Assembly (NCBI GenBank): GCA_964410095.1
Contig: CAYPFL010000007.1
Span: 10,952-74,951, forward strand
Direction: 5' to 3'
Length of the DNA stretch: 64,000 nucleotides
From: an uncultured Thermodesulfatator sp.
GTDB taxonomy: Bacteria; Desulfobacterota; Thermodesulfobacteria; Thermodesulfobacteriales; Thermodesulfobacteriaceae
The notes under the pieces were generated by a model. The model did no database searches and was not told where the DNA came from. It saw nothing but the letters and a program-made list of their open reading frames with translations. How positions within the stretch are numbered: the stretch's first letter is position 1; each line of letters opens with the position of its first letter. The position numbers and the translations under genes were made by a program. This document shows, piece by piece, positions 1 through 64,000 of the stretch.

Positions 1-507
1 ATTCCCTGTAGGTTCATCAGCTATTAATATCTTAGGTTCTCTTATAAGTGCACGAATTACACCTACTTTTTGTTGCTCTCCACCAGAAAGTTCTTTAACT
101 TTTTTTTGTGCCTTATGAGCAAGATTAAATCTTTCTAAAAATTCATAAATATAAAACTTCATATTTTTTATCTTTTTACCTGCTAAAACTAAAGAAATCT
201 TAATATTTTCATATACTGTCAAATCTAAAAATAACTTAAGATCTTGAAAGACTATACCAAGTTTTTGTCTCAATTTGACAATATCTTTATGTTGCAATTC
301 AGAATAAGGTTTATTTTCAAAAAAAATTTCCCCCGAAGATGGTATTTCTTCTTTATAAATTAATTTTAATAAAGTAGTTTTACCTGCTCCTGTAGGACCT
401 GTTAATAAAACAAAATCACCAGTATTAATTCTTAAATTTATATTATGAAGGGCTTTAAAATAAGGTGGATAGATTTTACTTACTTTTTCAAGTTTAAAAA
501 GTGACAT
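1..507 (-). CDS. ftsE: FtsE-like ABC ATPase (3' end runs off the window)
   Basis: Hand translation from ATG at 507: MSLFKLEKVSKIYPPYFKAL...GPTGAGKTT (Walker A)...LSGGEQQKVGIIRAL...ILIADEPTGN (signature and Walker B). Not in the ORF track. Confidence 0.75.
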   Translation of the reverse strand, partial: MSLFKLEKVSKIYPPYFKALHNINLRINTGDFVLLTGPTGAGKTTLLKLIYKEEIPSSGEIFFENKPYSELQHKDIVKLRQKLGIVFQDLKLFLDLTVYENIKISLVLAGKKIKNMKFYIYEFLERFNLAHKAQKKVKELSGGEQQKVGVIRALIREPKILIADEPTGN

Positions 508-583
508 AGTAAAATTATAAAATTAAACACTTACTAAAGCAATAAAAGAAAAAATAATTTTTAAAATATTATAACAAATTTCA

Positions 584-613
584 TTGGCATTCCACTGTAT
601 TTTATGATATATT
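584..613 (+). promoter_or_regulatory. sigma70-type promoter of a probably leaderless arsR transcript
   Basis: TTGGCA(584-589)-18 nt-TATATT(608-613) with an extended -10 TG; ATG follows 7 nt later with no Shine-Dalgarno (SD). Confidence 0.55.
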
Positions 614-620
614 CTAAAAC

Positions 621-980
621 ATGAAACTTGATGAACTTATAAAAAAACTCAAAGCTCTTTCTGATCCTACCCGTTTAAAAATCTTACTTTTACTTGACAT
701 AAGACCTTGTTGTGTATGTGAATTGACTCAGTTTTTAAAATTACCTCAGCCAACCCTGAGTCATCATATTCAAAAGCTTCATCAAGCAAATCTTATAGAA
801 GTTAAAAAAATAAAAAATTATCAAATATATTCTTTTGAAAAAAATGATGAAACCCAAAAATTGGTAAAATTAATTCTTTCTTTTTTTACTGAAAAAGATC
901 CTGAAACTTTAAAACTTATTAAAAAAGTTAAAAATAGCCCACCTTTATATCCTCGGGAATTTATAGCTTCTAACAAATAA
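621..980 (+). CDS. ArsR/SmtB-family transcriptional regulator
   Basis: KALSDPTRLKIL, CVCEL metal-site motif, PQPTLSHHI HTH. Confidence 0.9.
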   Translation: MKLDELIKKLKALSDPTRLKILLLLDIRPCCVCELTQFLKLPQPTLSHHIQKLHQANLIEVKKIKNYQIYSFEKNDETQKLVKLILSFFTEKDPETLKLIKKVKNSPPLYPREFIASNK

Positions 981-995
981 CTTGGAGGGAGAAAT

Positions 996-1820
996 ATGGA
1001 GATACCAAAAGAGATTGGAATTATCGGTGGTGGTCAAATGGGGGAAGCCCTTATCAAAGGTTTTTTGGAAAAAGATTTATTTTCTCCAAAAAATATTTTA
1101 GTTTCAGAACCTATTGATTCAAGAAGAGAGTATTTAAACAAAACTTATAATGTAAGTGTAACAACTTCAAATAAAGAGGTTGTGGAAACAAGAAAACTCA
1201 TACTTTTGGCAGTAAAACCTCAAGTAATGAAAGATGTTTTAGAAGAAATTAAAGATCTTATAAAGATAGAGGAACATTTAATATTAACCATAGCTGCAGG
1301 ATTACCTATAAGTTTTTATGAAAAATTCTTACCTTCTCAAACAAAAATAATAAGAATTATGCCAAATACCTGTGCTTTAGTACATAAAAGTATGAGCGCA
1401 TTATGTAAAAATAATTATGCAACAGAAGAAGATCTTGGTATTGCTGAAAGTTTATTTTCAGCTATAGGAAAAACTGTAATTGTCGAAGAAAATTTAATGG
1501 ATGCTGTAACTGCGCTTTCAGGAAGTGGACCTGCTTATGTATCTCTTTTTATAGAATCTCTTATTGATGCAGGAGTTAATATTGGTCTACCTCGCCCTTT
1601 AGCTGAAAAACTTGTTTTACAAACTGTAAAAGGGAGTGTAAAACTTATAACCAAGGGTAAAAAGAATCCTTATGAATTAAAATCTATGGTAACTTCTCCA
1701 GGAGGAACCACAATTTCAGCTTTACAGGTCTTTTATGAAAAGGGACTACCAGGTATAATAATGTCCGGTGTCCATAAAGCTTATTTAAAAAGCAAAGAAT
1801 TGAGTAAGCTCTTTGGTTAA
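996..1820 (+). CDS. proC: pyrroline-5-carboxylate reductase
   Basis: IGGGQMG, LAVKPQ, RIMPNT, ALSGSGPAY, VTSPGGTT motifs; GGAGG SD. Confidence 0.97.
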   Translation: MEIPKEIGIIGGGQMGEALIKGFLEKDLFSPKNILVSEPIDSRREYLNKTYNVSVTTSNKEVVETRKLILLAVKPQVMKDVLEEIKDLIKIEEHLILTIAAGLPISFYEKFLPSQTKIIRIMPNTCALVHKSMSALCKNNYATEEDLGIAESLFSAIGKTVIVEENLMDAVTALSGSGPAYVSLFIESLIDAGVNIGLPRPLAEKLVLQTVKGSVKLITKGKKNPYELKSMVTSPGGTTISALQVFYEKGLPGIIMSGVHKAYLKSKELSKLFG

Positions 1821-1827
1821 AAAATTT

Positions 1828-2247
1828 ATGATAAAAGAAAACGAACTCAAAAATTTTTTCAAAAAGATTGATTTTATAGAGTTTGTGGTTCTTTTTGGTT
1901 CTTATGCAAAGGGAAAAGCCTTTCCTATAAGTGACCTTGATCTTGCTATTTATACCTCCAAAAATCTTGAACTTTTGGAAATCGGAGATCTTATTTCTAA
2001 ACTTGAAAAACTTACAGGACTTGAAGTAGATCTTTTGATTTTAAATGATCTTTATAAAAATAACCCTCGTTTAGCTTATGAAATAATAAGCCAGGGGAAA
2101 CTTATTTTTTACAGAAATAAAAATAAATGGATAGAATTTAAAACTTGGACATACATTTATTACTGTGATCACAAACCTCTTTTTGATATGTTTGATCGAG
2201 CTTTTTTAACTCGTCTTAAAGAAGGAAAATTCGGGCTTGGTAAATGA
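1828..2247 (+). CDS. mntA: minimal nucleotidyltransferase (MNT) antitoxin
   Basis: GS-X10-DXD motif (GSYAKGKAFPISDLD). ATG at 1828, or TTG at 1813; overlaps the downstream HEPN gene. Confidence 0.85.
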   Translation: MIKENELKNFFKKIDFIEFVVLFGSYAKGKAFPISDLDLAIYTSKNLELLEIGDLISKLEKLTGLEVDLLILNDLYKNNPRLAYEIISQGKLIFYRNKNKWIEFKTWTYIYYCDHKPLFDMFDRAFLTRLKEGKFGLGK

Positions 2248-2639
2248 TAGAAAAATTGAAACTCCTGGAAGAGAATCTTAAAGTTCTACAAGATATGAAA
2301 AATGCTTTAACTCTGGATGTGCTTAAAAAAGATAAAACTAAAGAATGGGCTCTTAGATATGGACTTTATGAATGTATTCAAATTGTTATTGATATAGCTT
2401 GTTATTTAGTAAGTAAATATAATCTTGGAAATCCAAAAAGTTATTCAGAATGTATCGAATATTTAGAAAGGTATGAATATATTTCTGAGAAATCGGGAGA
2501 AAAATTAAAAAAAATGGTTGGTTTGAGAAATCTTCTTGCTCATGAATACATTAAAATTGATTTATTAAAACTTTTAAATTTTTTAAATAATCTGGATGAT
2601 TTCAGAGAATTTGTAAATAGTATTAAAAAATTTATATAA
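2244..2639 (+). CDS. hepT: HEPN (DUF86) RNase toxin of an MNT-HEPN pair
   Basis: RX4HXY motif (RNLLAHEY); overlapping start/stop with the MNT gene. Confidence 0.85.
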   Translation: MIEKLKLLEENLKVLQDMKNALTLDVLKKDKTKEWALRYGLYECIQIVIDIACYLVSKYNLGNPKSYSECIEYLERYEYISEKSGEKLKKMVGLRNLLAHEYIKIDLLKLLNFLNNLDDFREFVNSIKKFI

Positions 2640-3717
2640 TTTTAAGATTTTCTACTACAGTTTTGTGAAATTTTGGTCTAAAATCTTTTATTTTTCGATT
2701 ATTTCTATTAGGATGAACTCGATTGGTAAGTAACACTACAATTAAATCTTTTTCTAAATCTATAAAAAAAGAACAACCTGTAAACCCAAGATGCCCTATA
2801 GTATTTTTAGAAAAGACACCCCCTGTAGCAGAATATCTTTTAAAACTTGGAAGCATAAAACCGAGACAAAAATCCGAAATGTTTTCTTTAAAATTTATAA
2901 AGTATCTAAGCAAATCTTGTGATAATCCTTTTATTTCTTTTTTATATGCAAAAAAAATTGTTTCTAAAATATCAAGAACTCCATATATATTTCCGAATAA
3001 TCCTGCTACTCCAGAAATACCACCTAAAGCTCTTGTATTTTCATCTTCTACCACTCCTCTTAAAATTTTATTACTCCATGGACAAACTGATGTAGGAACT
3101 ATTTTTTCTTGATCGATACCTCTTTTTAAAGGACAAAATCCTAAAAAAGCCTTTTTTGTAAATGAAACTATTCTTTTAGCTTTTTCGAATAAATTTTCAA
3201 AACTTTCCTCATAAATTTTTTCTATCAAATAAGTAAAAAGATAAAATCCCAGATCTGAATAAATACTTTTTGTACCTGGTTTATATTCTAAAGGTAACTC
3301 TTCTATTTTTTTTACTACATTTTCTAATTTAAGAATTCTTTTTTCTTTGTAAAAAGGATACCATGCTTTAAGACCAGAGGTATGATTTAAAAATCTATAA
3401 ACTGGTATCTCACCAATTGGTTTTTTAAAAGGTAAATAAGTCTTTAAAGGTTTTTGTAAATCTATTTTTGGATCTTGAGATAAAAGAAAAATTAAAGTAA
3501 ATACAAAAGCTAATGGTTTTGTTAAAGATGCTAAATCAAAAATATCATCATCTTCTAAGGGTTCTAAAAATGGGGTGATAGATTTATATCCTGCAATTAT
3601 GATATATCTTTTTTCTTTATACCAGATACCCGCAATAGCACCTGGATAAATACCTTCTTCAACGCCTTTTTTAAGAAGATTAAAAATTGGAAGTATTTGA
3701 AGATTTTGATTCTTCAA
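2632..3717 (-). CDS. serine hydrolase, beta-lactamase/class C-like family
   Basis: FDLASLTK (SxxK), YSD (YxN-like), GHLGFTG and LLTNRVHP motifs. Confidence 0.9.
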   Translation of the reverse strand: MKNQNLQILPIFNLLKKGVEEGIYPGAIAGIWYKEKRYIIIAGYKSITPFLEPLEDDDIFDLASLTKPLAFVFTLIFLLSQDPKIDLQKPLKTYLPFKKPIGEIPVYRFLNHTSGLKAWYPFYKEKRILKLENVVKKIEELPLEYKPGTKSIYSDLGFYLFTYLIEKIYEESFENLFEKAKRIVSFTKKAFLGFCPLKRGIDQEKIVPTSVCPWSNKILRGVVEDENTRALGGISGVAGLFGNIYGVLDILETIFFAYKKEIKGLSQDLLRYFINFKENISDFCLGFMLPSFKRYSATGGVFSKNTIGHLGFTGCSFFIDLEKDLIVVLLTNRVHPNRNNRKIKDFRPKFHKTVVENLKII

Positions 3718-3991
3718 TTTCTTCCTTTTCTTCCTTTGGCAAAGATGTAAATTTTTGTTCTTTTTTAAGTTTTCTTATCTCCAATTTATATTTTATCACT
3801 TGTGATAAAGACAATATTACACCTGAGAGCATCCCTAAAATAAAACTTATTATAATTACTAAAGCAAGGGGAATATTTTCTAATGTAAAACCTGGTAAAA
3901 TATGAACTTTTACTTGAGGCTGAACATTAAAAACAACAAAAAAAGCAACTATTAAAATAATAATTATCCAAAAAATTAATCTAAAAATCAC
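3680..3991 (-). CDS. LapA-domain small membrane protein
   Basis: TM helix, N-x-Q-x-V-x-V pattern, second TM helix and a charged tail; GTG start overlapping the hslO stop. Confidence 0.65.
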   Translation of the reverse strand: MIFRLIFWIIIILIVAFFVVFNVQPQVKVHILPGFTLENIPLALVIIISFILGMLSGVILSLSQVIKYKLEIRKLKKEQKFTSLPKEEKEEIEESKSSNTSNF

Positions 3992-4872
3992 TTCTTTGCC
4001 TCCGTTTTCTTTTCTATTTCTTTTATCAATTCTTTAACTCTTTCTAAAGGTACTTCATATTTTTTCCTACAAAAATGGCAAATTACCTCAACTGGCTTAT
4101 TTTCTTTTATAATATTTTCCAGTTCTTCTTTTCCAAGAGCTATTAAACTATTTTCTACTCTTTCCATATTACAAGTGCATCGATATCTTAACTCCCTTTT
4201 TTCTAAAATCTCAATTTTTGGAAAAAACATTTTAAGTATATCTTCTGGGGTTTTACCTTCTAATAAAAGATTAGTAACCCCTGGGAGATCTTTTAATATT
4301 TTTTCTAATTCAGCAATTTCTTCCTCTGTTGCCTCAGGCATTTTTTGTATCATAAAACCACCTGCTGCTAAGATTGTTCCATCTACATCTACTAATACTC
4401 CTAAAGCTACTGCAGAAGGTATTTGTTCAGAAACCGTAAGATAATAAGCCAAATCTTCTGCTATTTCACCTGATACTAATTTAACAGAACTTTGGTATAT
4501 TTCTTTTAATCCTAAATCTTTTATAATCGAAATATATCCATTTTTACCAACTGCTTTTCCTACTGGTAATTTTTTATTTTGTGGCTTTATGTATACATTA
4601 GGATTTTGGACTGTACCTCTCAAATTTCCTTCGTGGTTTCCTTCTGCTAATATTTCTCCTAAGGGTCCTCCTCCATTAATTTGAATAAGAATTTTACCTG
4701 TTTTTAAATCTGCTGAAAGTAAAGCAACTCCTGCTAAGGCTCTTCCAAGTGCTGCTGAAGCAATGGGGCTTAAACCTTGAAGTTTTCTAACTGTTTCTAT
4801 AACATCTTTACATTCTACTGCAAAAGCTCTAAAGTTTTTACCAATAGGCAAAGCTCTAATTACATAAGCCAT
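3988..4872 (-). CDS. hslO: Hsp33 redox-regulated chaperone
   Basis: GGPLG, SEQIPSAV, C-terminal CxC...CxxC (CTC...CHFC). Confidence 0.95.
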   Translation of the reverse strand: MAYVIRALPIGKNFRAFAVECKDVIETVRKLQGLSPIASAALGRALAGVALLSADLKTGKILIQINGGGPLGEILAEGNHEGNLRGTVQNPNVYIKPQNKKLPVGKAVGKNGYISIIKDLGLKEIYQSSVKLVSGEIAEDLAYYLTVSEQIPSAVALGVLVDVDGTILAAGGFMIQKMPEATEEEIAELEKILKDLPGVTNLLLEGKTPEDILKMFFPKIEILEKRELRYRCTCNMERVENSLIALGKEELENIIKENKPVEVICHFCRKKYEVPLERVKELIKEIEKKTEAKK

Positions 4873-5731
4873 CTTTCATTTCTCTCAATTCTTTTATAAT
4901 TTTTTTTGCAGAAGTTGGATCTATCAAATTTGCTGTTCCAATCTGAAATGCTTTAGCACCACATAACAAATATTCTAATGCATCTTTACCTGAAACAATA
5001 CCTCCGCATCCAATAACGGGAATTTTAATTTTTTGAGAAAGTTCATATACTAATCTAAGGGTTAATGGTTTAATAGCTGGGCCAGAAAGACCTCCCTTTA
5101 AAATTTTAAGAGGCTTAAAACTTATTACTGAAAGTGCTGGATAAGTATTAGCTACCACTAAAGCATCTGCTCCTGCTTCTTCACAGCTTTTAGCTACTTC
5201 TGTTACTGGACCTACTGGCGAAAGCTTAACAGCTAAAAATTTATCCCATACTTCTCTAACCCTTTTCACTAAACGATAAACTGTTTCAGGATCTGAAGAA
5301 AGAATTATTCCACCTTTTTTTACATTCGGACAAGAAATATTGAGCTCTAATCCCTCTACCCCGCTTTCTTTAAGACTTTCTGCCAAGACTTTAAAATCTT
5401 CCTCTTTTTCTCCATATAAATTTATAATTATCGGCACATCATAAGACTTTATTTTAGGTAAATATTTTTTTTTAAAAACCTCTATACCAGGATTTTCTAA
5501 TCCGATAGAATTAATAAGTCCGCAAGGAGCTTCTGCCAATCGTGGAGGAGGATTCCCTATTCTTGGATTTAAAGAAATTCCTTTAGTAACTAATGCTCCT
5601 ATTGTCTCTTTTATCTCTTCAGAAGAAAAAAAATCATCCAGATTTTCTCCCAATCCCCAAGTTCCAGACGCAAGCATTAACGGAGTTTTCATTTTTAAAT
5701 TGGCTATTTCAACATAAAAATTCAAGATCAA
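4856..5731 (-). CDS. pyrD: dihydroorotate dehydrogenase B, catalytic subunit
   Basis: LASGT, GNPPPR, NSIGLENPG, ELNISCPN, GGLSGPAIKP motifs. Confidence 0.95.
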   Translation of the reverse strand: MILNFYVEIANLKMKTPLMLASGTWGLGENLDDFFSSEEIKETIGALVTKGISLNPRIGNPPPRLAEAPCGLINSIGLENPGIEVFKKKYLPKIKSYDVPIIINLYGEKEEDFKVLAESLKESGVEGLELNISCPNVKKGGIILSSDPETVYRLVKRVREVWDKFLAVKLSPVGPVTEVAKSCEEAGADALVVANTYPALSVISFKPLKILKGGLSGPAIKPLTLRLVYELSQKIKIPVIGCGGIVSGKDALEYLLCGAKAFQIGTANLIDPTSAKKIIKELREMKDGLCN

Positions 5732-6482
5732 TCTCCTTTGCTAAAAATGTTACCCCATCTTTGCAAAGATATGCATATTTTTTATTTCTAAGAGGTATTA
5801 CGCACCCCTTGCAAAATCCTGTCCCACATGCTAAAAATGAAGTCATAACTAAATAAACATCAACTTGATATTTTTCTCCTATCTCAGTTACTTTTTTCAT
5901 CATGGGTAAAGGACCACAAGCTAAAACTGTACAAGGTTCTTTTTTAAATTCTTTTTCCAAAATATCTGTAATATACCCCTTATATCCTTTTGTTCCATCC
6001 TCCGTAGATAATTCTAAAGGTATGCCGAAAGTTTTAAAAAATGATAATCTTACCAAATCTTCCGCAGTTTTTACTCCATATAATATCTTTTTTGGCAATT
6101 TTTTATTTTCTTTTACTCTTTTCTGTAAAAAATATCCAAAACCTGCTATTCCAATTCCTCCTGCACAAATTATATAATCTTTATTAATATCTGGAAAAGG
6201 ATTACCCAAAGGTCCTAAAAATTCAATCTCTTCTCCTTTTTGAATTTTGGTCAATGCTTTAGTTCCTTTCCCTACTACTTGATACATAATTATTAAAATA
6301 TCTTTTTCAATTGCATGCACTGTAAATGGACGAGGAATAAGGGGATCTAATCTTTTGTTAATTTTAATTTTTAAAAACTGCCCTGGTAAAAATTTTTTTA
6401 AAATTTCTCGAGAAATTTTTAATCCTAAAAGATATGTATTGTAATTTAGTTTACTATTAAATTCAACAAAGGCTTTAAGCAT
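5709..6482 (-). CDS. pyrK: dihydroorotate dehydrogenase electron-transfer subunit
   Basis: PGQF, RPF, GPLG, AGGIG, CGP and the 2Fe-2S motif CGTGFCKGC...C; adjacent to pyrD. Confidence 0.93.
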   Translation of the reverse strand: MLKAFVEFNSKLNYNTYLLGLKISREILKKFLPGQFLKIKINKRLDPLIPRPFTVHAIEKDILIIMYQVVGKGTKALTKIQKGEEIEFLGPLGNPFPDINKDYIICAGGIGIAGFGYFLQKRVKENKKLPKKILYGVKTAEDLVRLSFFKTFGIPLELSTEDGTKGYKGYITDILEKEFKKEPCTVLACGPLPMMKKVTEIGEKYQVDVYLVMTSFLACGTGFCKGCVIPLRNKKYAYLCKDGVTFLAKEIDLEFLC

Positions 6483-7237
6483 TAAAAAATTTCCTTTAGA
6501 AAATCGAGAGTTTCGTAATTCTTGAATCTTTCTCTTAATTCATTAAGAAGTTCTCTAAAAGTAAGGTTATCTTTATTAACAGGTGTTCTATACAAAGCTC
6601 CCACCCAGCGTCTTAATTCATCTTCTTCAGGTAAAATAGGTAATTCATCTACATCTATATTATTTAAAAGTGTTTGAGGAACTTCATCTGCGAGTCCTTT
6701 TTTATAAAGATTTAAAAATTTTAAAAGATCAAAAAGACTCCCATAAACACCACCAATGTCTATATTTTCAACAAGTTGCATAGAAATAGTTCCTATTTGA
6801 AATAAAAATGGAGGAATTTGAGCAGAACCTTTTTGACAGGGTTCAGTTGAAACCATAATTCTACACATAAGAGGTCTTTTAGGATAAATTTTACATAAAT
6901 TCTCATCTGTCAAAAAAGGACAACTTCCGAGATTTTCAAAAGGTTCTTCTACAGGAGGTTCAACTCCTTCCATATAACAAAGTATTGTCTGGTTATGAGT
7001 AATTTTTGGTCTGGGATAATTCTCCAAATTTTCTAAAGTTTTCAAGTCTTCTTCTTTTAAATCTTCTAATATATAAAAAGCTTCTATAGAAGTAGCATAA
7101 ATTTTTTGAGTACAACACAAACTACAACCAGGTTTACATGCAAGTTCGTATTTAGAAAATGTCTTATCGAGATATTCGTAAAGTGTATTTAAAAGCTTAA
7201 TTTTTTCTTCTATTGCATAATTAAGAACAACGTTAAT
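6482..7237 (-). CDS. YkgJ/FliB-family cysteine-cluster protein, probable ATT start
   Basis: The frame is open 5' of the track's TTG (7120), giving ...ELACKPGCSLCC plus CPFL...CxIYxxRPxxCR. No ATG/GTG/TTG lies between the upstream stop and the Cys motif. AGGAGG sits 9 nt before ATT at 7237. Confidence 0.8.
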   Translation of the reverse strand: MNVVLNYAIEEKIKLLNTLYEYLDKTFSKYELACKPGCSLCCTQKIYATSIEAFYILEDLKEEDLKTLENLENYPRPKITHNQTILCYMEGVEPPVEEPFENLGSCPFLTDENLCKIYPKRPLMCRIMVSTEPCQKGSAQIPPFLFQIGTISMQLVENIDIGGVYGSLFDLLKFLNLYKKGLADEVPQTLLNNIDVDELPILPEEDELRRWVGALYRTPVNKDNLTFRELLNELRERFKNYETLDFLKEIF

Positions 7238-7274
7238 CCTTAAATCCCTCCTTTTATTTTTAAAATCTTAAAAA

Positions 7275-7303
7275 AGTTTAGAAAGTTTTTTATAAGGTGT
7301 CAA
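7275..7303 (-). promoter_or_regulatory. sigma70 promoter of the ykgJ-pyrK-pyrD-hslO operon
   Basis: TTGACA(7303-7298)-17 nt-TAAACT(7280-7275). Confidence 0.75.
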
Positions 7304-7395
7304 GTAGGCTTCTTATTTTTAGTTTTTTCAAATGTTTCTTACTCATTTATATATCACCGCTACATAAAATTAATTAATGATACTAAATGAATTGA

Positions 7396-7560
7396 CTTTT
7401 CGTTTTTGTTATATATTTTTTAAATATTATACCTACGGTAAGACACGAATTCGGTCATATGATTAGTCTATCACAACATCATGAAAATTGCGTCATATCT
7501 TATAGATGCGACCGTGAAAAATTTTGTTTAAAGTGTAAACAAAAGATAAAAGAATTATAG
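7396..7560 (+). pseudogene. C-terminal remnant of an archaemetzincin-like Zn metallopeptidase
   Basis: Start-less frame ...TVRHEFGHMISLSQHHENCVISY...FCLKCKQKIKEL* with a HExGH zinc motif and a terminal FCxxC. Confidence 0.55.
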
Positions 7561-7662
7561 GGCTTATGAGCTTATACACTAAGTTCAATGCTTTGCTCTT
7601 TAGATGGCCTCATCAAAATTCTTTGCTTCGCTTAAATTTCAGACACTTGCGAAATGTTAAAT
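7561..7662 (+). mobile_element. degenerate attC-like site 1
   Basis: Begins directly after the TAG at 7560, contains GCTTCGCT and ends CGAAAT-GTTAAAT (GTTRRRY at 7656-7662). The last 27 nt match the 10227-10253 site at 18/27 positions without gaps. Confidence 0.55.
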
Positions 7663-7698
7663 AGCCAGGCTTCATAAGGTATGAGAAAATGAAAAATT

Positions 7699-8199
7699 AT
7701 GAACATTAGACCTGAAGTAAAAATAAGAATCGATAAAAAAGGTCTCTTACGATTTATTCCTTGGGGGTTTGATATTTTAAATTTGAAATTTTTGATAACC
7801 GCAGAAAATAATTCTGAGCAAAATATCTTATTACGGTTATGGTATATTCGGATGCTATCAGGAGAAATTGGAGGGGTTGGTGCAGGTAAAGATTTTATAG
7901 ATATTTTTCTTAAAGCCAAAGAGAAGAAAAGCGAGACTGTGTCCTTGAAATTAGAAAGCGGTTTATATAGTTTTGAAGCCGAAGTCCCTCACAAAAGAGG
8001 TTCTTGGGGAGGATATGAAATAAAAGGGTTAAAAACCTTTAGAGTATTAGATAGTAGAAGTCTTATAGTTGGAGTCTTAATAGGAACGTTAATTAGCATA
8101 CTCTTAGCATACTATAAAACGCTGTCCGAAATCGTCCAAAGCTTTTTAAAAGAAACATTGTCAGTAATATTGAATATTGTAATATGTCGAAAACAATGA
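7699..8199 (+). CDS. hypothetical protein with a C-terminal hydrophobic helix
   Basis: 166-aa ORF starting 36 nt after the GTTRRRY site; hydrophobic segment LIVGVLIGTLISILLAYY; no family recognised. Confidence 0.55.
   Translation: MNIRPEVKIRIDKKGLLRFIPWGFDILNLKFLITAENNSEQNILLRLWYIRMLSGEIGGVGAGKDFIDIFLKAKEKKSETVSLKLESGLYSFEAEVPHKRGSWGGYEIKGLKTFRVLDSRSLIVGVLIGTLISILLAYYKTLSEIVQSFLKETLSVILNIVICRKQ
8111..8185 (+). mobile_element. possible heavily decayed attC-like site before the methyltransferase gene
   Basis: GCTGTCCGAAATCG...AACATTGTCAG could be decayed inverted arms, and GTAATAT near 8179 resembles GTTRRRY. Weak. Confidence 0.2.
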
Positions 8200-9434
8200 A
8201 CAACTGGGCAAAAATAATACTTGGCGATAGTCGAAAAATGATAGAAGTTGAAAATAATAGTATAGATTTAGTTGTTACATCCCCCCCTTATTGGCATATT
8301 AAAGACTATGAAGTCGAAGGACAAATTGGATATGGGCAAACTTTACATGAATATCTGAAAGATCTTTATAGAGTTTGGAAAGAATGTTATAGAATTCTTA
8401 AACCGGGAAGAAGACTATGTATAAATATAGGTGATCAATTTGCTCGTTCAATAATTTATGGAAGATATAAGGTTATACCTCTACATGCTGAATTTATAGC
8501 TCAGTGTGAAGATATAGGTTTTGATTATATGGGCTCTATTATATGGCAGAAGAAAACCACAATGAATACTACTGGGGGAGCAAATGTAATGGGGTCATAT
8601 CCTTATCCACCAAATGGTATGGTTGAAATTGATTACGAATTTATACTTATTTTCAAAAAACCGGGTAAAGGTAAAAAAGTTCCAAAGGAAGTTAAAGAAA
8701 AATCAAAGCTAACCAAAAAAGAATGGAAAGAATATTTTTATGGACATTGGTATTTTGGTGGAGCAAGACAGATAGAACACGAAGCAATGTTTCCTGAAGA
8801 ACTTCCAAAAAGGTTAATAAAAATGTATACTTTTGTTGGAGATACAGTTCTAGATCCCTTTTTAGGAAGTGGAACAACCGTAAAAGCAGCTTTAAATTTA
8901 AACAGAAATGCCATTGGTTATGAAATAAATGAAAAATTCCTAGATATTATCAAAGAAAAACTTAGTTTAAAACAGGGTTTACTCCAGTTTAGTCAAAACA
9001 TACAAATAATAAAACGAAAAATAACCATAGAAGTTGATGAGATAAATTATGTGCCAAGAATTAAAAATGCTAAACCTAAAATAGATCCTAAGAAATTTAA
9101 TTTTAAGAATGATCGACTTTACAGAGTAGTGGATATTGTAAATGAACATACAATTAAATTGGATACAGGTTTGTTTGTTAAATTTCTGGGTGTGAAAGTA
9201 ACTAAAAAAGAAGAAGTTTTAAAATATTTAAAAGAATATATTTTGAAAAAAGAAGTCTTTCTACGGTTTGATAATGATGCTGTTTTGAATGAATTTACTA
9301 TTGAAGCATATGTTTATTTAAAAAATAAAATCTTTGTAAATGCTTACCTAATCAAGTCAGGTATGGCTGAAGCAGACAAAACAAAAAGTTATAAATACAA
9401 AAGTAAATTTTTAGAGTTAGAGGGAAAGGCATAA
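8184..9434 (+). CDS. N4-cytosine/N6-adenine DNA methyltransferase (beta-class order) with a C-terminal SNase-like domain
   Basis: DLVVTSPPY precedes DPFLGSGTT. The last ~100 aa follow the staphylococcal-nuclease pattern (..AYVY....FVNAYLIKSGMA). Confidence 0.88.
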   Translation: MSKTMNNWAKIILGDSRKMIEVENNSIDLVVTSPPYWHIKDYEVEGQIGYGQTLHEYLKDLYRVWKECYRILKPGRRLCINIGDQFARSIIYGRYKVIPLHAEFIAQCEDIGFDYMGSIIWQKKTTMNTTGGANVMGSYPYPPNGMVEIDYEFILIFKKPGKGKKVPKEVKEKSKLTKKEWKEYFYGHWYFGGARQIEHEAMFPEELPKRLIKMYTFVGDTVLDPFLGSGTTVKAALNLNRNAIGYEINEKFLDIIKEKLSLKQGLLQFSQNIQIIKRKITIEVDEINYVPRIKNAKPKIDPKKFNFKNDRLYRVVDIVNEHTIKLDTGLFVKFLGVKVTKKEEVLKYLKEYILKKEVFLRFDNDAVLNEFTIEAYVYLKNKIFVNAYLIKSGMAEADKTKSYKYKSKFLELEGKA

Positions 9435-9436
9435 AT

Positions 9437-10105
9437 ATGAGTAAAGAATGGATATTAAACATAGCTACAAATAGATGGGGATTGAATAAGAAAAACAGCG
9501 TAGGTCCAGTATCACAATGGATTCGTGAATGTACTCCCAAAACAATTAAAGATTGGGAAGAGTTCTATTACAAAAAACTTGCAGAATTTTTAAAATCTAA
9601 AGGTATTAAACTGCCACCAGAGGAATATATAAAAGACCTTGGAAGGAAACTCTATATAAAAATTACAGAAGTTATTCAAGCAGAAATAGAAGAAGTGACT
9701 GAGGAAGATTGTATCCAGTATATCTATAATCTTGTAATTAACCGAACTTATGATGGATATTTAACCGAAATAAAAACAATATATGGAAAATTACAGCACG
9801 ATTTAGGAGTAGAAATAAAACCTGCACCGGACGAATGGGATAGATTATACAATGTTGATTTTTATATCCAAATTGACGATAAATATATTGGGTTACAAAT
9901 AAAACCTATTACCTATGAACAGACACCAGAAATTTATAGATGGAAAGAATGGCTTGAAAGAACTCACAAGAAATTTGAGAAAGATCATGGTGGGAAAGTA
10001 TTCATTGTATTTTCAATTAAAAAAGATAACAGAAAAGAAATTTATAATATAGAAGTTATAGAACAAATAAAAGAGGAAATTAAAAGGCTGAAAGGAGAAA
10101 ATTGA
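9437..10105 (+). CDS. MjaI-family type II restriction endonuclease
   Basis: VGPVSQWIREC...WEEFYY N-terminus, NRTYDGY, NVDFYIQ...GLQIKP (PD-D/QxK); starts 2 nt after the MTase stop. Confidence 0.8.
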   Translation: MSKEWILNIATNRWGLNKKNSVGPVSQWIRECTPKTIKDWEEFYYKKLAEFLKSKGIKLPPEEYIKDLGRKLYIKITEVIQAEIEEVTEEDCIQYIYNLVINRTYDGYLTEIKTIYGKLQHDLGVEIKPAPDEWDRLYNVDFYIQIDDKYIGLQIKPITYEQTPEIYRWKEWLERTHKKFEKDHGGKVFIVFSIKKDNRKEIYNIEVIEQIKEEIKRLKGEN

Positions 10106-10166
10106 AACAGAGGGAAGTTTTAAAGCGATTTTTTATTTGATAATGCCCATTTCTGTGTTTACATAC

Positions 10167-10253
10167 TCGATAGCAAATAAATATGCGGGCTTTTATGTTT
10201 GTCTCAAAATTTGCTTTTATGGGGAAACTTCACATATTCTCGGAATGTTAGGT
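10167..10253 (+). mobile_element. attC-like site 2
   Basis: Left arm AATATGCG(10180-87) is complementary to CACATATT(10231-38) with one mismatch. Ends CGGAAT-GTTAGGT (GTTRRRY at 10247-53); SD and ATG of the next gene follow within 30 nt. Confidence 0.65.
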
Positions 10254-10281
10254 GATATTATACGCTATAGGGAGACAAAGG

Positions 10282-11562
10282 ATGGAAATTGACCCAAGAA
10301 AAAATGGTATTCATTCATTAGCAGAAGCTCTTCAAGCTTTTAAAAAGTTTCACGAAAATCCAAATGATGTTTTTGCTCTAAAAGACGCGATCTTACGAAC
10401 GCATCACGCTTTAGAAACTCTGTTTAAACATATTTTATATCAAATAAATCCTGTATTGTTAGTTAGTGAAAAAATCAAAGTTAAAGAAGTCATAGAAGGA
10501 TACAATAAATGGTTTAGGAGAGAAATAGCAACACCTTTGGATGAGTTATGGACTGTACCTCTTGAAGATACTATTAAACGTCTTCAAGAGCTTAAATTGC
10601 TAAGGGGGTTAGATGAAAGTGAGCGTGAAATTTTTCTCAAAGCTATAAGTGAATTAACGCAATATAGAAATAGTCTTCAACATTTAGGATTAAAAACCGA
10701 TCCTAATAGAATAGGGAGAATTTTGGGAATTATAATACCCAGAGCAATAGAAGTATTAGAGGAAACAGATTCTTATTTATTAAAAATAATTGGTTTGCCA
10801 TCTATATTTGCGTTCCAATCTATAAGTATAATGGATGACTTATGTAAAATTCTACCAGAAGCCCCAAATATAATTGACCTTCTTAGATATAATTACGATA
10901 ATCTAATTAGAGAAGCTATTCAGTTTTTCAAGACGCGTACATTCAATGATCAAATTTTAAAACTGAAGATAATAGATCATGGTAAAGTAGGAGCTCCGCC
11001 ATATATGCCTAACTTAATGGTAGAGGGGTTTCTTGATCTTAATTTTGATGTACATGATCTTATAGGATTAAGACTTGAAGGTGAAGATTCCTATAAGGCT
11101 GAAGTACATATAAGTCGACCCCTTTTTAAAGAAGATAAAAGATTTCCAAATCATGGGATTGCAGAGGGATCGCTAGAGTTTAAAGCATATATAAAGGTTA
11201 GTAAAGCTAAAGGATTTCTAATCTTACCCAACGCTGAAGAAAAGATAGCAGTATTGAGGGATTTGACCGTTATAATTAAAGCTAAACTTGATTATAAGGC
11301 CGAAGCTTTAATGACAGATTGGCATTACGATTGTATTAGAATTCTTCAAGCAAAAGGGGAATTAAATGTTAATCTCACTTTAGTTCCGAAAGGCTATAAA
11401 AGTAAAAAAATTGAATTAATTGGACGGTATCAATCAAACTTAACCGAAGAAAATGCACCTTTTAGACTTCATGTGTTCTTTGAACCCGATGGCTCTTTAA
11501 AGGATGGGCCAATACATTTAGAATGGATTATGAATACCAAAGGAGATGTTGAATTCATGTAA
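10282..11562 (+). CDS. HEPN-domain protein with an unrecognised beta-rich C-terminal domain
   Basis: N-terminal helical NGIHSL...AILRTHHALETLFKHIL pattern and RX4H motif (RNSLQH). ATG at 10282 follows GGGAGA. Confidence 0.7.
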   Translation: MEIDPRKNGIHSLAEALQAFKKFHENPNDVFALKDAILRTHHALETLFKHILYQINPVLLVSEKIKVKEVIEGYNKWFRREIATPLDELWTVPLEDTIKRLQELKLLRGLDESEREIFLKAISELTQYRNSLQHLGLKTDPNRIGRILGIIIPRAIEVLEETDSYLLKIIGLPSIFAFQSISIMDDLCKILPEAPNIIDLLRYNYDNLIREAIQFFKTRTFNDQILKLKIIDHGKVGAPPYMPNLMVEGFLDLNFDVHDLIGLRLEGEDSYKAEVHISRPLFKEDKRFPNHGIAEGSLEFKAYIKVSKAKGFLILPNAEEKIAVLRDLTVIIKAKLDYKAEALMTDWHYDCIRILQAKGELNVNLTLVPKGYKSKKIELIGRYQSNLTEENAPFRLHVFFEPDGSLKDGPIHLEWIMNTKGDVEFM

Positions 11563-11576
11563 AGGTCTATGTAATG

Positions 11577-11638
11577 TTGTTAATATAGATAATATACCTG
11601 ACTTCGTATGTCCGCATATTATTTTCCGAAATTGACGC
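11577..11638 (+). mobile_element. degenerate attC-like site 3
   Basis: 14 nt after the HEPN stop. AGATAATATAC(11587-97) pairs with GCATATTATTT(11614-24), contains CGCATATT as in site 2, and is followed by CCGAAAT. The terminal GTT is lost. Confidence 0.45.
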
Positions 11639-11707
11639 GTTGCTTCAAAAGGAATAGTTTGTAATAATTAAAAAATCAGAGAAAAAAATAAAACTTAATA
11701 AAAAACT

Positions 11708-11936
11708 ATGAAAATAAAAGGTATTGATAAATTTCAAGAAAAAGTCTCGATATTATCCGGTAAGAAGATATTTTTGTTACCTTTGTATGTTATTTTTTAT
11801 TCTTTCACTCTGTATCTTGATTTTAATAAGATTTTATTCACTATCTAAGGAGAAAAAAAACTTATCGAAAAATTTGAATCTTTGTATAAAGAATATAAAA
11901 AAAGTTCCTACATTTTCGTCAAACCTAATAAATTAA
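11708..11936 (+). pseudogene. remnant of an isoprenylcysteine/PEMT-family membrane methyltransferase
   Basis: The ATG-11708 frame gives a hydrophobic stretch, an in-frame TAA (11846-48), then GEKKLIEKFESLYKEYKK. A shift in an A-run gives VPTF, matching the family's EExxLxxxFGxxYxxYxxxVP C-terminus. Confidence 0.55.
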
Positions 11937-11990
11937 AGAGCTTTTTTAAATTTTCTGATAAAAGAAAAAGCTAAAAATATTTTCAATTTT

Positions 11991-13544
11991 TTATCTTTTA
12001 AAAATTTTTATTAATTTTTCAAAAAATATATAGGTCTCTCTAATGCCCGTGATTTTACAAGATAAAATATAAGCTATTCCTCCAGCAGGAATTGCTAAAA
12101 TCAAAATCAAAAATTTATTATGAATACAAATAAGAACTAATTTACATACTAAAATAAGAATTAAAGATGCAAAGAAGAGAGCAAATAGGCTTTTTATTAA
12201 AAATAAAAAATCAGGAGTTTTTAAAAAATAAAATGCTATACTTAATAAAAAAATAGCCTGAGCTCCTAAGGAAAGACTTGTTCCAAGTGCAACAGCATTT
12301 ATTCCTAATTTTTTTATTGTTAAAAGAATAATTGTTACATTTGTTATTACAGCAACTACACTTCCTAAAGCAGGAATAATGGTTTTTCCAAGCGAATAAA
12401 ATAAAGGAACTGAGGTTTTAGAAAGCCCATAAAATGGAAGTCCTATAGCTAAAATTTGTAAAAGCAAAGCAGTATGTATTGTATCAAAAGGAGAAAATTT
12501 TCCTCTTTCAAAAAGAACACTTATTATAGGTTTAGAAAGCATATATAATCCAATAGCAGAAGGAATGGATACACTTAAAGAAACAATAAGTGCTCTTAAA
12601 TAAGTATCTTTTGCTAAATCCAAATCTTTTCTTGCAATTTGCCGAGAAAGTTCTGGTAAGAGTGCTTGGGAAAGACCTACACCAAAAAGACCCAAAGGAA
12701 CATACATAATTCTAAAAGCATAAGAATACCAAGAAACTGCTCCTTCCCCGCATGATGTTGCAAAAAAAGTATTTATAAAAATATTTATTTGAACTACCGA
12801 AAGCCCAAATACAATAGGAAATATTAGCCTTAATACTTCTTTAAAATTAGGATCTTTAAAATTGGGACAAAAAGAAAATCTAAATCCTTTTTTTCTTGCT
12901 AAAGGATATTGAAAAAAGAATTGAGAAAATCCTCCTAAACTAACTCCTACTGCCATCGCATAAATAGGACGAATATTTATTTTAATTAATAAAAAGTATC
13001 CAATTACTCCGATTAAAACGGAGACGAGGTTAAAAAATGCAGAAGATACAGCCGGAATAAAGAAAATTTTTAAAGAATTTAACATACCTGCTATAACTGC
13101 TGAAAGACTTATAAAAAGAAGAAAAGGCATCATAATTTGTGTAAGATGAACAGTTAATTGAAATTTATCAGGATCTTTACTAAAATCTGGAGCAATAAGA
13201 GAAACTATATATGGAGCAAATATAATTCCTAAGGATACAATAATACTGAGAATTATCAAAAAATTGGAAATTAAAATTTGAGAAATTTTAAAACTATACG
13301 AAAGTCCTTTTTTTTCTAAATTAGCACTAAAAACTTTTACAAATGCAGAACCCAGAGCTCCCTCGGCAAAAAGATCCCTTAAAAGATTAGGGATACGATA
13401 TCCTACTACAAAGGCATCCATACTTTTTCCAGCACCAAAAAAATATGCTAAAACTTGCTCCCTTATAAGACCAAGGATACGGCTTATGAAAACCGCTATA
13501 GTAACTGAGCCAGCGAATTTAGTAACACTTTCTATTTTTTTCAA
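11991..13544 (-). CDS. murJ: lipid II flippase MurJ (MviN)
   Basis: SRILGLIRE, RIPNLLRDLFAEGAL, multi-TM. Confidence 0.95.
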   Translation of the reverse strand: MKKIESVTKFAGSVTIAVFISRILGLIREQVLAYFFGAGKSMDAFVVGYRIPNLLRDLFAEGALGSAFVKVFSANLEKKGLSYSFKISQILISNFLIILSIIVSLGIIFAPYIVSLIAPDFSKDPDKFQLTVHLTQIMMPFLLFISLSAVIAGMLNSLKIFFIPAVSSAFFNLVSVLIGVIGYFLLIKINIRPIYAMAVGVSLGGFSQFFFQYPLARKKGFRFSFCPNFKDPNFKEVLRLIFPIVFGLSVVQINIFINTFFATSCGEGAVSWYSYAFRIMYVPLGLFGVGLSQALLPELSRQIARKDLDLAKDTYLRALIVSLSVSIPSAIGLYMLSKPIISVLFERGKFSPFDTIHTALLLQILAIGLPFYGLSKTSVPLFYSLGKTIIPALGSVVAVITNVTIILLTIKKLGINAVALGTSLSLGAQAIFLLSIAFYFLKTPDFLFLIKSLFALFFASLILILVCKLVLICIHNKFLILILAIPAGGIAYILSCKITGIRETYIFFEKLIKIFKR

Positions 13545-13629
13545 TTTTTTATTTATCTCTTGGAAAAATTTTTTAGAGTTTTATTATAATACCAAAAAAA
13601 ATTTTAAATATAAATAGAGGGGAGTTAAG

Positions 13630-14832
13630 ATGCCGATCAATACCATTGAAGAGGCATTAGAAGATATTCGCCAAGGTAAAATGATTATCGTAATAGATGA
13701 TGAGGATCGCGAAAATGAAGGTGATTTAGTTTTAGCTGCTGAAAAAGTTACTCCTGAAGCTATAAACTTTATGGCTAAATATGGAAGAGGATTAATTTGT
13801 TTAGCTATAACACCTGAAGATGCAGAAAGACTTCAACTTCCTTTGCAACCAAGAAGAGGTATAGATCCTTATGGAACTGCTTTTACAGTTTCTATAGAGG
13901 CTCGTTATGGTGTAACTACGGGAATTTCAGCTTATGATAGAGCTCATACTATAAAAGTTGCTATAGATGAAAAAAGCGGACCACATGATATAGTCACACC
14001 TGGACATGTGTTCCCTATTATTGCAAGAAAAGGTGGTGTTTTAGTAAGAGCAGGACATACAGAAGCAGCTGTAGATCTTGCAAGGCTTGCTGGTCTTAAA
14101 CCTGCTGGTGTTATCTGCGAAATTATGAAAGATGATGGAACAATGGCAAGACTTCCTGATTTAGAAAAATTTGCAGAGGAGCATAATTTAAAAATCATTA
14201 CTATTAAAGATCTTATTGCTTATAGAATTAAAAAAGAAACATTGGTTAAAAGAGAAGTAGAAACTACCTTACCTACTATTTATGGAACTTTTAAACTTAT
14301 GGCATATAGCAATTTTGTAGATAAAGCTACTCATATAGCTTTAGTAATGGGAGAAATTGGGGATGAACCAGTATTGGTAAGAGTTCATTCGGAATGTCTT
14401 ACAGGAGATGTATTTGGTTCATTGAGGTGCGATTGCGGACCCCAATTAAGAAAAGCATTAGAAATGATTGGTAAAGAAGGAAAAGGCGTTCTTCTTTATC
14501 TTAGGCAAGAAGGTAGAGGGATCGGGCTTTTAAATAAATTAAAGGCTTATGTTCTTCAAGATCAAGGTTTAGATACTGTAGAAGCAAACATAGCATTAGG
14601 ATTTAAACCTGATCTTAGAGATTATGGAATTGGGGCACAGATACTCAGGGATATAGGAGTAAGAAAAATGAGACTTATGACCAATAATCCAAGAAAAATT
14701 ATAGGACTTGAAGGATACGGATTAAAAGTTGTGGAAAGAGTGCCTATAGAAATACCTCCTGTAAAAGAAAATTATAAATATTTAAAAACAAAAAAAGAAA
14801 AATTAGGTCATTTTATTTTCTGTCTCAAATAG
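13630..14832 (+). CDS. ribBA: bifunctional DHBP synthase / GTP cyclohydrolase II
   Basis: [39 protein letters not shown]. Confidence 0.97.
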
Positions 14833-14864
14833 CTTTTTTTTCAAAATAAAACCTAAGATTTTAA

Positions 14865-16163
14865 ATGGAAGAAATTGTAACTGTAGAAAAAATAATTTTT
14901 GGTGGAGAAGGACTTGGAAGACTTTCCAATGGAAAAGTTGTTTTTATTCCATTTACAGCTCCTCAAGAAAAAGTAAAAATAAAAATTATCCAAGATTTTA
15001 AAGATTATGCAGAAGCAAGAATTATCGAGATTATAGAAACTTCTCCTTATAGGAGACCTCCTCTTTGTAAGTATTATACCATTTGTGGAGGGTGTCAGTT
15101 ACAACATCTTACTTACAAATATCAATTAAAAGTAAAAGAGCAAATACTTAAAGATACTTTTAAAAGATTGGGTTGGAAAGAAGAAATTCCTTTAGAAGAC
15201 ATTGTTCCATCTTCTAAAGAATTTTATTATCGAAATCGCTTAAGACTTCATGTGGAAAATAACCAATTAAAATTAGGATTTGTTAAAAGAAAAACTCATG
15301 AGGTATTGAAAATTGAAAAATGTCTTTTAGGGGAACTTATATTAAATGAAGTATTAAAAAAACTTTACGAAAACCCAGCTTGGCTTAAAATTTCTTTTTA
15401 TTCTAAAAGAATTAAAATTGAATCTTCTCCTGTAGAAAATAAAGCTACTTTAATATTTTGGACACTTCTTGAACCTTTAGAAGAGGATATAGAAAAACTT
15501 CTTGAGATTGTAGAATTAAAAAGTGTTTTTTATTGGATAAAAGGTAGAAGACCGCAAGGTCCTTTTCCAAAAAATGCTTCTTATAATGGAAGAAGAGTAT
15601 TTTTTATAAAACCAAATCTTACTTATTATGTTCAACCAGGAGTTTTTGTGCAAACTAATTGGGACATTAATCAAAAAATAATAGATACAATAAAATCTTG
15701 GAATTTATCTTATGAAAGGGTTTTAGATTTACATTCAGGTATAGGAAATTTTATTTTTCCACTTTTAGAAAATAAAAACGCAGTAAAATTTTTGGGAGTT
15801 GATACAGATTTAAGGGCAATTGAAGATGGAATTTATATAGCAGAAAAAAACGGTATAAATGGAAGGGTAGATTTAAGGAATATGAGTGCTATGGAAGCTT
15901 TATACGAGGCTATCAAATTTGGTGAAACTTATGATTTAGTATTATTAGATCCTCCGAGAGGGGGTTGTAAAGAACTTTTAAGACTTTTACCTCAAGTAGC
16001 AGAAAAGTATATAATATATATTTCTTGTGACGCTCCTACTTTAGTAAGAGATCTACTTGCTTTAAAAAATGCAGGTTATCAACTTCTCAAAGTTATTCTT
16101 TTTGATATGTTCCCGCAGACTTATCATTTTGAGATTGTTGCTCTTCTGGAAAAGAAAGCTTAA
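14865..16163 (+). CDS. rlmD: RlmD/TrmA-family m5U RNA methyltransferase with TRAM domain
   Basis: GGEGLG TRAM domain, CxxxxxCGGC Fe-S motif, LDPPR, YISC, DMFPQT. Confidence 0.85.
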   Translation: MEEIVTVEKIIFGGEGLGRLSNGKVVFIPFTAPQEKVKIKIIQDFKDYAEARIIEIIETSPYRRPPLCKYYTICGGCQLQHLTYKYQLKVKEQILKDTFKRLGWKEEIPLEDIVPSSKEFYYRNRLRLHVENNQLKLGFVKRKTHEVLKIEKCLLGELILNEVLKKLYENPAWLKISFYSKRIKIESSPVENKATLIFWTLLEPLEEDIEKLLEIVELKSVFYWIKGRRPQGPFPKNASYNGRRVFFIKPNLTYYVQPGVFVQTNWDINQKIIDTIKSWNLSYERVLDLHSGIGNFIFPLLENKNAVKFLGVDTDLRAIEDGIYIAEKNGINGRVDLRNMSAMEALYEAIKFGETYDLVLLDPPRGGCKELLRLLPQVAEKYIIYISCDAPTLVRDLLALKNAGYQLLKVILFDMFPQTYHFEIVALLEKKA

Positions 16164-16908
16164 GTTGTTTATTTAGTCTCCAAAGAAGCTGCCTGCAAAA
16201 TCCTTGAATAATTTTTACTTCTCTTGAGGTTAATTCTAAGCGAGAAAGAAATCTTCTAATATTAGTCATCCACAAAGTCTTATTTTCATGAGGGATATAA
16301 TCTATTTCTTTTAAAGTCGCTTCAATAAGAGCATACATAATAGAAAGTTCCTGTTGAGTAGCTAATTCAGGTTTTGGAATTTTTGGCTCAGAAGCAGATT
16401 GAAAAATTTCGTATAATACAATTATCACTGCTTGGGCAACATTTAGAGATGCTTTTTCAGTAGTAGGAATAGTAAGCACTCTATCACAATGAAATAATTC
16501 TTCATTAGATAATCCAAATCTTTCATTCCCAAAAAGAATTGCTATTTTATTATTTATAGAAAGTTCACAAATATAAGGAGCTAATTCTTTGACAGTATGA
16601 TATACTAATCTTCTTTTTCCAAGTCTTCCTGTGGTACCAATGACATAATTAAAATCTTTTAAAGCTGATGAAAGATCAGGAAAAATTTTCATATTTTCTA
16701 AAACCGAAGCCCCGGTTTTTGTAGCCATGGCTTTCATTTTTAATTCATCCAACTCCGCAGGATTAACTACTATAAGGTTAGGAACACCGAAATTTGCACA
16801 AGCTCTTGCAGCAGAGCCTATATTTTCGCTATAGAGAGGATTTACTAATATAACAGCAATATTTTCTAATTTTGCTTTAACAGGTTGAGCAACAGGACGA
16901 ACTTGCAT
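16093..16908 (-). CDS. trmJ: TrmJ/TrmH-family SPOUT RNA methyltransferase
   Basis: ENIGSAARA, FGNERFGL, SLNVAQAV. Confidence 0.88.
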   Translation of the reverse strand: MQVRPVAQPVKAKLENIAVILVNPLYSENIGSAARACANFGVPNLIVVNPAELDELKMKAMATKTGASVLENMKIFPDLSSALKDFNYVIGTTGRLGKRRLVYHTVKELAPYICELSINNKIAILFGNERFGLSNEELFHCDRVLTIPTTEKASLNVAQAVIIVLYEIFQSASEPKIPKPELATQQELSIMYALIEATLKEIDYIPHENKTLWMTNIRRFLSRLELTSREVKIIQGFCRQLLWRLNKQLKLSFPEEQQSQNDKSAGTYQKE

Positions 16909-16917
16909 TAAAATAAA

Positions 16918-16946
16918 ATTTTAAGTTTCTATTTCTACCTTGTCAA
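16918..16946 (-). promoter_or_regulatory. sigma70 promoter, near-leaderless trmJ transcript
   Basis: TTGACA(16946-41)-17 nt-TAAAAT(16923-18); ATG 9 nt downstream, no SD. Confidence 0.7.
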
Positions 16947-16991
16947 TAAGAATCGTAATTATAGGAATTTTATTAGATTAATTAAGACTGG

Positions 16992-17067
<76 letters not shown>

Positions 17068-17249
17068 AACCTATTTATTAAAATTATATTATTCTTTTCT
17101 TTTGTCAAGTCCCTCAATTTTAAAATTTATCTTTCTTTAACCTCCTGATTTTATTTAAAAATCTTAATTTGGACTGTTTAAAAATTTTTTAAAAGATAAA
17201 TCGTAACAAATACCGATATTATTTTCAAAAAAATAACAAAAGTTGAAAA

Positions 17250-17939
17250 TCAATCCAATATCTTTAAAATTTCTCTTAAATCTTTAATTACATGATTTTC
17301 AGATACATTAATGTAATTATTATTGCAATTATTATTGATTTCTCTTTCATTTTGTTTTCTATTTAATAAAAATGCATTTATACCAATCTTACGAGGATTT
17401 ACATAATCAAAAATCGGATGATCACCTACATGAATAATTTCATTTGGCTTAACTTGAAGTAATTCACAAACTTTTCCATAAAATTCTTCTGATTTTTTAA
17501 CTTGTTTAAAATCAGAAGTTGCAGAAAAAATATGAGAGAAATACGGAATAATAGATTTCAGTTGAAAGAAAATGAAATCCCTTTCTGCATTGGAACAAAT
17601 TATAAGTTTATAACTGCTATTTAATTTTTTTAAAACATGTTCAACTTCTTCATAAATTTTTATTCTGTTTTTGTATTTATTAAACAATTCTTCTCTTGTG
17701 ATTCCAAGATTAAAACGCTTTAACCAGTATTCTAAATAATACCATTCTATTCTGTTTTCTCCTACTTCATCATAGGCTTTTATTACTATTTCGTAAGCTT
17801 TTTCAAAACTTATTTTATTTTTGTGGGCATATAAAGAAGGTATACCTTCAAGCCAAACACCGTTTACAAAATCTGGTGGCACAAGGGTTCCATCAACATC
17901 AAAAGAAATAACTTTTATTTTTTCTTTAATTTTTTTCAT
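17250..17939 (-). CDS. HAD-superfamily hydrolase
   Basis: FDVDGTL motif I, CSN, K, HVGD..FD motif IV. Confidence 0.9.
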   Translation of the reverse strand: MKKIKEKIKVISFDVDGTLVPPDFVNGVWLEGIPSLYAHKNKISFEKAYEIVIKAYDEVGENRIEWYYLEYWLKRFNLGITREELFNKYKNRIKIYEEVEHVLKKLNSSYKLIICSNAERDFIFFQLKSIIPYFSHIFSATSDFKQVKKSEEFYGKVCELLQVKPNEIIHVGDHPIFDYVNPRKIGINAFLLNRKQNEREINNNCNNNYINVSENHVIKDLREILKILD

Positions 17940-17999
17940 ATTTTGTATCTTATTAAACTAAAATATATTAAAATTTTTGAAAATTAAGAAAAATAAGAA

Positions 18000-18150
18000 A
18001 TTTAATTTGAAGATGTAAAATATCTTACTATAATTCCCATCAATTTCAACTCAAGTTCAATATTAAGTTTATAGAAATATTAGATTTTTTCTAATTAATT
18101 CTACAGCTACATAAAACTGAGAACTCTGTTGCGTTATTCCCTTATTTCAT
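18000..18150 (-). pseudogene. possible decayed PD-(D/E)XK-type cassette gene
   Basis: ATG at 18150 lies right after an attC-like site. The fragment SQFYVAVELIRK resembles the E-[FY]-x-V-x-x-E-L-x-R start of small nucleases. Many stops. Confidence 0.2.
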
Positions 18151-18151
18151 T

Positions 18152-18208
18152 TTTTAATACCTAAACTCGCGACAGGTTGTATAGCCTCGCTGAAGAGGTT
18201 TGTTAATT
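18152..18208 (-). mobile_element. degenerate attC-like site
   Basis: AATTAAC-aaacctc-TTCAGCG...CGCGAG-tttaggt-ATTAAAA just 3' of the DUF4145 remnant; RYYYAAC-like left end, imperfect inverted arms. Confidence 0.4.
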
Positions 18209-18717
18209 TTAATTTTCGCTCATTTCTGAAATATATTTCTTTGTTAAAAATACGTTTTTAATCCAATTTATTATAAATTTTAATCTTTACGTTTTCTTGT
18301 ATAATATGTTTTATCATCACCTAATCATGCAACTTATTTAGCACATTCTTTAATTTTTTAAATCATCTACGTATAAGTCTATGCATTTACTTAAAAAATA
18401 ATTTTCGAATTTCTTCCTTTTTATCCGGATTTCGTTTTATCGCAAAATCTTTTATCAAAAACTCCAAAGCTTTTCTTAAGCCAATTTCTACTAATTGAAA
18501 AAGATTTTCGGATTCCGCAATTAATACTTGATTATAAATTTCAACAAAAGTAGAAGATATTTAAGTAATTATCTCTGAAAAAGATTTTTTATAAGCAGTT
18601 TAGATTTAACACCCTTTAAAAGATAAACACTTCTGTGGGACATAGGACACTACCAGACATGCCTTTAATTGATACATGTACAGAGTATCATCTAAACTCA
18701 CGTGCTATTAATGTCAT
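18205..18717 (-). pseudogene. DUF4145-family (HEPN superfamily) pseudogene
   Basis: Fragments ISSTFVEIYNQVLIAESENLFQLVEIGLRKALEFLIKDFAIKRNPDKKEEI, KCIDLYVDD and IKECAK*VA*LGDDKTYYTRK in shifting frames with stops; GTTAG lies just upstream of ATG 18717. Confidence 0.7.
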
Positions 18718-19088
18718 TTTTTTCAAACTAACGCATATTTTTAAAAATTAAAAAATTTTGTTTCAATATAAACAATTTTTTAAAAAAATAAATTAGAATT
18801 GACTCATCAAAAAATTGGAAAATAATTTGCAGTGAGAATTGGATCTTTGAGGAAAAATTTTGAAAAAGTATAAAAAATTTCATTTAGCTTTTCTCTCACG
18901 GAGTAGATTTCATAATTTTCCTTTATGAAGAGTTTTTATAATTTTATAAAAATTTATTTTAAAATGTGAAAAAAATAGAAATAGGTGCTCATAATTGCCT
19001 GGATAATAACTTTTGTTATAAAAAAATAATATTTTTGCATTATTTCGCACTTGTTTTTTATTAATAAAAGTTTAAAATATAAAATACT

Positions 19089-19424
19089 ATGAATGCAGAA
19101 ATACTAAAAAAATATATAAATAAATCTATAAATTTACAGAATATAAAAAATTCTAAGGAATTAGAAAAATTTAATATCTGGTGTGAATATCTTCCTGATC
19201 CTCCCGAAGATTTTGATGAGATTGAGTTTAGAACAAATTTTAAAGATAAAACTATAAGTATTGATATAGTAATACAATCTGGCAAAATACAAAGAATAAT
19301 GTTTGCTTCAGTAGATCCTAAAGACCCTACCCTTGTGAAATCCCTTACACAATCTGAATTGCAAGAATTTTTAAAAGAAAGAGAATCTGATCTGATTAAT
19401 TTTTTTAATTATATCACTCAATAA
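19089..19424 (+). CDS. hypothetical protein
   Basis: 111-aa ORF with normal composition; no family recognised. Confidence 0.7.
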   Translation: MNAEILKKYINKSINLQNIKNSKELEKFNIWCEYLPDPPEDFDEIEFRTNFKDKTISIDIVIQSGKIQRIMFASVDPKDPTLVKSLTQSELQEFLKERESDLINFFNYITQ

Positions 19425-19542
19425 CTTTTAAAACTAATATCAATATTCTAAAAATTTTTTTTATTTTTAATAATTAATATATTGAAATTTTTAAATATTT
19501 AAATATATTGTATTATCAACTTTATTAAAGGGGGAAAATAAA

Positions 19543-20157
19543 ATGATAGACAAACATCAATTAGAAAAGATGTTTGAATTTCATGGACACAAATGCTGGG
19601 CTTCTGCTCTTGGTTTTAGAGCAGGATTAATAGCTTTAAAAAAGCTCGGAGTTGAAAGGGCAAAAGCAAAAGAACTTTATACTATTATAGAAACTGGTTC
19701 TTTTCATGGAGGAGGTTGTTTCGGGGATGGCGTTCAATTTGCTACTGGATGCACAGCAGGTAAAGGAAATTTTATCAAAAAACCACGAGGAAAATTAGCT
19801 TTTACTTTGATAGATATAAAAGATTGGAAAGAAATAAGAATCAGTATCAATCCAAAAATAAAAGAAAAAATAGCTCAGTCTGCTTTTATGAAAAAAAGAG
19901 CTGCAGGAATCCCACCTTATGAAATACCAGAAGAAGAGATAATGGAAGTAGTAAATTATGTATTAGATTCTCCTGAAGATGAAGTATTAATAATTGGAGA
20001 AGTAAAAGAAACAAATTTTGAACCTCCTGCTGAAGTAATGGGCATGATAAATTGTGAAATATGTGGCGAATTGGTAGCAAAGGCATTTGTAAGAGTAATC
20101 GGACAACCTGGAAATCTTAAATTGGTATGTATAGATTGCGCAGGATATGAAGAATGA
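19543..20157 (+). CDS. FmdE-family protein with C-terminal zinc ribbon
   Basis: FHGHKC, GCFGDGVQFATGCTAGKGN, CEICGE...CIDC; strong SD. Confidence 0.85.
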   Translation: MIDKHQLEKMFEFHGHKCWASALGFRAGLIALKKLGVERAKAKELYTIIETGSFHGGGCFGDGVQFATGCTAGKGNFIKKPRGKLAFTLIDIKDWKEIRISINPKIKEKIAQSAFMKKRAAGIPPYEIPEEEIMEVVNYVLDSPEDEVLIIGEVKETNFEPPAEVMGMINCEICGELVAKAFVRVIGQPGNLKLVCIDCAGYEE

Positions 20158-20906
20158 TTTATTTTATAGTTTCTTTTATAGTATTGATATGTGCTTTTAT
20201 TTTTTCTATGTTAGGATTAGGGGGTGCCTTACTTTATATTCCTATTTTTAAATGGTTTGGCTTTGATTTTAAAACTGTAGCTATTCCCACTGGTCTTTTC
20301 TTAAATGGAATCACTGCTTTATCTTCTTCTATTTATTATTTAAAATCTAAAATGGTTGATATAAAAGGTGCGATTCCAATGATAATAACCTCTTTTATAG
20401 GAGCGCCTTTAGGTGCTTATACTACTAAATTTATCCCTACCTCTACTTTAATAATTCTTTTTGCAATAGGAATGAGTATAGCTGGAATCCGTATGATTCT
20501 TTCAAGTTCTTATGCTGAACCTACCTCATTAATGCCTTTTTTAAAAAGAGCAGTTATAACAGGATCAATTAGTTTTTTTATTGGTTTTATTGCAGGTCTT
20601 TTAGGTATTGGAGGTGGATTTCTTTTTGTTCCAATGTTAATTGCTGTAGGTTATCCTACAAAAATAGCCGCAGCTACTACTTCTTTTATAGTAGTTTTTT
20701 CTTCGTTTTCTGGTTTTGCAGGGCATGTTACAGAAGGACATTTTGACCTCCGTCTTTTAATCTTTACTACAATAGCTGTGATTATTGGTTCACAAATCGG
20801 AGCAAGAGTAATGAAAGGAAAAATGAAACCTTTATGGATTAAACGCCTCTTTGGTTTTATTCTTATTGGTGTGGCTATTAAACTTGTTTCAAAGATTTTA
20901 TTTTAG
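20154..20906 (+). CDS. TSUP (TauE/SafE) family transporter
   Basis: GLGG...P and GIGGG...VP repeats, about 8 TM helices; ATGA overlap with the FmdE gene. Confidence 0.9.
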   Translation: MIYFIVSFIVLICAFIFSMLGLGGALLYIPIFKWFGFDFKTVAIPTGLFLNGITALSSSIYYLKSKMVDIKGAIPMIITSFIGAPLGAYTTKFIPTSTLIILFAIGMSIAGIRMILSSSYAEPTSLMPFLKRAVITGSISFFIGFIAGLLGIGGGFLFVPMLIAVGYPTKIAAATTSFIVVFSSFSGFAGHVTEGHFDLRLLIFTTIAVIIGSQIGARVMKGKMKPLWIKRLFGFILIGVAIKLVSKILF

Positions 20907-21456
20907 CTATAATTTCTTTTCTTCGCTTTTTATAATACCTCTCTTCCTCACTAAAAATACAACCACAATAACCTTGACGATATACATCAAGATTTTTTGC
21001 TTCTTCTTGCCCTTGTTTATAACCGATTCTAAAATCTTCATAATAAAATGGAATTTTATATCTAAAACTTAAATCCTCTGCTATGTCTATAATAAGCTGA
21101 TGATTCTGATAAATACTATAAAGTAATGTAGTAGTAAAAGCCTCGGCTTTTATTTCTATAGCCTTTTTTGCAGTTTCTTTAAGTCTTATATAATAACATA
21201 TCTCGCATCTTTCAGGCCATTCTTTACGAAACTTAACTTTTTCTAAAAACATTCTTAAACCATAATTTTTATCCCAAATAACTTCAAAATTTTTTAATTG
21301 GCTTATAGTCTCCAAAGCTTTAATGCGTTCTCTAAATTCTCTATAAGGGTGAATATTTGGATTATAAAAAAATCCAATGACTTTAAATCCTTTTTCTCTC
21401 AAAATTTTTATAGGATATAAACTACAAGGTCCACAACAAATATGAAGTAAAATCAT
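20878..21456 (-). CDS. queH: epoxyqueuosine reductase QueH (DUF208)
   Basis: LLHICCGPC, FFYNPNIHP, RCEICY, YRQGYCGC. Confidence 0.92.
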   Translation of the reverse strand: MILLHICCGPCSLYPIKILREKGFKVIGFFYNPNIHPYREFRERIKALETISQLKNFEVIWDKNYGLRMFLEKVKFRKEWPERCEICYYIRLKETAKKAIEIKAEAFTTTLLYSIYQNHQLIIDIAEDLSFRYKIPFYYEDFRIGYKQGQEEAKNLDVYRQGYCGCIFSEEERYYKKRRKEIIAKIKSLKQV

Positions 21457-21553
21457 TTATGTTTAAAAACCTTTAAAATTTTTTAAAATTTTAAAACCAC
21501 AAAACTTTAATGCAAGATTTATTTTATTATTATCTCTAAAAAATGAATAAAAA

Positions 21554-22144
21554 ATGAATATTAAATTAAAAGACATCTGGAAAATTTCTAATCTACTTAG
21601 TTTATACAGATTATTTTTAGCATTTATTATTCCTATTTTATGGATAAAAAATGTTAAAATTCAAATTATTATAGTTCTACTTATTTCAGGTGCAATAAGT
21701 GATACTTTGGATGGTACAATAGCAAGATTATTTCATCAAAAAACTGATTTAGGGAAAATTCTTGATCCTATAGCAGATAAATTTTTTATTAATATGTTTT
21801 TTTGTTTACTTTATATAAACAAATTGATATCTTTATATTTATTTTTGATAATTATTTTAAGAGACATACTAATTTTGAGTGGTGGTATATATTTATTTAT
21901 AAACTTTTCTGATAAAATTAACCTCAAACCAACTATTTTAGGAAAAATTTCTACTGTATTTCAAGTCTCATTTCTCATATTATATTTTTTTTATATATTT
22001 ATTTTTAAGTTTCCTCAATTTATAATTTATATAATAGAAGGAGGAGTTATATTTTTTACTATAGTTTCAGGATTATCTTATGGTATTTTATTTTTTAATT
22101 ATCTAAAACTTCACCAATCAAATAAGAATTTTCCTGTTTTATAA
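21554..22144 (+). CDS. CDP-alcohol phosphatidyltransferase (PgsA-like)
   Basis: SDTLDGTIAR...LGKILDPIADK motif. Confidence 0.88.
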   Translation: MNIKLKDIWKISNLLSLYRLFLAFIIPILWIKNVKIQIIIVLLISGAISDTLDGTIARLFHQKTDLGKILDPIADKFFINMFFCLLYINKLISLYLFLIIILRDILILSGGIYLFINFSDKINLKPTILGKISTVFQVSFLILYFFYIFIFKFPQFIIYIIEGGVIFFTIVSGLSYGILFFNYLKLHQSNKNFPVL

Positions 22145-23441
22145 ACTTTACTTTTACTATCTTTCCTTTAAATTTGGTCTCAGAAGTTATATTTTTTAAC
22201 AAAACATTTATATAATTTTCTGAAAGTCCTTTCCAAGCTTGTTTATTTTCGTCATATTTTTCAAGGATAACTTTTCTAATTTTTCCAATTTCACTTTTAA
22301 GAAATTCTTTGCGTTTTTCTTCAATAATTTTTCTTAAAATATTTATTCTTTCATGTATTATATTAGCTGGGATTTTATCAGGCATTTTTTCTGCTTTTGT
22401 ACCTGGTCTTGGTGAAAAAGGGAAAATATGAAGCCAATTTAAAGGAGAATTTTTAACAACTTTACAGGTTTCTAAAAATTCTTCTTCTGTTTCTCCGGGA
22501 AATCCTACAATAATATCTGCTCCAAAAGTAGCATGTGGAAATAATTTGTAAAGTTTTTCTAATGTTTCTAAATATTCTTCTTGTGTATAATGCCGATTCA
22601 TAAGTTTTAAAATTTTATTAGATCCACTCTGTAAAGGAATATGAAAATGAGGAACCAAAAATTTGCTTTCTTTAGCATATGCTAAAAATTCTTCATCAAT
22701 CTCTTTTACTTCTAATGATGAAAGTCTTAAATTAAAAGTTTCATCATAAGTTTTTAAATAATCTTCTATAGCTAAGAGTAGCTCTGAAAATTTTTGTGCT
22801 GGTTTTAGATCTTTCCCCCATTTTCCAAGATGAATCCCTGTAAGGACAATTTCTTTATAACCTTGTTTTATATAAAAATTAATTTGTTTTAATACTAAAG
22901 AAATTGGTAAACTTCTTGGAGATCCCCGGGTATAAGGCACAATGCAATATGAGCAAAACTGGTCACATCCATCTTGAACCTTTACAAAAGCTCTTGCATG
23001 CCCATAAAATTTTTTTAAAATTATAGGGTAACAAGAGGTAAACTCTTGAATTGGGGTAACTTTAATAACTGGTTCTTTTAAATTAAAAGAAGTATTTAAA
23101 ATCTCAGCAATTCTAAATTTATCTTCTTGCCCAAGTATAAGCAAATTATTAATATTATTTTTTTTAGCCCATTCATAAATTTCTTTATAATAAACTTGAG
23201 AATAACAACCAGCAAGAATAATAAGTTCTGGAGAGAATTTATTTTTCCATCGTTTTATTATTTTCTTTGCCTCTGCTTCTGCTTTATGAGTAACTGTACA
23301 GCTATTTAAAATATAAATTTGAGCTTCTTGTTCAGAAGTTAATTTAAACTCATATTTTTCTAATTCTTCAATAAGAAATGCACTCTCTACTTGATTAACT
23401 TTACATCCTAAGGTTTTTATATAAAAAGTTTTCTTTTTCAT
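22095..23441 (-). CDS. mtaB: tRNA t6A methylthiotransferase
   Basis: TLGCKVNQ, NSCTVT, CDQFCSYC radical-SAM motif, FPFSPRPGT. Confidence 0.92.
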   Translation of the reverse strand: MKKKTFYIKTLGCKVNQVESAFLIEELEKYEFKLTSEQEAQIYILNSCTVTHKAEAEAKKIIKRWKNKFSPELIILAGCYSQVYYKEIYEWAKKNNINNLLILGQEDKFRIAEILNTSFNLKEPVIKVTPIQEFTSCYPIILKKFYGHARAFVKVQDGCDQFCSYCIVPYTRGSPRSLPISLVLKQINFYIKQGYKEIVLTGIHLGKWGKDLKPAQKFSELLLAIEDYLKTYDETFNLRLSSLEVKEIDEEFLAYAKESKFLVPHFHIPLQSGSNKILKLMNRHYTQEEYLETLEKLYKLFPHATFGADIIVGFPGETEEEFLETCKVVKNSPLNWLHIFPFSPRPGTKAEKMPDKIPANIIHERINILRKIIEEKRKEFLKSEIGKIRKVILEKYDENKQAWKGLSENYINVLLKNITSETKFKGKIVKVKFIKQENSYLIGEVLDN

Positions 23442-24235
23442 AAAACACTATATAAAAATTCCTTTATTGCTTTTTTTAACAAGATTTTATATCTCTTTTC
23501 CCCAATAGTTCTTCTTCCAAATACAAAATTAAGCTCATTAATAAGTGGTTTTTTATTTTTAAAAAGAAAGTCTATTGCAACCAAATTAAAGCCCGTTTTC
23601 TTAATGATTTCTTCTGTAAGTTCATTCAAAGCTTTTTTTAATCCTTTTTTAGGACAAGGTATTATTTCTCCTTCTTGAACAATATTTTTTTTAAATCCCC
23701 CTTTTCTAAAAAAAATAAGCTTTCTTTTTCCTATTATTACAACCCTTGCATCAAATTCCGTTGGAATATATTCTTGAATCAAAAAACCAAATCTTCCTTC
23801 TCTCTCCCAAGATTTTATCAATTTTAAGATTTTATTCAGATCTTCTTTTTTCTGAATAAGAAAAACCTCAGTTCCTTCATTTCCCCAGTTCCCTTTTAAT
23901 ACAAAAGGAGAATCAGGGAATTTAAAATTTTTTAAATAAGGATTTTCTTCTATTCCGCAGAGACGGGGTATTATAAGGGTTTCAGGATGAGGTAAATTTA
24001 ATGCTTTGAACATAAGAATTTGCCCAATTTTCCCAGGATAAAGAAATCGTAAAGTATATTCTGGAAAAACAGGAATTTTCAGACTTTTTGCAAGAAAATA
24101 TAGCTCAGAAGTAATAGTAGGAGGGAATATAACAGCTTTTGCTTTTGAAAGAACATTTAAAAGTTCTTTATTAACTGGTCCAAATTGGAAAAAATTTAAG
24201 TCTCCTTTAAATAAAGGGGTAAAAGATATAATCAT
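23438..24235 (-). CDS. RimK-like ATP-grasp protein
   Basis: VLKGNWG, LIQEYI, DARVV, INELN. Confidence 0.75.
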   Translation of the reverse strand: MIISFTPLFKGDLNFFQFGPVNKELLNVLSKAKAVIFPPTITSELYFLAKSLKIPVFPEYTLRFLYPGKIGQILMFKALNLPHPETLIIPRLCGIEENPYLKNFKFPDSPFVLKGNWGNEGTEVFLIQKKEDLNKILKLIKSWEREGRFGFLIQEYIPTEFDARVVIIGKRKLIFFRKGGFKKNIVQEGEIIPCPKKGLKKALNELTEEIIKKTGFNLVAIDFLFKNKKPLINELNFVFGRRTIGEKRYKILLKKAIKEFLYSVL

Positions 24236-24241
24236 AAGCTT

Positions 24242-24291
24242 ATTTTAATTCTGTTAAAGTCTCTTGCAATTTAATTAAAAGTTTTTAAATT
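24242..24291. promoter_or_regulatory. bidirectional promoter sharing a palindromic -35 box
   Basis: Palindromic TTGCAA(24264-69). Minus strand: 16 nt-TAAAAT-6 nt-ATG(24235). Plus strand: 16 nt-TAAATT-7 nt-ATG(24299). Neither gene has an SD. Confidence 0.6.
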
Positions 24292-24298
24292 TTTAGAT

Positions 24299-24523
24299 AT
24301 GAGTGAACTTTCAGGATTAGGTAAATTTTTAATTTTAATAGGTATATTTTTAGTTTTAATAGGAATATTTTTAACTTATCTTCCTAAAATTCCTTATATG
24401 GGTAAACTTCCAGGAGATATTTATATTAAAAAAGGAAATTTTACTTTTTATTTCCCTTTAGCTACCTGTATCCTTTTAAGTATTATCTTAACAATTATCC
24501 TTAATATCTTATTAAGAAAATAA
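24299..24523 (+). CDS. DUF2905-family small membrane protein
   Basis: TM-GKLPGDI-x-I...FYFPLATC-TM pattern. Confidence 0.85.
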   Translation: MSELSGLGKFLILIGIFLVLIGIFLTYLPKIPYMGKLPGDIYIKKGNFTFYFPLATCILLSIILTIILNILLRK

Positions 24524-24526
24524 ATT

Positions 24527-25336
24527 TTATTTATATTTTATTATTCCATTTAAACATATATAATCTTTAGAGTCCATAGCAGCTTGGAGAAGTTTTTCAT
24601 TAAATTCTAAATTTGTTCGAGGTTGAGGAGGATGCCATAAATGAAAACATATAGCCATAAATGGATGTTCTTTTCTTTTCAATCCATATTTATAAAGACG
24701 GACTACTAATTCAGAGTCTTCTCTTCCCCAACCAACAAAATCTTCATTAAATCCATTAATTGCTATTAAATGTTTTTTAAATACTCCAAGATTACAACCC
24801 TTAATTCCTCTTATTTTTGTATTTTTAAATGAAGGGAAAAATGGAGCTCGAATTAAATGATGACGATTAGAAATATGAGGCGATAAAAAAAGTTTCAATT
24901 TTTTAAAAAAAGAATCTAAAGCAGTAATATCAAATTTGTCACTTATTTTTTGATTTAAAAGAATTCTTTTCCCTTGAACAAAAAAATCTTCTTCAGCTAA
25001 TTTAAAGTGATCCGAAATAAAATTTTTTTCAGGGATGCAATCTCCATCTAAAAAAATAATATAATCTCCTGAAGAAGCTTTAATAGCTTCGTTTCTTATT
25101 TTTGCAGCTCTAAAACCTAAATCTTCATGCCATACATGTAAAAGAGGGATCGGGAATATTTTTTGAAATTTTTTTATTAATTGAGCAGTATCTTCAGTGG
25201 ATCCATCATCAGCAATTATAACTTCGTAAGGTAGTAAAGTTTGATAAAGAACTCCTTCTAAAACCTTTTTTAAATATCCGGGATTATTATAAGTAGTTAT
25301 AATCAAAGATATTTTTAAATCTTTTTTATTTTTCAT
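24527..25336 (-). CDS. glycosyltransferase family 2
   Basis: IITTYN, ADDGS, FLDGDC, GFNEDFVGWGRED; likely start MKNKK at 25336. Confidence 0.92.
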   Translation of the reverse strand: MKNKKDLKISLIITTYNNPGYLKKVLEGVLYQTLLPYEVIIADDGSTEDTAQLIKKFQKIFPIPLLHVWHEDLGFRAAKIRNEAIKASSGDYIIFLDGDCIPEKNFISDHFKLAEEDFFVQGKRILLNQKISDKFDITALDSFFKKLKLFLSPHISNRHHLIRAPFFPSFKNTKIRGIKGCNLGVFKKHLIAINGFNEDFVGWGREDSELVVRLYKYGLKRKEHPFMAICFHLWHPPQPRTNLEFNEKLLQAAMDSKDYICLNGIIKYK

Positions 25337-26606
25337 AAAATATTCCAAATTTTCTTACATCTTTTAATAATCTATTAAAACTTTTCTCCTTTTTATCAGA
25401 ATTAGAAGTATAAATAATATCAAAAGTATCAACTAACCAAAAATTATTTTCAGAATCAATCAATATATTTTTAAAAGCAGCATCTTTACTTATAAAATTA
25501 AAATCTAAAATTTTTTTAAACCAGTTTAAAAGCATATTTATATAAAATTCTTTTTCTTTAGGCGAAAGATTTTCTATAAATTTTAAAAAGTTCTTACTAT
25601 TTTTAACAAAAACAGAAACAAAAAGACTTTCTCCGTTTTTATTTTCAAAAAATCCCAAAGGAGGAGGAGTATCCCCACATAAAAAATAAAACAAATACGC
25701 ATTTATAAATGATCTTCGAGCTCGAGTATAATTTAAATTATATAAAATTAAATCTTTCAAACCTCTCCATTTGTGTTTTCTTTTTTTAAATAATTTTAAA
25801 CAAACATCTTTATATCTTACCACTAAGGCTGATCTTCCATTTTTTATAATATCTCCTAAAATTTTATTTTCTTTTTGATAAGTATTTAACCAAGTCAAAA
25901 TTTGATCTTCATAAATAAAGTTATTTGTTCTTAAAGCCAAATATCCTTTCCAATTTTCTAAAGAAACTTCTTTAAATCTTCTTGGATTATTAAGATGAGA
26001 TATCTCGTTTTTAAGAATACTAACTAAATTTTTTATTCCCTTTTTTTTAATTTCCTTTCCATATTTTATTATAAATTCCTTAGCTTCCTTATAATTACCT
26101 AAATATCCTTTTAAAAAGGATAAAATTATTTTATTGTTTATTTCTTTTATAAATGCTCCATATAATACTGATAATTGATTAATTTGTAAAGTTTTTAGAT
26201 TTGAAGCTTTTTTAATTTTATACAAATCAACTAAAAAAATTTTTTTCTCAGAAGTTATTATAATATTTCCTGCGTGAATATCTTCATGCCATATATTATG
26301 TTTATTAAAATCTTTAAAGATCTTACCGAGTTCATAAGCTATTTTAAGCTTTTCTTGATAATTTAATTTTGGTAATAATTCTTCTAAAGTTTTACCCAAA
26401 ATAAAAGACATTACAATTTGAGCTTTTAATAAAGATTTCCTATCAAATTTAACTGGTTTAGGAACATTTATATTTAGAGTATAAAGTTTTTTTAAATTAT
26501 TCCATTCTTTTAGCAATTTTAAATATGAACCCGTTTTATAAACTAACCTATTTTTATAATCAACTTCTATTTTCCTTCCCTTTCCTTCTTGTAAGACTTT
26601 ATTCAT
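25326..26606 (-). CDS. LPS kinase-like protein with two tandem Kdo/WaaP-type kinase domains
   Basis: Domain 1 HEDIHAGNII..LVDL; domain 2 KDAAFKNIL..LVDT. Confidence 0.7.
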   Translation of the reverse strand: MNKVLQEGKGRKIEVDYKNRLVYKTGSYLKLLKEWNNLKKLYTLNINVPKPVKFDRKSLLKAQIVMSFILGKTLEELLPKLNYQEKLKIAYELGKIFKDFNKHNIWHEDIHAGNIIITSEKKIFLVDLYKIKKASNLKTLQINQLSVLYGAFIKEINNKIILSFLKGYLGNYKEAKEFIIKYGKEIKKKGIKNLVSILKNEISHLNNPRRFKEVSLENWKGYLALRTNNFIYEDQILTWLNTYQKENKILGDIIKNGRSALVVRYKDVCLKLFKKRKHKWRGLKDLILYNLNYTRARRSFINAYLFYFLCGDTPPPLGFFENKNGESLFVSVFVKNSKNFLKFIENLSPKEKEFYINMLLNWFKKILDFNFISKDAAFKNILIDSENNFWLVDTFDIIYTSNSDKKEKSFNRLLKDVRKFGIFYEK

Positions 26607-26611
26607 AATTT

Positions 26612-27388
26612 CTATTTTTTATAATAAGTAATAACTCCTTCTCCCCCTCTTTTAATCACTTTCTGTGTATGTTTATCTATTTTTTGTGTTTTTTTATCAA
26701 TTAAAAATTCTATAAGTTTTCCTAATTTTTCAGTTCTATAGGTGTTATATTCATTCCAAAAATAATTCCACCAATATAAGTAAGAATCTTTAAATATCTC
26801 CATTAAAGAATATTTAAATTGTGCAAGATCTTTAATTAAATATTTCAATTTAAATAAAGGATTATACTTTATCCTTGCTACATCCATAATATAAAAAGTT
26901 TCTTTTTCCTTATCATAATGAAAATGCCCTATATAACAATCTTGATGAAATAAATTATTTTCGTGAAATAAAGCTAAAAATTTAGAAATATTTTTGAGTA
27001 AAATTTTAGTAGAAATTAAATTATTTTTAAGAAGCTCTGAAGAGGAAGGAAATTTAAGTTCTTTTGTACCAACAATTGCTCTATTTTCTTTTATACCAAA
27101 TATTACAGGAATAAGAGTAGGGAATCCTTTTTTCCATAATAAAATTATATTTTCCCATTCATTTTGAGCTTCTTTTAAATTATTTTCGTATTTTTTTAAA
27201 TAAAGTTTAAAATCTCCTAAATTAAAAGCTTTTATTGTGCGATATCTTTTTTTATAATAAAAAAAATAATTTCCTAAATTCCATAAATTTTCAAAATTTA
27301 AAAGGTTTTTATCTTTAAAATATTTTAAATATTCTAAATTTATTTCCAAATCATTTTCTTTTACAAATTTAAAATATCTTTCCATCAA
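26612..27388 (-). CDS. WaaP-like LPS heptose kinase
   Basis: FHQDCYIGHF (cf. WaaP HxDCYxxHF), MDVAR, KDLAQ. Confidence 0.75.
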   Translation of the reverse strand: MMERYFKFVKENDLEINLEYLKYFKDKNLLNFENLWNLGNYFFYYKKRYRTIKAFNLGDFKLYLKKYENNLKEAQNEWENIILLWKKGFPTLIPVIFGIKENRAIVGTKELKFPSSSELLKNNLISTKILLKNISKFLALFHENNLFHQDCYIGHFHYDKEKETFYIMDVARIKYNPLFKLKYLIKDLAQFKYSLMEIFKDSYLYWWNYFWNEYNTYRTEKLGKLIEFLIDKKTQKIDKHTQKVIKRGGEGVITYYKK

Positions 27389-28500
27389 TTATTTATTAAA
27401 ACTTGATAATAATTTTCAAAACACTTTTCTTCTGAATAATTTAAAGCTTTTTGATAAGCTTTAAATCCCATCTCTTCAAAATTTTCAAGAGTTTTTGCTA
27501 TATATTCTGCTAAAAGTTCCTCATCATCCCATCTATTTAAAATAAAACCATCCTCTTCATGAGTTATTACCATGCTTGCTCCATTAGTTTTTGTAGTAAT
27601 TACAGGGAGACCACAAGCCATAGCCTCAAGAACTACATTTGCAAAAGAATCATATTGTGAAGGAAATACAAATACATCTGCTATTCCATAAATTTTTTCT
27701 ATATCTTTTACATACCCTAAAAATCTAATCCTTTCCAAAATCCCTAATTTTCGAGAAAGTTTAAGAAAATAATGAGGCTTATCTTTTCCTGCTACTAATA
27801 AATATACATCGTAAAAATCTTTCAATCTTGCTAAGGCTTTTATAATTGTTTCAAGTCCTTTTCTTTTGAAATTATTTCCTGAAAATAAAAGGATTTTGCT
27901 ATCATTTTTAAACCCTAACATTTCGCGAAGTTTATCTTTGTTTTCTTTAATTTCTATATTGAAACGAGATAAATTTACTCCATTAGGTATTACAACAATT
28001 TTTCCGGGAAAAATGTCAAAAAATTTTAATATATTTTCTTTTTCAAACTCTGAATTTGTAATAATTTTCTTTAAGTTTGGTGAAGTAATAATTTTTTTTT
28101 GAAAAATATGATTCAATAAAAGATGGGGTCTTAAAACAGAAGCTATGTTTCTTTTTAATAAATTGGGGTATCTAATTTTAAGCCAATTTTTATAAACCCC
28201 TCCTGCAAGCCAATAAAAATCACCTTCGGGTAAAGGCATAAGAGCAAAGATTCTATCTGCCCCCCATTTTTTGGCTAAATAAAGTCCAGTATAAGCTAAA
28301 ATAAGAATACGTAAAAAAGGAGGTTTTTTAAAAATTTTTATTTCTGTTCCATAAGGTTTAAGATCTGGAGAACTAATTTTTCGTGCAAAAAGCTTTATAT
28401 TTAAACCTTTTTTAATTAAATATCTCGCAAGATTAGATGAAAATTTTTCCGCCCCTCCCTTGTATTCTTCAAAACTTTGAGAAATAAGAGCTAATTTCAT
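27385..28500 (-). CDS. glycosyltransferase family 4 (WaaG/RfaG-like)
   Basis: GGAE, PNGV, RKGL, FPSQYDSFANVVLEAMACGLP. Confidence 0.9.
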   Translation of the reverse strand: MKLALISQSFEEYKGGAEKFSSNLARYLIKKGLNIKLFARKISSPDLKPYGTEIKIFKKPPFLRILILAYTGLYLAKKWGADRIFALMPLPEGDFYWLAGGVYKNWLKIRYPNLLKRNIASVLRPHLLLNHIFQKKIITSPNLKKIITNSEFEKENILKFFDIFPGKIVVIPNGVNLSRFNIEIKENKDKLREMLGFKNDSKILLFSGNNFKRKGLETIIKALARLKDFYDVYLLVAGKDKPHYFLKLSRKLGILERIRFLGYVKDIEKIYGIADVFVFPSQYDSFANVVLEAMACGLPVITTKTNGASMVITHEEDGFILNRWDDEELLAEYIAKTLENFEEMGFKAYQKALNYSEEKCFENYYQVLINN

Positions 28501-29393
28501 ATAAAAATTTTAAACAAGCTTTTTAAATATTTTTGAAAATAAGAAAATAAAAAAATATTTTTGGGATAAATTTTAATAGCTTTATGGTAATATTGAATAG
28601 CTTGTTTATATTCCTTTATTAAATAAAGCGATCTAAAAATAGATAAATATTCTCTTGAAAGAGCAAAAGAATAATAAATATGAAATTCTTTAGGTAAACT
28701 TTTAAAAAGAAGTTCTACAGGCTTAATAGAACGTTTAAGAAGCAGTTTGTATTCTTTTCTAAGTCTTAAAGGATGATCTTTTACTATAATTACACAATCT
28801 TTTAAAGCATAACATTTGCACATACAAATTAAATATCCATAAACAAAAAAATCCTCTCTTAGTCTTGATTCTTCGGGAAACAAAATTTTTTCTATTATCC
28901 CTCTTTTAACCACAAATGCACCTGTACTAAATGGAATTTTTCTTTTTAAAAAATATAAAAAATCTTTCATTTTATCACCTGTTAAAACAGGCACAGGAGC
29001 TAATTTTCTTCTTCCTTTTGAATCTTCTCTTATTATCCTTCCAATAAATACCTCTCCTTCAGGAAATTTTTTGATAGCTTCGTCAAAAACTTTCAATGTA
29101 TTAGGTAAAAGTTCATCATCTGAATCAAGAAAAAGTAAATATTCTCCTTTAGAATTTTTAATACCTGTATTCCTTGCTGCAGCAGGTCCTTTATTTTTCT
29201 CATGAAAAATTATTTTTAATTTTAGTTCTTTTTTTTGCCAATTTTTAAGTATTTCTTGGGTATTATCTGTGGAACCATCATCTACTACTATTATTTCGTA
29301 TGAACCCTCGTAACTTTGATTTAATGCTGATTTTAAAGCAATTGATAAAAGATTAGCTCTATTGTAAGTAGGAATTATTATAGAAAATCTCAT
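28497..29393 (-). CDS. glycosyltransferase family 2
   Basis: IIPTYN, VDDGSTD, ARNTG, FLDSDD. Confidence 0.92.
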   Translation of the reverse strand: MRFSIIIPTYNRANLLSIALKSALNQSYEGSYEIIVVDDGSTDNTQEILKNWQKKELKLKIIFHEKNKGPAAARNTGIKNSKGEYLLFLDSDDELLPNTLKVFDEAIKKFPEGEVFIGRIIREDSKGRRKLAPVPVLTGDKMKDFLYFLKRKIPFSTGAFVVKRGIIEKILFPEESRLREDFFVYGYLICMCKCYALKDCVIIVKDHPLRLRKEYKLLLKRSIKPVELLFKSLPKEFHIYYSFALSREYLSIFRSLYLIKEYKQAIQYYHKAIKIYPKNIFLFSYFQKYLKSLFKIFI

Positions 29394-30892
29394 TTCTCAC
29401 ATTTAAAAATTTCCCATCCATCTACTTCTTTTATCTTTTTTATTTTAGAAGTTTCAAGCCATTTTTTATATTTATTTTTTTCTTTTTTTGAAAAAATTAA
29501 ATAATCTGCGTTACATTTTTTAAAAAATTGAACCGGATGTATAAGATTTAAAGCGCATATTGAAGGTTTTCTATTTAAGTTAATATAAAAATTTATTTTT
29601 TTATTACTCCCAGCTATTATAAGTGGATCTTTATGTTTTTCTTCTATTTTATTTATTTCAAAAGCAATTTTCTTATAAACAACTTCATCTTTTCGCCGAG
29701 GCGAAAAAATAGCATCCAATATAGAAACTATCAATATAAATATTGTTAAAAATAATATAATAAATTTTATTAAAGAATAATGAAATTTTTCTATAAAATT
29801 TTTAATTCCTATTCCAATTAAAGGAAGACTTATTAAGTATAAAGGAAAAAAATATCTTTTGGATAAATAAGTGTAAGAATAACACCAAAAAAGTAATAAT
29901 AAAAAATAACTAAAAAATAGAAAAAGAAAATATTTAACAAAAAATAAACGAAAATTATTTTTAAAAGAAACATATATTCCGTAAATTAAAAATGGAGAAA
30001 GTACATTAGAGGTTTTAATATAATATAATATAGCAATAAAAAATGGAATATAAGGAAGTAATAATTTTATATAATTCCAATAATCTCTATAAGTAGATAT
30101 GTAAAGCTTAGTAAGCATTTTTTCATAATATTTATAATTATTACCATAATTAATATGGAACTTAATTGATAAATATTCATAAATTGATGGGAAAAAAAGC
30201 CAGATTATAAAAATACTTAAAATAATAACAAATATGCTTATTAAAAAATAATATAAAGAAATTTTTTTATTTTTTTGATTAAGGATAAAAAAAATCAAAG
30301 ACATAAAGGCTACCCAAAAACCTTCTACACGATTTATCCCAGCTAATAAAAAACTTATCAATCCCGCAGGTAAAAAAAATTTATAAGTTTTATTAGAATT
30401 TTGGATAGTTTTCAAAAAAAAGAAAATACCAAATAATAAAAAAAACCAATATGCAGTATCTCTTATCACATCTACACTTTGTTTAATTACATAAGGCAGA
30501 TTTATTCCTATAAAGCAGAGAAAAAATGCATAAGTTTTTGAAAAAAACTGACGCAAAATTTTAAATAAAGGGATCGATGCAAAAGAAGAAAAAAATATAG
30601 AAGCAATATTTCCACTGAGCTCCCAATTTTTAATAAAAGTATTTAAAAAAGCAATAGTAAAAGAATATATCACCCCTAATTTATATCCACCACACGAAAA
30701 CATATTTTTAAAATCACCTTCCCATAATTTTTGAGCCATATAAATGTATCCGATTCCATCATTATTAATAGCGTAAGTATGTTCAAGCATAATAAATCTT
30801 AAAATCAAACATAAAAATATTAAAAAAATAATAAGGATTTTATCAGAAATTTTTTCAAGGATTGAAAAAGAAATAAAAAATCTTTTATCCAT
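29390..30892 (-). CDS. multi-TM GT-C (ArnT/PMT-like) glycosyltransferase
   Basis: NNDGIGY acidic motif after TM1, about 12 TM helices, soluble C-terminal tail; lies in the LPS cluster. Confidence 0.6.
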   Translation of the reverse strand: MDKRFFISFSILEKISDKILIIFLIFLCLILRFIMLEHTYAINNDGIGYIYMAQKLWEGDFKNMFSCGGYKLGVIYSFTIAFLNTFIKNWELSGNIASIFFSSFASIPLFKILRQFFSKTYAFFLCFIGINLPYVIKQSVDVIRDTAYWFFLLFGIFFFLKTIQNSNKTYKFFLPAGLISFLLAGINRVEGFWVAFMSLIFFILNQKNKKISLYYFLISIFVIILSIFIIWLFFPSIYEYLSIKFHINYGNNYKYYEKMLTKLYISTYRDYWNYIKLLLPYIPFFIAILYYIKTSNVLSPFLIYGIYVSFKNNFRLFFVKYFLFLFFSYFLLLLFWCYSYTYLSKRYFFPLYLISLPLIGIGIKNFIEKFHYSLIKFIILFLTIFILIVSILDAIFSPRRKDEVVYKKIAFEINKIEEKHKDPLIIAGSNKKINFYINLNRKPSICALNLIHPVQFFKKCNADYLIFSKKEKNKYKKWLETSKIKKIKEVDGWEIFKCEK

Positions 30893-31969
30893 TTATACTT
30901 CTACTGGTTCTCCACCAATTTCCTTGATAAGTTTTTGAATTTCTTCAGGAGGAAGTTTTATTATCGGCTCACCGCACATAGATTCACTTATTTTTTCTTC
31001 AATTACTGTTCCATGAAAATCATCTGCTCCCCATAATAAAGCTACTTGAGCAAGTTTTACACCAAGAAATACCCAGTAAGCTTTAATATGAAGAAAATTA
31101 TCAAGAATTATACGAGAAATAGCAATTGTTTTTAATATTTTATGCGCAGAAACCGGTGGAAGATAAGACAATGCATTATTCTTAGGAATAAAAGCTAAAG
31201 GAATAAAGCAATAAAAACCTTTGGTTTTATCCTGTATTTCTCTTAAAATAAAAAGATGTCTTATTATCTCTTCTTCTGTTTCAATATGTCCAAATAAAAG
31301 CGTAGCATTTGTTGGTATCCCTAATTCATGTGCAGTAGTAGCTATTTCTATCCATCTTTCATAAGGTATTTTTCTTGGATATAATTCCTTTCGAATTCTT
31401 TCAGAAAAAACTTCAGCTCCTCCACCAGGAATAGAATCAAGTCCAACATTTTTTAAATCTTTCAATACATCTTTTATACTTTTTTTAGAGATTCTGCTCA
31501 GCCAGTCAATTTCTACACATGTATAAGCTCTTACATGAATTTTAGGAAATTTTTCTTTTATTCTATGAATCAATTCTAAATAATAGTCATACGGAAGCTC
31601 AGGATTTAAACCACCGACTATATGTACAAGCTTTAAACCCGGTGTAGATTCTAATTTGGAAATTACTTCTTCTATACTTAAAGTATATCCACCTTCTTCA
31701 CCAGGTTTTTTGTGATAACCACAAAATTTACAGTTTATAACACATATATTTGTATAATTAATATGTCGATTTAATGTATAATAATAATTTTTCTTATGAA
31801 TTTTTTCTTTAACTGTATTAGCAAGAGCTCCTAAAAAAAATAGATCCCCTTCTCTATAAAGTCTTAAAACTGTATCAAAATCCAGTCTTTCGAAATTTAA
31901 AACTTTATTTTTAATTTTTTCATAAAATGAATTTTTTTTAGAATAACATTTTAAAATTTCATTAGTCAT
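30893..31969 (-). CDS. mqnE: aminofutalosine synthase (radical SAM)
   Basis: NRHINYTNICVINCKFC, PGGGAE, KAYWV, GADDFHGTVIEEKI. Confidence 0.8.
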   Translation of the reverse strand: MTNEILKCYSKKNSFYEKIKNKVLNFERLDFDTVLRLYREGDLFFLGALANTVKEKIHKKNYYYTLNRHINYTNICVINCKFCGYHKKPGEEGGYTLSIEEVISKLESTPGLKLVHIVGGLNPELPYDYYLELIHRIKEKFPKIHVRAYTCVEIDWLSRISKKSIKDVLKDLKNVGLDSIPGGGAEVFSERIRKELYPRKIPYERWIEIATTAHELGIPTNATLLFGHIETEEEIIRHLFILREIQDKTKGFYCFIPLAFIPKNNALSYLPPVSAHKILKTIAISRIILDNFLHIKAYWVFLGVKLAQVALLWGADDFHGTVIEEKISESMCGEPIIKLPPEEIQKLIKEIGGEPVEV

Positions 31970-31990
31970 AAAAATCTCCTATGTTTTGTA

Positions 31991-34900
31991 TCATTTTAAG
32001 AAATACTTATAATTTTTACAAGGTTCTTTATATTCGCAATATTTACAAAAATTTTCATTATAAGTAAAATAAAATTTGTCACTTTCTAAAATATGATAAA
32101 GAATCCATTTAATTAATTCAGGAAATTTATTTTCAAAATAATTATAAATTTTAGGAAAATCTTTTAATTTTACATTAAATAAAAATTTCTCAGGTTTTTC
32201 AAAATAAGATGGAGTAATAAAGCCTGCATTAATTGAATAAGTTTCAGATTTTTCAATGCAAGACCTTTTTAAAGCATTAAACAAATCTGATTTATAAAAA
32301 AGATAAAAATAAAACATCAATTGAAAATTACTAAGTTTATCTCCAAAAGCTAAAGCTACTTCATAAATACTGTATTGATCAAACCTTTCTGGTAATTTAA
32401 AATTCAATATTTCTTGAGCTAATTTAGGATAAGTATTTGTATATGGATTACTTTTATAATCCAAAATCAAAAATTTTGTAATTCCTTCTTTTCTTTTTAT
32501 TAAATAATCAATCTTCCCCATAAGATTTAAAATTATTTTTTCTTTTTCATTTATTTCGAAATTTAAAAAAGTTTTTAATACTTTTTCAATTCCTAAAACT
32601 TGAGTTTCTTTTAATTTATTAGCATTTTCCATTTCTATAAGGTATTTAAAATACCTATTGATACTCTCCAAAGCAATTTTTTTTGAAAAAAAGTGAGACA
32701 ATGCATCCATCTTACGATAAAATTCATATTCATTCCAGAGACTTTCGAATTCATTTTTAATTTTTTCTTCATCATAAATAGATTTAAATTTAAAAGATTT
32801 ACCTAAATAAGGTTTAAAATAATTTTCAAAAAAATTATGAACAAAATTTCCAATATCTGTACTTTCAAGACCTATTTTTTCTGATTCTTTTAATTTGAGA
32901 ATATATTTAAAATAAAACTTTGCTCCACAACTAAGGTATGTTTCAAAAAAATATCTACTAATATATTCCTTTTCATTTCGAATTATATTTTTTTGTCCAA
33001 GAAAATTTATAAGCGCCTCTTTTATTTCTTTATTTTTTGGGATCCCATCTATTTTTTGAAGAATTATAAGATCTGGAGATTCGGATTTTTCTTCAATTTT
33101 TTGTTGTCTTTTTTCGAGCTCCCATTTAAGTTTATGAATAAACCTCGATGGTTCTTTAAATTCTTGTGTTTTTCCTTTTTCTACAAGAAGATAAAAAAGA
33201 TGATTTTCTTCTGCACTGTGTATAAGTGTATCAAAATAATAATCTGAAAGCTCATTTTTATAAGTAGGGATTCCGAAAATTGTCTTTATTTCATCAGTTA
33301 AAAGCGGATTAAATTCTGATGCAGGTGGTAGTATCCCTTCATTAACATCTAAAATAATTACTTTTTCAAAAGATAATAATCTTGTTTCAAGAAACCCCAT
33401 AATTTGTAAACCCTTTAAGGGATCCCCCTCGAAAGATACTTTTTCTTGCCTTAAGAGATATTCTAAAATATCCAGCAATAATTCCTTGGGAAATTTTTCA
33501 AGATTAAGATAATTTTCATCTTCAAAAATAGGATAAATTTTATTTTCAAGTATGTACAAATAATTTCTTAAAAGAATACTTTGCCAATCTGGATCTTCCT
33601 TTTTTTCAATTTCTTCTAAAACCGGCTTTAAAAATAAAAGAACTTCTTTAATATTTTGACTTACTTGAAAAGGTTTTTTGATATCTTCCCAGTTTTTAAA
33701 AAATAATTGATGAATCTTCTTTAAAAAATTTTTACATATTTCTGTAAATTCCTGAACTCTGTTTTGTTCACTAAGTTTTTCTGCAAGAATTTCTTCTATT
33801 TGAGTTTCGATTTCTTTTGGAGTAATTCTCAAATATCCTTTTTTTCTTAAAAAATTTTCTATATTTTGAACAATTTTTTCAAAAGATATACCTATTTCAA
33901 GTTTAGTTATTCGTAAATAAGGATGTTTTAATATTCTTAAATAATCATATGAAGAATATCCTTGATAATTTTTTTCTTTTTGAGCTTTTATAACAAGTGT
34001 TAAAAGAGTATTTAAAGGAAATTTTGTTAAAGGATACTGTAAAGTAATATTAATTTCATGAAAGATATTTTTCAAATCATCAAGAGCATATAAAAGTGGA
34101 AATAAATTAATAGAGTCAGGAAGAATAATAACAATTTTATCAGGGCTTTCGATTTTTTCTTCTGAAATTAATTTTATAGCCTGCTTTATTTGAGTATGGG
34201 GTTCCGAAATCCTGTAAAAATAAATTTTAGGTTCTTTTATTTTCTTTTCATAAAAACTGGCGTCTAAAAATTCTGGCTCTAATCCAAGTTGAGAAAGTGT
34301 ATTTTTAAGAATTAATGGAATTTCAAAATTTGAAGAAAATATAAAAAAACTTTTTATAATTCCTTCCTGTGAAAGTATTTTAAAAAATTTTAAAATTTCA
34401 GCCTCTGTGCCCCTTAATCCTGCAAAACCTATAAACCAAATTTCTTTAATTTTCTCTAATATTGTTTTATAATTTGAATTTTCTATAGAAAGCAAAGATG
34501 CAACATTTTTTAGTCTATAAGAATGATAAGAAACTTTCTTTTTTTCTAATAAAGAATGATAAATAGAATAAATTTCTTTTATTTCTTCAAAAAGTTCTTT
34601 AGCTTGTAAAGGAAGTTCTTCTGGAGGATAAATTAAATTTTCAGGTATTTTTCCTTCTTTTTCAAATTCTTCGAATACTTCAAGAAATTTTAAACCCCAA
34701 AAAAAATTTTTTTCACAATTAGAAAAAATAAAATCCTTACCTTTTTTTATTTCTAAAGCTTCAAGAAATATGAAAATTCTTAAAATATCGGGAATTTGAG
34801 GATATGGTTCAGGAGAAAGAAGGACATAAAGATTAGTAATAAATTCTTCAAAAGAAAAAATTCTTGGAAATATTCCTGTTTCAATACCTTTATTAATGGC

Positions 34901-35074
34901 TTTTTCTTTTAAATAATGCTGAAAAAATAAAGATGAGCGTTTAGTAGGAAATACACACCAAACTTTTAAAATATATGGATCTGTAAGAGAATGCTTTGAA
35001 AGAAAATAATTAGCTAAAGTCTTCAAAAAGTGAGAGCTGGGAGGGATAAGAATAGCTTTTTGAAGAGAATTCAT
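31991..35074 (-). CDS. AddB-like protein (inactive helicase fold plus PD-(D/E)XK nuclease with Fe-S staple)
   Basis: FPTKRS, GFLETR, EPSRF, SC..KFY, GKIDY, LDYKS, terminal CKYCEYKEPC. Confidence 0.85.
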   Translation of the reverse strand: MNSLQKAILIPPSSHFLKTLANYFLSKHSLTDPYILKVWCVFPTKRSSLFFQHYLKEKAINKGIETGIFPRIFSFEEFITNLYVLLSPEPYPQIPDILRIFIFLEALEIKKGKDFIFSNCEKNFFWGLKFLEVFEEFEKEGKIPENLIYPPEELPLQAKELFEEIKEIYSIYHSLLEKKKVSYHSYRLKNVASLLSIENSNYKTILEKIKEIWFIGFAGLRGTEAEILKFFKILSQEGIIKSFFIFSSNFEIPLILKNTLSQLGLEPEFLDASFYEKKIKEPKIYFYRISEPHTQIKQAIKLISEEKIESPDKIVIILPDSINLFPLLYALDDLKNIFHEINITLQYPLTKFPLNTLLTLVIKAQKEKNYQGYSSYDYLRILKHPYLRITKLEIGISFEKIVQNIENFLRKKGYLRITPKEIETQIEEILAEKLSEQNRVQEFTEICKNFLKKIHQLFFKNWEDIKKPFQVSQNIKEVLLFLKPVLEEIEKKEDPDWQSILLRNYLYILENKIYPIFEDENYLNLEKFPKELLLDILEYLLRQEKVSFEGDPLKGLQIMGFLETRLLSFEKVIILDVNEGILPPASEFNPLLTDEIKTIFGIPTYKNELSDYYFDTLIHSAEENHLFYLLVEKGKTQEFKEPSRFIHKLKWELEKRQQKIEEKSESPDLIILQKIDGIPKNKEIKEALINFLGQKNIIRNEKEYISRYFFETYLSCGAKFYFKYILKLKESEKIGLESTDIGNFVHNFFENYFKPYLGKSFKFKSIYDEEKIKNEFESLWNEYEFYRKMDALSHFFSKKIALESINRYFKYLIEMENANKLKETQVLGIEKVLKTFLNFEINEKEKIILNLMGKIDYLIKRKEGITKFLILDYKSNPYTNTYPKLAQEILNFKLPERFDQYSIYEVALAFGDKLSNFQLMFYFYLFYKSDLFNALKRSCIEKSETYSINAGFITPSYFEKPEKFLFNVKLKDFPKIYNYFENKFPELIKWILYHILESDKFYFTYNENFCKYCEYKEPCKNYKYFLK

Positions 35075-35633
35075 ATTTTTCTATTTTAAAAGGTTCAAAT
35101 ATAACTAAGTAAATTTTAATGTTATCATTTTGCCCAAATTTTTGCAAGAAATCTTTATATTCTTCTAATTGTTCTTCAGAACTGGGTTTGTGTAACTTAA
35201 ATTCTAAAATAATCCAGTTATTTTCTTTCTTTAACAATAAATCTGGTTTAACATAACAAATTCCCTCAGAAGTACCAGCTTTAATATTTTTAAAAAAACC
35301 TAAAACTTCTTCAAAAATCTCAGCATCACTAATTAAACTTTTCAATTTTTTTATTTCTTTATTTTTAAAGACATTTTTTAATATCTCCAATCCTTTTTCT
35401 AAAAATAACTTTCTTTTAGGTAAAGGTTCCGGATAAAAAGCTAAAGCTTTATTAAGATATTTAGTGAATACTTTAACAAGTTCTTCTTCAGGTAAAAAAT
35501 TAAAAAATAGATCTTTTTCATAAATAATCAAAGATTCAAATACATTATGAAGTATCTCTCCAAGTATTTCTAAATCAGTTTTTTCATTAAAAATTCTTAA
35601 TTTAAAACGAACCTGATTTAATTTAACACTCAT
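35010..35633 (-). CDS. stand-alone PD-(D/E)XK nuclease resembling the AddA C-terminal domain
   Basis: GEILH, KPDLL, ILEFK, QLEEY; only 207 aa, no helicase motifs. Confidence 0.7.
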   Translation of the reverse strand: MSVKLNQVRFKLRIFNEKTDLEILGEILHNVFESLIIYEKDLFFNFLPEEELVKVFTKYLNKALAFYPEPLPKRKLFLEKGLEILKNVFKNKEIKKLKSLISDAEIFEEVLGFFKNIKAGTSEGICYVKPDLLLKKENNWIILEFKLHKPSSEEQLEEYKDFLQKFGQNDNIKIYLVIFEPFKIEKYEFSSKSYSYPSQLSLFEDFS

Positions 35634-35641
35634 TTAATCAA

Positions 35642-35692
35642 ATGTTATCATAATTCAAAACCCTTGTCAAAAATTTAAAAAAGGTATATGTT
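35642..35692. promoter_or_regulatory. overlapping divergent sigma70 promoters
   Basis: Minus: TTGACA(35670-65)-17-TAACAT with extended TG, ATG 8 nt later. Plus: TTGTCA(35664-69)-17-TATGTT upstream of ilvE. Confidence 0.65.
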
Positions 35693-35749
35693 TTAAACTC
35701 ATAATTGTTAAAATTCTGGATCAATAAGATCTTTAAAGGGGAGAAAAAA

Positions 35750-36817
35750 ATGGAGATCGAAGTTAACTTAGTTCCTCCTGAAAAGAGACAAATTCCTGAT
35801 TTAGATAATTTAGTATTTGGAAGAATATTTACTACACATATGTTTGTAATGAAATACGAATGTGGAAAAGGTTGGCATTCTCCTAAAATTGTTCCTTTTT
35901 CAAATATAGAACTTAGTCCAGCTGCGCTTGTATTACATTATGCTCAAACTATTTTTGAAGGGATGAAAGCTTATTATGGAGTTGATGGAAAAATTCGTAT
36001 TTTTAGACCCTGGGATCACATAGAAAGACTTAATCGTTCTGCTGATAGAATGTGTATCCCAAAAGTAGATCCTGAATTAGTTTTTACTGCTATTAAAAAA
36101 TTAGTTTTGATTGATAAAGAGTGGATCCCTAAAAAGAAAGGGGCTGCTTTATATATTAGACCCTTTATTTTCGGTACAGAACCGAGTTTAGGAGTAAAGC
36201 CAAGCCATGAGTATTTATTTTTGATTATTCTTTCTCCTGTAGGAGCATATTATAAAGAAGGTTTTAATCCTATTAAGATTTATGTCACACACGAATTTGT
36301 AAGAGCCTTCCCAGGAGGTACAGGAGATATAAAAGCAGGAGGAAATTACGCTGCAAGTCTTAAAGCTCAAGAAATAGCTAAAAAAAAGGGATATACTCAA
36401 ATTTTATGGCTTGATGGAAAAGAGAGAAAATATGTAGAAGAAGTAGGCACAATGAATATATTTTTTTATTTTGAAAATGAACTCGCTACCCCTGCACTCA
36501 CTGGTTCTATATTACCTGGAATAACTCGTGATTCGATTTTAAAAATAGCTCCAACTCTTGGTATACCTGTAAAAGAAAGAAGAATATCTATAGACGAAGT
36601 TATTTCAGCTATAGAAAATGGAACACTTAAGGAATGTTTCGGATCTGGTACAGCAGCTGTAATTTCTCCTGTTGGCGAAATTTGTTATAAAGATAAAAAA
36701 TATTTAATAAATAATGGAAATACAGGGCCACTTGCCAAAAAACTTTTTGACTTTATTACAGGTATACAATATGGAGAAAGGGAAGATCCCTACAATTGGA
36801 CAGTGATAATAGAATAG
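35750..36817 (+). CDS. ilvE: branched-chain amino acid aminotransferase
   Basis: LHYAQTIFEGMKAY, YIRP, KAGGNYA, EEVGTMN, ILPGITR. ATG at 35750 follows GGGGAG. Confidence 0.95.
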   Translation: MEIEVNLVPPEKRQIPDLDNLVFGRIFTTHMFVMKYECGKGWHSPKIVPFSNIELSPAALVLHYAQTIFEGMKAYYGVDGKIRIFRPWDHIERLNRSADRMCIPKVDPELVFTAIKKLVLIDKEWIPKKKGAALYIRPFIFGTEPSLGVKPSHEYLFLIILSPVGAYYKEGFNPIKIYVTHEFVRAFPGGTGDIKAGGNYAASLKAQEIAKKKGYTQILWLDGKERKYVEEVGTMNIFFYFENELATPALTGSILPGITRDSILKIAPTLGIPVKERRISIDEVISAIENGTLKECFGSGTAAVISPVGEICYKDKKYLINNGNTGPLAKKLFDFITGIQYGEREDPYNWTVIIE

Positions 36818-36819
36818 AT

Positions 36820-37278
36820 TTAAAAATCCACTACCTTACGGCTTTTAGCAAGCTCTCTCTGAACAGCTACAGCTTTATCCAATTCTAAATCCGCAGCTTC
36901 TTCCATTCCCTTTTCTCTTAAAATTTGACTTCTTGCCATATAAGCAGCAGGATACATAGGTTCAAGATCGATCGCTTTAGTAAATAATTCTAATGCCTTA
37001 TCTAAATCTTTTTTCTTATAATAAATCTGCCCCAAACGATAATAAAGTCTTGCATTTTGAGGCTCTATTTCAATTGCTATTTTAATATCTTTTTCAGCAA
37101 GATCCATTTCATCTTTCTGAATATAAATTACTGCTCGAGCTTCTAAAGCTTTTACATGTTGTGGATTTAATGATAAAACTTTATTAAATATATCTAAAGC
37201 CACATCAAATTGCCTTAAAGTTAATATTCTAACTCCTTCTAAAAATAATTCTTCTATATCCTGAGTACTCTGACTCAT
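36820..37278 (-). CDS. tetratricopeptide-repeat protein
   Basis: About 3-4 TPR motifs (A..LNP, A..IEP, A..LEP); AGGAGG SD. Confidence 0.88.
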   Translation of the reverse strand: MSQSTQDIEELFLEGVRILTLRQFDVALDIFNKVLSLNPQHVKALEARAVIYIQKDEMDLAEKDIKIAIEIEPQNARLYYRLGQIYYKKKDLDKALELFTKAIDLEPMYPAAYMARSQILREKGMEEAADLELDKAVAVQRELAKSRKVVDF

Positions 37279-37324
37279 ATTTATCCTCCTTTAAATTAAT
37301 TTTTAAAAGATTAAAACCCAATTT

Positions 37325-38404
37325 TTAATTATTGCAAGCGTCTGATAAGTCCGGAAATAACTTCTTAATTTCTTTAAAAGCTTTAGATTTACAATTAGTT
37401 CTTAAAAGAATACCAGATTTTAAAATCTTTTGTAAGTAAAGTGTCAAAAACGCTAAAGCCTTATGTACACCGTCTGTGGCATCAGGATTATCTGAATCAT
37501 GAATTTTAATAATTAATCCATCAGAATGAGGATGAATAGAAACAAAAAATCTTTGTTTCAAAAATCCTTCAATTACTATTAAATCTAAAATTATATTGTT
37601 TTCATTAAAATATATTTCCACAATTTTACAGATTTCATTATTACTTTTCCATATTACACCTGTAGGAAATTTTTTTGCAATTTCAAAAAAGTTAAGTTTG
37701 TTATTAATTTTTATAACACTTTCAGGCAAGGTTTCTCCTCCTTTAAGTTTTGCTAAAGGATATAAAGTATAAACCCATTCTGGAATAGAGATATGTTTAA
37801 TTTTTTTAAATCCTATATAAAATAATGGTAAACCTGCGGATAGCCATTTTCTTGCATATTTGGTATGATAATAATGAGGTAATGAATTTTTAATAACACT
37901 ATCCCATAAAGGACAAAAACTCGGGCAATTTAAAAAAAAATTTACAACTTCTTCTGCATATTCTTTATAATCAGTTACCATGATAAAAAAGCCATTGAGA
38001 ATCAATCTATCTGCAAGCAACCATACAAATGCCTGGTTAATAAGACGTCTCTTTTTTTGCTTTTTTTTAGCCCATGGGTCAGGAAAGTTAAGATATAATC
38101 CGGATAGAGATTGAGAAAAAAATAATTTACAGAGAGCTTTTGATCCTTCCATACAAATTAAACGTACATTAGATAAATTTGCTGAAACAACTCTATTTAA
38201 AGCCTTCCTGAAAAACTCTTTTGCTACTTCAACTCCTATAAAATTAGCTTCTGGATGATTTTTAGCAAGCCAGACTATAAATTCTCCGTTTCCGATACCT
38301 ATTTCTAAATAAAGTGGAGCTTCTCTTCCAAATATTTTCTTCCAAGACGGATATACTTGAAGATTCGATTCTTTAAGCTCTATAATATGTCTATTAGGAT
38401 TCAT
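37325..38404 (-). CDS. trmB: tRNA (guanine-N7)-methyltransferase with a long C-terminal extension
   Basis: LEIGIGNG, FIGVE, NFPDPW.KK, TD, TKY. Confidence 0.9.
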   Translation of the reverse strand: MNPNRHIIELKESNLQVYPSWKKIFGREAPLYLEIGIGNGEFIVWLAKNHPEANFIGVEVAKEFFRKALNRVVSANLSNVRLICMEGSKALCKLFFSQSLSGLYLNFPDPWAKKKQKKRRLINQAFVWLLADRLILNGFFIMVTDYKEYAEEVVNFFLNCPSFCPLWDSVIKNSLPHYYHTKYARKWLSAGLPLFYIGFKKIKHISIPEWVYTLYPLAKLKGGETLPESVIKINNKLNFFEIAKKFPTGVIWKSNNEICKIVEIYFNENNIILDLIVIEGFLKQRFFVSIHPHSDGLIIKIHDSDNPDATDGVHKALAFLTLYLQKILKSGILLRTNCKSKAFKEIKKLFPDLSDACNN

Positions 38405-38483
38405 ACTTTAATTTTAATTTAAATATAATTGAGAGTTGAAAAAATTCTAAAAAGTTTTAATTTAAAAATTAAATAAAAATTTT

Positions 38484-38510
38484 TTAAGTTCGGAGGTAAT
38501 ATGCCGATAA
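38484..38510 (+). promoter_or_regulatory. sigma28 (FliA) promoter of flgM
   Basis: TTAAGTTC-N11-GCCGATAA, close to the consensus TAAAGTTT-N11-GCCGATAA. Confidence 0.8.
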
Positions 38511-38542
38511 ATAATATAAAAAATTTTTCTGGGGTGACTTAT

Positions 38543-38845
38543 ATGAAAATTAATGAATTGACAGGAAAAAATATTCAAGATCTAAGAGATGTGAGAAAAA
38601 AAGAAAATATTAATATAAAAGTAACTCTTCCAGCAGGTGAAGAAAAACAAAATGAAATTGATACAGTAAAAATAACTTCTCAAAGATTGATAAATAATGC
38701 TATTCAAAAAGCTTCTAATTTACCTGAAGTGAGAGAAGAAAAAATAGCAGAATTGAAAAATAAAATTAGTCAAGGAAATTATCAAGTATCTAATCAACAA
38801 ATAGCTCAAGCAATGATTAGAAATTTACTTAATGAAATCGGTTAA
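38543..38845 (+). CDS. flgM: anti-sigma28 factor FlgM
   Basis: DTVKIT...VREEKIAELKNKISQGNYQVSNQQIA; ATG at 38543 lies downstream of the sigma28 promoter. Confidence 0.88.
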   Translation: MKINELTGKNIQDLRDVRKKENINIKVTLPAGEEKQNEIDTVKITSQRLINNAIQKASNLPEVREEKIAELKNKISQGNYQVSNQQIAQAMIRNLLNEIG

Positions 38846-40050
38846 TCAGACAATTTTTTGATTCTATTTATTATCTGGGTAGTTGAAGTATTGTAAATAA
38901 ATTTTATCCTTTTCACTTTACCACCATAACTTTTTACAAAATTAGCTCCTACTATTTTATCTTCTTCCCAATCAGCTCCTTTTACTAAAAAATCAGGCTT
39001 AAGCACTTTTATAAGTTTTTCAGGTGTTTCTTCATCAAAAAATACAATATAATCTACACATTCTAAACCCGCTAAAACCTTAGCTCTAAATTCTTGAGAA
39101 TTGATTGGTCTTGATGAACCTTTAATTTTTTTTATAGAATTATCTGTATTTAATCCAATTACAAGAAAATCCCCAAAGTTCCTTGCTTTTTCCAAATAAT
39201 CTACATGTCCAGCATGTAAAATATCAAAACATCCGTTTGTAAATACCATTTTTTGTCCTTTTTTTCTTCTTTTTTCAACAATTGGCAATAGTTCTTCCAA
39301 AGTTTTTACTTTGTTATTTGTAAAATATGGTGTTTTTAAAGGATACGGAATATTAAAAAAATTTGTTGTAATTTCACATTCTATTAAAGTTTCTTTTTCA
39401 GGAATAATTTTTATAATCTCCCCAGAAGGTGAAATTATACAGCTATTTCCTCCTAAAACGATGTCTTTAAATTTTCCTATAGCATTTACTCCTATTACAT
39501 ATACTTGATTTTCAATAGCTCTTGCCTTAAGTAAAGTTTTCCAGTGTTCAATCCTTTCTAAAGGCCATTGAGCAAGGACAATTAAAAGCTCAGCCCCATT
39601 TTTTATAAAAAATCTTGCGATCTCTGGACTTCTTAATTCGAAACAAATTAGTATCCCGGCTCTGATATTATTTAAATAAATAATCTCTTTTTGATTACCT
39701 TCTTCAAAAATGTCATCCAATTGAGGAAAAAGTAATTTTTTTTCTGAAATTACTTTTATTTCTTGGGGACTAATCCAAATTACAGAATTATAAATCTTTC
39801 CATCTTTTAAAATAGGAACCCCAATAAAAAGATGTTTCTTTAAAAAAATTACATCTTTTTGAAATTCATTTACTGCCTCTTCAATTTTCTTAAAATCGAA
39901 ATTTTCTTTTTTTATTTGGTATCCTGTTAAAGATAATTCCGGAAAAAAGACAAAATCCCCTTTAGCATCATATAAAAATTCTTTAATTTTTTTTAGATTC
40001 TTTTCTAAATCTGATGAAATTTCTATTTGAGCTAAACTTATTTTTATCAT
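38842..40050 (-). CDS. fusion: carbon-nitrogen hydrolase + ADP-heptose synthase adenylyltransferase (RfaE2/HldE C-domain)
   Basis: N-part FPEL..GY, KKLLF, ICFELR (E-K-C triad). C-part TNGCFDILHAGH, GLNTD, KGADW, STT.II. Confidence 0.85.
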   Translation of the reverse strand: MIKISLAQIEISSDLEKNLKKIKEFLYDAKGDFVFFPELSLTGYQIKKENFDFKKIEEAVNEFQKDVIFLKKHLFIGVPILKDGKIYNSVIWISPQEIKVISEKKLLFPQLDDIFEEGNQKEIIYLNNIRAGILICFELRSPEIARFFIKNGAELLIVLAQWPLERIEHWKTLLKARAIENQVYVIGVNAIGKFKDIVLGGNSCIISPSGEIIKIIPEKETLIECEITTNFFNIPYPLKTPYFTNNKVKTLEELLPIVEKRRKKGQKMVFTNGCFDILHAGHVDYLEKARNFGDFLVIGLNTDNSIKKIKGSSRPINSQEFRAKVLAGLECVDYIVFFDEETPEKLIKVLKPDFLVKGADWEEDKIVGANFVKSYGGKVKRIKFIYNTSTTQIINRIKKLSD

Positions 40051-40066
40051 GTTTTTTTTAAAATAA

Positions 40067-40765
40067 TTAACTTTTAGCTAATGCACAAACATAAACTTTT
40101 TCAGCACCAGCTAATTTTAAAGCTTTTGCAGCTTCGTTAACAGTTGCTCCTGTAGTTATTACATCATCTATAAGAAGAATTGTTTTTTTATTTAGTGAAG
40201 AATAAGATTTAAATGCATTTTTTACATTTTTCCATCTTTCTTTTTTAGAAAGTCTTGTTTGTGGAAGAGTATCTTTTATTTTAACAAGTATAGAAGGTGA
40301 AAATTTTTTATCTGTTAATCCTGCATAAATTAAAAAACTTTGATTATATCCCCTTTCTCCGGATCTTTTTTTTGAAAGAGGTAAAGGGATTATATAATCA
40401 ACATCTGGTAAAAGATTCTTTATAACTTTTCTTAAAAGTTTACCTAATTCAAAAGCCAATACAAAGTTTTCGTGAAATTTGGCTTCTAAAATCCAGTTAC
40501 TAACGGGTTCTTTATAATAAAATCCAATAAATACTTCATCAAAATATAATTTTTTTTGAAAGCAATTAGAACAAAAACTGACTCTTTGTTTTTTATCTCT
40601 TAACCCTTCTATAGGAGTCCCGCATTTTTTACAATAAGCATTTAAAAAAGGAAGTTTTTCATAACAATTTTCACATATAAGTACCTCATGATGTTTAAGA
40701 GGTTTATTGCAGATTTTACAAAATGAAGGAAAAACCAAATTTAAGATTTTATTTAACCATTTCAC
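40067..40765 (-). CDS. comF: ComF-family phosphoribosyltransferase
   Basis: N-terminal Cys pairs, RGYNQS, LIDDVITTGAT. Confidence 0.88.
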   Translation of the reverse strand: MKWLNKILNLVFPSFCKICNKPLKHHEVLICENCYEKLPFLNAYCKKCGTPIEGLRDKKQRVSFCSNCFQKKLYFDEVFIGFYYKEPVSNWILEAKFHENFVLAFELGKLLRKVIKNLLPDVDYIIPLPLSKKRSGERGYNQSFLIYAGLTDKKFSPSILVKIKDTLPQTRLSKKERWKNVKNAFKSYSSLNKKTILLIDDVITTGATVNEAAKALKLAGAEKVYVCALAKS

Positions 40766-41888
40766 CTTTTATCTTTATTAATTCAAGAATGAGTTTTATT
40801 GCTTTGATTAATTCTTTTAATTCTATGTATTCCTCGGTTGTATGAACTTTCTGCATCCCTGTACCTAACATTAGACATTTAAGTCCCTTTTCATTGAATA
40901 CATTGGCATCCGATGCCCCCTCTTTTCTTTTAAAATAAATATTTAAACCTATTCTTTCTCCTGCTTTTTTTACCCAAACACACATAGGATCCGAAGGAGG
41001 TATGTAAAAGGATTGAAATACTTTTTTAAATTCAGCATTAGCTTTAGGTAAATTTTCTAATTTTTGTGGATAATTTTTTATAACTTCATCAACAGTATCC
41101 ATTAACAATTTCTTAAGTTTTTCTAATTTTTCTTCATTATGGCTACGCATTTCACCTTCTATAATGGTTTTTTCAGGAACAATATTTACATATTCCCCAC
41201 CATTAATTATTCCTATATTAGAAGTTGTTTCCTCATCCAATCTTCCACAGGGTAATTTTGAAAGAATTTTTGAGGCAATATGAATAGAATTTATCCCCTT
41301 TTCTGGTTCAAGTCCTGCATGAGCAGATTTACCTATTATTTCTAATTTATATTGATATGAAGATGGCGCCCCATTAATCACCTCTTCTGGTAACTCACTA
41401 TCCAATATAAAACCTTCTTTGCTTTCAATTAAATTCATATCCAAATATTTAGCCCCTAAAAGCCCTATTTCTTCACAAGTTGTAAAAATAAATTCCAAAG
41501 GAGGATGAGGGAAAGAATTTTCTTTAAGAATTTGAGCAATTTCTAATAATATAACAATTCCTGATTTATCATCAGCACCAAGAATTGTTCTTCCGTCACT
41601 TCTAAAAACTCCGTTTTCAAAAATAATTTTGGGATTTTCATAAGGACCAACAGTATCCATATGAGCATTGAAAAAAATCGGTTCAGAAGAAATAGTTCCT
41701 GGAATTTTAACTATAAGATTCCCTACCTCAGAACCGGTTTTTTCTGAAGAATTATCAAAAAAATATTCATATCCTGTTTTTTTAAAAAAATCCGATAAAT
41801 AAGAAGCTATTTCTCCTTCTTTTTTAGATGGACTTTCAATATTTAAAAGATTCAAAAATTCTTTTATAACCCTTTCAGTATTTATCAT
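40749..41888 (-). CDS. M20-family peptidase (peptidase T-like)
   Basis: AHMDTV, LGADDK, EEIGL, AHAG, SDAN, HTTEE. Confidence 0.9.
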   Translation of the reverse strand: MINTERVIKEFLNLLNIESPSKKEGEIASYLSDFFKKTGYEYFFDNSSEKTGSEVGNLIVKIPGTISSEPIFFNAHMDTVGPYENPKIIFENGVFRSDGRTILGADDKSGIVILLEIAQILKENSFPHPPLEFIFTTCEEIGLLGAKYLDMNLIESKEGFILDSELPEEVINGAPSSYQYKLEIIGKSAHAGLEPEKGINSIHIASKILSKLPCGRLDEETTSNIGIINGGEYVNIVPEKTIIEGEMRSHNEEKLEKLKKLLMDTVDEVIKNYPQKLENLPKANAEFKKVFQSFYIPPSDPMCVWVKKAGERIGLNIYFKRKEGASDANVFNEKGLKCLMLGTGMQKVHTTEEYIELKELIKAIKLILELIKIKGEMVK

Positions 41889-41912
41889 TTTAATAAATCC
41901 GGTTTTAAAAAT

Positions 41913-42185
41913 TTAATATCTGATTTTAAAATCAGTAAATTCACCTTTATAATCCTCTTCAAAGACTTCAACTTTATCCACTTGTGCCAAGGGTGAGCCT
42001 TTATGACACCATTTTATCATTTCTTCTACTGCTTTATCTTCTCCTTCAAAAAGAGCTTCCACTCTTCCATCTGGTAAATTCCTAACCCAACCTTTTATCC
42101 CAAGCTTTTGTGCCTCTTCTTTCGTATAAGCTCTAAACCATACTCCTTGAACTATACCTGATATTAATACCCTTACCCTTCTCAT
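41913..42185 (-). CDS. acyP: acylphosphatase
   Basis: GIVQGVWFR, GWVRN, GSP.A.V. Confidence 0.95.
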   Translation of the reverse strand: MRRVRVLISGIVQGVWFRAYTKEEAQKLGIKGWVRNLPDGRVEALFEGEDKAVEEMIKWCHKGSPLAQVDKVEVFEEDYKGEFTDFKIRY

Positions 42186-42250
42186 CCTTTATTCCCTCCA
42201 AAAAGCTTATTAGAAATGAAATTATTAAGTTTTGACAAAATGTCAAGTTT

Positions 42251-44605
42251 TTACCTTTGTTTTATTATTGCATATTTTTCCAAAAAATTTTCTATTCTTA
42301 TTTTTTCTTTAAAAAATTTAGATATTGAAAAATTTTTTTTATTGATAATTAATTGATAATAATCTTTTTTATTTTCAAGTATTATTCCCTCTTCAAAATT
42401 TTTTTCTTGAAAATTTTTTAAATATTTTTCCGCAAGAGAATCTTTTGGATAAATATTAAGTTTTATCATTTTTTTAAAAAATTCAGGTTTTTCATATTTC
42501 TCTATTACATCAATTATTTTTATACCTCTGTAAATCTCTAATCCTAACAACCTTTTAGCCAGCCCTTTTTTATACATAGCAATACCTATACTTTCTCCCT
42601 CTGATTCAATTCCCACAGGCAAAGCCGGACCTAAAACTATTTTAGGATGAGGATGAAACCCGGATGTATAAACTAAAGGAAATTCTAATTTCTCAAGAAT
42701 TAATAAAATTAAACGAATTGTTTCTAATTGAGAAAGAAAAATTGCTTTTTCTTTTTTTGTATAAACTATCTCATACCATATCTCTTTTAACTGAGTATCT
42801 GAGATTTTTTTATCATTTTCAGTTTTTATTTTTTTGCCTTTTTCCGATTTCTTTTTTACTAAAATATTTTTTATTTCTTTATAACAAACTCCACATTTAC
42901 TACATTTTTCAAATCTACAATCTTTTGTAACTTGAGCTTTATAAGCTTTTTCTCTTTCTTTTAAAAGATATTCTTTTTTTACTCTTAAATCTATATGATC
43001 CCAGGGAAGTTTTTCATTTATATCTCTTTCTCTTAGATAATCTTTTAAATTAATACCAAGCTTTTCTGCAGTATCTTTCCATATTTCATACTTAAAATAT
43101 TCCTTCCAGCTATCAAGTCTTGCTCCATTTTTGTATACTTCAATTATAAGATTTATAAGCTGTCTATCTCCCCGTGAAATCACACCTTCTAAAAAGCTTT
43201 GTTCAGGTTTATGATATTTGAACACTCTTTTTTTAAAAAAATTTTTTAAATATTTAATTTTTTCATAAGTTTCTTCTAAATCTATTTGCCTTTCCCATTG
43301 AAATGGGGTATGAGGCTTGGGAATAAATGTTGAGACAGATACTATAATATGCATACCTGGTAAAAATCTTTTAATTTCTTTATAAAGATTTACAATTCCT
43401 TTTAAATCTTCTTCGGTTTCTGTTGGAAGACCTATCATAAAATAAAGTTTAGCTCTTTTCCACCCCTCCTTCCAAGCAACTTCAAGATCTTTTATAAGAA
43501 GATCTATATCTATATCTTTGTTAATTACTTTTCTTAATCTTTCAGTTCCTGCTTCTGGAGCAAAAGTAAGTCCTGTTTTTCTTCCTAATTTAATAAAATT
43601 AAGAATCTCTTCATTAATACTTCCTACCCTTAAAGAAGGTAAAGAAAAAGCATATTTTCGAAAAATTTGAGTAGAATAAAATTCCTTTTTTAATTCGGCA
43701 ATTAACTCATTCAAAGCTGAATAATCCCCTATGGAAAGACTCATTAAAGATGCTTCGGTATATCCTGTAGTTTTAAAATTTTCTTTTATCTGTTCTAAAA
43801 TATCATTTATTTTTTTTTCTCTTACTGGACGATAATAAAAGCTTGCTTCACAAAACCTGCAGCCTCTTGTACAGCCTCTTGAAACTTCTAAAGGTATTCT
43901 ATCGTGAGAAAGTTGTATTACTGGGATACCGAAGTTCCATCGAAATTTGCTTAAATCAATAACTATTCTCTTTTTTACTCTATTCTTTAATATAGGAACA
44001 TAAACTCCTTCAATTTTTGCTAATTCTTTCCATAAAGTTTCTTTATCTTCTTTTTGTTTTTTCCATTCCTTGATTATTTTTAATATCTCAAAAATTACCT
44101 CTTCTCCATCTCCAATAACTATAGCATCATAAATTTCTGCTATAGGTTCCGGATTTCCACAACTCGGTCCACCTCCCAAAATTATTGGATATTCTTTTTC
44201 TCTTTCAATTGTTTTAAAGGGTATATGCGAAAGCTCCAGTATGTTTAATATACCTGTAACAGAAAGTTCATAAGCATAAGTAATTCCTAATACATCAAAT
44301 TCTTTAAGAGGTTTTCTATAATTAAAGCTTAAAAGAGGAATTGAGTTTCTTTTTAATTCATTTTCAAAATCAGGAGCTACAGCAAAAACAAAATCTGCTA
44401 AATAATCTGGATGTTTATTAATTAAATAACTTAAAATATTAATACCTAAATGAGATCTTCCTATTTCATATAGATCTGGATATCCTATACATACTTTAAG
44501 TTTTACCTCTTCCCAATTTTTCTTAGGAAAAAAGGGCTCCTCACCTATATACCTTGACGGCTTTTTAACTTTAAATAAAATCTCTAAAGGATAATCTTTA
44601 TTCAT
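42251..44605 (-). CDS. TIGR03960-type radical SAM protein fused to a DUF2344-like domain
   Basis: KPSRY, PDLYEIG, RGCTRGCRFC, FIPKPHTPFQW, C-terminal GFHPHPK...ALPVG. Confidence 0.88.
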   Translation of the reverse strand: MNKDYPLEILFKVKKPSRYIGEEPFFPKKNWEEVKLKVCIGYPDLYEIGRSHLGINILSYLINKHPDYLADFVFAVAPDFENELKRNSIPLLSFNYRKPLKEFDVLGITYAYELSVTGILNILELSHIPFKTIEREKEYPIILGGGPSCGNPEPIAEIYDAIVIGDGEEVIFEILKIIKEWKKQKEDKETLWKELAKIEGVYVPILKNRVKKRIVIDLSKFRWNFGIPVIQLSHDRIPLEVSRGCTRGCRFCEASFYYRPVREKKINDILEQIKENFKTTGYTEASLMSLSIGDYSALNELIAELKKEFYSTQIFRKYAFSLPSLRVGSINEEILNFIKLGRKTGLTFAPEAGTERLRKVINKDIDIDLLIKDLEVAWKEGWKRAKLYFMIGLPTETEEDLKGIVNLYKEIKRFLPGMHIIVSVSTFIPKPHTPFQWERQIDLEETYEKIKYLKNFFKKRVFKYHKPEQSFLEGVISRGDRQLINLIIEVYKNGARLDSWKEYFKYEIWKDTAEKLGINLKDYLRERDINEKLPWDHIDLRVKKEYLLKEREKAYKAQVTKDCRFEKCSKCGVCYKEIKNILVKKKSEKGKKIKTENDKKISDTQLKEIWYEIVYTKKEKAIFLSQLETIRLILLILEKLEFPLVYTSGFHPHPKIVLGPALPVGIESEGESIGIAMYKKGLAKRLLGLEIYRGIKIIDVIEKYEKPEFFKKMIKLNIYPKDSLAEKYLKNFQEKNFEEGIILENKKDYYQLIINKKNFSISKFFKEKIRIENFLEKYAIIKQR

Positions 44606-44613
44606 TAGCTATC

Positions 44614-44642
44614 AATTTATCAGATGTTTTACTTTTTAGGAA
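44614..44642 (-). promoter_or_regulatory. extended -10 promoter of a probably leaderless radical SAM gene
   Basis: TG-a-TAAATT(44619-14), 8 nt to ATG 44605; only 18 bp separate the two divergent start codons. Confidence 0.5.
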
Positions 44643-45310
44643 TAGATATAGGTGGTAAAAATAATACATGGATTGTAACACTAAAAAAAGAAGAAAAATA
44701 TATTTCTTTAGAACCTCTGTTTTCCCTTGAAAATCCTTCAAACCCTTCTCCTTTTAGAGATTTATCAAAATTAATAGAATTTGTTAAAAACTTTAATGTT
44801 CTTGGAGCAGGAATTGATGCTCCTTTAAGTTTTTCTTTAACTAATCCACATGGATTTAGAAAATCTGATGAGGAATTAAAAACATTGCTTGCATCTTTTA
44901 ATGCTCCAAGAACATGGGTTGTATCTTATCATAGCTTAATGGCAATTCCTATAAGAGCTTTTCTTCTTGCTGAAGCATTATCCCCCTATTGTGGAAGTAT
45001 AATAGAAACTCATCCAAGAGCAAATTTATACTTTTGTTTACCCGAGGAAAAAAGAAAAATAGCTTATATTTATAAGAAAAAAGGTAGTGTTATACCCAAA
45101 GAAGAGCAAAAATTTTTAATTTCCTGGATTCAACAAAAATTTCAGATCTCTTTACCTTCTGATTTAAATTTTGTAGATGGGATTTTAGATGCTATTTTTT
45201 GTGCAATTGCAGTTCTTTTATATCATATTTCTCCTGAAAGGCTAAAAATTTTGTCAAAAAAGGAAAAAAATCTTAAAGGCTATGGACCTTTTGTTATAGT
45301 AATTTTTTAA
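44624..45310 (+). CDS. DUF429-family protein
   Basis: LGIDIGG, GIDAPLS, IETHP, DAIFCA. Confidence 0.75.
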   Translation: MFYFLGIDIGGKNNTWIVTLKKEEKYISLEPLFSLENPSNPSPFRDLSKLIEFVKNFNVLGAGIDAPLSFSLTNPHGFRKSDEELKTLLASFNAPRTWVVSYHSLMAIPIRAFLLAEALSPYCGSIIETHPRANLYFCLPEEKRKIAYIYKKKGSVIPKEEQKFLISWIQQKFQISLPSDLNFVDGILDAIFCAIAVLLYHISPERLKILSKKEKNLKGYGPFVIVIF

Positions 45311-45392
45311 TCCTCTTAAAAATAAAATTCTCTTTTATTTTTTAAAAAAGAAAGTAAAATTTAAAGAGAATTTTTAAAAAGGAGATTTTATT

Positions 45393-46424
45393 ATGTTTTC
45401 TAAAATTTTAAGTAAATTTTCAAAAGATTTAGCTATAGATTTAGGAACAGCAAATACACTTATTTATCTTAAAGGTAGAGGTATTATCTTAAACGAGCCT
45501 TCAGTAGTAGCAATAAAAGACAGCGGATTATACAAAAAGATTCTTGCTGTGGGAGAAGAAGCAAAAAAAATGATAGGAAGGACTCCGGGAATAATAAAAG
45601 CTATCCGACCTTTAAGAGAAGGAGTGATAGCTGATTTTGAAGTAACAGAAGCTATGATCAGATATTTTATTCAAAAAGTACATAATCGAGGCTATTTAGT
45701 AAAGCCAAGAATTATAATTAGTGTACCAACTGGGACAACTCAAGTAGAAAGAAGAGCAGTTAAAGAAAGTGCTGAAAGTGCTGGAGCAAGAGAAGTTTAT
45801 CTTATTGAAGAACCTATGGCTGCTGCAATAGGTGCAGGGCTTCCGATTACTGAACCTGTGGCAAGTATGATTGTAGATATAGGAGGGGGCACTACAGAAG
45901 TAGCTGTTATTTCCTTAGGTGGAATAGTTGTCAGCCATTCTATTAAAATTGCAGGAGATAAAATTGATGAAGCTATTTTACAGCATATAAAAAGAAAATA
46001 TAATCTACTTATTGGTGAATCTACTGCAGAACAGATAAAAATTCAGATAGGGAATGTTAAACCTGAAGAACCTTATGAAACTATGGAAATAAAAGGTAGA
46101 GATCTTGTTACAGGAATTCCAAAAACAATAACTATTTCCTCTAAAGAAGTCCAAGAAGCTATTAAAGAACCTATAGGAGCAATTATTCAAGTTATAAAGG
46201 ATGTATTAGAAGAGACACCACCCGAATTGTCAGCAGATATTGTAGATACTGGAATAAGCCTTTCAGGGGGAGGGGCACTTTTGAAGAATTTAGATAAATT
46301 AATAGAAGAGGAAACAAAATTACCTGTTAAAATTGTTGAAGATCCATTAAGTTGCGTAGCCCTTGGAGCAGGTAAAGCCCTTGAAGAAATCGATAGATTA
46401 AAAGAAATAATGATTAATGTTTAA
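45393..46424 (+). CDS. mreB: rod shape-determining protein MreB
   Basis: IDLGTANT, EPMAAAIG, DIGGGT, SGGGALL. Confidence 0.97.
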   Translation: MFSKILSKFSKDLAIDLGTANTLIYLKGRGIILNEPSVVAIKDSGLYKKILAVGEEAKKMIGRTPGIIKAIRPLREGVIADFEVTEAMIRYFIQKVHNRGYLVKPRIIISVPTGTTQVERRAVKESAESAGAREVYLIEEPMAAAIGAGLPITEPVASMIVDIGGGTTEVAVISLGGIVVSHSIKIAGDKIDEAILQHIKRKYNLLIGESTAEQIKIQIGNVKPEEPYETMEIKGRDLVTGIPKTITISSKEVQEAIKEPIGAIIQVIKDVLEETPPELSADIVDTGISLSGGGALLKNLDKLIEEETKLPVKIVEDPLSCVALGAGKALEEIDRLKEIMINV

Positions 46425-47031
46425 ATAAACGATAATAATAAAGAACAGATTTTACATAATTCTGTGTTTCTTTAAATGGTGGAATTCCTTTATAGGTTTT
46501 TACTACTCCTGGACCTGCATTATAGGCTGCTAAACTCTTTTCAAGATCTTTGAATTCATCAAGAAGTAATTTCAAATAACGTGCCCCTCCATGGATATTT
46601 TCTATAGGATCAAAGGGATTTTTTACTCCTACAAGTTCTGCAGTCGAAGGAAGTAATTGCATAATTCCTATCGCACCTTTTGGAGAAATTGCAAAAGGAT
46701 TAAAATTAGATTCCACTTTAGCAATTGCCTTAAGAAGCGCAGGATCTAAATTATAATTTTTGGCTACTTCTTCAAATATAGGGTCGTATTTCTTTAAATT
46801 TATTGATGTGGTAAATATTTCTCCGATATTTGCATACTTAATAGGAACTCTAAGATAAAGTTTATATGCACTGTTTAAAGGAATATTAGAAAATATCTTT
46901 CCCCCTGTAACTGGATCTATATAAAGATAAATATCTGTAGCAAATACATTTACTTCTAAAAAGATAAAATAAATAAAAATTATGTAAAAAATCAGTTTTA
47001 TTGATTCTTTTTTAAAAACTCCTGAATACAT
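46414..47031 (-). CDS. soluble lytic transglycosylase
   Basis: AKVESNF, GAIGIMQL, AAYNAG, ETQNYV; N-terminal signal/TM. Confidence 0.9.
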   Translation of the reverse strand: MYSGVFKKESIKLIFYIIFIYFIFLEVNVFATDIYLYIDPVTGGKIFSNIPLNSAYKLYLRVPIKYANIGEIFTTSINLKKYDPIFEEVAKNYNLDPALLKAIAKVESNFNPFAISPKGAIGIMQLLPSTAELVGVKNPFDPIENIHGGARYLKLLLDEFKDLEKSLAAYNAGPGVVKTYKGIPPFKETQNYVKSVLYYYRLFKH

Positions 47032-47201
47032 TTTTCAGAACAAAAATAATATTCTTTACCATTTATTTCCAATTTTATTGCTGAATTTTTGTTTATATAT
47101 TTACCACAATTTTCATCTAAAACCATTTCTGTAATATTTTTCTTTTTTGTAAAATACCAATAAATTAAAATCCCTATTAATATCCAAAAAATGAATTTCA
47201 T
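46998..47201 (-). CDS. small membrane-anchored YHS/TRASH-domain protein
   Basis: TM helix, then D..CG.Y...YYFCSEKC. Confidence 0.75.
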   Translation of the reverse strand: MKFIFWILIGILIYWYFTKKKNITEMVLDENCGKYINKNSAIKLEINGKEYYFCSEKCIQEFLKKNQ

Positions 47202-47711
47202 TTATTTTAGTGTAGTATATTTATGAATTTCTTGCAAATTCAAGACATGTTTAAATTTTTCATAAAGCTCATTTAAAGTCAAATTAAATTTAGGATGAAT
47301 CCAAGAAGGAGCAATTTCTAAAGCTGGTTTCATTACAAATGCTCTTAAATGAAATAGAGGATGAGGGATTGATAAAATATCGGTTTGAAAAATTAGATTT
47401 TCGTAAAGTATAATATCTATATCTATTTTCCTATCTTTATATTCCTTCCTCTGTATATAAATTTTTCTTCCAAGTAAAGCTTCTATTTTTTTTATTTCAA
47501 AAAGTAAAGATAATGGAGAAAGCGATGTTTCTCCTAATACACATAAATTAAGAAACTCTTTTGAAGAACTAAATCCCCATGGAGCACTTCTATAAATTGA
47601 AGAAACTTTTTTTATTTTAAAAGGAATTTTTTCAAGATAAAAAAGAGCCCTTTTAAGATATTTTTCTTTATTTCCTAAATTACTACCTAAACTTAAAAAA
47701 ACCTTTTTTAA
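47202..47711 (-). CDS. folK: HPPK (FolK), start codon non-canonical or mutated
   Basis: Hand translation (absent from the track): KKVFLSLGSNLG...FLN...E..LGR...RKIDIDII...IPHP..HLRAFV..P..EIAP...HP*. The frame is intact but has no ATG/GTG/TTG before the conserved N-terminus. Confidence 0.85.
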   Translation of the reverse strand, partial: LKKVFLSLGSNLGNKEKYLKRALFYLEKIPFKIKKVSSIYRSAPWGFSSSKEFLNLCVLGETSLSPLSLLFEIKKIEALLGRKIYIQRKEYKDRKIDIDIILYENLIFQTDILSIPHPLFHLRAFVMKPALEIAPSWIHPKFNLTLNELYEKFKHVLNLQEIHKYTTLK

Positions 47712-48865
47712 AGTTTGAGGCTGGAAAATCTTTTGATAGCCTCTTTTAATCTTTCCTCTCCCACAGTTAAAGCTATTCTAAAATATCCTTCTCCAGATGG
47801 ACCAAACCCTATGCCAGGAGTTACTACAATTCCAGCTTCTTGTAAAAGCTTTTTACAAAATTCCTGAGAAGGCATGCCATTAGGAGTTTTTACCCATAGA
47901 TAAAATGTTGCAGAGGGTAATTTAAATTCATAACCAAGTTTTTTTAACCCATCTGCCAAAATATCTCTCCTTTTTTTAAAAATTTCTCTGCGAGAAGGTA
48001 CAAGATTTTCTATATTTTGCAAGGCATAAGTTCCTGCATCCTGAATAGCATTAAATACTCCAGAATCTATATTACTTTTGACTTTAACAAGAGCTGAAAT
48101 AAGCTCCCTATTACCTACTGCAAAACCTAATCTCCAGCCTGTCATACAAAAAGTTTTGGAATGACTATGGAATTCAATTGCTACATCTTTTGCTCCATCT
48201 ATTTCAAAAATGCTTATAGGTGGAGTATCAAAATAAAGTTCTACATAAGCTGCATCATGAGCTACTATAAGATTATATTTTTTAGCAAATTTTATTACTT
48301 CTTTAAAACACTCCTTTGTAGCAGTTGCACTTGTTGGATTATTAGGATAATTCAACCATAAAATTTTAGCTTTTTCTACTATATCTTGGGGAATTTTACC
48401 TAAATCTGGAAAAAAATCATTTTCCCATGTAAGAGGCATAAAATATGGAATCCCGTCAGTAAATATTGTACCTAAACGATACACAGGATAGGCAGGTTCA
48501 GGGCATAAAACAATATCTCCAGGATTAATAAAACCTATAGGGAAATGAGCTATACCTTCTTTAGAACCGATAAGTGCTGTGATTTCTGTTTCTGGATCGA
48601 AAGATATACCAAATCTTTTTTTCATATATTCAGCACAAGCTTTTCTGAAGGCTAATTTACCTTTATTAGATGGATATCTATGATTTTCAGAATTTTCTAA
48701 AGCTTTTTTTGCTATTTCTACAATTTCAGGAGGGGTAGGAAGATCTGGATCCCCTACCCCTAAATCAATCACATCTACACCTTCTTTTATTTTTTCATTT
48801 TTTAATCTATCAATTTCTACAAAAAGATATGGAGGAAGTCTTTTCAGTTTCTCAGATAATTCCAT
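47708..48865 (-). CDS. dapL: LL-diaminopimelate aminotransferase
   Basis: LPPYLF, GVGDPD, NYPNNPT, HDAAY, SHSKTFCMTGWRLG. Confidence 0.85.
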   Translation of the reverse strand: MELSEKLKRLPPYLFVEIDRLKNEKIKEGVDVIDLGVGDPDLPTPPEIVEIAKKALENSENHRYPSNKGKLAFRKACAEYMKKRFGISFDPETEITALIGSKEGIAHFPIGFINPGDIVLCPEPAYPVYRLGTIFTDGIPYFMPLTWENDFFPDLGKIPQDIVEKAKILWLNYPNNPTSATATKECFKEVIKFAKKYNLIVAHDAAYVELYFDTPPISIFEIDGAKDVAIEFHSHSKTFCMTGWRLGFAVGNRELISALVKVKSNIDSGVFNAIQDAGTYALQNIENLVPSRREIFKKRRDILADGLKKLGYEFKLPSATFYLWVKTPNGMPSQEFCKKLLQEAGIVVTPGIGFGPSGEGYFRIALTVGEERLKEAIKRFSSLKL

Positions 48866-48883
48866 TTTAAAATTCCTTAAATT

Positions 48884-49996
48884 CTATTTTTCTCTTTTTC
48901 CTTCAATAAATTCAATTACCATTTGTCTTGCAAGATAATCTGGAAATTGTTGAGGTGGATGTTTCATAGTATAGGCAGAAATAGAAATTAATGGACCACT
49001 TACCCCTCTATCTTTTGCCAATTTAGCACATCTTATTGCATCTATAGCTGAACCTGCAGAATTGGGAGAATCCTCTACCTCTAATTTGACTTCTACAGAC
49101 ATAGGAACTCCGCCAAAATGTTCTCCTTCGAGTCTTATATAAGCTATTTTTCTATCTTTTAACCATGGCACCCAATCAGAAGGTCCTATATGAATATTTT
49201 CCCATCCTATATCGTATGGTAAAAGACTTGTTACAGCTTCGGTTTTTGAAATCTTTTTAGTTTTTAAACGCGAACGCTTTAGCATATTTAAGAAATCTGT
49301 ATTCCCTCCAAAATTAAGTTGATAACTTCTTTTAAGAGGAATTCCTCTATCTACAAAAAGCTGAACCAATGTCCTATGAAGAATAGTTGCTCCAAGCTGC
49401 GACTTAATATCGTCTCCTACTGCAGGAACTCCCGCTGATTCAAATTTTTTACCCCATTCTTCATCAGAAACTATAAAAGTTGGCATAGCATTAACAAATG
49501 CTACCCCAGCTTTTAAACAAGCTTCAGCATAAAATCTTGCAGCTTTTTCTGATCCAACTGGAACATAATTTATTAAAACATCTGCATTTACTTCTTTTAA
49601 AACACTTACAACATCTTCTAATTCATCTTCTTTTTCTTCTGAAAGCACAAAAGTCTTTTCCTCTGGATAATCTTTCATATGTTCTGCTACACCATCAAGG
49701 ACTTTACCTTTCCTTACTTTTACACCAAGCTTAGGGATATCTTTATAAAATATAGCAGTACAATTAGGTGCACTAAAAACTGCTTCGGATACATCTTTTC
49801 CTACTTTTCTGGCATCTATATCCCAAACAGCTACTATTTCTATATCATAAGGTTTATAACCACCTATGTCTGGGAACATTATACCTTGGACATTATCTAT
49901 TCCCTTTTCTTTATAATAATAAATCCCCTGAATAAGAGAACTTGCACAATTCCCCAGACCTACAATAGCTAAACGGACCTTCTTATCCATACCCAC
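48884..49996 (-). CDS. ino1: myo-inositol-1-phosphate synthase
   Basis: GLGNCAS, YVPVGS, GDDIKSQLGAT, QLNFGGNTDF, EDSPNSAG. Confidence 0.95.
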   Translation of the reverse strand: MGMDKKVRLAIVGLGNCASSLIQGIYYYKEKGIDNVQGIMFPDIGGYKPYDIEIVAVWDIDARKVGKDVSEAVFSAPNCTAIFYKDIPKLGVKVRKGKVLDGVAEHMKDYPEEKTFVLSEEKEDELEDVVSVLKEVNADVLINYVPVGSEKAARFYAEACLKAGVAFVNAMPTFIVSDEEWGKKFESAGVPAVGDDIKSQLGATILHRTLVQLFVDRGIPLKRSYQLNFGGNTDFLNMLKRSRLKTKKISKTEAVTSLLPYDIGWENIHIGPSDWVPWLKDRKIAYIRLEGEHFGGVPMSVEVKLEVEDSPNSAGSAIDAIRCAKLAKDRGVSGPLISISAYTMKHPPQQFPDYLARQMVIEFIEGKREK

Positions 49997-50270
49997 CTCC
50001 TTCCAAGGAAATTTAAAAATTTAAGAAGATAAAAAATGGCTGTTTAAAATATAATACATATGCGTGTAATATCAAGATAATCTTAATTTTAATTAAAAAA
50101 TTAGGAATTTTTTCTTTTAATTCTTTTATTTTTTAGATTTTTAATAAAAATTATACTTCTTAACTTTTTAATTATTATAAAAAACTTGATATAATTACGT
50201 TCAATACTTATTTTTTATTTTCAAAAAATATCTATATAAGTCTTTAATATTTCAAAAGAGGCAAGTAAAA

Positions 50271-51569
50271 ATGCAGGCAATAATACTTGCTGCTGGTTTA
50301 GGTACAAGACTTAAATCTCAGTATAAAAATATACCTAAAGGACTTATAAAACTCGGTGGCAGAGAAATTATATACCGCACTATTTGTTTTTTAAAAAACC
50401 TCGGAATAAAAGACTTTATTCTTATTACTAATAACTCTTATTATTCATATTATGAAAATTTTTTTAAAAAAAATTTCTCTTCATCTGAAATTTCTTATCA
50501 AATTATTTTAAATCCTCATCCTGAAAGAGGTAATGGATATTCTCTTTATCTTGCTAAAAAATATATCAAAGATCCTTTTATAGTGGTGATGAGCGATCAT
50601 ATTTATGAAGAAGCATTTATAAAAAAGGCTATTAATGGTAAAGGATTAGTTATAGATAAAAAAGGATTATTTATTGAACCTACAGAAGCTACTAAAGTAC
50701 GGATAAAAAACGGATATATAGAAGATATTGGTAAAAAATTAAATAAATGGGATGGGTTTGACACAGGTTTTTTTATTCTTAATCCAGATATTTTCTCTGT
50801 AGCAGAAAATTTGGTTTCACAAAAAGAAGTTATAGAATTAAGCGATATTGTAAAACTTGCACGTCTTCCTGTAACTGAAATTTCAGGGTTTTTATGGATG
50901 GATATAGATACTCCCCAAGATCTCAAAAAAGCTCGCAAATTTTTAATTAAAATCGCTGTTAAAGGAACTGGAGATGGTATAATTTCTCGTACATTAAATA
51001 GAAAAATTTCAACAAGAATTTCTTTATATCTTGCAGATAAAATAACCCCTAATCAAGCTACACTTTTGGCATTTTTAATAGGGATCTTATCTTCTGTTGT
51101 TGCTTTTTTTCATCTACCTGCAGGTGGCTTGGTTTACCAATTAAGTTCTATTATTGATGGAGTAGATGGTGAAATCGCAAGACTTACTTTAAAAGAAAGT
51201 AAATTTGGAGGATGGCTTGATTCTCTTTTAGATAGATTTGTTGATTTTTTCTTTTTGCTTGCCTTAGCTCATTTTGTCCCTTATTCATTCTGGCCAGTTG
51301 TAGCATTTGCTATTATAGGAAGCGTTATGGTAAGTTATTCTACTGAACGGTTTAAAGCCGCTTATTCTATGGATATTTATAAAGAAATACCAAGTTTAAA
51401 ATATTTCATTGGTAAAAGAGATGAAAGAATATTTTTGATCATGATTTTTTGTTTATTAAAACAAATTAAACTTTTGTTTATTATATTAGCTATTTTAACA
51501 AATTTAAGAGTTTTCTTAACAATTCTCCTTGTAAAAAACTGGGAAGAAAAGAGAAAAAAAGCAACTTAA
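50271..51569 (+). CDS. bifunctional IPCT/DIPPS (inositol-1-P cytidylyltransferase + di-myo-inositol-phosphate-phosphate synthase)
   Basis: LAAGLGTR NTP-transferase domain fused to a CDP-alcohol phosphotransferase (DGVDGEIAR...G..LDSLLDR); divergent from ino1. Confidence 0.88.
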   Translation: MQAIILAAGLGTRLKSQYKNIPKGLIKLGGREIIYRTICFLKNLGIKDFILITNNSYYSYYENFFKKNFSSSEISYQIILNPHPERGNGYSLYLAKKYIKDPFIVVMSDHIYEEAFIKKAINGKGLVIDKKGLFIEPTEATKVRIKNGYIEDIGKKLNKWDGFDTGFFILNPDIFSVAENLVSQKEVIELSDIVKLARLPVTEISGFLWMDIDTPQDLKKARKFLIKIAVKGTGDGIISRTLNRKISTRISLYLADKITPNQATLLAFLIGILSSVVAFFHLPAGGLVYQLSSIIDGVDGEIARLTLKESKFGGWLDSLLDRFVDFFFLLALAHFVPYSFWPVVAFAIIGSVMVSYSTERFKAAYSMDIYKEIPSLKYFIGKRDERIFLIMIFCLLKQIKLLFIILAILTNLRVFLTILLVKNWEEKRKKAT

Positions 51570-51594
51570 ATCTGTTTAATTAAATCTGTTTAAT
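51567..51594. repeat. perfect 14-bp tandem duplication
   Basis: TAAATCTGTTTAAT occurs twice at the junction of two convergent genes. Confidence 0.9.
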
Positions 51595-52272
51595 AAATTC
51601 TATAATCTTTGGATATTCTTCTAAGGTTTCAACAACTATATCTGCTTTGGCCTCTTCTAATTCCTCTTTACTTACATTCCCTGTAGCTACTGCAATAGTT
51701 TTTACTCCTGCTTTTTTTCCACTTAATACATCTCTTACAGTATCACCAACAAGATATACATTTTCTAAATCTATATTGGTTTTAAATATATTTTTTGCTT
51801 TCTCAATTGCTAAAGAAACTAATACCTCTCTTTTCGGATGATCCGTTCCAAAAGCACCAAAAGAAAAAAAAGGTTTTAATTTAGTAATCTCCATTTTTAA
51901 CCAAGCTATAGGTTCTAAGTTCCCTGTTACTAATCCAAGTTTAATATTTTCATTTTTTAGATGTTCTAAAAATTCCTTTACTCCTGGCAAAATAATAAGA
52001 CCTTCATCTTTTATAAGTTTTGAAAAAAATTCAATTGTTTTTTTATAACATAAGGGCAGTTTTTCTTTAATTTCCTCCTTAGGAATATTTTTCCGTCTAA
52101 GTGCATTTATAATAATTTCAGGATCAGTAGTTCCTGGTTTATTACCTTTATTAATGTCTTCAAGAGTAAAAGGAATTTTAAAAATAGATTCTAAAGCCTT
52201 TGCAAAAGATAATTGATGAGATTTCGTACTTTTTAATAAAGTATTATCAATATCAAATAATACTATTTTCAT
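51580..52272 (-). CDS. HAD-superfamily phosphatase (PGP-like)
   Basis: FDIDNTL, VTGN, VGDTVRD. Confidence 0.9.
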   Translation of the reverse strand: MKIVLFDIDNTLLKSTKSHQLSFAKALESIFKIPFTLEDINKGNKPGTTDPEIIINALRRKNIPKEEIKEKLPLCYKKTIEFFSKLIKDEGLIILPGVKEFLEHLKNENIKLGLVTGNLEPIAWLKMEITKLKPFFSFGAFGTDHPKREVLVSLAIEKAKNIFKTNIDLENVYLVGDTVRDVLSGKKAGVKTIAVATGNVSKEELEEAKADIVVETLEEYPKIIEFIKQI

Positions 52273-52290
52273 ATTTTCCTTAAGAAATTA

Positions 52291-54699
52291 TTAAATTTTT
52301 GAATTTTCCAATACTGTTATACCACTTACATATTCTCCAGGTAAAATACTAATAATCCTAACCCCTTTTGTAGCTCTTCCTTGCGTAGGTATTTCTTTAG
52401 CTTCAATTCTTATAACCCTTCCAGAACTTGCAAATATTAAAAGTTCATTTTCATCTTTTACAATGGCTCCTCCTATAATTTTGCCTATTTTTTTATCAAT
52501 ATTATGAGCTATAATACCTTTTCCACCCCTTCCTTGAATTCTAAATTCTTTTATTTGTGTTTTTTTCCCATAACCCCTTTCAGTAATTGTAAATAAATAA
52601 CTATTTTTTGATGTTTTTAATAATTGAACAACTTCATCATCTTTTTTTAACTTTATTCCTATTACTCCTTCTGATTGTCTTTTTGTTGCACTTATATCCT
52701 TTTCACTAAAATGTAAAGACATACCATTTTTGGTAATTATTAATAAATTTTCACCCTCTTTTGTAATTACCCCGCTTTTTAAATAATCACCTTTTTTTAA
52801 ACTTATAACAGACAAACCATTTTTTCTTAAATTTTTTATCTCTGAAATTTCCAGTTTTTTAATAATTCCTCTGGCTGTACTCAATATTAAGTATCCTTCT
52901 TCTTCAGCAGGAAGTATAAAAGAAATATTTTCTTCTAATTTTGGAAGATAATTTTTAATATGCGTGCCCTTTGCAGTTTTGGTTGAAAAAGGTATATCTT
53001 TTACCTCTAAAGGATATACTTTCCCTTTTTCTGTAAAGATCCACATTTGAGAAAGAGAGTTAATTTGTAATGCATATTTTAATTTTTCATCCACACTAAA
53101 AACTAAGCTACCTTTTCCTCCTCTTTTTTGAGATGTGAAAATATCTAAAGATAGTTTTCTTATATAACCTTCTTCACTTATTAAAACTAATACCTCCTCT
53201 GAAGGTATTTCTTCTTTAGCTAAGAGTTTTTCTTCTTCTTTTTCTTCTATTATTTCTGTTTTTCTTTCGTCTCCGTATCTTTCTTTAATTTCTTTTAATT
53301 CTTCCTCAATTACAGTAATTAAAGTGGGTTCATGTGTAAGAATTTTTTCATAATATTTAATTGCTCTTTTAAGTTCCTCGTATTCTAACAAGATCTTTTC
53401 TCTCTCTAACGCAGTAAGCTTTTGAAGTCTTAAATTAAGGATTTCTTGTGCCTGAATCTCAGTAAAACCGAATTTTTTTATTAGCTTTTGTTTTGCTTCT
53501 TGAGGAGTTTTAGATTTTTTGATAAGTTCGATTATTTCATCAATATGAGAAAGGGCTTTTAAATATCCCTCTAATATATGAGCCCTATCTTTTGCTTTTT
53601 TTAATTCATACTGTGTCCTTCTTATAACTACGGTTTTTCGCCAGTTAATAAAATGTTGAAGAAGCTCTTTAAGTGATAAAACCTCAGGTTTACCTTGAAC
53701 AAGAGCAAGCATTATAATTCCAAAAGTAGTTTGCAAAGGAGTTAATTCATAAAGCTTCTTAGCAAGAGTATGCGGAGCTGTTGCCCATTCTTTTTTTAAT
53801 TCAACTACAATTCTTATACCTTCTCTATCTGATTCATCTCTTACTTCAGAAATACCTTCTATTTTTTTATCTTTTACAAGCTGTGCTATTTTTTCTACAA
53901 TTTTTGCTTTACTTACCTGATAAGGAATTTCCGTAAAAACTAATTTTATTTTATTTTTTTCCTTTTCTATCTTATATTTGGCTTTCAATTTTATTAAACC
54001 TTTTCCAGTAATATAAGCATTTTTAATTCCTTCCTTTCCAACTATATAAGCTCCTGTAGGAAAATCAGGACCTTTTATAAATCTCATAAGTTCTTCTATA
54101 GTTGAATCGGGATTTCTTAATAAATAAAGAAGAGCATCTATCACTTCTGAAAGATTATGAGGTGGGATATTTGTAGCCATTCCTACTGCAATTCCTGATG
54201 AACCATTAATCAAAAGATTGGGAATTTTTGAAGGAAGTACAAGAGGTTCTTTTAAAGTATTATCGTAATTTGGTACAAATTCTACGGTTTCTTTTTCAAT
54301 ATCCGCAAGAACTTCGTGAGAAATGCGAGCAAGCCTTACTTCAGTATATCTCATTGCTGCAGGAGCATCACCATCTATAGATCCGAAATTCCCTTGTCCA
54401 TCAACAAGTGGATAACGCATAGTAAAATCTTGAGCCATCCTTACTAATGCTTCATAAACCGGGATATCACCATGGGGATGATATTTTCCAATTACTTCAC
54501 CAACAATTCTTGCACTCTTTTTATAAGGTTTGTTCCAATCATTTCTCATTTCATACATTGCATAAAGAATCCTCCTTTGAACAGGTTTCAGACCATCTCT
54601 TACATCTGGAAGAGCTCTTCCTACAATAACACTCATTGCATAATCTAAATAAGACTCTTTAAGCTCTTCTTCTAAAGGAACTGTGATTATTTCACCCAT
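52291..54699 (-). CDS. gyrA: DNA gyrase subunit A
   Basis: [26 protein letters not shown] catalytic Tyr, GyrA-box QKRGGKG. Confidence 0.95.
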
Positions 54700-54703
54700 A
54701 TTT

Positions 54704-55426
54704 TTAATTCCCCTCCATTTCTTTTTTAAGAAGTTCTAAGTTTTTTAAAATAATATTTCTCACTAAGGAGGAAAGTTTATTTTTTTCTCTCAAAGTAAAA
54801 GTTCCTACATCAACAGGATGATCTATAAAAACTTTTACATTTTTGTGTTTTGTATTAAACCATATTTTCCCCTTAGGTAGAATATTTCTTGTTCCCCAAA
54901 TAGTTATAGGGACTATTTTAACTTTAGATTTTAAAGGCACTAAAAAACCACCTATTTTAAAAGGTAAAAGCTCACCTGTGGGACTCCTTGTACCTTCAGG
55001 AAATATTACTAAAGAATAACCCTGTTTTAATTTCTCAATACAGATAAGAATACTTTTTAATCCTTCCTTAGGATTTTCTCTTTCAACTGGCACATATCCT
55101 AATGCCTTTATTCCCCATCCAAAAAAGGGAATTTTAAATAAACTCTGCTTAGCTAAAAAACGAATATTATAAGGCTCTAAAATTTTTTCTAAAACTGGTA
55201 TATCCAGTTGACTTTGATGATTACTCATAAAAACATAAATCCCAGCAGGAGGCAAATTGCCTTTTACATGAATTTTTATTCCTAAAATTTTTAATAATCC
55301 TTTACACCAAACCCGAGCCCAAAAATGCCATTTTGTAATAATAGCCATTAATCCAAAAGTAGGAACAGTAATAAGACAATAAAACCACACCAATATATTT
55401 CGAAATAATTCTTCTATTTTTTGCAT
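54704..55426 (-). CDS. plsC: 1-acyl-sn-glycerol-3-phosphate acyltransferase
   Basis: NHQSQLD, FPEGTRS. Confidence 0.9.
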
Positions 55427-55430
55427 TTTT

Positions 55431-56084
55431 TTAATATAAAGTAAGAAAATTTTTTAGAATTATTATACCTTCTGGAAGATCATCCTTAGCAAAATCCCAA
55501 TTTAAAGGCGGTTTTTTAAATCTTTGCCAAGCTTCTAATGATGTACCAATAGATTCTGGATGAAATTGAACTCCCTCTAAGGGGTATTTTTTGTGTCTTA
55601 TACCCATTATTTCTCCATCTTCTGCCTTAGCTGAAATTTCAAAATCTGAAGATAAAGTATCTGGATCTATTGCTAATGAATGGTATCTCATTGCCGAAAA
55701 TGGATTTTTAAGACCTCTAAAAATCCCTTTACCATCGTGAAAAATTTGAGATGTTTTACCATGCATCAATCTTTTTGCCCTTATTATTTTTGCTGAAAAG
55801 GCATATCCTATACATTGATGTCCTAAACAAATTCCTAAAATTGGTACCTTCCCAGCAAAGTGTTTTACCACATCAACAGAAATACCTGCCTCCTTAGGTG
55901 TACAAGGTCCAGGAGAAATTATAATATAGGTAGGATTTAATTTTTCTATTTCTTTAATACTTATTTTATCATTTCTGTAAACAAAAATCTCGCCATTCCA
56001 TAATTTTTTTAACATTACTCCCACTAATTGAACCAAATTATAAGTAAAAGAATCATAATTATCGATTACTAAAATTTTTTTCAT
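55431..56084 (-). CDS. trpG: anthranilate synthase component II
   Basis: IDNYDSFT, SPGP, GICLGHQ, QFHPES; adjacent to trpE. Confidence 0.9.
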   Translation of the reverse strand: MKKILVIDNYDSFTYNLVQLVGVMLKKLWNGEIFVYRNDKISIKEIEKLNPTYIIISPGPCTPKEAGISVDVVKHFAGKVPILGICLGHQCIGYAFSAKIIRAKRLMHGKTSQIFHDGKGIFRGLKNPFSAMRYHSLAIDPDTLSSDFEISAKAEDGEIMGIRHKKYPLEGVQFHPESIGTSLEAWQRFKKPPLNWDFAKDDLPEGIIILKNFLTLY

Positions 56085-57574
56085 AGAAAATATCCTTTTC
56101 TGAAAAATTCTAAAGCCTTTTCCATCCCTTTTGCCTTGTTTATTGTTTCGTCGTATTCTCTTTCAGGTACCGAATCTGCAACAATACCAGCCCCAGCTTG
56201 TAAATAAAGTTTATTTCTTTTTTGAAACATAGTTCTTATAGTAATACAAAAATCCATATTTTGTGAAAAACCAAAATAACCTACAGCTCCTGCATAAGGA
56301 CCTCTTACTGTTTTTTCAAGTTCAGTAATAATTTCCATAGCTCTGATTTTAGGAGCTCCTGAAACTGTTCCAGCTGGAAATGTTGCTATAAATGTTTCAA
56401 ACATATCTTTATCCTTAGGAAGCTTTCCTCTTACTCCTGAAACAATATGCATTACATGTGAATATTTTTCTATTACCATAAGCTCATAAACTTCAACACT
56501 TCCATATTCACAAATTCTACCTATGTCATTTCTTCCAAGATCAACAAGCATAATATGTTCTGCAAGCTCTTTTTCATCGTGTTTTAAATCCTCTTCTAAA
56601 GCTTTGTCTTCTTCTTCTGTTTTCCCTCTTGGACGAGTTCCTGCAATTGGTCTTGTTTCTACAATCCCATCTTCGAGTCTTACCAATATTTCAGGTGAAG
56701 AACCTATTAAAATTTCATCTTCAAGCTTTAAATAAAATAGATAAGGTGAGGGATTAATCTTTCTCAAACCACGATAAAGTAAAAAGCTTGTATGAGGATT
56801 AAGTAAAATTTCATCCTCTAAAAAAAATCTCTGAGATAATACAATCTGAATAGCATCTCCTTGAGAAATGTAATCCTTAGCTATTTTTACATTATTGACA
56901 AAGACATCTTTTTCTATTTCAGAAGAAAAAAATAAATCTTTTTTTAAAAATGGAATCTTTATAGTAGCAATTTTTAATTTATCTAAAACTTCTTTTATTT
57001 TTTCTAAAGCTTTATCATAAATTTTGTCAGATTCAGAGTCAGTATTATAGGCTAAAGCGACAATTTTTATAGTGTGCGTAAGTCTATCATAAATAAAAAG
57101 AACTTCGGGAAACATAAAATGTAGGTCATGAAAATCAAGTATATCTTTACCTTTAGGAACACGAGGCTCAAAGAAATTTATCATTTCATAAGAAACAAAT
57201 CCTACTGCTCCGCCCCAGAATCTCGGTAATGTTTTAATTTCTGGTGTTTTATAATTTTTGATAAGTTCTCTAAGTTCAAAAAGAGGATTTTCGGTAATTT
57301 TAGTTTCCTCATTTTGTTTATTTTTAATCCAAATTTTATTTCCTTTGCTTTTAAAAATAAGAAATGGATTTAGTCCTATAAAACTATAACGTGCCCATTT
57401 TTCAGCGCCTTCTACACTTTCTAATAAGAAAATGTATTCTTGATCTTCAAAAAGTTTATAAAAGAGAGAAATAGGAGTTTCTAAATCTGCAGGAATTTCG
57501 GTATAGATAGGAACAATATTAAATTTTTCGCAAAGTTTGCAAAATTCTTCTTTAGAGGGAAAAAATCTATACAT
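56081..57574 (-). CDS. trpE: anthranilate synthase component I
   Basis: LESVEG, NPSPY, SSPE, EHIMLVDLGRND, GAPKIRAM; ATG at 57574. Confidence 0.92.
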   Translation of the reverse strand: MYRFFPSKEEFCKLCEKFNIVPIYTEIPADLETPISLFYKLFEDQEYIFLLESVEGAEKWARYSFIGLNPFLIFKSKGNKIWIKNKQNEETKITENPLFELRELIKNYKTPEIKTLPRFWGGAVGFVSYEMINFFEPRVPKGKDILDFHDLHFMFPEVLFIYDRLTHTIKIVALAYNTDSESDKIYDKALEKIKEVLDKLKIATIKIPFLKKDLFFSSEIEKDVFVNNVKIAKDYISQGDAIQIVLSQRFFLEDEILLNPHTSFLLYRGLRKINPSPYLFYLKLEDEILIGSSPEILVRLEDGIVETRPIAGTRPRGKTEEEDKALEEDLKHDEKELAEHIMLVDLGRNDIGRICEYGSVEVYELMVIEKYSHVMHIVSGVRGKLPKDKDMFETFIATFPAGTVSGAPKIRAMEIITELEKTVRGPYAGAVGYFGFSQNMDFCITIRTMFQKRNKLYLQAGAGIVADSVPEREYDETINKAKGMEKALEFFRKGYFL

Positions 57575-58862
57575 GTGTTTCTTTAAGTTTTTCAATGATT
57601 TGGTTTAATGCTATCTCTTCTTGTGCTCCGGTTTCCATGTCTTTTAAAAGTATTTTGCCTGCTTTATATTCGTCCTCTCCCAGAATTAAAACTTTTTTAA
57701 CTGAAAGTTTATCTGCTTCTCTTAATAATGCCTTAAGTTTTTTTTCTTCGTAATTTGTTTCTGTTTTAAATCCCTCTTTTCTTAAATCCTGAACTAATTT
57801 AATTCCAAAAGGAAATTGTTCTTTTCCTAAAATTGCAACAAAGATTTCAGGTTTATTTTTTTCTAACAATTCTCTTTCTTTTTGATTATTAAACACACAC
57901 AGGGACCATCTTTCAAGACCAATAGCAAATCCAATAGCTGGAAGTTCAGGTCCACCTAATTCAGAAAGCAATTTGTCGTATCTTCCTCCTGCACAAACTG
58001 TATCCTGGGCTCCGAGTTCTTTTGCTTTTATTTCAAATATAGTGCGTATATAATAATCAAGTCCTCTCACTAAATAAGGATTAATTGTATATTCAATTTT
58101 TAAATCATTCAAAACTTTCTTTAGCTCCTCAAAATGTTCTTTACACTCTTTGCACCAAAATTCACTTATTGGTTTGAGTTTCTGAACCTCTTCTTTACAA
58201 ACTTCATTTTTGCAATCAAGGATCCTTAAAGGATTTCGCTCAAGTCTTTCTTGACAAACATTACACAGTTTCTCTTTAACATTATTAAGTGCATCTATTA
58301 AATATTCTCTAAATTTTGGTCTGCATCTTTCACATCCTAAGGAATTTATTTCTAAAATAAAAGGCGATTTTTCTTGTTTATCCAAAGGTTTATTTAAGAT
58401 AAGTAAAGCCATATAAATTAATTCAGCTTCATAATAAGGATTCAAATTTCCAAAAAATTCAACATCAATTTGAAAAAATTCTCTTAACCTTCCTTTTTGA
58501 GGTCTTTCATGTCTGAACATCGGACCAATTGTAAAAAATTTTAAGGGTTTAGGCCTTGTAAATAAACCATTTTCAATAATCATTCTACAAATACCTGCAG
58601 TTGCTTCCGGACGAAGGGTTAAAAAATCTTTATTTCTATCTTGAAAAGTATAGGTTTCTTTTTGAACTATATCTGTAACTTCTCCAATAGACCTTATAAA
58701 TAATTCTGTTTTTTCTAAAATAGGGATTTTAATTTCTTTATAATTATAATTTTTTAATATTTCTTTGGCAGTTTCAATAAGATATTCATATTTTATAAAA
58801 TCTTCAGGAAGCCAATCTTTAAAACCTCTTACTGCCTGGATTTTTGATGATGATTTACTCAA
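57567..58862 (-). CDS. hisS: histidyl-tRNA synthetase
   Basis: LRPEATAG, FRHERPQKGR, LVRGLDYY, GGRYD; likely TTG start at 58862 after GGGGTG. Confidence 0.96.
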   Translation of the reverse strand: MSKSSSKIQAVRGFKDWLPEDFIKYEYLIETAKEILKNYNYKEIKIPILEKTELFIRSIGEVTDIVQKETYTFQDRNKDFLTLRPEATAGICRMIIENGLFTRPKPLKFFTIGPMFRHERPQKGRLREFFQIDVEFFGNLNPYYEAELIYMALLILNKPLDKQEKSPFILEINSLGCERCRPKFREYLIDALNNVKEKLCNVCQERLERNPLRILDCKNEVCKEEVQKLKPISEFWCKECKEHFEELKKVLNDLKIEYTINPYLVRGLDYYIRTIFEIKAKELGAQDTVCAGGRYDKLLSELGGPELPAIGFAIGLERWSLCVFNNQKERELLEKNKPEIFVAILGKEQFPFGIKLVQDLRKEGFKTETNYEEKKLKALLREADKLSVKKVLILGEDEYKAGKILLKDMETGAQEEIALNQIIEKLKETHV

Positions 58863-60558
58863 TATCTTCACCCCATCTTCTTGGAAAATTCCAACCTCCA
58901 AGAGGCACAAAACATCTCTCAAATCCATTAGCTCTTAAAATTCTTTCAGCTTCGTAAGATCTTCTACCAGTGCTACAAATTAAAATTAAATCTTTATCTT
59001 TTGGTAATTCATTTAAACGATTTCTTAATTCGGGAAAAGGAATGTTTATCCAGTTAGAATACTTTTTAACCATAGGTTTTGCCTCACGGGGGTGTCTTAA
59101 ATCAATAAATACTATATTGGTATCTCCGTTTCTAAGTTTTTCTAATGTTTCTTCTAAGGAAATGGGAGTTATCATATTTTTAATAAGAGCTTCTGCAACA
59201 TGAGCAGTGTCATGGATAGGATCAAGGGGGTTATTAAAAGGTGGAGCATAAGCTAATTCTAAAGAAATTAAATCTTTTATTGTGGGTTTATAAGGCAAAA
59301 TACTTGAAATTGCATGAATTCTTGCAAGTGTTCCATCTGTAAAAGGCCCCACTGCTTGAAATCCTAATACTTTTGTAGTTTTTTTATCAAATACAAGAGA
59401 ATAAAAACCAAATTTTGCATCTGGATAAAAATGACTTCTTTCTGTTTGATTATTAAGAGCTTGAAGTGCTTCGAATCCTTCATCTTTTGCTGTTTCTAAA
59501 CTTAAACCACACCCTCCAATTGCTAATTCAAAACACTTTAATATAAATGCTCCTATTGTCCCAGGGAATATATCAGGTTCTCCTATTATATTATTTGCGA
59601 TCACTCTTCCTTGTCTATTAGCAAGAGAGCCCATGGGCATAACAACTTTTTTACCTGTTATTAAATGTCTAATTTCTACACAATCTCCACCAGCATATAT
59701 ATCTGGATCAGAAGTTTGCATCTTTTCATTAACAACAATCCCATCTGTAATCGGGGATACTAATAATCCTGCTTTTTTGGCAAGTTCACTATTTGGTTTA
59801 ACTCCTGTTGCTAATATTATGAGATCTGCTTGATATTCCTTTTTTTCTGTTTTTATACCAATGACCTTTCCATCTTTTCCTATTATTTCTTTTATTCTTG
59901 CATTGAGTTCAAGTTCAATTCCTTTATCTCTTAAATGTTGTTCTACAATTCTTGATAAACAGGGATCTATTATTTTAGGTAAAACTTGAGGGAAATACTC
60001 AAGAATTTTTACTGGGAGTCCCCAAAGATCTCCTAAGGCTTCTGCAAGTTCAAGCCCTGTAAAACCAGCTCCTATAATAACAGGATTTTCTACTTCGCCC
60101 TTAGAAATTTTCTGTCTAATTTCTAAAGCTGTTTTAAAATTAATAGATGTATAAACACCATCTAAATCTACTCCAGGAATAGAAGGTATTTTTGGAAGTG
60201 AACCAGTAGCAATAACTAATTTATCATAAGGTATTTCATCTAATTTTCCATTATTAAGATATTTTACTTTTACTACTTTTTTCTCTCTATTAATCTCTTC
60301 TACTTGGGTTTTATTTAATATCTTAATTCCTTTAGCTTCTTCAAAAAAATTTATATCTCTTACTACTTTATAAGAGGTTTCTCTTAAATTATTCTCATAA
60401 GGAATGTCACCCGAAATATAATACGGGATTCCACAAGCACTATAAGAAAAAATTTCTTCTTTATCAATCATTATAACTTCAATATTTGGATCCAACCTTT
60501 TTAATCTGCATGCTGCTTTTCCACCACATGCATTAGCTCCTATGACAACTACACGCAT
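58855..60558 (-). CDS. CoA-disulfide/persulfide reductase-like flavoprotein with C-terminal rhodanese domain
   Basis: SYSACGIPY redox Cys, ATG, IGAGFTGLE, GDC, LAYAPPF, rhodanese LICSTGRRS. Confidence 0.88.
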   Translation of the reverse strand: MRVVVIGANACGGKAACRLKRLDPNIEVIMIDKEEIFSYSACGIPYYISGDIPYENNLRETSYKVVRDINFFEEAKGIKILNKTQVEEINREKKVVKVKYLNNGKLDEIPYDKLVIATGSLPKIPSIPGVDLDGVYTSINFKTALEIRQKISKGEVENPVIIGAGFTGLELAEALGDLWGLPVKILEYFPQVLPKIIDPCLSRIVEQHLRDKGIELELNARIKEIIGKDGKVIGIKTEKKEYQADLIILATGVKPNSELAKKAGLLVSPITDGIVVNEKMQTSDPDIYAGGDCVEIRHLITGKKVVMPMGSLANRQGRVIANNIIGEPDIFPGTIGAFILKCFELAIGGCGLSLETAKDEGFEALQALNNQTERSHFYPDAKFGFYSLVFDKKTTKVLGFQAVGPFTDGTLARIHAISSILPYKPTIKDLISLELAYAPPFNNPLDPIHDTAHVAEALIKNMITPISLEETLEKLRNGDTNIVFIDLRHPREAKPMVKKYSNWINIPFPELRNRLNELPKDKDLILICSTGRRSYEAERILRANGFERCFVPLGGWNFPRRWGEDIE

Positions 60559-60642
60559 TTTATCCTCCGGAAATTTTTATTCCTGAAATTTTATCACAAA
60601 TCTATAAAAAGAGAACAAAATAGTTATAATCTTTATTTTAAA

Positions 60643-61110
60643 ATGAAAAAAATAAAAATTTTAGCTCCTGGACCTTTAAAATTTAATTTTATTAGGGATG
60701 GTCTGGAATATTATAAAAACAAAATTTCTCCTTTTATTTCTCTTGAACTTATAATTCCTAAAATAAAAACCTCGGGACTAAACAAGGAGCAAAAATTAAT
60801 AAAAGAAGAAAAAGTTTTAAGAAAATACTTATCTCCTAAGGATTATTTAATAATACTTGATGAGAGAGGAAAGATGTTAAAAAGTATAGAATTGGCAAGA
60901 CATTTAGAAAAAATTCTGGAAATTCACGATTCTTTATGTTTTATAATAGGTGGACCTGAGGGAATCTCCAAGAATCTTAAAAACGAAGCCCAAGAAATAC
61001 TTAGTCTTTCATCTTTAACTTTAAATCATGAAATAGCTCTTTTAATGCTCTTAGAGGCTATTTATAGAAGCTTTACTATTATAAAGAAATTTCCCTATCA
61101 TCGTGAATAA
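60643..61110 (+). CDS. rlmH: 23S rRNA pseudouridine-N3 methyltransferase
   Basis: LDERGK, IGGPEG, LSLS.LT..H, IYR, PYHRE. Confidence 0.93.
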   Translation: MKKIKILAPGPLKFNFIRDGLEYYKNKISPFISLELIIPKIKTSGLNKEQKLIKEEKVLRKYLSPKDYLIILDERGKMLKSIELARHLEKILEIHDSLCFIIGGPEGISKNLKNEAQEILSLSSLTLNHEIALLMLLEAIYRSFTIIKKFPYHRE

Positions 61111-61168
61111 ATATAAATAAAATCTATAAAAATTTAAAATATTTCCCTTTATTTAACATTTTTAAAAC

Positions 61169-61196
61169 TTGACTTTTGTTTTTGAGTTAATACAAT
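61169..61196 (+). promoter_or_regulatory. sigma70 promoter of the hmc operon
   Basis: TTGACT-16 nt-TACAAT. Confidence 0.55.
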
Positions 61197-61262
61197 AATT
61201 TTTTAAATTTTGTTTAATGCCTTAATGTGTTATTTTTTTAAAAAATTTTTAGGGATTAAAAA

Positions 61263-62873
61263 ATGAAGAAAAAATTTTTAGCTCTGGGATTAGGAATTTT
61301 AACATTTTGTATAGGATCTATACAAGCTAAAGGCGTAAATAAAGTAGAACAGGTCAAAAAAGACCTGGTAAAAGAAGGTGTAATTGTTATCCAACATGAA
61401 AAAGTATTTAAGAAATTTGAGTATCCACCAGTAGTTTTTAATCATCAAAAACATGTAAAAGCAGTTAAAGAAGATTGTAAAGAATGTCATTTAGTAGATA
61501 AAGAAAAGAAGCTTATTTTTGATTTTTTAAGTCGGGAAGTCTTCGAAGATCCAGAAAAAGCTAAGGTTAAATATCATGAAAAATGTGTAGAATGCCATAA
61601 AAAATTTGCTAAAAAGAATCAAAAAACAGGTCCTACAGGTCTTGTATGTGGAGATTGTCATATAAGAAAGGCTCCTATTGTTAAATATCCTGTAATGGAT
61701 TTTGATTTTTATTTACATGATAAACACGAAAAGAAATTAGAAAAACTGGTTAAAGGTAAAATAAAAGGTAGATGTGATTTATGTCATCATACTTATGATC
61801 TTAAAAAGAAAAAAGAAGAAGCTTTAAAGTATGAAAAAGGTAAAGAAGAATCTTGTTATTATTGCCATGATTTTACTAAAGAAAGAAAAAATCCTGATTT
61901 AGTAAAAATTATAAATATTGCTAAAGAAGATCGCTGGTGCTTAAAGCGTGCTTCTCATTATCGTTGTTTAAATTGTCATTTAGAATACAAAGAAAAGAAA
62001 AAAGATACAGGACCTATAGAATGTGCTAAATGTCATACTGGTAAATATAGAACTGTAGAAGAGCTTGCTAAAATTAAGCGCCCAGATAGAAAACAAAAAG
62101 AAGAGATGTTTCTTTTTAACAAGACAGTATCTAAAATGAAAGGAGTTCCTTTTGATCATAAATCTCATGAATATGCACTTACCAAGTGTAGAGATTGTCA
62201 TCATGAAAGACTTGAGGCATGTAGAGATTGTCATACTCCTTCTGGAGATATTAAAGGTGGATATGTAAGTTTAGTTACTGCGCTTCATTCTAAATCTAAA
62301 CAGAGTTGTGTAGGTTGTCATTATGAACAGACAAAAAATAAAGATTGTTATGGATGCCATTATTTTATTGGATTTCCTGAAGTTAAGAATGAAATAGCTT
62401 CTAAGAGAACTTGTAATATCTGTCATTCTGGTAAAAAGAAGATTGGAGAAATTAAACCTATTAGTTTAAAACCTTTCCTCGCTAAAAAGATTGATAAAGA
62501 TATTGAAATAAAGATTTTGGAAAAAGAATATAAACCTGCAAAGCTTCCTCACGAAAAAATAGTTAAAAAGTTGTTGGAGATTTCCAATAAAAGTAAATTG
62601 GCTACATATTTCCATCAGAGTTTAGATACCCTTTGCATGGGTTGTCATCACAAAAGTTTAACTAAAGCGGAACAAGAAGAACAAAAACCACCTTTATGTA
62701 AAAGTTGTCATAGTGTAGAAGTAGAAGTATTAAAACCTGAGAAACCAAAGTTACAGGCTGCTTACCATGTAATGTGTATAAAATGCCATATAGAGATGGA
62801 TCTTAAGAAAGGACTTGAATGTACAGATTGCCATAAAGAAAAAGAGGTTCGTCCAAAATTTACTTTAGATTAA
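61263..62873 (+). CDS. hmcA: high-molecular-weight 16-heme cytochrome c
   Basis: Sec signal peptide; I count 16 CxxCH motifs; followed by an HmcB-like gene. Confidence 0.9.
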   Translation: MKKKFLALGLGILTFCIGSIQAKGVNKVEQVKKDLVKEGVIVIQHEKVFKKFEYPPVVFNHQKHVKAVKEDCKECHLVDKEKKLIFDFLSREVFEDPEKAKVKYHEKCVECHKKFAKKNQKTGPTGLVCGDCHIRKAPIVKYPVMDFDFYLHDKHEKKLEKLVKGKIKGRCDLCHHTYDLKKKKEEALKYEKGKEESCYYCHDFTKERKNPDLVKIINIAKEDRWCLKRASHYRCLNCHLEYKEKKKDTGPIECAKCHTGKYRTVEELAKIKRPDRKQKEEMFLFNKTVSKMKGVPFDHKSHEYALTKCRDCHHERLEACRDCHTPSGDIKGGYVSLVTALHSKSKQSCVGCHYEQTKNKDCYGCHYFIGFPEVKNEIASKRTCNICHSGKKKIGEIKPISLKPFLAKKIDKDIEIKILEKEYKPAKLPHEKIVKKLLEISNKSKLATYFHQSLDTLCMGCHHKSLTKAEQEEQKPPLCKSCHSVEVEVLKPEKPKLQAAYHVMCIKCHIEMDLKKGLECTDCHKEKEVRPKFTLD

Positions 62874-62890
62874 CAAAAGAGGAAAAAGCT

Positions 62891-63004
62891 ATGCATATTT
62901 GGGAACAACTTTTTACAGATCACGGGTTAGAAGCTGCTTTAGCAGCATTAACATTTTTTATTTTTATAGTTATTTTTTCAACATTAAAAGAAAAAAGATT
63001 TTAA
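62891..63004 (+). CDS. 37-aa single-pass membrane peptide within the hmc operon
   Basis: AAGAGG SD, then MHIWEQLFTDHGLEAALAALTFFIFIVIFSTLKEKRF*; fills the hmcA-hmcB gap; below the track's size cut-off. Confidence 0.7.
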   Translation: MHIWEQLFTDHGLEAALAALTFFIFIVIFSTLKEKRF

Positions 63005-63027
63005 AACTTTTTATGGGGATTTAACCT

Positions 63028-63990
63028 ATGAAGTTAAATAGAAGAGAATTTTTAAGCAAGGTTTTGAAACTTGGAGGGGTTTTATCCCTTAGTAAAAGCG
63101 AAATAGTTTCTATAAAATTTACTGAAAATACTGCAAATGAAAGAAATTGGAAATTATATGAAAAAAGAAAAGAGGAAGGTAAAGAAGTTCCTTTAGAAGA
63201 TTCTTACGCGGTATTGGTTGATCTTACAAGGTGTATAGGATGTAGGCGTTGTGAATGGGCATGTAATGAATGGAATAAAAATCCTAATCAACCTATTGAA
63301 GAATTTGAAAAATCTCGTTTTCAAAAACCATCTGTATTTGATAAAATTAGAAGAACGCATGCAGGGAATTTTACAGTAGTTAATAGATTTTATGATTCTG
63401 AAGGTAAACCTGTATATGTAAAAAAACAATGTATGCATTGTTTAGAGCCTTCTTGTGCATCTGCATGCTTTGTAGAAGCATTTGTTAGAACACCAGAAGG
63501 TCCAGTTCTTTATAATCCTTCTGTATGTGTAGGTTGTCGTTATTGTATGGTTGCTTGTCCTTTTGATATACCTGCTTATGAATATTATGATGCTTTTGCT
63601 CCTCAAGTTACAAAATGTACTTTTTGCTTTGATAGAATTACAGAAGGGAAAAAACCTGCTTGTGTTACTATATGTTCTGCTAATGCTTTAATTTTTGGTA
63701 AAAGGAAAGAATTAATCCGTTTAGCTCATAAGATTATAGAAGATAATCCTGATAAGTATGTTCCTTATGTATATGGAGAACATGATTTTGGTGGAACAAG
63801 TTGGCTTTATATTTCAAATGTACCATTTGAAAAACTTGGTTTTCCAGTAGGATTTAAAGAGGCGCCTCGTAGATATACAGAAAATTACTTATTTGCTATA
63901 AAAGTTCTCGAAATATTAGCAGCTCCGCCTTTAGTTTATTTAGCTTACAAAGCCCTTAAAGAACACGAATATGAAAAAGACCATGAATAA
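63028..63990 (+). CDS. hmcB: HmcB-type polyferredoxin subunit
   Basis: Tat motif NRREFL; CIGCRRC, CMHCLEPSC, CVGCRYC, KCTFC; C-terminal TM helix. Confidence 0.88.
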   Translation: MKLNRREFLSKVLKLGGVLSLSKSEIVSIKFTENTANERNWKLYEKRKEEGKEVPLEDSYAVLVDLTRCIGCRRCEWACNEWNKNPNQPIEEFEKSRFQKPSVFDKIRRTHAGNFTVVNRFYDSEGKPVYVKKQCMHCLEPSCASACFVEAFVRTPEGPVLYNPSVCVGCRYCMVACPFDIPAYEYYDAFAPQVTKCTFCFDRITEGKKPACVTICSANALIFGKRKELIRLAHKIIEDNPDKYVPYVYGEHDFGGTSWLYISNVPFEKLGFPVGFKEAPRRYTENYLFAIKVLEILAAPPLVYLAYKALKEHEYEKDHE

Positions 63991-64000
63991 TAAAAAATTT
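63983..64000 (+). CDS. probable start of the next hmc gene (hmcC-like), runs off the window
   Basis: ATG AAT AAT AAA AAA TTT overlaps the hmcB stop; identity inferred only from operon order. Confidence 0.35.

What the first reader, a model, noticed from the sequence alone, without database searches (positions are those of the whole stretch)
7396..11936. Eroding integron-like cassette array (CALIN-type) carrying defence genes
Seen: five co-oriented, functionally unrelated units interrupt housekeeping DNA. They are separated by related hairpin elements placed 3' of stop codons. Two end in a perfect GTTRRRY (GTTAAAT 7656-62; GTTAGGT 10247-53) after CG[A/G]AAT, and their last 27 nt align 18/27 without gaps. 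A third (11577-11638) keeps the arms but has lost GTT. The next gene starts 28-36 nt after each intact core. Known: this layout is that of integron gene cassettes with attC sites, and cassette arrays are enriched in RM and anti-phage genes. Inference: this is a decaying chromosomal cassette array with an atypical attC family and no integrase in this window. The terminal cassettes are already pseudogenes while the RM pair and HEPN gene remain intact, which suggests selection on the defence cargo.
Basis: partly seen in the sequence, partly recalled or inferred. Interest (0 to 1): 0.85.

Follow-up and report, generated by a model that had tools for sequence, protein, structure and literature searches.

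The report
Decayed integron cassette array, defence cargo
A 4.7-kb insert between two housekeeping genes of a hydrothermal-vent Thermodesulfobacterium-like bacterium is the worn-out remains of an integron gene-cassette array that delivered a restriction-modification system and a HEPN-type putative defence gene; it is a known kind of element, caught in an unusually well-documented state of decay.

Summary
About 14 related Thermodesulfobacteriaceae genomes have murJ and the ykgJ-like gene adjacent. The window carries about 4.7 kb of co-oriented foreign genes between them.

Relatives of the 426-aa HEPN gene and of the MjaI-type RM pair sit elsewhere in true cassette arrays, each followed by a canonical attC with covarying R and L boxes. 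Two covariance models built only from those outside attCs each gave one significant hit in the 64-kb window: 10160-10253 (38.4 bits, E 6e-6; stricter model 32.8 bits, E 1e-5).

- The first element (7567-7662) is weakly supported (nhmmer E 0.011).
- The third (11563-11640) is supported mainly by positional homology to the attC after orthologous genes.
- A fourth cassette boundary lies at 8121, inside "orf166".

All four are relics. The inverse cores are broken, the bottom strands fold no better than shuffles, and the sequence has drifted from GC to AT. No tyrosine recombinase was found in the window, and the sister-strain variant is an ordinary 1018-bp deletion.

The RM genes look constrained (33 synonymous against 14 nonsynonymous codon changes). 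The HEPN gene is truncated in the sister strain.

This is a known kind of element (CALIN-like, with defence cassettes) and a new member of it. Interest is moderate.

The parts
7393..7458 (+). Left edge of the insert, upstream of the first small ORF. It holds a promoter-like site at 7392-7419. The boundary is provisional.
   Evidence: The native ykgJ promoter (TTGACA at 7288-7293 on the - strand, with RBS and ATT start) is conserved with relatives, so foreign DNA starts after about 7305. Metagenome assemblies branch exactly at 7392 in X2 and X3. No attC signal is found here.
7459..7560 (+). 33-aa Cys-rich ORF, the presumed ORF or remnant of cassette A. Function unknown.
   Evidence: ORF list. 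No Pfam, NCBIfam or PADLOC match. No homolog in the held loci.
It starts right after the stop codon. R' is GTTAAAT at 7656-7662, and R'' has decayed to GGCTTAT.
   Evidence: nhmmer with 6 orthologous-type attCs: 7607-7662, E 0.011, the best of only two hits in the whole window. The covariance model gives 9.0 bits, the best in 7380-7700 but not significant window-wide. Smith-Waterman against family attCs gives p about 0.004. The bottom strand does not fold (z 0.07).
7699..8199 (+). orf166, the gene of cassette B. It is a 138-140-aa family protein with a C-terminal TM helix. The last ~28 codons read through the cassette boundary into the RM leader and overlap the MTase start.
   Evidence: There is one close homolog (93%). 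The distant relatives P0201 and P0202 are 138-140 aa and match residues 4-136 only. Versus the sister strain there are 4 synonymous and 10 nonsynonymous changes.
8104..8127 (+). Boundary between cassettes B and C. A possible last remnant of an attC L' arm (TTAGCATACTATAAAAC) is followed by the decayed core GCTGTCC (8121-8127, GTT changed to GCT).
   Evidence: Alignment A3: window 8121 onward (GCTGTCCGAAATCGTCCAAAGC...) is homologous to the cassette leader that follows intact attC ends in L083 (CAAAAT|GTTGTCCGAAATC) and L084. The covariance model gives only 6.5 bits.
8128..8183 (+). Conserved 5' leader of the RM cassette, with a promoter-like site at 8158-8185.
   Evidence: The leader is conserved in L083, L084 and partly L040.
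8184..9434 (+). N4/N6 DNA methyltransferase (Type II), with a weak C-terminal SNase-like match.
   Evidence: PF01555, 1.2e-51. PADLOC MTase_II, 1e-130. 24 synonymous and 11 nonsynonymous changes versus the sister strain.
9437..10105 (+). MjaI-family Type II restriction endonuclease. CTAG specificity is inferred from the family.
   Evidence: PF09568, 3.3e-51. 4402 homologs. 9 synonymous and 3 nonsynonymous changes versus the sister strain.
R' is GTTAGGT at 10247-10253, and R'' has decayed to GATAGCA.
   Evidence: Covariance model R1: 38.4 bits, E 5.6e-6. Stricter R2: 32.8 bits, E 1e-5. Each is the only significant hit in 64 kb on both strands. nhmmer gives E 6.8e-4 in 0.9 Mb. Against the consensus there are 28 GC-to-AT and 9 AT-to-GC changes. 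There is no hairpin.
10254..11562 (+). Cassette D: a conserved leader plus the 426-aa gene (ATG at 10282). The protein has an N-terminal HEPN domain (RNSLQH) and a C-terminal all-beta domain.
   Evidence: The leader GTTAGG.GA.ATTA...GG..A ATG is conserved in homologs. R129 and H134 are invariant in 68 homologs. PADLOC PDC-S64, 3.9e-8. Model pLDDT is 88; the HEPN toxin 7bxo_G matches with probability 0.97 and Csm6 with 0.89.
Its 5' half is orthologous to the attC that follows the gene elsewhere. The loop is shortened and the R' core is lost.
   Evidence: GTCTATGTAATGTTG-TTAAT...GACTTCG aligns from the stop codon with GTCTATGTAACGTCGCCTAAC...GACTTCG of L041, L044 and L031. The statistics are weak on their own (nhmmer E 3.9; Smith-Waterman p 0.056; covariance model 3.7 bits).
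11641..11990 (.). AT-rich right end of the insert, running up to the murJ stop codon. It holds only short ORFs (46 and 70 aa) with no homologs and varies between strains. Whether it is a dead cassette is undecided.
   Evidence: No homologs and no attC signal. Metagenome contigs diverge at 11848-11947, where one has 629 other letters.

Best explanation
The interval from about 7393 to 11640 (possibly to 11990) is a relic of an integron gene-cassette array that now lies, without an integrase, in the murJ / ykgJ-like intergenic spacer of a Thermodesulfobacterium-like vent bacterium.

It holds four recognisable cassettes, all on the + strand:
- A: a 33-aa ORF plus attC relic 1.
- B: orf166.
- C: MTase plus MjaI-type REase plus attC relic 2.
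- D: the HEPN / all-beta gene plus attC relic 3.

Shown:
- The insert is foreign to the locus.
- Cassettes C and D, with their leaders, occur elsewhere as true cassettes bounded by canonical attCs of one family.
- The window's junction sequences are homologous to those attCs at the expected places and in the expected orientation.

Inferred:
- The cassettes were originally moved by an integron integrase that cuts at G|TT of folded attC bottom strands. They arrived either by insertion at a secondary genomic site or as a piece of an existing array.
- After the integrase was lost or never arrived, the attCs were no longer needed. They drifted towards the host's AT-rich composition until they could no longer fold, so the cassettes are now fixed.
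- The RM pair is kept by selection (an addictive and defensive module) and is probably expressed from a promoter in its own leader.
- The other genes are decaying: orf166 reads through its boundary and looks unconstrained, and the HEPN gene is deleted in the sister strain.
For: Synteny:
- murJ and the ykgJ-like gene are adjacent in about 14 relatives, none of which has the island genes.

Cassette D:
- In L031-L034 and L041-L047 the 58-85%-identical homologs are followed directly by GTCGCCTAAC-AGGT-GCATATCCGA...TCGGATATGC-CCagAAC|GTTRRRY.
- They are preceded by ...GGAAC|GTTAGGYGA.ATTACA, and the cassette's own 5' end is the complement of its R''.
- 29%-identical marine homologs are also flanked by attCs.

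Cassette C:
- In L084 an attC (24 bits) lies just upstream of the MTase, and a second begins about 50 nt after the REase stop.
- L083 starts with an attC 3' end followed by the same leader as window 8121-8183.

The attC family is real:
- 20 sites give 75.9% paired cells against 22-39% in slid controls, and 9 pairs show compensatory changes.
- The sites form arrays of up to 8-9 co-oriented sites (L044).

Window scans:
- R1 gives 38.4 bits, E 5.6e-6. R2 gives 32.8 bits, E 1e-5. Each is the only significant hit.
- The narrower profile finds only relic 1 (E 0.011) and relic 3 (E 3.9) in 128 kb searched.

Decay:
- There is no RYYYAAC and no hairpin.
- Relic 2 has 28 GC-to-AT against 9 AT-to-GC changes relative to the consensus.
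- The sister strain's 1018-bp deletion is not at a core.

No integrase:
- Three tyrosine-recombinase probes found nothing in 64 kb.

Constraint:
- The RM genes show 33 synonymous against 14 nonsynonymous changes, and orf166 shows 4 against 10.
Against: - Only one of the four junctions passes a window-wide significance test. Relics 1 and 3 and the 8121 boundary rest on weaker statistics plus position.
- No integron integrase was found next to any member of this attC family in the held loci, which are mostly short contigs. The link to IntI therefore rests on the canonical attC architecture, not on co-occurrence.
- The outer edges of the insert (7392/7393 and 11640-11990) show no G|TT-type junction, so the mode of arrival is unknown.
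- The same RM pair and HEPN gene also occur without attCs (L036, L040, L087). These genes therefore also travel by other routes.
- IntegronFinder's own attC model could not be run.
Confidence: 0.8

Rival explanations
1. This is an ordinary genomic or defence island acquired by a route unrelated to integrons. On this view the shared flanking sequences are only conserved UTRs that travel with the RM and HEPN genes.
For: - The RM pair (81% nt identity) and the HEPN gene (79% aa identity) occur in archaeal chromosomes with their leaders but without attCs (L040, L036).
- In L087 the HEPN homolog sits in an integrase-bearing island beside a HEPN_AbiV gene.
- The outer junctions of the insert are not G|TT-like.
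Against: - Model R2 was built from 16 attCs that do not precede HEPN homologs, and it was trimmed at the R' core. It still hits 10160-10253 at E 1e-5.
- Relic 1 matches the internal, gene-independent part of the attC (TCCAAATTCCTCGCTCCGCT...).
- The junctions fall exactly where attC ends fall in true arrays.
Confidence: 0.1
2. This is a still-functional CALIN whose cassettes can be excised and recaptured if an integron integrase is supplied in trans.
For: - Two perfect GTTRRRY cores remain.
- CALIN cassettes have been proposed to be mobilisable in trans (PMC4889954).
- Metagenome assemblies branch at the left edge of the insert.
Against: - No RYYYAAC partner exists for either core.
- In the model alignment of relic 2, 3 of 7 R-box pairs and further L-box pairs are broken.
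- The bottom strands fold at -7.6 to -16 kcal/mol with z about 0, against -25 to -29 for intact sites.
- The only strain difference inside the array is a microhomology-type deletion away from the cores.
- No joint at a core was seen in four metagenomes.
Confidence: 0.07
3. The resemblance is due to chance in AT-rich intergenic DNA, and there is no attC ancestry.
For: - The 26-nt repeat ranks 7th among chance-level repeats.
- The 13-mer motif is not enriched.
- GTTRRRY occurs 50 times in the window.
- The folds are no better than shuffles.
- Rfam gives nothing.
Against: - Independent models give E 1e-5 to 6e-6 for relic 2, and no comparable hit anywhere else in 128 kb.
- The only two hits of a second profile fall on the other two predicted elements.
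- Orthologous genes elsewhere carry intact attCs at the same positions.
Confidence: 0.03

Closest known systems
[quoted passage not shown] 2016, PMC4889954) and SALIN (Loot et al., 10.1101/2022.09.11.507474)
   Same: - Co-oriented cassettes bounded by attC-derived sites.
- No intI within reach, and no intI pseudogene.
- Small (4-5 units).
- Located in a chromosome, away from any recognisable integron platform.
   Different: - The attCs are too degraded to fold or to keep the inverse core.
- Only one of them passes a covariance-model threshold, so a standard run might call it a single site or nothing.
- One cassette (the RM pair) is about 2.1 kb and holds two genes.
Defence-system cassettes of sedentary chromosomal integrons (10.1101/2024.07.02.601686; earlier reports of RM and TA cassettes)
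   Same: - The cargo is a Type II RM pair and a HEPN-domain protein.
- Related arrays (L032) carry MNT/HEPN toxin-antitoxin cassettes.
- The RM cassette leader holds a promoter-like site, so it may carry its own promoter.
   Different: - The host is a thermophilic Thermodesulfobacteriaceae member, not Vibrio or Xanthomonas.
- The array is dead rather than a working 'biobank'.
- Defence activity was not tested.
Cross-domain integron cassettes and archaeal integrons (Ghaly et al. 2022, PMC9668308)
   Same: Near-identical cassette genes (79-81% identity) are found in archaeal chromosomal contexts (L036, L040) and in bacterial ones. Some still carry the cassette's 5' leader and core.
   Different: No archaeal integron platform or intI was seen here. 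In the archaeal copies the attC is missing. The direction and mechanism of transfer are unknown.
MjaI (CTAG) Type II restriction-modification systems
   Same: The REase belongs to PF09568 and is paired with an N4/N6 MTase. CTAG is almost absent from the host DNA.
   Different: - Specificity is inferred from the family, not measured.
- CTAG depletion is lineage-wide and not attributable to this copy.
- The system is delivered here as an integron cassette.

Membership tests
integron attC site | A 3' core R' = GTTRRRY, at which the cassette boundary (G|TT) lies | tested here: met
   Relic 1 has GTTAAAT (7656-7662) and relic 2 has GTTAGGT (10247-10253). The feature is not met by relic 3 (ATTGACG) or by the 8121 boundary (GCTGTCC).
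integron attC site | A 5' inverse core R'' = RYYYAAC, 50-150 nt upstream and complementary to R' | tested here: not met
   The strict finder recovers intact sites in L031, L044, L045 and L046 but none in the window. The model alignment puts GATAGCA (relic 2), GGCTTAT (relic 1) and GTTAAT (relic 3) at that position.
integron attC site | The bottom strand folds into an imperfect hairpin (R box, spacer, L box) | tested here: not met
   Window relics fold at -7.6 to -16 kcal/mol with z about 0. Intact family members fold at -25 to -29 kcal/mol as near-complete hairpins.
integron attC site | Match to a covariance model of bona fide attC sites | tested here: met
   With family-specific models built here, relic 2 gives 38.4 and 32.8 bits (E 6e-6 and 1e-5). 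Relic 1 (9 bits), relic 3 (3.7 bits) and the 8121 boundary (6.5 bits) are inconclusive. The IntegronFinder model is not available, and Rfam gave no hit.
integron attC site (the outside reference family itself) | R and L boxes pair and covary, and the sites form co-oriented arrays, one after each ORF | tested here: met
   75.9% of cells pair against 22-39% in slid controls, and 9 pairs show compensatory changes. L044 has 8-9 sites spaced 0.8-1.6 kb, and L032 has 4-5 cassettes including TA pairs.
integron attC site | Recombined by an IntI-type tyrosine recombinase (co-occurrence or assay) | not testable with these tools
   No IntI-like ORF was found in the window or in the attC-bearing loci, which are mostly contigs under 10 kb. 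Collection scans were exhausted.
CALIN (IntegronFinder definition) | At least two attC sites detected by the model, clustered within 4 kb | tested here: inconclusive
   Only one site passes a window-wide threshold. The others are recognisable only with orthology and position. The definition is from PMC4889954.
CALIN (IntegronFinder definition) | No integron integrase nearby | tested here: met
   tblastn with IntI1 and two other tyrosine recombinases found nothing at E<1 in 64 kb. Only about 210 bp lies between the ykgJ start and the first ORF.
Type II RM, MjaI family | An RE_MjaI endonuclease next to a DNA methyltransferase | tested here: met
   PF09568, 3.3e-51, and PF01555, 1.2e-51. The genes are 2 nt apart.
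Type II RM, MjaI family | CTAG cleavage and protective methylation | not testable with these tools
   There is only indirect evidence. CTAG occurs 3 times in 64 kb against about 105-169 expected, and relatives without the island are equally depleted.
HEPN superfamily | Rx4-6H motif in an all-helical domain | tested here: met
   R129-N-S-L-Q-H134 is invariant in 68 homologs. Residues 5-216 are helical in the model (pLDDT 88). Foldseek matches the HEPN toxin 7bxo_G (probability 0.97, TM 0.69) and Csm6 (probability 0.89), but the E-values are weak. No Pfam HEPN hit was found.

The most novel reading that the evidence does not exclude
The thermophile attC family defined here may be a live shuttle that moves compact defence modules (the MjaI-type RM pair and the HEPN / all-beta gene) between bacteria and archaea at hydrothermal vents. 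Integrase-less relics like this one would then be the usual end state: cassettes become fixed chromosomal defence genes, and the dead attC is even absorbed into coding sequence, as in the orf166 read-through. That would make decayed cassette junctions a general, so far overlooked, signature of the origin of small defence islands in genomes that standard tools score as integron-free.
Probability: 0.3. Interest if true: 0.65.

Novelty: new member of a known kind. Interest (0 to 1): 0.5.

Why it matters
- It gives a worked example of what happens to integron cassettes after the recombination machinery is gone. The attC sites lose their inverse core and their fold through AT-biased drift, while a selfish and defensive RM module stays under purifying selection and its neighbours decay.
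- Cassette ancestry can still be proved when structure-based criteria fail, by comparing with orthologous cassettes elsewhere.
- It adds a canonical attC family from vent and hot-spring thermophiles. The cassettes of this family also turn up in archaeal chromosomes, which bears on cross-domain transfer of defence genes.
- It does not reveal a new kind of element.

Tried and rejected
- **Rfam scan of 6.5-12.5 kb at E up to 10:** nothing relevant.
- **Folding of the three elements on both strands:** no signal. At that point I favoured chance or a plain island, until the flanks of homologs were compared.
- **Strict RYYYAAC...GTTRRRY plus hairpin finder:** it finds true sites in other loci but none in the window, and it gives false positives inside coding DNA.
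- **RNAalifold on the top strand:** it recovered only the L-box stem, so I supplied the R and L structure by hand and checked it.
- **tblastx of both ends of the insert against all held loci:** nothing.
- **Looking for an 'empty site' allele in metagenomes:**
  - A reported 7392-to-11676 joint turned out to have other sequence between its sides.
  - It marks a branch point, not a clean excision.
  - The right end is too AT-rich and variable to resolve.
- **Foldseek of the whole HEPN protein:** the C-terminal all-beta domain only gave low-TM matches to beta-barrels and gasdermin pores, which I do not interpret.
- **CTAG avoidance as evidence that this RM copy is active:** rejected, because relatives without the island are equally depleted.
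- **Context of the orf166 relatives (L089-L091):** archaeal, with no attC of this family.

Full report
**What is in the window**

The DNA is about 29% G+C. On the - strand lie pyrD, pyrK and a ykgJ-like CxxCxxCC gene (6482 to about 7222), and further on murJ (11991-13544). Between the ykgJ-like gene and murJ everything is on the + strand:
- a 33-aa Cys-rich ORF (7459-7560);
- orf166 (7699-8199);
- an N4/N6 DNA methyltransferase (8184-9434, PF01555);
- an MjaI-family restriction endonuclease (9437-10105, PF09568);
- a 426-aa protein (10282-11562);
- about 430 bp of AT-rich DNA with only short ORFs.

The best murJ relatives are Thermodesulfobacterium and related Thermodesulfobacteriaceae at 72-75% protein identity. 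The sequence is held almost completely by one hydrothermal-vent metagenome run.

**Is it an insertion?**

Yes. In about 14 related genomes murJ is followed within 130-300 bp by the ykgJ-like gene, and none of them encodes any of the five + strand genes. In those relatives the order is murJ stop codon, 10-25 nt, a TTGACA promoter, an RBS, and a conserved ATT start of the ykgJ-like gene. The window keeps that promoter at 7288-7293 on the - strand. Everything from about 7305 to 11990 is therefore extra.

The same spacer carries other inserts elsewhere: a 110-nt palindromic element in L004-L006, 1.3 kb in L015 and 0.57 kb in L021. G+C content does not mark the island, and no tRNA gene adjoins it.

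The stated motifs are there, and the 27-nt tails match 18/27. Taken inside the window alone they are unimpressive:
- The repeat ranks 7th among chance-level two-copy repeats.
- The 13-mer derived from the two copies is not enriched.
- GTTRRRY occurs 50 times in the window.
- Rfam finds nothing.
- Neither strand of any element folds better than shuffled sequence.
- No RYYYAAC lies upstream of either core.

On this evidence I would have rejected the attC idea.

**What changed the picture**

The 426-aa protein has 79 unannotated homologs. I compared the DNA around the close ones.
- **3' side.** In L031-L034 and L041-L047 the stop codon is followed at once by GTCGCCTAAC-AGGT-GCATATCCGA...TCGGATATGC-CCagAAC|GTTRRRY. 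This has a textbook R''/L''...L'/R' layout.
- **5' side.** The gene is preceded by the end of another such site and by a conserved leader (...GGAAC|GTTAGGYGA.ATTACA...GGTGGTAAATG ATG).
- **Circular-cassette logic.** The cassette's own 5' end is the reverse complement of its R'' extension (GTTAGGCGAC against GTCGCCTAAC). That is what a circular cassette recombined at G|TT requires.
- **Array context.** L032 is a small array whose other cassettes are MNT/HEPN toxin-antitoxin pairs. L044 is a 9.4-kb contig with 8-9 such sites, all in one orientation and spaced 0.8-1.6 kb.
- **Distant relatives.** Even 29%-identical marine relatives are flanked by GTTAGGG upstream and GCCCTAACAAAC... downstream.

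The gene family is therefore a typical integron-cassette family. The window's 'CGGAAT|GTTAGGT' corresponds to the L'-R' junction of this attC family.

**Formal test**

I aligned 20 intact sites from other loci, none from the window. The proposed R and L helices pair in 75.9% of cells, against 22-39% when one side is slid. Nine pairs show compensatory changes.

| Model | Built from | Result in the whole window (both strands, filters off) |
|---|---|---|
| Covariance model R1 | 20 intact sites | 10160-10253/9 (+): 38.4 bits, E 5.6e-6; next best 11.8 bits |
| Covariance model R2 | 16 sites, none preceding a homolog of the 426-aa gene, trimmed at the R' heptamer | 10160-10253 (+): 32.8 bits, E 1e-5; next best 14.7 bits (E 0.38) |
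| nhmmer profile | the six attCs that follow orthologs of the 426-aa gene | only two hits: 7607-7662 (E 0.011) and 11560-11606 (E 3.9) |

R2 was built to exclude gene-linked homology. The third starts at the stop codon, exactly as in the orthologs.

Smith-Waterman scores against shuffles give p of about 0.004 (relic 1), 0.006 (relic 2) and 0.056 (relic 3). So one junction is firmly attC-derived, one is moderately supported, and one is supported mainly by positional orthology.

**The RM pair as a cassette, and a fourth boundary**

- In L084 an attC of the same family (24 bits) lies just upstream of the methyltransferase. Another begins about 50 nt after the endonuclease stop.
- L083 begins with an attC 3' end, CAAAAT|GTTGTCCGAAATC, followed by a 65-nt leader.
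- The window has the same leader from 8121 (GCTGTCCGAAATCGTCC...), with the core mutated from GTT to GCT.
- This boundary lies inside the 3' end of 'orf166'. The distant relatives of orf166 are 138-140 aa and match only residues 4-136. The last ~28 codons are therefore a read-through across the dead boundary into the RM leader.

The array thus has at least four cassettes: A (7393?-7656), B (7657-8120), C (8121-10247) and D (10248 to about 11640). The right-hand 350 bp could not be assigned.

**State of the array**

It is dead as a recombination substrate.
- The inverse cores read GGCTTAT, GATAGCA and GTTAAT instead of RYYYAAC.
- In the model alignment of relic 2, several R-box and L-box pairs are broken.
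- Bottom strands fold at -7.6 to -16 kcal/mol (z about 0), against -25 to -29 for intact sites.
- Relic 2 differs from the family consensus by 28 GC-to-AT changes against 9 in the other direction. Its G+C is 33% against 53%.
- The cassette genes are also slightly more AT-rich than their relatives.
- Three tyrosine-recombinase probes found nothing in 64 kb.

A sister strain (L039, 98% identical) has the same insert at the same place. It carries a 1018-bp deletion (10209-11225) that removes the GTTAGGT core and two thirds of the 426-aa gene. This allele is seen in three further metagenomes, and its ends are not at a core. No joint at any core was seen.

**Selection on the cargo**

Codon changes between the window and L039:

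| Gene | Synonymous | Nonsynonymous |
|---|---|---|
| Methyltransferase | 24 | 11 |
| MjaI endonuclease | 9 | 3 |
| orf166 | 4 | 10 |
| 426-aa gene (remnant in L039) | 4 | 9 |

Non-coding parts are 4-8% divergent. The numbers are small. They fit purifying selection on the RM pair only.

The RM leader contains a promoter-like site just before the methyltransferase start (8158-8185). This is a consensus match, not proof.

**The cargo**

- **RM pair.** It is a Type II MjaI-family system, and CTAG specificity is inferred from the family. CTAG occurs only three times in the window, against 105-169 expected, and all three sites are inside the island. Relatives without the island are equally depleted, so this says nothing about this particular copy.
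- **The 426-aa protein.**
  - It has an invariant R129-x4-H134 motif across 68 homologs.
  - It gives a weak PADLOC PDC-S64 hit.
  - The AlphaFold model has pLDDT 88.
  - The helical N-terminal half resembles HEPN toxins (7bxo_G, probability 0.97; Csm6, probability 0.89).
  - The all-beta C-terminal half has no convincing match.
  - In an archaeal island the family sits beside a HEPN_AbiV gene. A defence or abortive-infection role is plausible but untested.

**How it got there**

This is unresolved. Three routes would fit (PMC4889954; 10.1101/2022.09.11.507474):
- integrase-mediated insertion at a secondary genomic site, followed by attC x attC additions;
- loss of the platform from a complete integron;
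- import of a fragment of an array.

The outer edges show no G|TT junction, and assemblies branch at 7392.

**Comparison with known systems**

The closest description is a CALIN-type cassette cluster carrying defence genes. Both the element type and the cargo class are known (PMC4889954; 10.1101/2024.07.02.601686). Formally it may fail the CALIN criterion of two or more detectable attC sites.

Three aspects may be new:
- the host lineage (a full-text search found no paper describing integrons in Thermodesulfobacteria);
- the degree of decay, together with proof of ancestry through orthologous cassettes;
- the presence of the same cassettes, with leader but without attC, in archaeal chromosomes (L036, L040), which fits the cross-domain picture of PMC9668308.

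**Verdict**

The element is a new member of a known kind, and interest is moderate.

Noticed in passing
whole window; CTAG at 8850, 8940 and 11173 only: CTAG is almost absent: 3 sites in 64 kb against 105-169 expected, and none in the 59.7 kb outside the island. Related Thermodesulfobacteriaceae loci without the island are equally depleted (0-2 sites per 12-21 kb in most). The avoidance is therefore lineage-wide, and the island is the only CTAG-bearing DNA here.
   Followed up: partly
window 7120-7245 (- strand) and L001-L009, L016, L018: The ykgJ-like CxxCxxCC gene has no in-frame ATG, GTG or TTG at its conserved N-terminus. In the window and in all relatives an ATT codon sits 7-9 nt after a GGAGG RBS (ATT AAY ACN GTT...), which suggests a conserved ATT start. 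The ORF list therefore truncates the gene at TTG 7120.
   Followed up: partly
L004 2420-2560, L005 11530-11650, L006 1950-2080: A palindromic element of about 110 nt (TATAACCATTT...CCACTTCGGAAGTGG...AAATGGTTATA) occupies the same murJ / ykgJ-like spacer in three relatives. L015 has 1.3 kb and L021 has 0.57 kb of other DNA there. The spacer is a hot spot for insertions.
   Followed up: no
window 10209-11225; L039 7683; runs X2, X3, X5: A 1018-bp deletion allele truncates the HEPN gene and removes the GTTAGGT core. It is present in a 98%-identical sister strain and in at least three metagenomes.
   Followed up: yes
L036 7400-8780; L040 1160-3150; L087 10001-11287: The same HEPN gene (79% aa identity) and the same RM pair (81% nt identity) lie in archaeal chromosomal contexts (Rpb7/Spt4/S24e/S27e; diphthamide synthase; TFIIB). 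They keep the cassette's 5' leader but have no attC downstream. This points to cross-domain spread of these cassettes.
   Followed up: partly
window 9222-9434 (MTase residues 347-416): The methyltransferase carries a C-terminal extension with weak similarity to staphylococcal-nuclease (SNase/OB) domains (PF00565, E 8e-4, just below cutoff; NCBIfam NucI, E 1e-3).
   Followed up: no
whole window: GTTRRRY is under-represented: 50 matches against 113 +/- 10 expected from dinucleotide shuffles. The cause is unknown.
   Followed up: no
L089 1067-1104 (= L090 1347-1384, L091 919-956): Upstream of the archaeal orf166 relative lies a perfect 11-bp palindrome, CTTCCGATAAC-ATTCAAAT-GTTATCGGAAG. Its arms contain RYYYAAC/GTTRRRY-like cores. 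It scores 16.5 bits with the attC model through the R box alone (E 0.2). It could be a minimal attC-like site or just a terminator.
   Followed up: no
window 11848-11947; run X2: In the sister-strain contig the 98 bp between 11848 and 11947 are replaced by 629 other letters. Other metagenomes diverge at 11848 too. The murJ-proximal end of the insert is hypervariable.
   Followed up: partly
window 10282-11562, residues 220-426: The C-terminal half of the HEPN protein is a confidently modelled all-beta domain of long antiparallel strands, with no convincing PDB match. Only low-TM hits to outer-membrane barrels and gasdermin pores were found.
   Followed up: partly

What the first reader, a model, noticed from the sequence alone, without database searches (positions are those of the whole stretch)
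10282..11562. Orphan HEPN-domain protein: candidate single-gene anti-phage effector
Seen: the N-terminal ~170 aa have a HEPN-like helical pattern with an intact RX4H motif (RNSLQH). It is fused to ~230 aa of beta-rich sequence I cannot assign. It sits directly after an RM pair, bounded by attC-like sites. Known: RX4H HEPN domains are RNases used in abortive infection and TA systems. Inference: the C-terminal domain is a phage sensor gating a HEPN RNase. No MNT antitoxin is adjacent.
Basis: partly seen in the sequence, partly recalled or inferred. Interest (0 to 1): 0.7.

Follow-up and report, generated by a model that had tools for sequence, protein, structure and literature searches.

The report
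Mobile stand-alone HEPN RNase, novel beta domain
The gene is real and encodes a two-domain protein, a well-supported HEPN-type RNA-cutting module joined to a beta-rich domain found in no other protein; it moves as a single gene between heat-loving bacteria and archaea, and it is most likely an untested kind of anti-virus or anti-plasmid "suicide" nuclease.

Summary
The ORF 10282-11562 (+, 426 aa) is real. It belongs to a coherent full-length family with no Pfam, NCBIfam or PHROGs model.

Residues 1-170 meet every sequence and fold criterion of a catalytic HEPN domain. Foldseek returns only HepT and Csm6 HEPN structures. [quoted passage not shown] This domain is a sister of DUF3644/PADLOC PDC-S64. 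Elsewhere it is fused to SWI2/SNF2, ResIII, OLD-TOPRIM, NERD, methylase and STAND modules.

Residues 183-426 (two helices plus about 11 long strands) occur only in this family. They have no convincing structural match.

The RM pair upstream (N4/N6 methylase plus R.MjaI-like) is confirmed, and no MNT is adjacent. The attC-like sites are not supported.

The gene moves alone. It is 80-84% identical in DNA to copies in Aquificota and Archaeoglobi MAGs, and the identity stops at the gene ends. It sits in integrase islands, TA-rich islands and a P2-like prophage, with no conserved partner gene. In at least 7 other vent or sediment metagenomes, sister strains keep the RM but carry a 1018-bp deletion that removes the HEPN domain.

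Most likely it is a self-contained conflict-system RNase. The sensor role of the C-domain is inferred only.

The parts
10282..11562 (+). Complete gene (426 aa plus stop) of a two-domain protein: HEPN domain plus beta-rich domain
   Evidence: ORF list. 79 full-length homologue clusters, none with a Pfam domain. AlphaFold2 model pLDDT 87.9, pTM 0.71.
10247..10281 (+). 35-nt upstream leader with the ribosome-binding site (GGGAGA...AAGG), the only flank shared with other copies of the gene
   Evidence: blastn homology to L004 and L006 starts at 10247. Sequence read.
10282..10791 (+). HEPN domain, aa 1-170: helix 1 (5-25), helix 2 (30-55), helical insert (57-103), helix 3 (112-134), helix 4 (141-170)
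   Evidence: Domain model pLDDT 89.1. The Foldseek PDB search has no hit below E 1e-3; its best hits are all HEPN: Csm6 5yjc, and HepT 8xdj/6m6u/7bxo with probability 1.00, TM 0.66-0.69 relative to the target, rmsd 3.4 A. PADLOC PDC-S64 E 3.9e-8, plus weak CARF_HEPN/Csx1 hits.
10414..10428 (+). E45-T-L-F-K49: the Ex3[KR] motif in helix 2, the second active-site element of HEPN
   Evidence: Translation. E45 and K49 invariant in 45 sequences and in 83 distant N-domain relatives. Motif definition in PMC3710099.
10666..10683 (+). R129-N-S-L-Q-H134: the Rx4H catalytic motif at the end of helix 3
   Evidence: Translation. R129 and H134 invariant, N130 93%. RNxxxH invariant in the 83 relatives.
10792..10827 (+). 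Variable, low-confidence linker (aa 171-182)
   Evidence: pLDDT below 50 at 173-175. Variable length in the alignment.
10828..11559 (+). Family-specific C-terminal domain (aa 183-426): two helices (183-216, with the conserved LLRxNYDxLI) followed by about 11 strands, four of them 18-22 residues long
   Evidence: Model. Found only together with this HEPN domain or as fragments. No Pfam, PDB or BFVD match. omega 0.16-0.47.
10208..11225 (.). 1018-bp segment (promoter region, start codon, codons 1-315) that is deleted in sister populations
   Evidence: Joint 10207->11226 in contigs of runs X2, X3, X4, X6, X7, X9, and a matching loose end in X5. Assembled JGI contigs L017 and L019 carry the 133-aa remnant P0220.
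8184..9434 (+). Neighbour: type II DNA methyltransferase (N4/N6 class) with a C-terminal extension
   Evidence: PF01555 E 1.2e-51. PADLOC MTase_II E 1e-130.
9437..10105 (+). Neighbour: MjaI-family type II restriction endonuclease
   Evidence: PF09568 RE_MjaI E 3.3e-51. PADLOC REase_II E 3e-38.
7699..8199 (+). Neighbour: 166-aa ORF of unknown function that overlaps the methylase start and is syntenic in sister strains
   Evidence: ORF list. No family hit. Present in L017 and L019.

Best explanation
The gene encodes a self-contained, horizontally mobile HEPN ribonuclease of a conflict system (anti-virus or anti-plasmid immunity, or superinfection exclusion by mobile elements).

Shown:
- The N-terminal 170 residues are a canonical catalytic HEPN domain of a DUF3644-like clade.
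- That clade is reused in many defence-type architectures.
- The C-terminal 245 residues are a constrained domain unique to this family.
- The gene travels alone between bacteria and archaea, lands in mobile or defence islands, and is readily lost.

Inferred:
- Two HEPN domains dimerise to form a composite, metal-independent RNase site (R129, N130, H134, E45, K49). It cleaves cellular or invader RNA and leaves 2',3'-cyclic phosphate ends.
- The enzyme is kept latent in uninfected cells. The family-specific beta-rich domain is the regulatory part. It may recognise an invader-derived trigger, hold the HEPN site closed, or choose the RNA substrate.
- Activation stops growth or clears the invader.
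For: HEPN identity:
- Foldseek on the domain model returns only HEPN RNases in the top 24 hits: Csm6 5yjc, and HepT 8xdj/6m6u/7bxo/5yep with probability 0.94-1.00 and TM up to 0.69.
- All four defining features from PMC3710099 are present and invariant.

Clade and architectures:
- hhalign against the N-domain relatives gives 99.7%, E 1e-26.
- 34 of 83 relatives touch Pfam DUF3644. Their partner domains are SWI2/SNF2, ResIII, OLD-TOPRIM, NERD, N6_Mtase and STAND.
- All 45 family members hit PADLOC PDC-S64. PDC-S64 is a candidate found embedded in BREX, DISARM or type I RM.

Precedent:
- The single-gene DUF3644-HEPN system HEC-08 needs its Rx4-6H histidine for phage defence.
- The monogenic HEPN system Ishtar clears plasmid RP4.

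Mobility:
- DNA identity of 80-84% to Aquificota and Archaeoglobi copies is confined to the gene.
- dS is only 0.2-0.7 across the two domains of life.
- Gene GC is below its flanks in 10 of 11 other loci.
- One of the window's only three CTAG sites lies inside the gene.

Context: RM here; integrases, Prim-Pol/Rep and HEPN_AbiV; MNT-HepT, PIN and IS256; a P2-like prophage.

No conserved partner in 29 loci. Both domains are under purifying selection. Sister strains carry a deletion allele.
Against: - No experiment exists for this family. No RNA-seq run was found.
- Context is heterogeneous. About half of the 29 loci show only housekeeping neighbours within 4 kb, so defence-island enrichment is not demonstrated statistically.
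- Foldseek E-values for the HEPN hits are modest (3e-3 to 0.1), although probabilities are high.
- Nothing tested here shows what the C-domain does. It is mildly acidic (median pI 5.5), which does not suggest a generic RNA-binding surface.
- Oligomeric state and inter-domain contacts could not be examined.
Confidence: 0.55

Rival explanations
1. RM-coupled back-up nuclease, on the PrrC/EcoprrI model. The HEPN protein is a functional third component of the adjacent MjaI-type RM system. It is held inactive by the RM proteins and released when a virus blocks restriction.
For: - The gene lies on the same strand, 176 nt after the REase, with no terminator-like site between them.
- Relatives of the N-domain are fused to RM-type helicases and methylases.
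- PDC-S64 was defined by embedding in BREX, DISARM or type I RM.
- 16 HEPN clades are RM-linked according to PMC3710099.
Against: - Only the window and L036, of 29 non-redundant loci, have a methylase within 4 kb.
- The DNA shared with other copies stops at the gene ends.
- Sister strains keep M and R under strong purifying selection (omega 0.04-0.10) after losing the HEPN domain.
- There is no ABC-ATPase or other RM-docking module.
Confidence: 0.12
2. Addiction or toxin-antitoxin role. The protein is a toxin that stabilises the mobile element carrying it. It is neutralised by an unrecognised small or RNA antitoxin, or by its own C-terminal domain acting as a fused antitoxin.
For: - It is frequently cargo of integrase, Rep or Prim-Pol elements.
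- MNT-HEPN and PIN modules are neighbours in L004, L023 and L025.
- HEPN toxins of TA pairs are its closest structural matches.
- The deletion removes the putative toxin part and leaves the C-terminal part.
Against: - No neighbour of 60 aa or more is conserved across loci.
- There are no tandem repeats that could encode a ToxI-like RNA.
- The shared DNA is the gene alone.
- The C-domain is not MNT-like.
- The remnant in sister strains evolves under relaxed constraint (omega 0.55 against 0.16-0.47 for intact C-domains, from only 13 differences).
Confidence: 0.15
3. Ishtar-like anti-plasmid immunity. The RNase degrades an RNA needed by an incoming replicon, for example a replication primer, and so causes loss of the element without killing the cell.
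For: - The overall plan matches Ishtar: monogenic, N-terminal HEPN (DUF4145 or DUF3644) plus a C-terminal domain of unknown function. Ishtar is also patchy and defence-associated.
- The family often sits on archaeal integrative elements, which compete with other elements.
Against: - Profile comparison with 15 Ishtar sequences gives 6.6% probability, aligning the RNxxxH region only. For the C-domain it gives 0.07%.
- None of the listed Ishtar homologues has this clade's NG(I/V)HS or HH(A/G/S)xEL motif strings searched for.
- Ishtar proteins are 160-260 aa, against 426 aa here.
Confidence: 0.12
4. Housekeeping or non-catalytic HEPN protein, acting in RNA processing or nucleotide binding with no role in conflicts.
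For: - Some loci sit among housekeeping genes: cysS/gltX in L007, Kae1/Bud32 in L006, adenylate kinase in L005.
- Some HEPN domains are non-catalytic.
Against: - The catalytic motif is invariant.
- The distribution is patchy and crosses the two domains of life, with recent transfer.
- The gene has anomalous GC.
- It has been lost by deletion in most sampled sister populations.
Confidence: 0.05

Closest known systems
DUF3644 / EC042_2821-type HEPN domains (Pfam PF12358; Anantharaman et al. 2013, PMC3710099)
   Same: HEPN four-helix core with RNxxxH and Ex3K. Relatives of this N-domain reach DUF3644 at sub-threshold scores (34 of 83, best E 4e-6). Five of 45 family members hit PADLOC's DUF3644 model. 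The clade has the same habit of fusing to RM-type nucleases and helicases.
   Different: The window protein itself gives no DUF3644 hit at E <= 1. It carries clade-specific motifs (NG[IV]HS in helix 1, KDxxxRxHHxxETLFK in helix 2). Its C-terminal partner is a beta-rich domain, not a wHTH, REase or Zn-ribbon.
PADLOC phage-defence candidate PDC-S64 (Payne et al., bioRxiv 10.1101/2024.01.29.577857)
   Same: [quoted passage not shown] It is also a single-gene candidate.
   Different: Only profile positions 8-128 of 339 are matched. The PDC-S64-type proteins carry a ~130-aa C-terminal domain that looks like a NERD or PD-(D/E)xK nuclease. PDC-S64 itself is untested.
HEC-08 (single-gene DUF3644-HEPN defence system; same preprint)
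   Same: One protein with an N-terminal DUF3644-type HEPN and a C-terminal region without structural relatives. Defence depends on the Rx4-6H histidine. This is the best experimental precedent for how the window protein may work.
   Different: The C-terminus of HEC-08 is made of zinc-finger-like domains. No sequence comparison could be made here, because the sequence was not at hand.
Ishtar anti-conjugation system (bioRxiv 10.64898/2026.07.06.735840)
   Same: Monogenic, with an N-terminal HEPN plus a small uncharacterised alpha/beta C-domain. Patchy, mobile distribution, including phage satellites and integrons.
   Different: Not homologous beyond the HEPN motif (hhalign 6.6%; C-domain 0.07%). 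Ishtar proteins are about half the size.
HepT toxins of MNT-HEPN toxin-antitoxin pairs (e.g. PDB 6m6u, 7bxo, 8xdj, 5yep) and Csm6 HEPN domains (5yjc, 6tug)
   Same: Closest solved folds to the N-domain (TM 0.66-0.69 relative to the target, rmsd 3.4 A). The catalytic motif sits in the same position.
   Different: There is no MNT partner and no CARF domain. The insert between helices 2 and 3 is about 45 residues larger. Sequence identity is 8-17%.

Membership tests
HEPN superfamily (catalytic branch) | [quoted passage not shown] | tested here: met
   Model helices are 5-25, 30-55, insert 57-103, 112-134 and 141-170. The top Foldseek hits are all HEPN proteins with probability up to 1.00. The definition is from PMC3710099.
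HEPN superfamily (catalytic branch) | Rx4-6H motif at the end of helix 3, with a polar residue (N/D/H) right after R | tested here: met
   R129-N130-S-L-Q-H134 ends helix 112-134. R and H are invariant and N is 93% conserved in 45 sequences.
HEPN superfamily (catalytic branch) | Second conserved acidic residue in helix 2, typically Ex3[KR] | tested here: met
   E45-T-L-F-K49 lies in helix 30-55. Both E and K are invariant.
HEPN superfamily (catalytic branch) | Metal-independent RNase activity giving 2',3'-cyclic phosphate ends | not testable with these tools
   Needs a biochemical assay.
Pfam DUF3644 (PF12358) | Score at or above the Pfam gathering threshold (27.6 bits) | tested here: not met
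   The window protein has no hit at E <= 1. Relatives reach a best whole-protein E-value of 4.3e-6, and the one listed example (P0154) scores 26.8 bits against the 27.6-bit cut-off. It is a sister clade, not a member by Pfam's rule.
PADLOC PDC-S64 | Match over the whole 339-position profile (HEPN plus its own C-terminal domain) | tested here: not met
   Only residues 7-148 match profile positions 8-128. The C-domain is unrelated.
HEPN-MNT (HepT/MntA) toxin-antitoxin | Adjacent minimal nucleotidyltransferase antitoxin gene | tested here: not met
   No NTP_transf_2 gene flanks the gene in the window. MNT genes near some homologues (L004, L023, L025) belong to their own HEPN partners where those were resolved (L004, L023).
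CARF-HEPN (Csm6/Csx1) | CARF (Rossmann-like) sensor domain joined to the HEPN domain | tested here: not met
   PADLOC CARF_HEPN hits cover only the HEPN part of those profiles (positions 265-368). The other domain is helix plus long beta strands, not a Rossmann fold.
Integron gene cassette | attC recombination site (imperfect inverted repeat that folds as single-stranded DNA) at the 3' end of the cassette | tested here: not met
   Flank folds have z = 0.49 and 0.22. Homology between copies ends 15 nt after the stop codon. The rest of the window was not screened for an integron integrase, and the attC core-site (R''/R') pattern scan did not run.
Ishtar | Sequence or profile homology to Ishtar1/2 family members | tested here: not met
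   hhalign gives 6.6% for the full length and 0.07% for the C-domain. None of the six clade motif strings searched for occurs in the paper's held supplementary files, which include the homologue table S3.
PrrC/RloC-type RM-linked anticodon nuclease | N-terminal ABC-ATPase domain and conserved embedding in an RM operon | tested here: not met
   No ATPase domain is present. RM linkage is seen in 2 of 29 loci.

The most novel reading that the evidence does not exclude
This is a previously undescribed single-protein immune module of hydrothermal bacteria and archaea. A DUF3644-like HEPN RNase is controlled by a new fold, a large sheet of 18-22-residue strands with no relatives in the PDB or BFVD. 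That fold directly senses a virus or plasmid component. The whole module hops between the two prokaryotic domains of life as a bare gene by an unknown mechanism.
Probability: 0.35. Interest if true: 0.65.

Novelty: new variant of a known kind. Interest (0 to 1): 0.5.

Why it matters
Single-gene HEPN nucleases are emerging as compact immune systems; HEC-08 and Ishtar are examples. Almost all known examples come from mesophilic bacteria. Archaea look poor in known defences (PMC12988326).

This family is mostly archaeal and thermophilic. It has no profile in Pfam, NCBIfam or PHROGs. PADLOC touches it only through a partial match of the HEPN domain to PDC-S64. It pairs a textbook HEPN active site with a domain of unknown fold.

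If the domain is a trigger sensor, it would add a new recognition module to the defence toolkit, and a thermostable, programmable-by-trigger RNase.

Nature has also supplied a control. Sister populations have the same RM genes but carry a clean deletion of the HEPN domain. That makes the cost and benefit of the gene directly comparable in vent metagenomes.

Tried and rejected
- Pfam, NCBIfam and PHROGs on the whole protein gave nothing. The only hit was NleF at E 0.028, which is noise.
- Sequence and profile searches of the PDB with the protein, the family, the C-domain and the N-domain clade gave nothing significant. The best hits were GatC at E 2.2, AdoMetDC at E 0.67 and HepT at E 0.8.
- Foldseek with the full-length model against the PDB and BFVD returned outer-membrane barrels, gasdermin pores and ssRNA-phage maturation proteins. 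TM-scores were 0.06-0.27 and rmsd 12-40 A. I read these as long-hairpin artefacts, not homology. No conserved transmembrane segment was found.
- attC/integron reading: rejected. The first attC pattern search failed on syntax.
- An 11-nt inverted repeat (10180-10190 and 11610-11620) flanks the gene. It lies outside the DNA shared with other copies and is at chance level in this AT-rich region.
- Conserved partner gene: none found in two all-against-all neighbour comparisons.
- RNA antitoxin repeats: none.
- RNA-seq evidence: no run found.
- Ishtar membership: rejected.
- C-domain in other architectures: none found with a C-domain profile against 5.8 billion proteins. In the 1.84-billion representative search, only the best 150 of 339 hits were visible.
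Full report
**1. The observation**

The window has an ORF at 10252-11562 (GTG start) whose internal ATG at 10282 gives a 426-aa protein. All homologues start with MEIDPR... at that ATG. DNA similarity to other copies begins only 35 nt upstream and includes a GGGAGA/AAGG ribosome-binding region. RNSLQH is encoded at 10666-10683.

The two genes directly upstream are a type II N4/N6 DNA methyltransferase (8184-9434, PF01555 E 1e-51) and an MjaI-family restriction endonuclease (9437-10105, PF09568 E 3e-51). No nucleotidyltransferase gene is adjacent.

The claimed attC-like sites do not hold up.
- Both flanks, folded as single-stranded DNA, are as unstable as shuffled controls (z = 0.49 and 0.22).
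- The repeat search returns only chance-level AT-rich matches.
- No terminator-like or tandem-repeat element is present.

**2. The protein family**

A search of 5.8 billion proteins finds 79 clusters, nearly all 410-445 aa, aligned end to end at 33-85% identity. None has a Pfam domain, and nearly all those that a source names are called 'hypothetical protein'. Pfam, NCBIfam and PHROGs give nothing for the window protein.

An exhaustive HMMER search of 1.84 billion representatives gives 339 hits.
- About 40 full-length representatives cover both domains.
- A few are short fragments.
- A large group matches only residues 1-150/200.

**3. The N-terminal domain is a catalytic HEPN domain**

AlphaFold2 on a 45-sequence alignment gives a confident model (pLDDT 87.9). 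A model of residues 1-182 alone has pLDDT 89.1 and pTM 0.84.

Foldseek of the domain against the PDB returns only HEPN proteins in the first 24 places.
- S. epidermidis and E. italicus Csm6.
- The HepT toxins of MntA-HepT and HEPN-MNT pairs: 8xdj, 6m6u, 7bxo, 7ae6 and 5yep.
- Probabilities are 0.94-1.00, TM-scores relative to the target reach 0.69, and rmsd is 3.4 A.
- E-values are modest (3e-3 to 0.1) and identities are 8-17%. This is a fold-level match, not a sequence-level one.

The four features that Anantharaman et al. use to define a catalytic HEPN domain (PMC3710099) are all present.
[quoted passage not shown] The model gives helices 5-25, 30-55, insert 57-103, 112-134 and 141-170.
- Rx4-6H at the end of helix 3 (R129...H134).
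- A polar residue after the R (N130).
- Ex3[KR] in helix 2 (E45-TLF-K49).

R129, H134, E45 and K49 are invariant in the family. They are also invariant in 83 distant relatives of the domain.

**4. Where the N-domain belongs**

All 45 aligned members match the PADLOC candidate PDC-S64, but only over the first 128 of its 339 positions. A few members also touch CARF_HEPN, Csx1 and DUF3644 models.

The N-domain-only relatives align to the window's domain with hhalign probability 99.7%, E 1e-26. They share the motifs ENGxHSL, LKxxxxxxHHxxELLxK and RNxxxH.

Of 83 such relatives, 34 give sub-threshold hits to Pfam DUF3644. Anantharaman et al. identified DUF3644 as a HEPN family that overlaps their EC042_2821 group of RM operons.

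Their other domains are typical of conflict systems:
- SWI2/SNF2 ATPase (9 proteins)
- ResIII
- OLD-type TOPRIM
- NERD-like nuclease
- an Eco57I/MmeI-type methylase
- STAND NTPases

PDC-S64 is one of 145 untested candidates found embedded in BREX, DISARM or type I RM systems. In the same study the single-gene system HEC-08, a DUF3644 HEPN plus zinc-finger-like domains, protected against phage only with its Rx4-6H histidine intact.

**5. The C-terminal domain is exclusive and unassignable**

Residues 183-426 form two helices followed by about eleven strands. The helices (183-216) carry the near-invariant LLRxNYDxLI. Four of the strands are 18-22 residues long.

A profile of this domain alone recovers only family members and fragments from 5.8 billion proteins. 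In one search every visible C-domain match is also a family member or a fragment.

Nothing significant appears in Pfam or in PDB sequence space. Foldseek against the PDB and BFVD gives 8-stranded outer-membrane barrels, gasdermin pores and levivirus maturation proteins. TM-scores are 0.06-0.27 and rmsd 12-40 A, which I read as generic long-hairpin similarity.

The domain has no conserved hydrophobic segment and is mildly acidic (median pI 5.5). Neither a membrane pore nor a generic basic RNA-binding platform is suggested.

Conserved polar residues could line a pocket: R202, Y205, D206, D232, Y271, R326, Y338, H348, N391, R395, H397, D403, E414 and W415. I could not map them in 3D.

The domain is functional. 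In pairwise comparisons of eight intact copies, omega is 0.16-0.47, against 0.10-0.34 for the HEPN domain.

**6. The gene is a lone traveller**

Homologues at 75-80% protein identity lie in an Aquificota MAG and in two Archaeoglobi MAGs. A 32% homologue lies in a Deltaproteobacteria MAG.

DNA identity to the Aquificota and Archaeoglobi copies is 80-84% and runs from 10247 to 11577 only, which is the gene plus 35 and 15 nt. Synonymous divergence between bacterial and archaeal copies is only 0.2-0.7, so transfer between the two domains of life was recent.

In 10 of 11 other loci the gene is 0.2 to 20 GC points poorer than its flanks.

Two all-against-all comparisons of neighbours, over 12 and then 29 non-redundant loci, find no conserved partner. 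They find only recurrent integrases, MNT/HEPN pairs and methylases.

Contexts include:
- archaeal integrase islands, one with HEPN_AbiV;
- an element with Prim-Pol, ParB and an integrase;
- a TA-dense Aquificota island with two MNT-HEPN pairs, PIN and an IS256 transposase;
- a P2-like prophage, where a 28%-identical full-length member with an intact RNQLQH lies beside the baseplate and tail-fibre genes;
- a locus with TIR and one with SIR2.

About half of the loci show only housekeeping neighbours. The defence-island association is therefore suggestive, not demonstrated.

**7. A natural deletion**

The window comes from a hydrothermal-vent metagenome (run X1). Contigs of six other vent or sediment metagenomes (X2, X3, X4, X6, X7, X9) join 10207 directly to 11226. 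A loose end in X5 matches the same joint. X1 has the intact gene at about 90x depth and no joint.

Assembled JGI contigs L017 and L019 show the same synteny as the window: Hsp33, pyrD, pyrK, CxxCxxCC protein, the 166-aa ORF, methylase and R.MjaI. After these comes a 133-aa remnant, P0220, in which a short upstream frame is fused to residues 316-426.

Between the window and these strains, the M and R genes have omega 0.04-0.10 and the remnant has 0.55, based on only 13 differences.

Three things follow.
- The HEPN domain is dispensable.
- The RM system does not need it.
- The gene turns over quickly, as expected for a costly conflict gene.

**8. How it most likely works**

Shown: a complete HEPN active site, a constrained private C-domain, solitary mobility, and presence/absence polymorphism.

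Inferred from the HEPN literature (PMC3710099; HepT and Csm6 structures): dimerisation builds the RNase site, and cleavage is metal-independent.

Because no antitoxin travels with the gene, the enzyme must be latent by itself. The only family-specific part available for that control is the C-domain. It could act by autoinhibition, by trigger binding, or by choosing the substrate. I rank the abortive-infection or exclusion reading first (0.55).

The rivals are:
- RM-coupled back-up on the PrrC model (0.12), weakened by sections 6 and 7;
- an addiction toxin with a hidden or fused antitoxin (0.15);
- Ishtar-like plasmid clearance (0.12);
- a housekeeping role (0.05).

**9. Comparison with known systems**

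The protein works like HEC-08 and Ishtar, which are monogenic, HEPN-first and carry an unknown C-terminal domain. It is a member of neither.
- Profile comparison with 15 Ishtar sequences from the paper's Table S3 aligns only the RNxxxH region (6.6%). The C-domain does not align at all (0.07%).
- None of the six clade motif strings searched for occurs in the paper's held supplementary files, which include that table.
- It fails the Pfam threshold for DUF3644.
- It matches only a third of the PDC-S64 profile.

It is a member of the HEPN superfamily, with all sequence and fold criteria met.

**10. Verdict**

The finding is real and the HEPN call is correct. The attC claim is wrong, and the 'sensor' role is plausible but untested. 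The architecture is a new variant within the known class of single-protein HEPN conflict nucleases. Interest is moderate (0.5). It is not categorically new, but it is a clean, testable family with a novel domain, inter-domain mobility and a natural knock-out.

Noticed in passing
window 10208-11225; loci L017, L018, L019: Sister populations in at least 7 other vent or sediment metagenomes carry an identical 1018-bp deletion that removes the start and codons 1-315 of the gene. It leaves a 133-aa fusion ORF (P0220). The RM genes are retained under strong purifying selection.
   Followed up: yes
window 1-64000; sites at 8850, 8940, 11173: CTAG, the recognition site I recall for MjaI (not checked here), occurs only 3 times in 64 kb, against about 169 expected from dinucleotide-preserving shuffles. 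All three sites lie in the methylase gene (two) and the HEPN gene (one). The host genome is therefore purged of the site, while these genes look like recent imports.
   Followed up: partly
window 7699-8199: A 166-aa ORF with no family match overlaps the methylase start by 16 nt and is syntenic in sister strains (omega about 0.5-0.66). It may be a third, unknown component or regulator of the RM operon.
   Followed up: partly
window 8184-9434 (aa ~340-416): The methyltransferase has a C-terminal extension of about 150 aa with weak staphylococcal-nuclease-like hits (SNase E 8e-4; thermonuclease NucI E 1e-3). The full length matches one PADLOC MTase_II model, so the extension is a family trait.
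   Followed up: no
L004 4406-5686; L005 10001-11295; L006 7418-8751: Copies of the gene in an Aquificota MAG and two Archaeoglobi MAGs are 80-84% identical in DNA to the window copy, with dS 0.2-0.7. This indicates recent transfer of a bare gene between Bacteria and Archaea. No shared flanking repeats or recombination sites were seen.
   Followed up: partly
L016 2772-4091 (IMG/VR contig, P2-like prophage): A 28%-identical full-length family member with an intact RNQLQH sits as an AT-rich insert (41% GC against 58.5% for the rest of the locus). It lies next to the baseplate V, J, tail protein I and tail-fibre genes of a P2-like prophage.
   Followed up: partly
proteins P0129, P0137, P0154 (N-domain relatives, ~320 aa): The PDC-S64-like relatives pair the same HEPN domain with a short C-terminal domain carrying a D...(D/E)xK-like pattern and a weak NERD hit. 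These untested candidates may therefore combine an RNase and a DNase.
   Followed up: no
L028 202-930; L029 135-668; L033 2857-3537: A roughly 180-240-aa protein with no Pfam match recurs next to the family gene in three metagenome loci (81-82% identical to each other). These three loci may simply be related elements.
   Followed up: no
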